Origin: Pseudomonadota bacterium
GTDB taxonomy: Bacteria; Bdellovibrionota; FAC87; UBA2466
NCBI GenBank assembly: GCA_043718025.1
Contig: JAYSWN010000093.1
Location: 1-31,178, forward strand
Length of the DNA stretch: 31,178 bases
Direction: 5' to 3'
Made by a program: the position numbers and the translations under genes. Numbering within the stretch: position 1 is the stretch's first letter; each line of letters begins with the position of its first letter. Under the pieces are notes generated by a model. The model saw only the letters and a program-made list of their open reading frames with translations. It ran no database searches and had not been told where the DNA came from. Positions 1 to 31,178 of the stretch are shown here, in pieces.

Positions 1-2
1 CT

Positions 3-2996
3 TCGGTACTCCAACTCAATTCGGCCCTTGCGCTTGCCCAAGAGGCCGACGCCGAGAAACTGCCCGAGATCTTCACCCAGATTTTTAGCATCTCCCACAT
101 GCTAAAAGGGGCCTCGCGTGCGGTAGGTGCCAGTTTAGTGGAGTCGATCACCGGTCGGATGGAAACGCTGTTCTACCGCCTGCAGTCGGGCTCGGTGCCC
201 AACGCCGAAGGGTTGAATGAACTGATTACCGATTGTGTGGACTACCTCTCCCATGCCGCCGATGACCCTCCCCCATCCCCTGAACGCCCAAATGCCATCA
301 TCGCACGTCTAGAAACTTTTTTGAGCCAGGAGACTCCCGCGGAAGGCGTTCCCGATCAACTGCGCATGGAGATTGCCCAGACATTTTTTATCGAATCTAA
401 CGAACAGTTAAACCACCTGCGTACGCTATTCACCAATCCCGAGGCCGATGGTTCTACGCGTGCGGTAACTCAAGACGAGATGGAAGACGCTTTTCGCAAA
501 GCCCACACGATGAAGGGCGGAGCCCGCCTGATCGAATATCACGGTCTTGAAAACCAGGCGCATAGCCTTGAAGAGATACTTTCTCAGCTAAAGAGTGGTG
601 CCGCCACACTCGATGGCGACGTGGTCACTAAAGTGTCACGTCTTTTGGATGGCATCGAAAACAATCTGGTCAACGAACAAGAAAAGTTGGCTACCCAACT
701 CGCCTCGGCCTCAAAATACCGCCCCGATGTCGAAGATGAACCCATCGATAGCTCGGAAATACCGCCAGAGCTCGATTCGATGGAAGCCACTTTAGACTCG
801 CTTTCGGAATTGACCAATGTACCGATGGTTGAAATTCCTTCAAGCCTCGAAACTGAACTAAGTGCGGTGCTACAGCAAATGGAGGTTGAGTCGATTCCGA
901 CCGCTCTAGAGTTCCCAAGCGACTCCCCCGCTGAATTGGTTGCGGAATCCGATCCCATAGAAATCGAAGCCGAGCCCGTTGTCGAAGCCGCGCCCGTTAT
1001 CGAAGTCGCGCCCGTTGTCGAAGCCGAGCCCGTTATCGAAGCCGCGCCCGTTATCGAAGCCGCGCCCGTTGTCGAAGCCGCGCCCGCTCTACGCCTTGTT
1101 CCTCCTCCACCGGTTAAAAGCCCGGATGGGTTGGATACGGCAAGTAATCTGTTACGTGAATTTAAAGCGCCCCAACCGCCGCCGCAAAGAAACGCCGAAC
1201 AACTTCGCGCGGCAATTCCTCCCTCACGCAACGAAGCGGTGAAGATTCAACTCGAGAATTTAGATCCGCTTTACAAGGCAGTGGTAGCGCTGCATCAGGA
1301 AGTGCAAGTTCAACAAACCGTTACCGATTCAATTAAGGGGGTCAGCCTCAGCGTTGTCGAAATACGCGCCGACTGGGAAAACACCCGTCGCCAGGCAGCC
1401 TCGCTACTTCGTAAACTGAGCTTAAGCGAAGATAGTAATCGAATAAGCCACTACTTTGATCTACTCGGCAAGCAGACCCGCGACCTACGCCATAAAATCG
1501 ATGCGTTGCTATTGAAACAACGAAAGGCGCAATGGGATCTGGGCATTCTTGCCCAAAAGTTAAAACGCGACGTGCGCCGCATTTATACGGTTCCCGCCAG
1601 CAACGTTTTTTTCGGCTTCCGCAAAATGGTGACCGATATTGCGACCGAAAGTAGAAAAGAAATCAACCTGGTCACCATTGGACTCGAGATCGAAGCCGAT
1701 CGCACTGTAATACAAGGACTAAAAGAGCCGGTGTTGCATATCGTACGCAACTCACTTTTTCACGGCATCGAACGCCCCGAAGACCGCCTAAAGGCCGGAA
1801 AAACTCGCCAAGGCACCCTCACCATTAAGTTGAGCAAAGAGACCACCTCGCTATGCGCCGAAATTATCGACGATGGAGCGGGCATCAATTTTGAAAAAAT
1901 TCGCCGCAAAGCAGTGGCGATCGGAAAATTTAGCGAAGACGAGGCGCGGAAGAAAAGCGAAGCCGAATTGATCGCGCTTATTTTTCAACCGGGCTTTTCG
2001 ACCGCCGACGACGTCAACAATATCGCCGGACGCGGAGTGGGCCTATCCGCAGTCCGTAAGTCACTCGAAGAGATAGGCGGTAAGCTCGAAGTCTCTTCTA
2101 AGCCTGGTAAGGGGTGCCGTTTCTTATTAAGAATTCCGCTTCACGTCTCAACTCAACCGCTAATCCTCTTTCAGGTGCAAAAGCAGACGTACGCCATTCC
2201 CGTAGCGGGCGTTTCGCGACTGATGCGCATCCCCAATGCCTCGCTGCAAGATAGGGGTGACAAGAAGCTCGTAAACACCAAAGACGGAAATCTCATCTTT
2301 AGGCCGATGCGCGAAGTTTTCGGTGCCAAAGCGGATACCGCGCAGCCCCCGGTTAACTGGTCTGGTCTCATTATTCAGGTTGATCAGCAAAAGGTTTTCG
2401 TGGCGGTAGATAGTTTCCTTGGGCATCGCGACGCGGTAATCAAAAAGTTGGGGCGTATCGCCGAAAACTGGGAGCTGATCTGTGGAGGCCTCCTCCTAGA
2501 AGATGGCCGGGTCGCCTTAGTGGTCGATCCTCGTAGCCTGGCCAAGCAGGTCATCGGCGGCACGACGGTGGCAACCAAACGAAACAGAGATCCCAACCCG
2601 CAGCGAGTCGAAGTAGACGCCAACGAGGTGGTCATAAAGCGGATTCTCGTGGTGGATGACTCCATTACCACCCGGACACTGGAAAAGAGCATTCTCGAAG
2701 CGCACGGCTATCACGTTGAGCTTGCCGTCGACGGCGAAGATGCGCTTACCCGCTTGAGGCACGAGGATTTTGATTTAGTGGTTACTGATCTCGAAATGCC
2801 TCGTAAAAATGGTTTCGAGCTATGTGCCGCAATGAAGACTGATGAGAAGATGAAAAAAATCCCCGTCGTCATGGTGACCTCGGTAGACAACCCAAAAGAA
2901 CGAGAACTCGGCTTAAATCACGGCGCCGACGCCTATGTGGCTAAGGGAAAATTCGACCAGACCGAGTTGATTCAAACTATCCGGCACTACCTATGA
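3..2996 (+). CDS. cheA: Hybrid chemotaxis-like histidine kinase (at least 2 Hpt, HATPase, CheW, C-terminal REC), WspE/FrzE-like; 5'-truncated by the window edge
   Basis: The frame is open from base 3 (SVLQLNSALALAQEADAEKLPEIFTQIFSISH-MLKG), so the Met at 99 is internal. Hpt motifs SHMLKG and AHTMKG; N box HIVRNSLFHGIE; G1 DDGAGI; F/G2 IFQPGFST..GRGVGL; CheW-like segment; REC domain ILVVDDS..VVTDLEMP..YVAKG. Confidence 0.95.
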   Translation, partial: SVLQLNSALALAQEADAEKLPEIFTQIFSISHMLKGASRAVGASLVESITGRMETLFYRLQSGSVPNAEGLNELITDCVDYLSHAADDPPPSPERPNAIIARLETFLSQETPAEGVPDQLRMEIAQTFFIESNEQLNHLRTLFTNPEADGSTRAVTQDEMEDAFRKAHTMKGGARLIEYHGLENQAHSLEEILSQLKSGAATLDGDVVTKVSRLLDGIENNLVNEQEKLATQLASASKYRPDVEDEPIDSSEIPPELDSMEATLDSLSELTNVPMVEIPSSLETELSAVLQQMEVESIPTALEFPSDSPAELVAESDPIEIEAEPVVEAAPVIEVAPVVEAEPVIEAAPVIEAAPVVEAAPALRLVPPPPVKSPDGLDTASNLLREFKAPQPPPQRNAEQLRAAIPPSRNEAVKIQLENLDPLYKAVVALHQEVQVQQTVTDSIKGVSLSVVEIRADWENTRRQAASLLRKLSLSEDSNRISHYFDLLGKQTRDLRHKIDALLLKQRKAQWDLGILAQKLKRDVRRIYTVPASNVFFGFRKMVTDIATESRKEINLVTIGLEIEADRTVIQGLKEPVLHIVRNSLFHGIERPEDRLKAGKTRQGTLTIKLSKETTSLCAEIIDDGAGINFEKIRRKAVAIGKFSEDEARKKSEAELIALIFQPGFSTADDVNNIAGRGVGLSAVRKSLEEIGGKLEVSSKPGKGCRFLLRIPLHVSTQPLILFQVQKQTYAIPVAGVSRLMRIPNASLQDRGDKKLVNTKDGNLIFRPMREVFGAKADTAQPPVNWSGLIIQVDQQKVFVAVDSFLGHRDAVIKKLGRIAENWELICGGLLLEDGRVALVVDPRSLAKQVIGGTTVATKRNRDPNPQRVEVDANEVVIKRILVVDDSITTRTLEKSILEAHGYHVELAVDGEDALTRLRHEDFDLVVTDLEMPRKNGFELCAAMKTDEKMKKIPVVMVTSVDNPKERELGLNHGADAYVAKGKFDQTELIQTIRHYL
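963..1088 (+). repeat. 18-bp tandem repeat x7 encoding [I/V]E[A/V][E/A]P[V/A] in the CheA linker
   Basis: Seven head-to-tail units of approximate consensus RTCGAAGCCGMGCCCGTT (963-980, 981-998, ... 1071-1088). Confidence 0.95.
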
Positions 2997-4072
2997 CCCC
3001 GTCCGATAAAAAAATTCGCGTCGTGCTGGTTGAAGACTCCCGCGTTATCGCTGAGTTGCTTACCGCGATCATCCAAAGTGATCCCCGCTTTGAGATTGTG
3101 GCCTCCTACGCCACGGCCGAAGAGGCGATCGCACAACTACCCTCAGACCTGCCAAATATCATTTCTATGGATATCCGTCTGCCCGGCATGAATGGTTTAG
3201 AGGCCACCCAGACAATTTTACGCCAATACCCAGTGCCGATCGTCATCTGCTCGGCCACGGCTTCCGAAGATAAATTTCTCTCAATGAATGCCCTGCGTGC
3301 AGGCGCCCTCTCTGTCGTAGAAAAGCCCGTTGGCCCCGCGCAAAAAAACTTTGGTGAACTCCGCGATAAGTACCTGACTCAGCTCGCCATTATGAGCGGG
3401 GTGCGGGTAATTAAGCAAAAAGCGATGCAGCGCCGTACCAGCGCAGAACCCGCGGGCAAGCCACCTCAAGTGATTCAGGGTAAATGGAGCTGCGTGGGGT
3501 TGGTGGCTTCGACCGGAGGTCCCTTTGCGCTTGCCATGCTTCTGAAGCAGCTTCCGAAAGACTTTCCCCTGCCAATTCTGCTGGTTCAGCACATGGTTCC
3601 GTCCTTTGTAGAAGGTTTCGTTGCTTGGCTAAATACTGTGAGCAACCTCCGTTGTAAGTTTGCCGAGAACGGTGAAACCCCGGTGATGGGTAATATCTAT
3701 CTGCCGCCCGCTGATCATCACCTCTTGCTTACAAAAAAGGGCTTGGAACTGACGCAGACCTCCCCGATTTGTTTCCAGCGCCCCTCGGGCACGATTTTAT
3801 TCCAGTCTATGGCCCAAACTATCGGCAACCAGTCGCTGGGGGTCCTGCTAACCGGCATGGGCGAAGATGGTGCGGCGGGACTCCAGGCGATCTTCAAAAC
3901 CGGCGGACACACAATAGCCGAAGATGAAACCACCGCGGTAGTCTATGGCATGCCAAAGGCCGCCGTTCAGCTCGGCGCCGTTCGCGATTTGCTGCCTCTG
4001 CACGAAATCGCCGATCGAATGATTGCCCTAACCTCGGGGCGTTTGATTACCAACGGTAAATCGGCCGCTTGA
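2993..4072 (+). CDS. cheB: Chemotaxis protein-glutamate methylesterase (REC + methylesterase)
   Basis: N-terminal REC (VLVEDS, MDIRLP, EKP); catalytic motifs ASTGG, VQHM, LTGMGEDG, VYGMP; ATGA overlap with the cheA stop. Confidence 0.96.
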   Translation: MTPSDKKIRVVLVEDSRVIAELLTAIIQSDPRFEIVASYATAEEAIAQLPSDLPNIISMDIRLPGMNGLEATQTILRQYPVPIVICSATASEDKFLSMNALRAGALSVVEKPVGPAQKNFGELRDKYLTQLAIMSGVRVIKQKAMQRRTSAEPAGKPPQVIQGKWSCVGLVASTGGPFALAMLLKQLPKDFPLPILLVQHMVPSFVEGFVAWLNTVSNLRCKFAENGETPVMGNIYLPPADHHLLLTKKGLELTQTSPICFQRPSGTILFQSMAQTIGNQSLGVLLTGMGEDGAAGLQAIFKTGGHTIAEDETTAVVYGMPKAAVQLGAVRDLLPLHEIADRMIALTSGRLITNGKSAA

Positions 4073-4507
4073 TGGAAAAACGAACGACGTCAAGGCGATC
4101 GCACCTACGACAAACGGAACTCCGAGCGAAGCCGGCCCCTTCAGAAACGCCAATATCACTCCATACAACCCCGTCGTTTCTAGTAGCACCAACGAAAAAA
4201 CGAACATCGTCACTTCTACCTTCGGCAAATGCGGGTTTTGGGCCGCCGCCCGTACCGCAGCAAAAAATCGAAAACCCAATCCTAAACCCAGCCCCGCCGT
4301 GGTCATGGCGAGTACAATCAGCGCCAACGTAAAAAGGTCAGACGAGAGTTCGGGTCGCCAAAAGGTGATTGTGCTCAGGGGTACCTTCGGATGGTGGAGC
4401 CGCCAATGGAGCATGAGCACGACGAGCAATAGAAACTGAAAATTGATGAAGGCAAACCATAGAAAAAGGGCGATGGTCCCCACGCTCTGTTTGTTATCCC
4501 TACGCAC
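4028..4507 (-). CDS. Small 4-TM membrane protein with an ATP synthase subunit c-like central hairpin
   Basis: GTG start with GAGGGG SD, 15 bp after the pepN stop; four hydrophobic segments; GLGLGLG...AQNP...LLETTGLYG. The ORF is likely real but its function is uncertain. Confidence 0.6.
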   Translation of the reverse strand: MRRDNKQSVGTIALFLWFAFINFQFLLLVVLMLHWRLHHPKVPLSTITFWRPELSSDLFTLALIVLAMTTAGLGLGLGFRFFAAVRAAAQNPHLPKVEVTMFVFSLVLLETTGLYGVILAFLKGPASLGVPFVVGAIALTSFVFPSSGRFTVGNQTPRG

Positions 4508-4522
4508 TGTACCCCCTCAAAT

Positions 4523-7117
4523 TCACAACAGCCTTTTTGGAAAATTCTTTTTGATCATCTTGGTGGCCTGCGCCTTTAGCCGCTCTGATTTTGAAGTCTG
4601 TCGAATTTCAGACGCCATTTGAAAAACATTTTCGGTGGCCAGCTCTTCGACGGTGGAGAGCAAGCGCGCCTTCACCTCTTCTCCCAGGCGATCTTCGGTG
4701 AGCAGAATGTCTTTTAATGACAGAGACCACTCCGCACTTTCCATCAACGAATTGTTCTCTTTTACAAGTCGCGCCCAGCGCGATGGCAAATCTTGCCCGC
4801 AAGACTTCGCCATTAAACGAATCTCCGCCGCCGCCTTCGGATTTTCCCACGCTCCATATGCGCCCTCGACCGCATTGCGGTAGGCATGACCGCGCGGAGA
4901 ATGAGTTTTACTCGCCACTTTCAAAACTTCGCCTGCCTGATCGGAACCAAGTTGAGCCACCGCAATACTTGCTTTGGCGGTATCATCGAGGCTTAAATCT
5001 CGGCGGCCTAGAATAGTGGCGAGAAAAGGCAGCATCTCTTTATTCGGCACTTTACCCAAAGTTCCCAAGACCTCAGCTTGAAAGAGTCGCCACCCCTCCG
5101 GATCAGAGAGGTAGACCGAAGAACTCTCGAATTTTATGGCAGAGCCGTGGTTGGGATCCTTACCGAAAACCATTTCGGCAAGACCGACCAACGTCGCGCC
5201 CAGCTTCTCCGGTAGAAAGCGAAAATACTTTTTTTGAAAAAAGACCAGCAAAGTGGCGCGAACGTAGGGAGAAGGTTCGGTTTGTAGCCAACGCGATAAT
5301 AACGCTTCGCTAGCTTCGTTTAGAGTCTTGCCCTGAAATAAAGGCTTCGCCACTTCGCGCGCCGCCCACAACCGAGTCAACGGATCCGGATCCGAGTTCA
5401 TTTGCCTCTCTAAGGTGGTAAGCGGTGCCGACGAATCCAATCTTACCAATACTCTGCCTCGGGGGTTCAAAGTGATCCACTCGGGTGCCTCAAGTAGCCC
5501 CACCACTTGTTCGGTCGCCGCACTTCCAGAAAGCCCCATCTCTACCGTCGCCGTTTGATGATAGGCCGGGGTGCTCGTGCGATGGAAAACCACCGGCATC
5601 CGAAACCGAAAAACTGACCTGTCATCGGCATGATTAGAACGCTGGCGAAGCTGCAAGGTATAAGCCTTTTTTTCTGCATTCCAGCTACCCTCTTGCGACA
5701 GAACGGGATAACCACGTTGAAAAATCCAACCCTTTTTGAACTCATCCAAATTTTCGCCGGAGGCCTTTGCCATCACCTCGAAAAAACCATCGTGCGTAGC
5801 ATTCTTAAAGGAGTACTTTTTGAGATAGTCGGTTAGCCCCTTCTTAAAGCTCTCTTCGCCCACGAACACCTCGAGAGTCTTAAGAACGTTGGCCCCCTTT
5901 TGGTAACTGATGGCGTCGAAAGCATCCTCAGTTCCGCTTTTGTTCTTTTCGACAATAGGGTGACTTCGCGGTCCATCTTCCTGTCGAAAATAGTCCTCCC
6001 ACACGCTTACGGCCGCGGCCAAGTCAGAATACTCATTATTGAAGAATGAAGTGGAGACTTGCCCTTGGATGTAGGTAGCAAAGGCCTCGTTGAGCCAAAT
6101 GTCGTCCCACCAGTTCAAGGTAACTAAATCTCCGAACCATTGATGAGCCAACTCATGCGCCGCCAAGCCAATGACTTTGTGTTGTTCGAGCGCCGACTTT
6201 GGATCAATGAGTAAAGTGCGTGCTTCGTTTTGAAAGGTGGCCGAAGTGTTCTCCATCCCGCCCCAAAGAAAGGTAGGTACGCCAACCACCGCATATTTAT
6301 CCCACGGGTATTTCACTTTCAGCATGGCCTCATGAAGATCCAGCAGTTTAGGCAACGACTTCAATAAATACTGCGCCTCGGCGGTCTTTTTACTACCCAC
6401 GTTTACCGAGAGTTCGAGCCCTTTGTGCCGTAGCGAAATTTTGGCGAGCGGAGCCACCGCTAAGGCGACAAGGTAAGTAGAGTGGGGCTTGCCCTGCCGC
6501 CAGTTCACCCGGTGCCACTTCTGTCCTGAATTATTGTAAGGCCGGTCGTAGGTCTGCCTGCCATTCGAAACCACACTGATACCGACGCGCGTCGCCACCT
6601 CAATCTCGGTGATGGCCTTGTCACTAGGAATGTCATTGCAGGGAAAAAAACGCCGGGCCCCTTCGGCCTCGAGTTGAGTAAAAAAAAGTACGCCACGGGC
6701 AACGTCATCCGGGTCGGTCACTTTGAATAGTCCGTAGTGGGCTTCATTCACTTTGGCGGTGTACTCAATGCGAATAACCAGCGGGCGCCCTTTTTGAATC
6801 GGTTTCTCTAAATCGATCTCTAAAAGTTTGCCGTCTTTCTGACGAAAGGTGAGTTCTTTTTTTCCAGCGCGAGAGAAGTAAACTTTTTGCACCGTCATCT
6901 CTTCGGCGTTCAAGATGATTTGGCTCGAGGTCTCTAACGCCCTTAGCTCAATTTCCACGCGGCCCCGAAAATCGGAGAGGTTAGTCTCGGGATCTAATTC
7001 CAGTTTAAGCGAGTAGCTTTGCACATCGATTGGTTGGACCTTAGGGGCTCCTACGGGGTCGGCCGCCGCCCAGAGCGAAAAAAAAAGGGCGAACATGAGC
7101 GAACATAATTTAAGCAT
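4523..7117 (-). CDS. pepN: Secreted M1-family Zn aminopeptidase with helical (HEAT-like) C-terminus
   Basis: Signal peptide; TQLEAEGARRFFPCND; GGMEN exopeptidase motif; HELAHQWFGD..WLNEAFA (HExxH-x18-E); SYQKG. Confidence 0.93.
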   Translation of the reverse strand: MLKLCSLMFALFFSLWAAADPVGAPKVQPIDVQSYSLKLELDPETNLSDFRGRVEIELRALETSSQIILNAEEMTVQKVYFSRAGKKELTFRQKDGKLLEIDLEKPIQKGRPLVIRIEYTAKVNEAHYGLFKVTDPDDVARGVLFFTQLEAEGARRFFPCNDIPSDKAITEIEVATRVGISVVSNGRQTYDRPYNNSGQKWHRVNWRQGKPHSTYLVALAVAPLAKISLRHKGLELSVNVGSKKTAEAQYLLKSLPKLLDLHEAMLKVKYPWDKYAVVGVPTFLWGGMENTSATFQNEARTLLIDPKSALEQHKVIGLAAHELAHQWFGDLVTLNWWDDIWLNEAFATYIQGQVSTSFFNNEYSDLAAAVSVWEDYFRQEDGPRSHPIVEKNKSGTEDAFDAISYQKGANVLKTLEVFVGEESFKKGLTDYLKKYSFKNATHDGFFEVMAKASGENLDEFKKGWIFQRGYPVLSQEGSWNAEKKAYTLQLRQRSNHADDRSVFRFRMPVVFHRTSTPAYHQTATVEMGLSGSAATEQVVGLLEAPEWITLNPRGRVLVRLDSSAPLTTLERQMNSDPDPLTRLWAAREVAKPLFQGKTLNEASEALLSRWLQTEPSPYVRATLLVFFQKKYFRFLPEKLGATLVGLAEMVFGKDPNHGSAIKFESSSVYLSDPEGWRLFQAEVLGTLGKVPNKEMLPFLATILGRRDLSLDDTAKASIAVAQLGSDQAGEVLKVASKTHSPRGHAYRNAVEGAYGAWENPKAAAEIRLMAKSCGQDLPSRWARLVKENNSLMESAEWSLSLKDILLTEDRLGEEVKARLLSTVEELATENVFQMASEIRQTSKSERLKAQATKMIKKNFPKRLL

Positions 7118-7255
7118 CCCCTTTTTTATCTTCTATCGCCGTCAGCGGCAATGATGCACCACATCACGGGGCAAGACCGAACCGCGCCGCTTACCGATTG
7201 GTCGCCCTTTTTAACGACGCCTTTGGCCCAACGTTCGAATCCCAACGTAGCGAGT

Positions 7256-7292
7256 TTGACAGCGCCCCCATTCCGCCTTTTTATCGCTGCCA
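7256..7292 (+). promoter_or_regulatory. Putative sigma70 promoter for mazG, probably leaderless
   Basis: TTGACA (7256-7261), 17 bp, TTTTAT (7279-7284), 8 bp, then ATG; no Shine-Dalgarno. Confidence 0.55.
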
Positions 7293-8069
7293 ATGAACTC
7301 AAAAAAGTCGCTGCCCCAGACTGCCCGCCTAATTGATATCGTGACCCGCTTGCGCCGAGAGTGCCCGTGGGACAAAAAGCAGACCCACCGCTCACTGCTG
7401 CCCTACTTAATTGAAGAGGCCCACGAAGCTCATGAGGCCATAGGATCAAAAAAACGAGACCTCATGCGCGAAGAGCTGGGCGACCTGCTTCTACAGATCG
7501 TACTTCATGCGGAACTCGCCAGCGAAACCAAAGCCTTTGATTTTGAAGCCGTCTCCAGAGGCATCGCCGATAAGATGGTGCGGCGCCACCCTCACGTTTT
7601 TGATAAGGCAAATTTTTCATCCAAAGGCCATTCTGCGCGCTGGATCGCCTTGAAGAAGAAAGAAAAACCCAACCGCACGCTGCTTTCTGGCGTGCCCCGC
7701 TCTCTACCGGCCCTGCAAGTAGCTTCCCGCTACGGAGAGATTGCCAGCTCGGTGGGCTTTGATTGGCCCAATTCAACCCAGGTGCTCGATAAAGTGAAAG
7801 AGGAGTTAGGGGAGTTTGAAGCCGAATACAAAAAAGGAAAGCGTGCAAAAAAACAGATGGAAGAAGAGATGGGGGACCTATTTTTTAGCTTAAGCAACCT
7901 CGCCCGACATTTGAATATCGACCCCGAGGCCTGTGCTAAAAAGGGGTCAAAAAAGTTTTTTAATCGGTTTACCGCAATTGAAAAGAGACTGGCGAAGCAA
8001 AAACGCGACAACACCACGCTTACCGTCGAAGAATGGGAAGCCGAATGGGCTCGGGTAAAAAAGAATTAA
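7293..8069 (+). CDS. mazG: Nucleoside triphosphate pyrophosphohydrolase MazG (two domains)
   Basis: LRRECPWDKKQT, EELGDLLLQIVLH, KMVRRHPHVF, GFDWP, EEEMGDLFF motifs. Confidence 0.96.
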   Translation: MNSKKSLPQTARLIDIVTRLRRECPWDKKQTHRSLLPYLIEEAHEAHEAIGSKKRDLMREELGDLLLQIVLHAELASETKAFDFEAVSRGIADKMVRRHPHVFDKANFSSKGHSARWIALKKKEKPNRTLLSGVPRSLPALQVASRYGEIASSVGFDWPNSTQVLDKVKEELGEFEAEYKKGKRAKKQMEEEMGDLFFSLSNLARHLNIDPEACAKKGSKKFFNRFTAIEKRLAKQKRDNTTLTVEEWEAEWARVKKN

Positions 8070-9151
8070 GTTCCGGCTACCGCGTTCTCTAAAGAGCCCG
8101 TCGACGACGACTGTTTTTTCTTTTCCAAATAAGGCAGGTAGTGGTTCTTGTAAAAGTCGGCCGTATTATCGCGGTACGAAGCCACCGCTCCAATCGCCGA
8201 AACAAACTTGATGTACCACCATGCCGTGTCTAGCTGATACGGCAAAAAACCGGCCCGGGCCCCATTGGGATAAAGGTGGTGGTTGTTATGCCATTCGCCC
8301 GTAATCAGTCCCGGCCAACGCTGATTAATGGAGTGATCTTTACGGTTAAAATCGATGCCTTCCTGACGCAAATCTTTGCCACTACCATGACCAGTGTAGT
8401 TAAACGTGCGCACGCCAAACGCCCAAACAAATGACCAGCCAAAGGTGGCAACGGCCAAGGCGTGCCCGCCCATTAAATAGAAAGTTCCGTACCAAAAAGC
8501 CCAGTTCAAAACAAAATGGGTGATCATAAAAAGCGGATGGCAAAGCGAGCCCCACTTTTTATATTGTGCGTAGCTGTTCACGTACATGCCGGTGTGTTCC
8601 ACCATGTTCGTCATTCGTTGGTATTCAACTTCGGATAAATCTTTGGCCACCGGCTGATGGGTCACATCTGCCAAAAAACAATACAACCAACCGCCATTCA
8701 CATTGTATGGATCACCGGCCTCCTCAGAAATAAAATGATGCACATGATGGGAAACGATGTACGTCTCTTCGGGAATAATCTTAATCACCAAATTGCGGGT
8801 GATGAATTTCCAAACTGCGCCCCAACCGCCCTCAGCAAAAACGTAACCGCGGTGCGTGCCGTAGCGATGGTAATAAATCGTACCGTGGGTTCCCAAAACG
8901 ATCATGCTGTAAATAAATCCCCACAAGGCCAACGGCAGAGTGAAGTACTTAAACAGAAAAATAAAAAAGGGGACGATGAGCAGGAATGAAGTTCCCCATC
9001 CCCACAAAGCCAGCCAGTTTTTTCGGTCGGCAAAAAGGTTCATCCGCGAAAAAAACTCACGTAAGACTTCACCATTTGAAGGCTTGTAAAAAACGCCTTC
9101 TCGCTCGTAGCCATATGTCGGAGGCTGCAGTACCCGATTTAAAAAAGACAT
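8066..9151 (-). CDS. Membrane fatty acid desaturase (delta-9-like)
   Basis: Three His boxes HRYGTH, HHVHH and GEWHNNHH, plus TM helices. Confidence 0.9.
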   Translation of the reverse strand: MSFLNRVLQPPTYGYEREGVFYKPSNGEVLREFFSRMNLFADRKNWLALWGWGTSFLLIVPFFIFLFKYFTLPLALWGFIYSMIVLGTHGTIYYHRYGTHRGYVFAEGGWGAVWKFITRNLVIKIIPEETYIVSHHVHHFISEEAGDPYNVNGGWLYCFLADVTHQPVAKDLSEVEYQRMTNMVEHTGMYVNSYAQYKKWGSLCHPLFMITHFVLNWAFWYGTFYLMGGHALAVATFGWSFVWAFGVRTFNYTGHGSGKDLRQEGIDFNRKDHSINQRWPGLITGEWHNNHHLYPNGARAGFLPYQLDTAWWYIKFVSAIGAVASYRDNTADFYKNHYLPYLEKKKQSSSTGSLENAVAGT

Positions 9152-9160
9152 GCCTAGAAA

Positions 9161-10468
9161 TTAGCAGGGTAGCGTACTTAACGCACGCTTATTTGGCCGC
9201 TCTTCTTTGCTGTCGAAGTGGCGCCGCTGGGGCCCACCGCTAGCCCCGTGAAAGCGTCCCCGTCCTGGCTTTGCGCCCTTTCGCGAGTTAAAGCCGTTGC
9301 GATTTTGACCAGCCGCGCCAGGCTTACCGTTAGCCGGACGCTGAGCGTGATTGTGTTGAGCCCCGGCCCCTTGCGGTTTATTGGGCGTGCGCTTCATCAT
9401 CGCTACGGCCGTATCGTTCGGATTTTCATCGGCTAAAAAGCTAAGCGCCAACCCACTCTTGCCGGCCCGTCCGGTGCGGCCAATGCGATGAATGTAATCT
9501 TCTCGCGTCGCCGGCATATCGTAATTGATTACGGTTTCAATGTCGGTGATGTCGATGCCACGACCGGCTAAATCAGTGGCCACTAAAATTGGATGGGTTC
9601 CGGTGCGAAAACCCTGCAAGGCGCGTTTTCGTTGGCCTTGAGTTTTTCCACCGTGTAACACGTCTACTCGATGCCCTTTGATCTGCAGTAGCCGGCCGAG
9701 ACGTTCGCTGCGCGACTTGGTGCGGGCGAAAATTAAAATTTTACCTGAACGTTGCGAAAGCTCTTTTAACAACAGCGCATTCTTCTCACCCTGGGTGGTG
9801 CGAATCGTCTCCTCTTTGACATTCTCTGCCGATTTTTCAACCGCATCGATGGCCACGCGCACCGGATTTTTCATCATGCGATCGACTAGCGACATTAGCT
9901 CTTTCGCCATCGTCGCCGAGAATAGAAGCGTTTGCCGTTCTTTCGGTAGCTTGCGGATGATGTTTTCAATTTGCGGAAGAAAGCCCATGTCGAGCATGCG
10001 ATCGGCCTCGTCCAAAATCAGAAAACGAACGTTCTGCAATCTTACCGTACGTTGTTCGATATGGTCGTTCAGTCGACCAGGCGTAGCGACGATAAAATCT
10101 AACTTGCCGCCGAGCTCTTGCTTTTGGCGGCCGAATGACTCGCCCCCAACCACGAGCGAGCCAAAAAGGTTGGACCCGCGGCTAAGATCTTTAAACACTT
10201 TGTAAATCTGCGCCGACAGTTCGCGCGTAGGAGAGAGCACCAGGGCTTGGTGGTTAGGCTTGGAGAAAAGCGACGCTAAAACCGGAATGCCGAAAGCGGC
10301 AGTTTTTCCAGTGCCGGTTTGGGCCGTGCCCAGAATGTCTTTACCAAGTAGAGCCATGGGAATGGCCTCTTTTTGGATCGGGGTTGGTGTTTCAAAACCC
10401 ATTTCAGCAATGGCTTGCGAGAGTTTTCCGGGCAAAACGAGATCAGTATATTTTTCAAAAACAGACAC
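9161..10468 (-). CDS. DEAD-box RNA helicase with basic disordered tail
   Basis: Q motif TPIQ, AQTGTGKT, PTREL, TPGRL, DEAD, SAT, HRIGRTGRAG; GTG start with AAGGA SD. Confidence 0.97.
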   Translation of the reverse strand: MSVFEKYTDLVLPGKLSQAIAEMGFETPTPIQKEAIPMALLGKDILGTAQTGTGKTAAFGIPVLASLFSKPNHQALVLSPTRELSAQIYKVFKDLSRGSNLFGSLVVGGESFGRQKQELGGKLDFIVATPGRLNDHIEQRTVRLQNVRFLILDEADRMLDMGFLPQIENIIRKLPKERQTLLFSATMAKELMSLVDRMMKNPVRVAIDAVEKSAENVKEETIRTTQGEKNALLLKELSQRSGKILIFARTKSRSERLGRLLQIKGHRVDVLHGGKTQGQRKRALQGFRTGTHPILVATDLAGRGIDITDIETVINYDMPATREDYIHRIGRTGRAGKSGLALSFLADENPNDTAVAMMKRTPNKPQGAGAQHNHAQRPANGKPGAAGQNRNGFNSRKGAKPGRGRFHGASGGPQRRHFDSKEERPNKRALSTLPC

Positions 10469-10540
10469 TTAAATTTCCTTATTGAGGGCCAATTCCTCAA
10501 TCGGAAACAGGCGCCACCAGCAATTCGTTTTTTTACACCT

Positions 10541-10582
10541 TAAAAAGGGAAAGGGGTAAGTCCGGTTAGGGAACTTACCCCT
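10541..10582 (-). terminator. Probable intrinsic terminator or attenuator after the RRM gene, upstream of the helicase
   Basis: Perfect 10-bp stem AGGGGTAAGT (10552-10561) / ACTTACCCCT (10573-10582), followed on the minus strand by TTCCCTTTTT. Confidence 0.7.
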
Positions 10583-10627
10583 CGCAACGTAACCAAAAAC
10601 GATTAGGTGACGTTTTTTTTAAATTAT

Positions 10628-11038
10628 TTAGTAACGGCCACCGCCGCCACCGCTGCGTCCGCCGCCGCTACGGCCGCCACCGCCGCCACCACCGCCGCCA
10701 CCACCGCCGCCGAAGCCACCACGGCCTCCGCTGCTACGGCCACCGCCGCCACCGCCACCGCCAAATCCACCGCCGCCACCAGAGCGAGGCTCTTGGGGAC
10801 GGGCTTCATTAACGGTAAGGGCACGGCCTTCCATTTCTTTGCCGTTCATTTCGGCAATGGCTTTTTCGGCCTCTTCGTCAGAGCCGAATTCCACAAAGCC
10901 GAAGCCTTTGGAACGACCGGTATCGCGATCCGTAATCAAACGAGTCGATTCTACGTTTCCGTAAGGGGAGAACCAGTCCATCAGAGTTCCCTCTGTGACT
11001 GAGTAAGGTAGATTACCTACGTATAGTTTTTTTCCCAT
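10628..11038 (-). CDS. RRM RNA-binding protein with Gly-rich tail (136 aa)
   Basis: RNP2 LYVGNL and RNP1 KGFGFVEF; AGGAGG SD before ATG 11038, so the true start is downstream of the tracked 11188; tail of GGC/GGT repeats. Confidence 0.96.
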   Translation of the reverse strand: MGKKLYVGNLPYSVTEGTLMDWFSPYGNVESTRLITDRDTGRSKGFGFVEFGSDEEAEKAIAEMNGKEMEGRALTVNEARPQEPRSGGGGGFGGGGGGGGRSSGGRGGFGGGGGGGGGGGGGRSGGGRSGGGGGRY

Positions 11039-11224
11039 GAAGTCAGACCTCCTAAAGGTACTTGGGTGCCGACAAAAGAGACGTAACATTGAACACCTGT
11101 TCAGAAGTCTTCCTTCGAATTCGACCGCGACGGTATAACCCAAAAAGCAGGCGCTGCCAACAACGCGTGTCAGGCGATAATGTTTCACAATAATTTCAAT
11201 GATTTAAGCTGGCAAGACGCGCTT

Positions 11225-14200
11225 TTACGGAGTGGGGACGATGGCGAGGTTGTCGCCCATTTCGTTGGCGTTGTCACCACGGTTTGCGGTGTCGCCCAAT
11301 CCTAACTGACCAGAGCGGTTGTCGCCCCAGCATTTAAACTTTTCGTTGGTGCCGATCGCGCAAACGTGAAAGCTTCCCGAGACGATTTCGCGCACCGTAA
11401 AACCGGCGCCCAGCGATACCAACGCCATCGAGTTGCCCATGTCGCTTGGGTACCCGCCTTTGTTTTGGGTTGAGCCAATGCCAAGCTGTCCTTTAGCATT
11501 GTCGCCCCAACATTTAACTTGGTTAGATTGGGTGCGAGCGCAAACGTGAGTATTTCCGGCCACCACTTGCGCTAAAGGGGCAGAACCTAGGTCAACTCTA
11601 GAAAAAGGATCGGCCACCCGTTGTCCGGAGGCGCGGCCATAAGCGGGAAGATCGAAACCGTACTGGCCGCCGCACAATCCAGGAATGCCGTTGCCGTTTT
11701 GGCACAGGGCTTTTCCGAAGTTTCCGGAAGAGTCATTTCGACCAATCGCTGCCAACGTGCCCGAGCCCAAAACAAAAATGCGGAAGGCCCCGCCCGAAGC
11801 AATGGATTGCACCGGTGACGCTTCATCAAGGGCAATTTCGGCAAGGTTGGTACCCATTTCGTTTGGGCCATCTCCGCGGTGTTCCCAATCGCCAGTAGCC
11901 AATTGACCAAAGAAATTATCACCAAAACATTTGGCGGCGCCGTTGGCCAGAATGGCGCAAGTGTCGCTGCCGCCCACTGAAAGTTTTACGGCGGTTGCGG
12001 CCAAATCAACGACGGGTAAATTGTTGCCCATGGTAGCGCCCGAAAGCCCTCTCGTAAGAGTGTCTCCGTACCCCAATTGCCCCTGCGCATTTAAGCCCCA
12101 GCATTTTACTTGGCCATTGTTAAGCAAAGCGCAGTTATGGGCATAACCTGCCACTAGATCGACGGCTTTAAGCGAAGTGCCAAAATCAACCGCCACCAAA
12201 GCGTCGCCCATTTCACCGGGGGCACCCCCAAGGGAAACCGCGGAACTCTTAGCGCCCAACTGACCGCCCGTATTTCCGCCAAAACACTTGGTTGAGTCGT
12301 CATCTAAGATCGCGCAAGTGTGCCAATAGCCGGTCACCACTTTTTTTGCTTTTCTGCCGGTGCCAAGTGAGATGGGCGGCAACGCCGCCACTTGCCCGGC
12401 CGAATTACCGCGCCCAACCTTATCGCCGGTGCCCAACTGCCCGACTTCATTGTTTCCGAAACAGCGTAAATCGCGATAGCGGTTTAATTCACAAGTGTGT
12501 TCGCCATTAGCCGAAAGCTGAATGGGTAAAGTACCGCCAGCTGCCAACGTACCGCTGGCGGAACGAGGGGTGCCGTTGTCATCAAACGAAACAGTTAAGG
12601 TTTGAGATACCAGTCCAGCCGCCGTGGGATCGAATCGAAAGGAGGCGGTACAGCTGGCGCCAATCGACAAGGTCGAGGGGCAAAGGCTGGAGATCAATGT
12701 GAATGGGGCCGCTACCGTCGAGAAAGTGACGGCGGAAACGTTTGAGGTTCCGGTGTTGGTCACCGTCAGTGAGACAGTGGCGCTTTGAGCCCCAACCGCC
12801 ACGTCCCCAAAGTTAATACTCCCCACCGACAACGCCCCTTCGGGGTGGCTGGTGCCAGTGACGGCGAGAGTTACCGTGGCGGTGGCCAGGTTAATACCGT
12901 TAGCGTAGGTGAAAACAAGGTTGGTCAATGGGGCAATCGACGGCAACAGAGCCGTTGGTGAAAAGCGTAACGTAAAAGTGCACGAGGCTCCCGCCGCCAG
13001 CGTAGCTGCGCAAGTTCCGGGCAAGTAGGTTAAAGGTGCCGCGGCACCCGTAGCTCCAATACTCGTGGCCTGAGCGCCGCCCGCGGCATTCCTCAAAGTA
13101 AACGAAGCGTTGGTCACGGAGTTATAAGCGGTATCGCCAAATGAATAAGACGGCCCCTGCACAATAGAAAGCACCGCCGCATTCTGCCCGTTACCGGTAA
13201 AGCTAATGGTGGCTTCGGTTTCAGGTGGGGGGCCAACCAGTGACTTGGTGTACTTTAGCGTGGCGGACCGATTTGTCGCGCCCGATGCGCTCGGGGTGAA
13301 TCGAACCTGCAATGTACAATCGCCGATAATGTCAGCTGGGCAATCTCCCCCCCCGCTGCCACCCGGATAACTGCCATTGGTAAAAGTGTAAGGCGCCGGC
13401 ATTGACGGCACATTTACGCCGTAGGCCGGGTGACTCGCGCCGCCGCCGTAGTACTTAATGGTCACCGCCAAATCACGGGTGTTACCGATCACGGTGTCGG
13501 CGAAAGGCGCGTCATTCACGACCAAGGTGGGCTCAAAGGTGCCTACTCCAGTAAAAGTGCGAGTGGCCTGCTGGGCCGCTTGGCCGTCGCTGTAGGACGC
13601 CGCCAAGACCTGCAAAAAACCACCTTCGGCCGTTGGTAAAAACCGAACCACGATTGTGCAAAAGGCCCCACCAGCCAATGCGGCGCCGCAGTTGTTGGTG
13701 AGGATGCTAAATGGGGCGGAAAGGCCCGAAAAGGCCAATGTGGTATTCACGCTGCTGCTCGCCGTATTTCGCAACGTGAAAGTTCTGTCGACGGGAAAGT
13801 TCTTAGAAACTGTTCCGTAGTCTGAAGACGGTAGAGGGTCGATGGTTACCGCCGCTAAGTCTCCGCCTTGCCCGGTCAAAGAGCCGGCATTGGAAACTAC
13901 ATTCGAGACGCCGTTAAGGTAGCTGAACTGTAACGTGCCGCTATAGCTCTGCACTAGCGGCGGGGTAAACCGAACCATTACCGTGCACGAAGCACCAGAA
14001 AAAGAGACTCCCAAGTCAGGACAAGTTCCACCGATGCCGGGGTACGGCCCCCCCACAAAAGAAAACCTAGTGGGGTCGGAAAAGGTAACGGTATTGAACT
14101 TAATGGCCGGGATTCCCGTTCTGGTAATAGTGACGGGAAGATTTGCAGAACCGCCAGCCAGCACCTTGCCGAAGTTGGCACTGCCCACCGAAACTTGAGA

Positions 14201-15394
14201 GGTCTGCCAGCCGGTGCCACTTAAGGCGCCGCCCGTCGATGACGAGGTGACACCGGCTCCGTTATTAAAACTTAGAACCACCGTCCCTGAAGTGGTAATG
14301 CCCGCTGCCGGGTGATAGCGAACCGCAATAGTGCACGACGGAGTAGAAAAAGGGACGTTCAATGCACAAGTTCCGCCGGCGCCCGGAAAGGCCCCGGCCA
14401 AAGTAAAGTCAGCGTGATTGAAGGTAGCAGAAGTGATCATGGCGGGTAGGGTTCCAGAGCGAGTTACGGTTACCGCTACATCTTGCTCGCCGTTGTAAGC
14501 CACTTGCCCAAAATTGATCGCACCCACATCGAGAGTGGAGGGGATGGGTAAAGCCGCAAACGATACGGTGGCGTCGTATATCGATTTGGCCGTGTAAGAA
14601 CCGTTGCTGTAAGTCATTTCAAAACGGCCGTTAAAGCTTCCGACCTGTGTGGCATTTTGCCTCACCACCAGTTGGCAGCTGGTGCTGACTGAACTGCCGC
14701 AGGTGGTGCTCAGAATTGAAAAGGTTCCTGACTTCACCGCGATATTCACGCCGGTGGCGGGAAAGGCGCCAAAGTACTCCACATCAAAAATTTTTTGGAA
14801 TGGCACCGCATTCACCGGTACGGTGCCTAAATTAGAAAAGGTGGCGCCGGGAGTGGCCGCCGCGTCTTTTATACGCAGGCTAACGATGTTGGCGCCCGCG
14901 CCGGAGAAGTCTACGTTCACCGCACTGGTTTCAGTGTAGGAGGTGTAGCCGAGGTTGAGTCTTCCGCTAAAGTTGGCAATCGCATCAGGGCTAAAGCATA
15001 AAACCAGCGTGCAATCGGCTTTTCCTGCAATCGTGTCTTGGCAAGTTCCGCCGGTACCGGGAGATTTTGGCGCGACTCCGGGCGTGGTGCAAAAACCAAA
15101 AGCTGAACTGCCGGTAAAGCTTGCGGCCACGTTGGTGGCGTCTCCGATTGCGGTATTGCGCACCAACACGGTAATCGGCACCAGCGCATTCACCGGCTGA
15201 AGCCCATAGACCCAACGGGTTACCGAGGCTTGCAGCACCGCACGATTGACCGTGTTGTACTTGTGCTTCTCTTCCGCAGCCTTGCCATCGGGATCTTTTG
15301 CAGAGAAGAAATTCTGCACCTTGCAGCCAGAGGTCAGCGCCAAAAGCGCCAGCACCATAAATTTTCTTGCGCCGAATTGTCGCACGGTAGCCAC
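11225..15394 (-). CDS. Large surface lipoprotein: about 8 Ig-like (choice-of-anchor D/ASH-like) repeats plus C-terminal RCC1-like beta-propeller
   Basis: Lipobox LTSGC; recurring FG.V...PG.GGTC...C...V.F.P...L.Y.NG units; RCC1 repeats HxCA...KCWGxNxxGQLG with (E/D/T)MG(D/N/T) inserts. Confidence 0.85.
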   Translation of the reverse strand: MATVRQFGARKFMVLALLALTSGCKVQNFFSAKDPDGKAAEEKHKYNTVNRAVLQASVTRWVYGLQPVNALVPITVLVRNTAIGDATNVAASFTGSSAFGFCTTPGVAPKSPGTGGTCQDTIAGKADCTLVLCFSPDAIANFSGRLNLGYTSYTETSAVNVDFSGAGANIVSLRIKDAAATPGATFSNLGTVPVNAVPFQKIFDVEYFGAFPATGVNIAVKSGTFSILSTTCGSSVSTSCQLVVRQNATQVGSFNGRFEMTYSNGSYTAKSIYDATVSFAALPIPSTLDVGAINFGQVAYNGEQDVAVTVTRSGTLPAMITSATFNHADFTLAGAFPGAGGTCALNVPFSTPSCTIAVRYHPAAGITTSGTVVLSFNNGAGVTSSSTGGALSGTGWQTSQVSVGSANFGKVLAGGSANLPVTITRTGIPAIKFNTVTFSDPTRFSFVGGPYPGIGGTCPDLGVSFSGASCTVMVRFTPPLVQSYSGTLQFSYLNGVSNVVSNAGSLTGQGGDLAAVTIDPLPSSDYGTVSKNFPVDRTFTLRNTASSSVNTTLAFSGLSAPFSILTNNCGAALAGGAFCTIVVRFLPTAEGGFLQVLAASYSDGQAAQQATRTFTGVGTFEPTLVVNDAPFADTVIGNTRDLAVTIKYYGGGASHPAYGVNVPSMPAPYTFTNGSYPGGSGGGDCPADIIGDCTLQVRFTPSASGATNRSATLKYTKSLVGPPPETEATISFTGNGQNAAVLSIVQGPSYSFGDTAYNSVTNASFTLRNAAGGAQATSIGATGAAAPLTYLPGTCAATLAAGASCTFTLRFSPTALLPSIAPLTNLVFTYANGINLATATVTLAVTGTSHPEGALSVGSINFGDVAVGAQSATVSLTVTNTGTSNVSAVTFSTVAAPFTLISSLCPSTLSIGASCTASFRFDPTAAGLVSQTLTVSFDDNGTPRSASGTLAAGGTLPIQLSANGEHTCELNRYRDLRCFGNNEVGQLGTGDKVGRGNSAGQVAALPPISLGTGRKAKKVVTGYWHTCAILDDDSTKCFGGNTGGQLGAKSSAVSLGGAPGEMGDALVAVDFGTSLKAVDLVAGYAHNCALLNNGQVKCWGLNAQGQLGYGDTLTRGLSGATMGNNLPVVDLAATAVKLSVGGSDTCAILANGAAKCFGDNFFGQLATGDWEHRGDGPNEMGTNLAEIALDEASPVQSIASGGAFRIFVLGSGTLAAIGRNDSSGNFGKALCQNGNGIPGLCGGQYGFDLPAYGRASGQRVADPFSRVDLGSAPLAQVVAGNTHVCARTQSNQVKCWGDNAKGQLGIGSTQNKGGYPSDMGNSMALVSLGAGFTVREIVSGSFHVCAIGTNEKFKCWGDNRSGQLGLGDTANRGDNANEMGDNLAIVPTP

Positions 15395-15662
15395 CTACGT
15401 TCGGAAGTGGGCTTGAGATCAGCAATATGAGCGGGAGCACCCAACTATTTATAATGCAAGGCGGGCCAAGTTTTGGTTTGAGCCGAACAAGAGTGAGACA
15501 ACTGACTAAAACTTCAACACGAATTTTCAAAAATCAGTTCAAACGTATGATTTTATTAAGAATAAAGCAAAAACGCACAACAAGTATACGCTGGCCAGGG
15601 GGTGGTCAAATTGAAAAAAGCAACCCCCCCCATTTGATGGGAAAGCTCAACAAATCAAGCGA

Positions 15663-16673
15663 TTATCGCTCACAAAGGTAGAGCTTTTCGGCGCTTCCGG
15701 GCAAGCGGTGGAGCCTGGTGCCGGTACCCTTATCGCCCTTTCTCCAATGGATAAGGTAGCTACCCTGGCTACCAAAGATCGAGCGTTGAGCCATCCACAG
15801 CGTGTCCCCTTGGCACCGTAGGCTATCCACAAGATCGTTGGTGGCAGCCTGATAGTGCGGCGTGGGCCCTTTGCCCGCCGCGAACGATTCCACGAACGAG
15901 GTCACCGGAACGGTGTAAGGCGGGGTGGGAAGATCGCGCGCCGCCAAAACACCCTCGCCAGATTCGCAAAAGTCGAAAAAAAGGCCGCGTTGCCCCCAAC
16001 GGAATTCCTTTTTTAGCAGCCCGTCGGCGGCATAGTGGTTGACCATCGGCGAATTAGAAAACCCCAAGGCCGATGAAGAAAAGCCCACCCAAACGTCATT
16101 AGTTTTACTATTCACGAGCATTCGCGGATTGGTCCAAATCACGCTGGCGGTGGTGACCGGCACCTCTTTTTGTACCTTTAGATCACCGTCAAAAGACTTC
16201 ATCCAGATGCGGTTCCGTTTTGATTCAAAGAAAAGCGCCCACCTATTTTCAGCGCCTTGAAAGTTGAGCAGATGCTCGCTCTCGGCCACTTCATGCGAAG
16301 CGGCCACTTCGCCATCAAGGTTTCGTTGTTCTAGTTTTGAATTGGCCTCGTTTAAAAAAAGGAACTGGTCGGCAGAAACCGACGACACCAACCTACCTTG
16401 CGCTTCAACGCGCAGCGCCGGACTAAGCCGATCTGGCTCAAAGCGAAGAAGGGCATTCTGGGTCGGGTCGCTTACCCAAAGCTGGCAGCTCTTAGCATCA
16501 AAGGCGTGGCTCAATGGCGCGATATCTTTTTTAATCAATATTTTTTCAGAGTCCCAAAACGCCAAATAGTCTTTTCCGACCACCCACCCGGTGCCCGGCG
16601 CGGCGAACACGTTGTGACTCACCGCGCCCATCAATACCGTCGATAAAACTAGTACTTCCAGAAAAGATCTCAC
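15663..16673 (-). CDS. Secreted hypothetical protein, possibly a beta-propeller
   Basis: Signal peptide ending VFA; repeated beta-rich segments LWVSD, IWMK, VWVG, LWMA. Confidence 0.6.
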   Translation of the reverse strand: MRSFLEVLVLSTVLMGAVSHNVFAAPGTGWVVGKDYLAFWDSEKILIKKDIAPLSHAFDAKSCQLWVSDPTQNALLRFEPDRLSPALRVEAQGRLVSSVSADQFLFLNEANSKLEQRNLDGEVAASHEVAESEHLLNFQGAENRWALFFESKRNRIWMKSFDGDLKVQKEVPVTTASVIWTNPRMLVNSKTNDVWVGFSSSALGFSNSPMVNHYAADGLLKKEFRWGQRGLFFDFCESGEGVLAARDLPTPPYTVPVTSFVESFAAGKGPTPHYQAATNDLVDSLRCQGDTLWMAQRSIFGSQGSYLIHWRKGDKGTGTRLHRLPGSAEKLYLCER

Positions 16674-16830
16674 CTTTGAACCTCGCCTTAAATTGAATTT
16701 ACGAGAGCGTAATACCCATCGTCGTGATCACCAAGCCATCCTGCGAAATGAAATCAGTGACCACAAAAGTAACCGGTGGCGAGCGCACTGCACCGAGAAG
16801 TATTGGCGCCAAGACGTTAAGATAGCCCCA

Positions 16831-18084
16831 GTGAAAACCAAACAATTTGCCAAAGGGCAGCTCCTGTTCAAAGAAGGCGATTCGAGCGCGACGGTTTTTC
16901 GGCTCGTTTCTGGAAAAGCCGTCGCCATTAAGCGCACGGCAACGGGCGAAAAGGTGGTGGGCCATGTGTCGGCCGGTGAATTTATCGGAGAGATGGGCGT
17001 GCTAACCGCGTCCCGACGAAATGCTTCGACCCGCTTTGAAGAAGATTCGGTTGTTGAGTCTTTTACCCGCAGCGAGTTCGTCCAATTGATTCGCCATGAC
17101 CCCAACCTTGGACTTAAGCTTTTGCATGCACTCAGCCTGCGCACGCGCGCTCAGTTGGCGTTGCTTAACGATGCCCCCGCGGTTGCCGCAACCACGCCGC
17201 TAACCTGGCCCCAAAAGGTCGAGCACGCGCTGGAATGGATTAATGAGTTTCTACGTGCCCGCTGGAAAACCCTTCCCCTACTCCATAAAACGCCCCACGT
17301 TTTTTCAGCCGCCTCGTTTCCCCGGCGAGTTTTCACGAAGGGTGCCGTCTTGTTTCACGAGGGAGAAATTAGCGATCAAGTGTTTTGGATTGATAAGGGG
17401 AGGGTCGGCATTTCGCGCGAGAACAGAAATGGGTTGTTGCCGCAGATGGGCCTGATTCGGAAAGCTGAATTTTTAGGCGAAATGGGCGTACTAGAGTCAG
17501 TTCCCCGCAGCGCCACCGCTCGGGCCGCCAGCGAGGTAACCGTTTGCCTAATCACGCCCAACGAATTTTTCGAATTGTTGCGTAGCTCGCCCGCCGCCTT
17601 TTTTTCGGTGTTGGATGCACTGTGTGAACGCGCCCGCCGTCTGCAAAAGCTTACCCACCGAGCCTACGCCACCCAGCAGTTGTTGGATGGCACGAGTGAA
17701 AATGTTTTCCAAGTGGCCTCCAGTATCGACAGCATGTCGCAGTTGGCTGAACAGCGTTTTTTGGTTGAGGCCGGAAAGATGCGTCAGTTTCTGTCAACGC
17801 AAGTCGATCGCGGAAACTTTATGAAAGAGGTTTACCAGCGACATTTAAAAGGCAAGGCGACCGCTGAAGAGATGGAGAAAGCCAACGTCTACCTGCGCGA
17901 CTATTTGAAGATGGCGGGGTTGGGCACACTCTTTTTGCTTCCCGGCGGCATGGTCACTATTCCGCTCGCCGCAAAAATCGGCAAGGCGATGGGAGTCGAT
18001 ATTTTTCCCAGCGGCGATGAAGAAGAAAAACTGAAGGGGCCCGCTCCTCAATTAAGAGAGAGCGGGCCTCCCATTAAGACATAG
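16831..18084 (+). CDS. Tandem cyclic-nucleotide-binding domain protein with C-terminal LETM1-like membrane segment
   Basis: Two cNMP domains (LFKEGD..GEFIGEMGVL..RRNAS; LFHEGE..EFLGEMGVL..PRSAT); no CRP HTH; tail EEMEKANVYLRDYLKMAGLGTLFLLPGGMVTIPL. Start placed at GTG 16831, where the domain begins (uncertain; the track gives 16693). Confidence 0.8.
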   Translation: MKTKQFAKGQLLFKEGDSSATVFRLVSGKAVAIKRTATGEKVVGHVSAGEFIGEMGVLTASRRNASTRFEEDSVVESFTRSEFVQLIRHDPNLGLKLLHALSLRTRAQLALLNDAPAVAATTPLTWPQKVEHALEWINEFLRARWKTLPLLHKTPHVFSAASFPRRVFTKGAVLFHEGEISDQVFWIDKGRVGISRENRNGLLPQMGLIRKAEFLGEMGVLESVPRSATARAASEVTVCLITPNEFFELLRSSPAAFFSVLDALCERARRLQKLTHRAYATQQLLDGTSENVFQVASSIDSMSQLAEQRFLVEAGKMRQFLSTQVDRGNFMKEVYQRHLKGKATAEEMEKANVYLRDYLKMAGLGTLFLLPGGMVTIPLAAKIGKAMGVDIFPSGDEEEKLKGPAPQLRESGPPIKT

Positions 18085-18085
18085 T

Positions 18086-19561
18086 TTATTTACTTCGAAG
18101 CTGCGCTGTGCGCGAGACCGTTGGCCGTTGTCGATTTGGCGCCTTGCTGGCCACCCCGCGAATCACGACGCTATCCATGGTTCTCATGCCCGCCGCCAAG
18201 TGCACGGCTTTACGCGAGTGCGTGGGCACTTGGTAGCAAAGGTTGGCGATCACTAGCAGCGCAATCACCGGGGCCGCCGCGGGCCGCTGGTATAAGCGGT
18301 ATATCGGATAGGTGGCGGCCAAGGCTAGTAGCGGGAGGTAAATCATAACCATCCGCGCGGTCGCGAAGTTCATAACGTTTCCCGTATCAAAAGCGTATTG
18401 GCCGATGGTCACCGAAGCCAATCCCAACATCGTAAAGCCGACCGCTTTAACCCCGATGGGGTCTTGTTTGGTGAGCCGCTGCCATTGCGATGCGAGTAGC
18501 GCCATGCCGGCCAAGGCCACTAAAGAAAAGATCTGCGACGACAATAAAAAGGCGTTTTTTGGATTTAAAAGAAAGCCGACCGCTTCTCCGAAATTGTCCA
18601 CAAACAGGGTGGGGCTAAAAGAATTAAACAGAAAATGATTCGCGCTCACCATGCAGGCTACCGGTACGCAAAGCAGCGGCAACACCATGGTGCGCCAGTC
18701 TGGCTTTTCGGCCAAAATCTTTTTACGGTTCTGATACGCGGCGACAAGCAAAGGTACCGCGAAGAGGAAAGATGAGGGGCGGCACTGCGCCGCTAAAATC
18801 ACCAGCACCGCCGTTAATTCCCAACGATTCAGCGTCGGCGCCTGCAAAAAGCGGAAAAGCTGATAAGCCGCTGCCGCTAAAAATAGGGCGTTAATTAATT
18901 CTGGATTATTGCTCGTGACTAGAATTCCAAATAACGGAAATGAAGCCAAAAGCGCTACGCCAATCACGCCGTAGGTACGGCTCTTAAATTGTTTCTCCCC
19001 GAAACGTACCAACGCCCCCAAGAGCAACGAAGAGGCCACGAAATTTACCCACAAGAGATGGGCATCACGGTAGCCAAACAGCGAATGAAATAGGCTGGCC
19101 AAGAACGGAAACAGCGCGGGACCGCGACCATTACCTATGCTCGAGGTCTGGTGTAAGGTTTGTGAAACCGCCGTCCAGTAACTCTCTTCAGCCGGCAGTC
19201 GGACTCCGGTGCCTACCGAATAGAAAAGAAATGCCGTCACCGCGACGCCAATCAGAGTGGGAACCGAATAGGCCGAGCTAAATGAAAATTTAATTTGATC
19301 GCCGTAAAGCTCGCGAAAGGCGCTCCAGCCAACCGCCAAAGTTAACCACAACGAAAAATAGACCGTGGCCGAGTAAAAGGAACCGAGATCCATAAAACCT
19401 GACGCGCTCAAAGCAAAGAGCGTCGCAAAGAATGCCGACGTTCCCACCATCGACCAGCGCCGTTGCCGATCTAAGAGGGTTGCACTCGCGCGGCCTACTC
19501 CGGCGACTAACCTCAAGTTATGATTTTCGCGATTCATGGATAGCTTTTTGGCAGTATTCAT
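18086..19561 (-). CDS. Polytopic membrane protein, GT-C fold glycosyltransferase-like (ArnT/PMT family)
   Basis: More than 10 TM segments; acidic loop motif AEESY; P.LFP.L.S....LFG; LLASFP; CRP. ATG 19561 is preceded by GAGGTG. Confidence 0.65.
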   Translation of the reverse strand: MNTAKKLSMNRENHNLRLVAGVGRASATLLDRQRRWSMVGTSAFFATLFALSASGFMDLGSFYSATVYFSLWLTLAVGWSAFRELYGDQIKFSFSSAYSVPTLIGVAVTAFLFYSVGTGVRLPAEESYWTAVSQTLHQTSSIGNGRGPALFPFLASLFHSLFGYRDAHLLWVNFVASSLLLGALVRFGEKQFKSRTYGVIGVALLASFPLFGILVTSNNPELINALFLAAAAYQLFRFLQAPTLNRWELTAVLVILAAQCRPSSFLFAVPLLVAAYQNRKKILAEKPDWRTMVLPLLCVPVACMVSANHFLFNSFSPTLFVDNFGEAVGFLLNPKNAFLLSSQIFSLVALAGMALLASQWQRLTKQDPIGVKAVGFTMLGLASVTIGQYAFDTGNVMNFATARMVMIYLPLLALAATYPIYRLYQRPAAAPVIALLVIANLCYQVPTHSRKAVHLAAGMRTMDSVVIRGVASKAPNRQRPTVSRTAQLRSK

Positions 19562-19694
19562 TCGCTTCACCTCAGTTACGTATCGATTGCGCTAAAAAAT
19601 GGGATTGGTGGGGAGACTTCCCCTCCGAAAACACGCTAGACCTTAAGCCTACGCGCCGATTATTCGGAAATTGTGGCGCCAGCGTGTTTTAAAC

Positions 19695-19707
19695 CAAGCT
19701 CTTGATT
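19695..19707. promoter_or_regulatory. IHF consensus site
   Basis: CAA-GCTC-TTGAT-T is an exact match to YAANNNNTTGATW in an AT-rich divergent intergenic region. Confidence 0.45.
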
Positions 19708-19780
19708 TTAAATAACTTTATTAGACTTTATGGCCTTTCCTCGGCAGCCCAAGTTTGCCCATTTAGAATCCGCAGATCTT

Positions 19781-19796
19781 TGCTACACTGGCCAGC
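19781..19796 (+). promoter_or_regulatory. Extended -10 promoter for ispH, probably leaderless
   Basis: TG-C-TACACT (19781-19789) lies 7 nt before ATG 19797; no SD. Confidence 0.55.
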
Positions 19797-20738
19797 ATGA
19801 AGATTTTGTTAGCTAACCCGCGCGGCTTTTGCGCCGGCGTGAATATGGCCATCGAGAGCCTAAATCAAGCGCTCGAAATTTTTGGTGCGCCGGTTTACGT
19901 CTTCCACGAAATTGTTCACAACCGTACCGTGGTCGAGCGGTTCACAAAAAAAGGGGTGATTTTTGTAGACCACATCAGCGACGTGCCAGAAGGGGCTCCG
20001 TTACTATTTAGCGCCCACGGCATTGCGCCCGAAATCCGACGGCAGTCGGCAGAACGCAACCTGAAATCGGTAGATGCCACCTGCCCGCTGGTCACCAAAG
20101 TGCATCTTGAAGCGCTCCGTTTTGCCAAAATGGGGTACCGCATTTTACTGATCGGCCATGCCGGCCACGATGAAGTGATTGGCACCATGGGCGAGGCCCC
20201 CGACTCGATCACTCTGATCGAAGACACGGACGACGTAGCGAAGTTGGATTTTCCCGCCGATACTAAACTGGCCTTTCTCACGCAGACCACCTTGAGCGTT
20301 GATGACGCCAATGTAGTGATCAAGGCATTGCGAGCAAAGTTTCCGAACCTACAAGGGCCGGCCAAAGACGATATTTGTTACGCCACCCAGAACCGGCAAG
20401 AGGCAGTTCACGTGCTGGCCGCCAAGGCAGACGTGGTTTTGGTGCTAGGGAGTCAAAACAGCTCGAACAGTTTACGTCTGCGCGAGATCGCCCGGATCAT
20501 GGGCAAACCCTCTTATTTAATCGATAACGTAAATGAGATTCAGCTCGACTGGTTTGATCAGAACGACACCGTTCTGGTTACCGCAGGCGCGAGTGCGCCC
20601 GAAGATGTGGTGCAAGACTGCCTCGATTTTTTGAGCACAACTTTCAATGCCGAAGTGGTTTCTGAAGTGGTGCGCGAAGAGCACGTCACTTTTGCTCCGC
20701 CCAAAGAATTGAGAAGCGGCACCTACCGAGCCATTTAG
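19797..20738 (+). CDS. ispH: 4-hydroxy-3-methylbut-2-enyl diphosphate reductase
   Basis: PRGFCAGV, IVHN, SAHG, DATCPLV, DICYATQNRQ, SSNS, TAGASAP. Confidence 0.98.
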   Translation: MKILLANPRGFCAGVNMAIESLNQALEIFGAPVYVFHEIVHNRTVVERFTKKGVIFVDHISDVPEGAPLLFSAHGIAPEIRRQSAERNLKSVDATCPLVTKVHLEALRFAKMGYRILLIGHAGHDEVIGTMGEAPDSITLIEDTDDVAKLDFPADTKLAFLTQTTLSVDDANVVIKALRAKFPNLQGPAKDDICYATQNRQEAVHVLAAKADVVLVLGSQNSSNSLRLREIARIMGKPSYLIDNVNEIQLDWFDQNDTVLVTAGASAPEDVVQDCLDFLSTTFNAEVVSEVVREEHVTFAPPKELRSGTYRAI

Positions 20739-20745
20739 AACCTGG

Positions 20746-21702
20746 TCAAAGTTGTAGTAAAGCGGCAAAACTCGCTACATCAATGTTAGCGCCGCAGACC
20801 AACGCCACCACTTTTTTCCCGGCCAAGCGCGCCTTAAGCGGACCACAAATCGCCGCCAAGGAAGCGGCACCGGCGGGCTCGACCGCAAGCTTGGCCTCCA
20901 GAAACAGAACCTGCATTGCGGATCTCATCTGGGCGTCGCTAACTTTAACCAACCCATCCACGTTTTTGAGGCACAGCTCCAAAACCAACTCACCGGTCAT
21001 CGGGGCCCCGAGGCTATCGGCGATGGATTTAATTTCATTCAAACGTTCCGGCTTTCCCGACTGAAAACTGCGGTGCATGACGTCTGATCCTTCCGGCTCA
21101 ACGCCAAAGACCTGACACTTCGGATTGATCAATTTCACCGCAGTGGCGATTCCGGCGCACAGTCCGCCCCCCCCGATGGGTACCACCACGCCATCGGCGT
21201 TGGACACCTGATCCATAATTTCAAGGCCGACACCACTGGTGCCCAAAACAGTAGGAAGCCCTTCAAAGGGATGGACGAAGAAGCGACCCTCCGCCGTCTG
21301 AATAGTGGCCGCGCGATCGAAACAGCGCTGGATATCGGGCTCAGTAACCACCTCGGCCCCAAAACGTTGACACAGTTCACGTCGCCGCCGATTGGCCGTA
21401 ACCGGCATCACCACCTTGGCGGAGGTCTTCAGTTGCTTCGCAACGTAAGCGACGGCGACGGCGTGGTTTCCCCCACTTACGGCGGTAACCCCTTTGGAAA
21501 GTTGTTCTTTCGATAACTGCCGCATCACATTGAAGGCGCCGCGCGCCTTAAACGTGCCGGTCACTTGAAAGAGCTCTAACTTTAGTACGATTTCAATTCC
21601 CAGATCTTGCGAAACGCTGGTTAGCGGCCAGATTGGTGTCTGGCGCACAAAAGGGGCGAGCTCACGGTAAGTCTTTTGAATCTGCTCAAGGGTCATTCGC
21701 AT
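20746..21702 (-). CDS. PLP-dependent serine/threonine dehydratase (fold type II, no regulatory domain)
   Basis: KLELFQVTGTFKARG, SGGNHA, PIGGGGL, GVEP, VEPAGAA, CGAN; start moved to MRMT (21702 or 21696). Confidence 0.9.
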   Translation of the reverse strand: MRMTLEQIQKTYRELAPFVRQTPIWPLTSVSQDLGIEIVLKLELFQVTGTFKARGAFNVMRQLSKEQLSKGVTAVSGGNHAVAVAYVAKQLKTSAKVVMPVTANRRRRELCQRFGAEVVTEPDIQRCFDRAATIQTAEGRFFVHPFEGLPTVLGTSGVGLEIMDQVSNADGVVVPIGGGGLCAGIATAVKLINPKCQVFGVEPEGSDVMHRSFQSGKPERLNEIKSIADSLGAPMTGELVLELCLKNVDGLVKVSDAQMRSAMQVLFLEAKLAVEPAGAASLAAICGPLKARLAGKKVVALVCGANIDVASFAALLQL

Positions 21703-21809
21703 GAGACGTAATAAAACATAAATTGGTGACCACGCCCAACCGCAAAAACCCCAAGCGTCCCGCACCGTTTTTCGTGCAAAAAGTTGAAAACTAAGCTTTA
21801 TTGCCCCCC

Positions 21810-22733
21810 ATGAAATTAGCAATGATTGGTCTCGGAAAAATGGGCGGCAACATGGCTCGTCGGCTATCACGTGCGGGAATCGAGTTGGTGCTGCTCGATC
21901 AAAACCCCACGGTGACCCAGAAAATTGCCCAAGAAACCGGGGGGGTAGCGGCTCTGAATTTGAGCGATTTGGTGGCGAAATACGACGGCCCCCGCTTTAT
22001 TTGGCTGATGTTGCCCTCGGGGCAGATCACCCAGACGGCGATCGACAGCCTCACCCAGTTGCTTAAACCCGGAGATACGATCATCGACGGCGCCAACTCG
22101 TTTTACAAAGACTCGCAACGGCGCGCCAAGGAGCTCGCCGCGAAAGGGATTCACTTTTTAGACGTAGGCGTTTCCGGCGGCGTGTGGGGCGAAAAAAATG
22201 GCTACGCGTTAATGTTCGGCGGACCGCATGACGCCGTCTACGCAATGGAGTCGGTGTTTAAGGCGCTAGCACCAGCCCCCGATCACGGCTGGTTGCATTG
22301 CGGCCCCGCCGGCAGTGGCCACTTCGTGAAGATGATTCATAATGGAATCGAGTACGGGATGATGCAGTCATTTGCCGAAGGCCTTAGCCTGCTTCACGGC
22401 AAATCTGAATTTAATCTTGATCTGGGTGCGGTGACCGAAATGTGGCGCCACGGCAGCGTTGTAAGATCGTGGCTGCTCGACCTCACCGCCGAATTTTTGA
22501 AGGACGAAGGCTCGCTGCAAAACATTGCCCCCGTGGTGGCTGATTCTGGCGAAGGGCGCTGGACGGTTTTAGAGAGTGTGGAGCAAGGAATTCCGGCGCC
22601 AGTAATGTCGCTAGCGTTGATGTCGCGCTTTAGCTCTCAGGGTAAAGACGATTACGGCTCGAAGCTACTCGCCATGATGCGAAACGCCTTCGGCGGCCAC
22701 ACTACGCAAGCAGCCGTTCCAAAAGCAGAGTAA
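21810..22733 (+). CDS. gnd: 6-phosphogluconate dehydrogenase, decarboxylating (short YqeC-like type)
   Basis: IGLGKMG, VSGGVWG, GHFVKMIHNGIEYG, DSGEGRWT, MRNAFGGH. Confidence 0.95.
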   Translation: MKLAMIGLGKMGGNMARRLSRAGIELVLLDQNPTVTQKIAQETGGVAALNLSDLVAKYDGPRFIWLMLPSGQITQTAIDSLTQLLKPGDTIIDGANSFYKDSQRRAKELAAKGIHFLDVGVSGGVWGEKNGYALMFGGPHDAVYAMESVFKALAPAPDHGWLHCGPAGSGHFVKMIHNGIEYGMMQSFAEGLSLLHGKSEFNLDLGAVTEMWRHGSVVRSWLLDLTAEFLKDEGSLQNIAPVVADSGEGRWTVLESVEQGIPAPVMSLALMSRFSSQGKDDYGSKLLAMMRNAFGGHTTQAAVPKAE

Positions 22734-24027
22734 ATACCAAAATTGCCGTTCCTAAAATCGTTTCAAGTAGCGTCCACGTTAAGAACGTAAGCCGCAACGT
22801 CATGCCGAAATACTCTTTAATGAGCCAGAAACCGGCGTCGTTTACGTGCGAAAGCATTAACGCCCCGCCACCCGTGGCGAGCACCATTAATTCGGGACTC
22901 ACCCCGGTTTGAATGGTGAGGGGAGCCACGATCCCCGCCGCCGTGGTCATGGCAACCGTAGCCGAACCCGTGGCCACTCGAATTAGGGTAGCGACCAACC
23001 ACGCCAAAATAAGGGGGTTCATGTGAAATTGTTTAGCCAACTCGGCAATGTAAGCCCCCGCACCACTCTCAACGAGCACCTTACTAAAAGCGCCACCGGC
23101 GCCAAGAATAAGGAGAATACTGGCAATGAGCAGAAGCGATGAGTCGCCGTGTTTTTGGATCTGCATGAAGGTCATGCCACGCGCGATCCCAAAGGTATAA
23201 AAGCTAACCAGTAAGGCTATCAGCAAGGCGGTGATCGGGTTTCCCACGAATTTAAAAATCGGGTACCACTGATTGGTTTTTGGCAAATAAACGTCGGCGT
23301 AAGTGGCGAACATGAGCAGAATCACCGGCAGCAAAATCGTGAATAGGGTGACGAAAAAACTGGGTTGAGTTTTGGTCAACTCCTTTTGCTTTGCCTGCGT
23401 AACCCGAACCTCGTTGAATCCGGCAAACTTGGGAGCAAGTAGCGTGGCAAAAAGCGGCCCCGCCAAAATTGCCGAAGGCAGACCTACGAACAGACCGTAG
23501 AGAATCGTCTTTCCGATATCCGCTTTAAAAATATCGACGCTGGCAAGCGCCGCTGGATGCGGAGGCAGAATACCGTGCACGACAGAAAGTCCGGCCAACA
23601 TTGGCAGGCCCACGCGCAACGATGGAATCTTGAGCTCTTTCGTAATCGTGAAAATAAGCGGGATGAGAAGTACGAAACCCACCTGAAAGAACACCGGAAT
23701 ACCCACGATAAAGGCGACGATAAACATCGCCCAGTGCACGCGCTTGGGCCCCATGAGATCGATTAGGGTGCGCGCAATACGCTCAGCGCCCCCTGATTCT
23801 TCAAGCAGTTTCCCGAGCATCGTGCCTAACCCCAACACGATACCGATAAATCCTAACGTATTGCCAAACCCCGCTTGCACGGCCTCGGCGATCTTGGTGA
23901 GGGGCATTCCAGAAAATAGCCCCACCCAAAAAGAGACAACGAGCAGGGAGACGAAGGGATGAATCTTTAGGATGGTGATCAGAGTCAGCAACAGTAAAAT
24001 GGCGACTAAAATATTAACGGCTAACAC
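22702..24027 (-). CDS. gntP: Gluconate:H+ symporter, GntP family
   Basis: LGKLLEESGGAERIA, LPPHP, IRVATGSATVA, SHVNDAGFW. Confidence 0.93.
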   Translation of the reverse strand: MLAVNILVAILLLLTLITILKIHPFVSLLVVSFWVGLFSGMPLTKIAEAVQAGFGNTLGFIGIVLGLGTMLGKLLEESGGAERIARTLIDLMGPKRVHWAMFIVAFIVGIPVFFQVGFVLLIPLIFTITKELKIPSLRVGLPMLAGLSVVHGILPPHPAALASVDIFKADIGKTILYGLFVGLPSAILAGPLFATLLAPKFAGFNEVRVTQAKQKELTKTQPSFFVTLFTILLPVILLMFATYADVYLPKTNQWYPIFKFVGNPITALLIALLVSFYTFGIARGMTFMQIQKHGDSSLLLIASILLILGAGGAFSKVLVESGAGAYIAELAKQFHMNPLILAWLVATLIRVATGSATVAMTTAAGIVAPLTIQTGVSPELMVLATGGGALMLSHVNDAGFWLIKEYFGMTLRLTFLTWTLLETILGTAILVFTLLLERLLA

Positions 24028-24040
24028 GGGGGACTCCTAC

Positions 24041-25612
24041 TTAGTGTTTTGGCTTCGTATTTTGGGAAAGTTCGTTTTGCAAGGCCGAGATCTCTTCGAA
24101 GTCGTCAACCAGGCTGCGATAGACCCGCTCGTAAATGCGAAACAACTTTTTGTAAACTTCGTGATTTACTGGATTGGGAGTAAAGACCGCTCGCGGTTTG
24201 CCAACTAGATCTCTAATTGCGGCCGCCGACTTCAAGTGACCGGTCGCCAGCATGCCTAAGGCCGCGGCGCCAAAAACACTCCCTTCGGGCTCACCGGGCA
24301 AGATGATGGGATGGCCGAAAACATCGGCCATCATCTGCACCCAAAAGTGAGAGCGGGTGAATGAGCCACTGGCGCGAATTTCGACTTTAGCGTTGGTTTC
24401 ATCGGGAACTAAATTTCGTAAAGAATTTAAAACCGAGAACATCGAGTAGAGCACCCCTTCGAGGGTCGCCCGAATGAGGTGGCGCTTGCCATGGTTCATG
24501 TTCAAACCAAAAAGCACGCCGCGTGCGTTGGCGTTCCAATGCGGTGATCGCTCGCCCATGAGAAACGGCAAAAACACCAGGCCGTCCGAACCGGCCGGCT
24601 TTTGTTCCGCATAACGTGAGAGCACGTCGTAAGCGTCGAGATTCAATTTCTTAGCGACGAATTGCTCGTTGGCGGCAAACTTATCGCGCGCCCAGCGGAA
24701 CGCCATGCCGCCGTTATTAATGGCGCCACCCACGACCCAAATATCTTCGGTGAGGTTGTAGCACCAGTTTTTCGTTTTCTTATCGGTTCGAGGTTTATCC
24801 GTACACAAACGGACGGCCCCGCTGGTGCCAATCATCGCGGTATATTGTCCGGGACCAATGGCTCCCGCGCCTAACGTCGATAACACTCCATCGCCAGCCC
24901 CCACCACGAGCCTTACGCTGGCGGGCAGGCCTAACAAGTCGTTCGACCACTTCGGAAAAATATAAGTGGTGGGCCGCACTTCAGAAAGTTTGGACTCGGA
25001 CAGACCGAGAAATCGCAACGCTTCCTCATCCCACGCTAAGGCTTGGGAGTTGAAAACGCCGGTGCCCGTAGCCAGGCTTCGATCGACGACGAATTGGCCC
25101 GACAAGCGGTGAAGAATAAACTCTTTAATCGAGACGAACTTATGGGCGGTCGCAAACAGTTCTGGCTGGTGGCGCTTAAACCACAACAGTTTCGCAAACG
25201 GGTACATGGGGTGAAGCGGGCACGCGGTGCGCGCATAAAGTGCATCAACGTCGAGCCCTTCGCGAATCTCGCCTAAGCAACTTTGGGCGCGGGAGTCGGC
25301 GAAGATGAGCATCGGGTGGAGGGGTTTGCCCTCCTGGTTGACCGGAAAAATACTGTGGAAAACGGCGCTAAAGGTAAGCGCCCGGATCTGCTCTACCGGT
25401 TGGGCAAAGCCCTTGAGAGCCTCGGCTAGAGTGCTGAGAAAGGCCGAATGGATCGCTTCGGGGTCTTGCTCGGCCCAGCCAACCTGCGGAACTTGCAAAG
25501 CATATTCAGAACTTGCCGACGCGGCTAAGCCACCGGCGGTGTCATAAATCGAGACCCGGCAACCGGTGGTGCCTATATCGGCGCCCATGTAGTAAGAAGT
25601 TTTTAAAGTCAT
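24041..25612 (-). CDS. gntK: Gluconokinase, FGGY carbohydrate kinase family
   Basis: GADIGTT, AEQDP, PLHPMYP, GAGDG, IGTSGAVR, GGAINNGG, PFLMGERSPHWN; adjacent to gntP and gnd. Start 25612 or 25639. Confidence 0.88.
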   Translation of the reverse strand: MTLKTSYYMGADIGTTGCRVSIYDTAGGLAASASSEYALQVPQVGWAEQDPEAIHSAFLSTLAEALKGFAQPVEQIRALTFSAVFHSIFPVNQEGKPLHPMLIFADSRAQSCLGEIREGLDVDALYARTACPLHPMYPFAKLLWFKRHQPELFATAHKFVSIKEFILHRLSGQFVVDRSLATGTGVFNSQALAWDEEALRFLGLSESKLSEVRPTTYIFPKWSNDLLGLPASVRLVVGAGDGVLSTLGAGAIGPGQYTAMIGTSGAVRLCTDKPRTDKKTKNWCYNLTEDIWVVGGAINNGGMAFRWARDKFAANEQFVAKKLNLDAYDVLSRYAEQKPAGSDGLVFLPFLMGERSPHWNANARGVLFGLNMNHGKRHLIRATLEGVLYSMFSVLNSLRNLVPDETNAKVEIRASGSFTRSHFWVQMMADVFGHPIILPGEPEGSVFGAAALGMLATGHLKSAAAIRDLVGKPRAVFTPNPVNHEVYKKLFRIYERVYRSLVDDFEEISALQNELSQNTKPKH

Positions 25613-25788
25613 GCGCCGCGTCGTAATAGCCCGGATCACATGCGTAAAACAAGTTTTGTTTAAGATTCAACGGCGGGAGGTCACTGAATCTAAAATAACC
25701 ACGCTGATGCAAACCGATAAGAAGCCCCTACCGATACCAATTCGTAGATGAGGCGACGACCGACGCAGGGAGAAAAAACTAAACGTCT

Positions 25789-26922
25789 CTAAGGCTTATT
25801 TCGCCCGCGCCCGGTGAAAAACTGTCCGACCCGCCTTAAGAAATTCCCACACGCTTGGACACCGTTCTTCGCCACGTTTTGCGCTAAGTCACCCGCCGAC
25901 ACGAGATCCGGATTCGTCCAACGAGATTTAGCGGTCCACCACAGAATCCCGCCAGAGGCGACGGCGAAATAGACGGGAGCCCAGACGCCGTGGATGCCAA
26001 ACGCCTGATTCATTTCTTCTGAATTTAGCGCTAGGGCTGCCGCAAACAGAACACTGATCGTCAGGTTTTGTAGATCAAAAACATGGTTATTTCTAGGCTC
26101 CAGTCCCGCCGCTTGCGGGGGGCCCATGCGCGCCGCCATTTCTAGACCGAGGGCCGCCGGTGCCAGGGTGGCGCCAATATTCATCGCAATTCCAATCAGT
26201 GTCGCAGTTGAGTATTCGAAAACCCCGGTGAACGCGAAGTCTGTGAGTCGATAGATAAGCACTGAGCTAAGCGTGCACAAAACTCGCTTCGGCCAAGAAT
26301 TGAGGAATGTGCGATACAGAAGATCGCCTACGTTCATTCCAAAATTGGGAAAGAACCGGTTTTTATTCCAATCGGCGTACGAAAGATCGGCCACGCGAAA
26401 TCCAAACAATTGAAAAAAACCGTTTACGCTGCCGTGCACGGCTGCGTTGGTAATGGCCCGACCCCATTCGTAGTCCACCCCGTGTACATTATCCTTGAGT
26501 AGGATAATGGCTGCGGCAATTGAGCCGCCGGCCACTACGCGACAGATCAATAGTTTAATGCGCCAAGAAGCTTTCGGCAGGTAACTCGGTCGGCCGGGGG
26601 TCAAAGGAGGCGGGGCGGGAGGACGAGCTGCCACCGTCTCATGCGAAAGGTGGTTCCCCACGCTGGGATCAGCTACCAATTTCAATAGCTCTTCGGCGTT
26701 GGGGAGTTGCAAATGAGTGCTCTGCACGACGGAGTCGGGCCCCACCTCCGCAATTCGCACTTGCTCAGCGCCGTTGGGAAACATTGCCTCAATGGCTTCC
26801 ACCGCGTCGTTAGCATTCTCGGCCGGAAGGTTAAAGAGTCGCGCCGTAGCGTCAGACTCGTCCGCCCCACGCAGGTTCCCGCAGAGGAGTAGAACAAGGC
26901 TGAGTAAGAACACACGGTGCAT
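25789..26922 (-). CDS. Hypothetical exported multi-TM protein with Pro-rich linker
   Basis: ATG 26922 with GAGGTG SD; signal peptide; RPPAPPPLTPG linker; several hydrophobic helices; no family recognised. Confidence 0.65.
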   Translation of the reverse strand: MHRVFLLSLVLLLCGNLRGADESDATARLFNLPAENANDAVEAIEAMFPNGAEQVRIAEVGPDSVVQSTHLQLPNAEELLKLVADPSVGNHLSHETVAARPPAPPPLTPGRPSYLPKASWRIKLLICRVVAGGSIAAAIILLKDNVHGVDYEWGRAITNAAVHGSVNGFFQLFGFRVADLSYADWNKNRFFPNFGMNVGDLLYRTFLNSWPKRVLCTLSSVLIYRLTDFAFTGVFEYSTATLIGIAMNIGATLAPAALGLEMAARMGPPQAAGLEPRNNHVFDLQNLTISVLFAAALALNSEEMNQAFGIHGVWAPVYFAVASGGILWWTAKSRWTNPDLVSAGDLAQNVAKNGVQACGNFLRRVGQFFTGRGRNKP

Positions 26923-27023
26923 CGTCACCTCGATTAAAAAGTAGGGAACGCAGCAACCTAGCACCACAAGCCAGGACTTTAAAAGGAAGAATTGGCGCTT
27001 GCTCAAGTTCCTATTAGACTGCT

Positions 27024-27036
27024 TAAGACATTGATT
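27024..27036. promoter_or_regulatory. IHF consensus site
   Basis: TAA-GACA-TTGAT-T is an exact match to YAANNNNTTGATW. Confidence 0.45.
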
Positions 27037-27099
27037 TTATAAGGTTATGGCGATAAACCCTGGGTTCAATTGTCGCGTTGCGTTATCGCGCTTTTTGGA

Positions 27100-27723
27100 T
27101 TAACGGACATCGTGCACGCCATAACTGAAGGCCGTCTCTTGATTGGGCTCAGCAAGATCGATAAAGCTGCCATCAAGAATTCTTAGTGCGCTGACGTATT
27201 CCAAAACTTCAGTTTCCCCGCCGCCAACTTGTGAAACTCGTCTCACCTTAGGTAAGGTCTCTTTGTTTACTCGAATGGTTAAAGCTGGCCGCTCCAAAAA
27301 TGTGGTGTTTCCGATCACCCTCAATTTCTTACCATCCATCAGCTTTTTTAGAATTGGCAATACCTGGCGGTGTTCGGGGAATACGCTCGAATCGGGAATT
27401 AAATAAGGGGCTTGATATCCATCGGTCGCCAACTTAATCGTCAGCAGTTGCCTTGGCGGATAGAAGGTTCTGCAGATTGTCGCCGCTCCAATGCAACCAA
27501 CCGCAAGCGGCCAGACCTGCTCCATAAAATAGGTGGCGCATCCCCCGAGTACTGCCCCTCCGCCTATAAACAGAAGGTTGCGGGCGCCAGTGCCCCGTTC
27601 AAGATTGAGAGTGCCCTGGATGTCGGTGACCACTAAATCTTCAGACACGAACCGAACTTTTACCAAAGTGGCCGAAGCAGAAGTGAAGCAGGCTACAACG
27701 AGAAGCATCGCAACTGTTCTCAT
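27100..27723 (-). CDS. Hypothetical secreted or membrane protein
   Basis: AGGT SD; signal peptide ending ASA; internal Gly-rich hydrophobic hairpin. Confidence 0.65.
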   Translation of the reverse strand: MRTVAMLLVVACFTSASATLVKVRFVSEDLVVTDIQGTLNLERGTGARNLLFIGGGAVLGGCATYFMEQVWPLAVGCIGAATICRTFYPPRQLLTIKLATDGYQAPYLIPDSSVFPEHRQVLPILKKLMDGKKLRVIGNTTFLERPALTIRVNKETLPKVRRVSQVGGGETEVLEYVSALRILDGSFIDLAEPNQETAFSYGVHDVR

Positions 27724-27812
27724 CTACCTGGCGTAACACGGCTCGAAGAGCTTGAGTTAAAAATTGATGAGCTGGCGAAATTGGAGCGGGCGACGCCGTA
27801 GTGGGCGGACCA

Positions 27813-27995
27813 ATGATCGTGGTGCGCGAGTGCGCGGCTCAATGGGGTAAGGCTAAGTTAGACCGGGACGAGCTGGCAAGACTTCGTCTGGTCGAGAAGT
27901 GGCCTCTGAAACGTCTCCAGGCTCATTGCAAGCTTGGAAGGACGAAAATCAAGGAAGAGTTGCGGCGTTTGTCCGGCTCCGGCCAAGGGAGTTAA
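27813..27995 (+). CDS. Small basic HTH-like protein or remnant (60 aa)
   Basis: LDRDELARLRLVEKWPLKRLQAHCKLGRTKIKEELRRL has the helix-turn(G)-helix pattern; start uncertain (27801 or 27813). Confidence 0.4.
   Translation: MIVVRECAAQWGKAKLDRDELARLRLVEKWPLKRLQAHCKLGRTKIKEELRRLSGSGQGS
27860..27907 (+). repeat. Imperfect direct repeat, copy 1 (48 bp)
   Basis: AGACCGGGACGAGCTGGCAA-GAC-TTCGTCTGGTCGAGAA-G-TGGCCTCT shares 44 identical positions with 29683-29728. Confidence 0.92.
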
Positions 27996-28044
27996 GAGGG
28001 CAAAATATGGACGGAGAGCTCTCCCAGTCTAGGACGAATAGCCC

Positions 28045-28074
28045 TTTACTTAGGTGTACACCTTGTGGTACTCT
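28045..28074 (+). promoter_or_regulatory. TA promoter and operator
   Basis: TTTACT, 18 bp, TACTCT (preceded by TGn); perfect palindrome AGGTGTACACCT (28052-28063) in the spacer; second GTAC core 12 bp downstream. Confidence 0.75.
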
Positions 28075-28097
28075 TTAGTTTGAAAGGTGGTGCGTAT

Positions 28098-28358
28098 ATG
28101 CAAAATACCAACCCCAAGCAGTTAAGAGCTGAACTCAAGGATTTCCTTAATCTCGCGGCTAAAGAGCCCATTCGGATTCAGCGTCGGTCCGGAGAAAACT
28201 ATATCCTCGTAAAGGAAGAATCCTATCAGGAACTTCAGAACGAGGTCGTCTCTTTGCAGCGCCGACTACTCGGAATGTCGCAGGCCGTCTCAGGATCGAC
28301 ACAGGAATATAAAATCGGTGACAAAAACAGGCTCTCTCGACTGAAGAAGAAAAAGTAA
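28098..28358 (+). CDS. Phd/YefM-family antitoxin
   Basis: QLRAELKDFLNLAAKEPIRIQRRSGENYILVKEESYQEL fits the Phd/YefM N-terminus; AAGGTGG SD; TAATG coupling to the next gene. Confidence 0.8.
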   Translation: MQNTNPKQLRAELKDFLNLAAKEPIRIQRRSGENYILVKEESYQELQNEVVSLQRRLLGMSQAVSGSTQEYKIGDKNRLSRLKKKK

Positions 28359-28696
28359 TGGCTCGATTCCTTTTCACAGAGAACTACAATGCGGCCCTCG
28401 AGCGAATCGAGGACCACATCTTTCGAACCACTGAATCACTCGAGCAGGTGGAAAGGTTTTTAGACCAGCACGATAGTGCACTGAATTTTCTTGCAGAGAA
28501 TCCCAGTACCCCTGCTCCTCACCCCGTTACGGGTGACCAATCGTGGGTGTTTTCCGACGGCAGGTACCGTCTCTTTTTTAAAGCTGTCCCTAGTGGGGCG
28601 GGAGTCACAATCTTCCTCATTCACCTTATTGATAATCGGGAAAGTAATCTAGGCATTTACCCTGGCAATAAGATCCCAACATTTAGTGAAAATTAA
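28358..28696 (+). CDS. RelE/ParE-like toxin
   Basis: FLFTENYNAALERIEDHI...LNFLAENP...GRYRLFF...IFLIHLIDNR follows the RelE/ParE pattern; coupled to the antitoxin. Confidence 0.72.
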   Translation: MARFLFTENYNAALERIEDHIFRTTESLEQVERFLDQHDSALNFLAENPSTPAPHPVTGDQSWVFSDGRYRLFFKAVPSGAGVTIFLIHLIDNRESNLGIYPGNKIPTFSEN

Positions 28697-28842
28697 TTAA
28701 GTCCCCAGCGTAAGTGGACTTTGTCCGACACGGGAGATTCAACGCTTCGTAAGAGGTTTTACGCATGAAGTTTATTGGCTATGTGCTTATGTGCTTCCTA
28801 AACAAAATCGCCAGAATCCTCCGAGGCGGGTATCTTCCCCGG

Positions 28843-29262
28843 ATGAACTTTCGGCGTGCCGCCATCGTCCTATTGCTCTTACTTGCGCCGGGGACGCTCT
28901 TTGGTCACCGGCTGCTCCGCTACGAGCCGGCGGTCGTGGAGTGCCACGGGAAGCTGCGGCTCGTCTATTTTCCGGGGCCGCCCAACTATGAGTCCATCAA
29001 AGATGGCGACGAACGGGAAGAGGTTTATATATTGGAACTCGAAGAACCGTTCGATATTGCCGCCGCCAACGATCCCAAGACGCCGCTCAATGACTCGGAG
29101 GGTTGGGGACGAAATGTAAAACGCATCCAGCTTACTAACTATGGAATGTTAGGTAGGCGAGTTGGAAAAAAAGTCACCGTGAGGGGAAGGTTGTCTGAAG
29201 CCATTTTTGGCCATCACCATACCGGCGTGTTGATGGAAGTGCTGAAAGTGACCGGAGAGTAA
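28843..29262 (+). CDS. DUF4431-like secreted protein
   Basis: Signal peptide from Met 28843; PGPPNYES, YILEL..P, IQL, VGKKVTVRGRL, HHHTGVLM resemble DUF4431 from memory. Confidence 0.65.
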   Translation: MNFRRAAIVLLLLLAPGTLFGHRLLRYEPAVVECHGKLRLVYFPGPPNYESIKDGDEREEVYILELEEPFDIAAANDPKTPLNDSEGWGRNVKRIQLTNYGMLGRRVGKKVTVRGRLSEAIFGHHHTGVLMEVLKVTGE

Positions 29263-29730
29263 ATGTACTCGCGAGCTATCAAAGGCGGTCGCCAGCGCGT
29301 CATCTACATCGATGGCAAGGACCGCCTTGTGAAGATTGGGGGTGAGCCGGCTTGGCGGAACAACAACCCGGGCAACCTTAAGAGCGGAGCCCACACACGC
29401 ATTCATGGTTCCATCGGTGTCGTCAACGGATTTGCCGTGTTTCCGACCGAGGAGATCGGGACGGAAGCGAGGATTCGGTTGTTGCAGGGAAGTAAGTATC
29501 GGAACAAGACCATCATGGAGATGGTGAAGGCTTACGCGCCGAAAAAGGACGGCAACAATCCCGAGCGGTACGCGCGGCAGATCGAGTCGATTGCTGGATT
29601 GAAACGCAATCGAGTGCTGAAGGGTCTTTCCGATTACGAGTTTGCCGCACTTATCGCGGCCATGAAACAAATCGAGGGAAACAGACCGGGACGAGCTGGC
29701 AATTTCGTCTGGTCGAGAAATGGCCTCTAA
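29263..29730 (+). CDS. Putative lysozyme-like peptidoglycan hydrolase (NNPGN family)
   Basis: AWRNNNPGNL, GFAVFPT...G, YAP..DGNNPERY and C-terminal MKQIEG; no signal peptide; starts immediately after the upstream stop. Confidence 0.65.
   Translation: MYSRAIKGGRQRVIYIDGKDRLVKIGGEPAWRNNNPGNLKSGAHTRIHGSIGVVNGFAVFPTEEIGTEARIRLLQGSKYRNKTIMEMVKAYAPKKDGNNPERYARQIESIAGLKRNRVLKGLSDYEFAALIAAMKQIEGNRPGRAGNFVWSRNGL
29683..29728 (+). repeat. Imperfect direct repeat, copy 2 (46 bp)
   Basis: AGACCGGGACGAGCTGGCAA-T-TTCGTCTGGTCGAGAA-A-TGGCCTCT overlaps the last ~15 codons of the hydrolase gene. Confidence 0.92.
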
Positions 29731-29950
29731 GACAAACAAGCTTATTACTGGGTCTCAATGAGCAACGACAAAAACTGGTGGAAGAGTTCGCAGATACGTG
29801 TCGCAAACAACGCGTTAATTGAAATAAAAAACATGGTTAGAGGTGCGTTAAGTTTCCTATCCCTACGGCTTTTCTAAAGATTTTACTCGCTTCTCTAATT
29901 CGATATGACACCTTACGATGGACGACGCGTACGCCTCGTCTCTCTCGGCT

Positions 29951-30553
29951 TCAGTGCACTTCGTCGCAGTATTTCTCGACCGAATTATCTTTGAAAAATT
30001 CGCTGGCGGGTATAGCGGGGCTGCATCCCGCATCAAGACAAAACATTGGTGGCTTACTGCCCTCTTCAGAAGCCAGTGCTCGTTCCGGATTCCATCTGGT
30101 TATTCTGTAAACTTCCCTTCGTCGGAGATTCAGCTCCAATGAGATTCCTTGTTTTTTGTCCTTATAGAAGCATTCAGCAGGGAGGGCGTGAGGATTGATC
30201 CATTTCGTCGATTCGATTTCCCAGGTCGCCGAGGGGAATTGAGCCTTTGCAACCTTCAAGTCTTTTTCCGGATCATCGCTTCTCATCTCCCAAACTAATG
30301 AATGTGCGACCTCGGAACCCTCATCGAAAAAGAATGTGATCCTTTCGGTTCCATTCTCCCGGTATTCCCACGACTTTCGGGCTCGCGCGTCCTTAAAATT
30401 GTTGATCTTGTCAGGCTTGCCAAAGAGTTGTGTAAGCTGCTGCTTAGTTGTCTTCCCGGGTGTAAGCTCGATGGCGTTTTTAAACAGTATTTTTCCAGCC
30501 CACGAGTCTGCAGTGTTAAAGCAAATCGCCAGAATCAGTAGAAATTTAATCAT
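29951..30553 (-). CDS. Secreted hypothetical protein with SmpA/OmlA (BamE)-like N-terminal motif
   Basis: GGGGAG SD; signal peptide; LTPGKTTKQQLTQLFGKPD...WEY; Cys-containing C-terminus. Confidence 0.65.
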   Translation of the reverse strand: MIKFLLILAICFNTADSWAGKILFKNAIELTPGKTTKQQLTQLFGKPDKINNFKDARARKSWEYRENGTERITFFFDEGSEVAHSLVWEMRSDDPEKDLKVAKAQFPSATWEIESTKWINPHALPAECFYKDKKQGISLELNLRRREVYRITRWNPERALASEEGSKPPMFCLDAGCSPAIPASEFFKDNSVEKYCDEVH

Positions 30554-30588
30554 TTCACACTCCCCGATTTCATTTTAGGTCCGATGTG

Positions 30589-31095
30589 TTACTGCATCCA
30601 ACTAAAAACCCCCGGAGCCTTCGCCCGCAGCGCGGCAGGATTAAGCGCGTAGCTGGCTACATCATCCGCGAAGTCTTCATAATAACTTAACATTCCGTTC
30701 GGTCTTAGAAAATGGTCAACAGGGCGCCCAGGCTTGAAACCCGAGGGACTGCCGGAATCTACAATCCACTTTGCCGCGTTTCGAAAAGAAGCCTGATCTT
30801 CGTTGGAGAGCCCAGTAAAGTATCGATGTGCCATCTCGTGAGCTAAAACTCGGGCAAGGTTGTATTTCGAATCAAAGGCCGGGTCATAAAGCGCGATGTT
30901 ATTGCCCTGGGTTGCGGCGGGGTTTTCAGGATTGTCGGGATGGTGCATCCGATAAATGGCATCAAAATCTTGGTTCTTCAAAAAATTCGGAATCTCCGCG
31001 AGCGCTTCCAAAACCCTTTCTCTTTCTTCGACCGTCCATTCGCCTGGCTTATCATTCTTCGGACCCCAATACTTCGGCCTACCGACGTTGGCCCC
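30589..31095 (-). pseudogene. Zincin-like metallopeptidase (HExxH...E), probably 5'-disrupted
   Basis: LAHEMAH and YEDFAD motifs. The frame is open from 31095 with protein-like sequence (WTVEERERVLEAL), but there is an in-frame TAA at 31096-31098 and no start codon until TTG 31011. Confidence 0.5.
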
Positions 31096-31178
31096 TTAGT
31101 TGGAGCGTTCAAGACTTCCGAATTTTGTTAGGCTGATACCACAGCCTGATTTTTTAGTGCAAAACTTTCTGGCGTTTC

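Follow-up and report, generated by a model that had tools for sequence, protein, structure and literature searches.

In the window (the whole 31,178-nt stretch of DNA analysed here) two short repeat copies lie about the ends of a small group of genes. The first of them probably sits in the cut-off C-terminal tail of a large serine recombinase (LSR), at the left edge of an island inserted at a tRNA gene, and the second is probably a deletion joint with a second module of the same kind. Taken as a pair the repeats are probably no more than a common scar, and their two copies are not equivalent; the points of interest are the split serine integrase and a conserved inverted repeat (dyad) inside its tail rather than the pair of repeats. 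The features to which the text refers are the following:

27782..27811, + strand: predicted attL half-site with the P' arm, belonging to a serine-integrase island in the 3' end of tRNA-Gly; the module similarity starts here
27783..27995, + strand: 70-codon HTH-like frame without a conserved start, in phase with LSR ends; likely an integrase C-terminal tail, cut off
27860..27907, + strand: repeat copy 1, internal to the tail frame
27861..27893, + strand: imperfect inverted repeat around the conserved GAGCTGGCA motif; covariation across the family is seen between its outer arms (27861-27866 with 27888-27893)
28065..28358, + strand: Phd/YefM-like antitoxin (26.2 bits, under the cut-off of 29.8)
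28358..28696, + strand: ParE-like toxin (23.8 bits, over the cut-off of 23)
28765..29262, + strand: DUF4431 protein, which adjoins the hydrolase gene in relatives too
29263..29730, + strand: truncated endolysin-like hydrolase gene, 144 native residues and an 11-residue stub
29683..29695, + strand: 13-nt microhomology, native hydrolase sequence equal to 27860-27872; the joint falls inside
29696..29728, + strand: tail-derived portion of copy 2, with a 2-nt deletion and weak similarity onward to about 29802

The repeat pair

Copy 1 (48 nt) and copy 2 (29683-29728, 46 nt) are identical in 44 of 48 nt (BLASTN E 2.4e-12 against the 4.14-Mb genome) and share identical blocks of 20, 16 and 8 nt. The minimum-energy fold predicted for both is a hairpin with two G-T pairs and a bulged G, and the GAC/T indel between the copies falls in its loop. 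In all of these points the first-pass annotation, which had been made from the letters of the window, was confirmed. As ssDNA the hairpin is about as stable as shuffled sequences (z +0.23 for copy 1 and -0.36 for copy 2, with 246/1000 and 157/1000 shuffles being equally stable), and its RNA form is modestly stable (z -1.37 and -2.32). Searching the repeat genome-wide, as had been recommended, did reveal further copies, but as parts of something longer: the genome (G000) holds eight modules, found with a model from which the window was excluded, one of them containing copy 1, and copy 2 is a ninth, partial match.

The tail module and its link to large serine recombinases

The module around copy 1 measures about 200 bp and begins about 80 bp upstream of the repeat with a half-site that is similar to a tRNA 3' end. 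The similarity between modules stops abruptly at this left edge, which looks like a tRNA 3' end in reverse complement, the DNA further upstream being unrelated. The half-site is composed of the core TGGAGC (27782-27787), a 17-nt spacer and a motif that agrees with the T-loop of the tRNA except for one substitution. In the loci L005 and L012 one type of module is preceded by the sequence that flanks an unoccupied tRNA-Gly of G000, as expected for attL. A narrow profile found modules in 16 of 61 relatives, a wider one found them in 113 of the 401 genomes scanned from the phylum, and they stand in tandem in G000, G003, G006 and G010.

The frame that runs through the module is under purifying selection (pN/pS 0.28 in 27 related pairs), and an in-frame start together with an SD-like motif is present in only 12 of 120 tails. 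A structure model of the tail has three helices (pLDDT 72), and its matches to HTH folds are only weak. All 25 tails that share a contig with an LSR lie upstream of it on the same strand, a count into which the 68 strongest LSR matches were entered and for which the tails were hand-picked from 150 listed. The linked LSRs, all from relatives, carry resolvase, recombinase and zinc-ribbon domains, and their genes extend into the 3' ends of tRNA or tmRNA genes, the targets of the family being tRNA Val, Leu, Ala, Glu, Pro, Arg and Gly as well as tmRNA. Codon phase 2 is occupied by the core in all 18 open LSR ends and, among 46 module rows of which 11 were unscorable, in 34 of the 35 tails scored; its phase is kept in 67 of 68 members of a wider tail set (52 of 120 unscorable). 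The distance between core and distal motif is 12 nt in all 12 matched tRNA attR sites (14 loci examined) and 17 nt in 23 of 31 modules, and this displacement by 5 bp corresponds to the shift between attB and attP of serine integrases (PMC3783163, used here in excerpt like the other sources cited).

As the tails lie upstream of LSRs, are in frame with LSR ends and are under purifying selection while mostly lacking a start, we regard the module as the likely C-terminal tail of an integrase, separated from it upon integration. The attachment site would then be placed within the integrase gene in this LSR family. On insertion into the 3' end of a tRNA gene, the catalytic body (about 550 aa) would come to lie at one edge of the island and the HTH tail (about 65 aa) at the other, excision or tandem insertion would rejoin both in frame, and successive islands accumulating at one tRNA would leave several tails in a row.

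Among database proteins, P0103 joins an LSR-like C-terminal region to the tail; it is N-terminally incomplete, and pairwise BLAST gave no match between it and L017. A full-length LSR-plus-tail protein was not found in the sequences searched, and P0115 was not supported as such a fusion on examination. Locus L215 (827-2479, G211:C54) encodes a 551-aa tyrosine integrase that is fused in frame to this HTH tail at a core of the same type. The tail is therefore not exclusive to LSRs, and different classes of recombinase may share or exchange it.

The inverted repeat inside the tail

In 12 hand-picked modules 79.5% of the cells of the dyad pair, and measures that are robust to relatedness were not significant (45/500 and 99/500). 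A set of 120 tails was compiled by protein profile, with 7 of 127 removed for stops or frameshifts, and in this set the top covarying pair is 27863/27891 (T-A 44, C-G 39, T-G 20, C-A 3). The outer stem of the dyad comes out on top of the 2,415 six-pair stems that could be formed, and it keeps this rank when the set is thinned to 80 or 64 sequences, with a narrow margin (excess pairing 0.46 vs 0.44). Jointly the six outer pairs lie above all 200 tree-based simulations, no single pair being above the 95th percentile of the null. GC bias was considered as the source of the covariation and was rejected, the association being present in both GC strata. The outer stem is top-ranked under plus-strand, minus-strand and Watson-Crick rules, so that the ranking suits an RNA, an ssDNA and a dsDNA operator alike.

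The first-pass annotation had called for a test of stem covariation and had set variation by codon position against variation by base pairing. Both are seen in the tail homologues, as variation follows codon position and yet the outer stem covaries too, and to say that the hairpin is not conserved would be too strong given the 120 tails. The support for the stem is not uniform, however: simultaneous changes of paired sites are not in excess on the tree, and RNAalifold with default settings found no consensus fold. The inner stem is poorer, with two of its five pairs formed in only 39% and 27% of rows, and a search of 27600-30000 against Rfam returned no family and one chance-level match. At the centre of the dyad (27870-27878 in the window) silent positions of the motif GAGCTGGCA are kept in most of the 120 tails, its codons GAG, CTG and GCA being kept in 98 of 114, 104 of 120 and 97 of 120 rows, respectively. 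A reading of the motif as sigma-54 or sigma-70 promoter was rejected for its wrong spacing, judged by eye against the consensus.

The dyad in the attP arm is thus probably conserved. It would most likely be a protein-binding site and possibly the operator of the tail itself, while no result demonstrates a crossover at the dyad. One could go further and suppose that the tRNA-targeting serine integrases form a widespread family with a built-in direction switch: the circle would encode the integrase together with its HTH tail, the covarying dyad of the tail, with its conserved core, would act as a second cis site (operator, hairpin or nick), integration would sever both, TA mini-islands bearing such ends but no integrase would be moved in trans and copy 2 would represent an off-target event at this site. 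We put this forward tentatively, as an idea that is less likely than not.

The joint in the hydrolase gene

We return to copy 2 and to its probable origin as a deletion joint. The hydrolase in the window has 155 aa, whereas most close relatives have 221-226 aa and end in a C-terminal DUF3892 domain of 77 residues that is missing here. From 55 homologues found 13 were aligned, and 12 of these extend beyond residue 144 into this domain. Copy 2 had been taken to supply the C-terminus of the hydrolase, but the native domain is in fact replaced by the 11-aa stub. At the DNA level three genome loci match the window up to 29695 and diverge thereafter, carrying on as hydrolase codons. Contigs of the sequencing runs X3, X4 and X5 (two studies) diverge at 29695 as well, those of X3 and X4 being identical to the window over 32 nt up to the joint. 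Copy 2 hence begins with 13 nt of native coding DNA, and the foreign DNA in it is limited to the 33 positions listed above. Since the relatives match up to 29695 and then enter DUF3892, copy 2 is most likely a microhomology deletion joint, by which a cell-wall-hydrolase-like gene was likely fused to another integrase tail. The assemblies of X1 and X2, possibly derived from the source sample, cover the whole stretch with no difference and no further joint, and the allele is therefore not an assembly error. The joint restores the entire dyad, which is not required of a chance deletion, and a Chi-like over-representation of the central motif was not observed (298 occurrences vs 293 expected). An orthologous intact allele with a second module behind the hydrolase was not found; in locus L051 a tRNA-Gly 3' fragment lies at this place.

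The history that we favour would begin with a first island entering the 3' end of tRNA-Gly, to which attL and the tail at 27782 would be due. Another insertion at the same target would have placed a further tail 3' of the hydrolase, and in a deletion via the 13-nt match, possibly favoured by the inverted repeat, the gene would have lost its DUF3892 domain and the downstream tail its att core. The same deletion perhaps took an integrase gene lying between the hydrolase and the downstream tail. The island was then likely stuck, and the TA pair would aid its retention. A scar from duplication of the small HTH gene, mentioned in the first-pass annotation as an alternative, comes near to this reading as far as a scar involving the HTH gene is concerned, but we favour a deletion as the route.

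It is also conceivable, but improbable, that replication switched templates at the 13-nt microhomology and so produced copy 2 from copy 1, in which case copy 1 would still be an integrase tail and there would never have been a second module. Copy 1 is indeed the closest match of copy 2 among the 32 modules compared, and the strong identity ends at 29728. Nevertheless, the copies differ at four positions in 48 nt, with the A at 29720 (G in copy 1) being common to other module alleles, modules are commonly tandem, and a faint similarity to the tail extends to about 29802. When the latter was tested with an anchor and with ends set post hoc, 7 of 2000 shuffles reached it, and it was not significant in an unanchored test (126 of 300 shuffles); this weakness counts in favour of a template switch from copy 1.

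Even less probable appears a role of the dyad as a second functional site of the attP arm for nicking or recombination, where the enzyme hit the dyad and a look-alike in the hydrolase gene and produced an off-target joint. The covariation of the outer stem and the silent conservation of the central codons would agree with such a site. So would the break positions, as several truncated tails stop just past GAGCTGGCA, five truncated modules ending 15-31 nt past the motif start, and another module starts at the -10 position of copy 2; these positions are, however, open to detection bias, the searches having been anchored on the motif. Hairpins promote ordinary deletions too, no enzyme was identified, and the lack of a tree excess of simultaneous changes and of an RNAalifold consensus likewise speaks against a second site.

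Largely refuted, and very improbable in our view, is the model of the first-pass annotation, according to which a non-autonomous cassette of 1.8 kb recombines at the two hairpins and is mobilised in trans by an HUH enzyme or integron integrase: the copies being direct repeats that both form a bulged hairpin, the TA cargo, the covarying outer stem and one Y1 transposase-like gene elsewhere in the genome (on another contig, with no link to the repeat) would suit it, but the left arm of copy 2 is native hydrolase sequence in a gene that is truncated there, and the module similarity begins, and the crossover likely took place, about 80 bp upstream of copy 1. The checks proposed along with the cassette also failed to support it. 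No joint or circle was present in the contigs of five runs, from which rare variants are dropped, and no empty-site or one-copy allele in these contigs or in 38 genomes. An integron integrase over the cut-off was not detected in the 92%-complete assembly (TIGR02249, best 77 bits vs 265). The criterion for attC was a hairpin between RYYYAAC and GTTRRRY boxes 40-150 bp apart, and no such pair exists on either strand of 27600-30000. The GTTAGAC that had been noticed upstream of copy 1 is present, at copy 1 only, but it has no RYYYAAC partner and the window contains 68 GTTRRRY. The repeat resembles an integron attC in its bulged hairpin and in the GTTRRRY beside copy 1, and differs from it in the missing RYYYAAC box, in the position of the hairpin on the wrong side of GTT and in the absence of an IntI over the cut-off.

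Island genes and surroundings

There is partial support for the view that the region marks one edge of a mobile island, the recombinase of which is missing from the assembly. The first-pass annotation had likewise seen mobile DNA without a recombinase in the window, which agrees with such an edge but not with the form of a cassette. A resolvase domain was not found in the 92%-complete G000 assembly, which contains a recombinase fragment only. The contig ends inside a multicopy element at 31083 and the right edge of the island is off the contig. Two attR-like arms at tRNA-Gly sit on other contigs, and their linkage to the attL half of the window was not achieved; in an attempt to link the contig end to attR, the missing 5' part of a broken peptidase gene was not found in G000. 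This metallopeptidase-like gene (30553-31178 of the window) shows a weak SprT-like match and a premature stop near its end and is interrupted at 31083 by the multicopy element, and an intact paralogue is located on C63 next to tRNA-Pro. Synteny with G002 stops at a gluconate kinase, and the search for an empty site of the island in 34 genomes gave no close orthologue of the left-flank gene.

Several further loci were observed. L051 (258-2845) has the layout of the window (module, TA pair, DUF4431, hydrolase) but a different TA pair; its distance from core to hydrolase start equals that of the window (1481 bp), and its hydrolase, followed by the tRNA-Gly fragment mentioned above, is intact. In the island cargo of L001, L073/L079 and L135-L147 a hydrolase-, transglycosylase- or peptidase-like gene repeatedly lies beside a small, probably secreted gene, and by eye these pairs resemble effector-immunity pairs. 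A mini-island of about 1.2 kb at a tRNA-Gly of G000 (C117, about 13470-14600) has an intact attR-like arm and no integrase; it carries an AbrB-like/PIN-like gene pair (by eye) and what is probably the remnant of a tail, interrupted by a transposase-like fragment, and is a candidate non-autonomous element. One IS-like end is inserted in two different tail modules of G000 (C65 1-100 and C111 1-100), and the tail module of L004 is followed closely on its 3' side by a maturase fragment of group II intron type (1485-2377, by eye). At 11225-15394 the window encodes a 1389-aa protein with repeated Ig-like segments and C-terminal RCC1-like repeats (by eye).

Comparison with known systems

Serine integrases normally need a separate directionality factor. 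If the tail is indeed gained and lost by recombination itself, this would be a different way to set direction. The LSR family is also a source of integrases that address conserved tRNA 3' ends, and the covarying dyad within the tail is a concrete target for binding tests. A description of the tail or dyad of this family was not found in the literature searched, subscription journals and supplements being outside its scope. The split-gene layout as such is already precedented by DsiB, Mx8 and SSV.

In the ssrA islands of Dehalococcoides the 3' end of the gene for the serine integrase DsiB overlaps the att site at the tmRNA 3' end, tandem and integrase-less islands occur, and the authors suggest that the gene may exist in full only in the circular form or behind a neighbouring island (PMC3146451). 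The LSR 3' end over the att site, the tandem islands and the integrase-less islands are the same here, and the window, with an attL half present and the contig ending at 31083, is at most a candidate for a cis-mobilisable island remnant in the sense of that work, which would retain both attL and attR without an integrase. In contrast, an HTH tail, conservation of its frame and an internal dyad are not described for DsiB in the excerpt of PMC3146451. In addition, the family described here uses many tRNAs besides tmRNA, and no DsiA partner was seen.

In two other systems the integrase gene is also altered by integration. The integrases of the myxophages Mx8 and Mx9 belong to the tyrosine recombinases. 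Their attP lies within the integrase gene and integration alters the C-terminus while the enzyme stays active (PMC6070905), and Mx8 is listed among the tyrosine integrases (PMC4383910). They have in common with the LSR family the att site within the integrase gene and a C-terminus changed by integration, but they are phage tyrosine enzymes, and the part that is lost is not reported as HTH in the excerpt of PMC6070905. With the suicidal SSV-type integrases of archaea, where integration splits the gene and hybrids arise from fragments of different origin (PMC7253208), our family shares the split integrase gene. The SSV-type enzymes, however, are tyrosine recombinases that end up in two inactive pseudogenes, whereas the body of the LSR retains its full set of catalytic, recombinase and zinc-ribbon domains.

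As of 2014 no targeting of tRNA genes was known for serine recombinases according to the excerpt of PMC4383910, and later surveys may differ. The integrases of A118/LI, Bxb1 and phiC31 use a site of about 50 bp with inverted distal motifs and a 5-bp shift between attP and attB (PMC3783163). The LSR family resembles them in its domain set, in a site with inverted distal motifs and in this shift, and it is distinct from them in targeting tRNA 3' ends, with T-loop sequence as the distal motif of attB.
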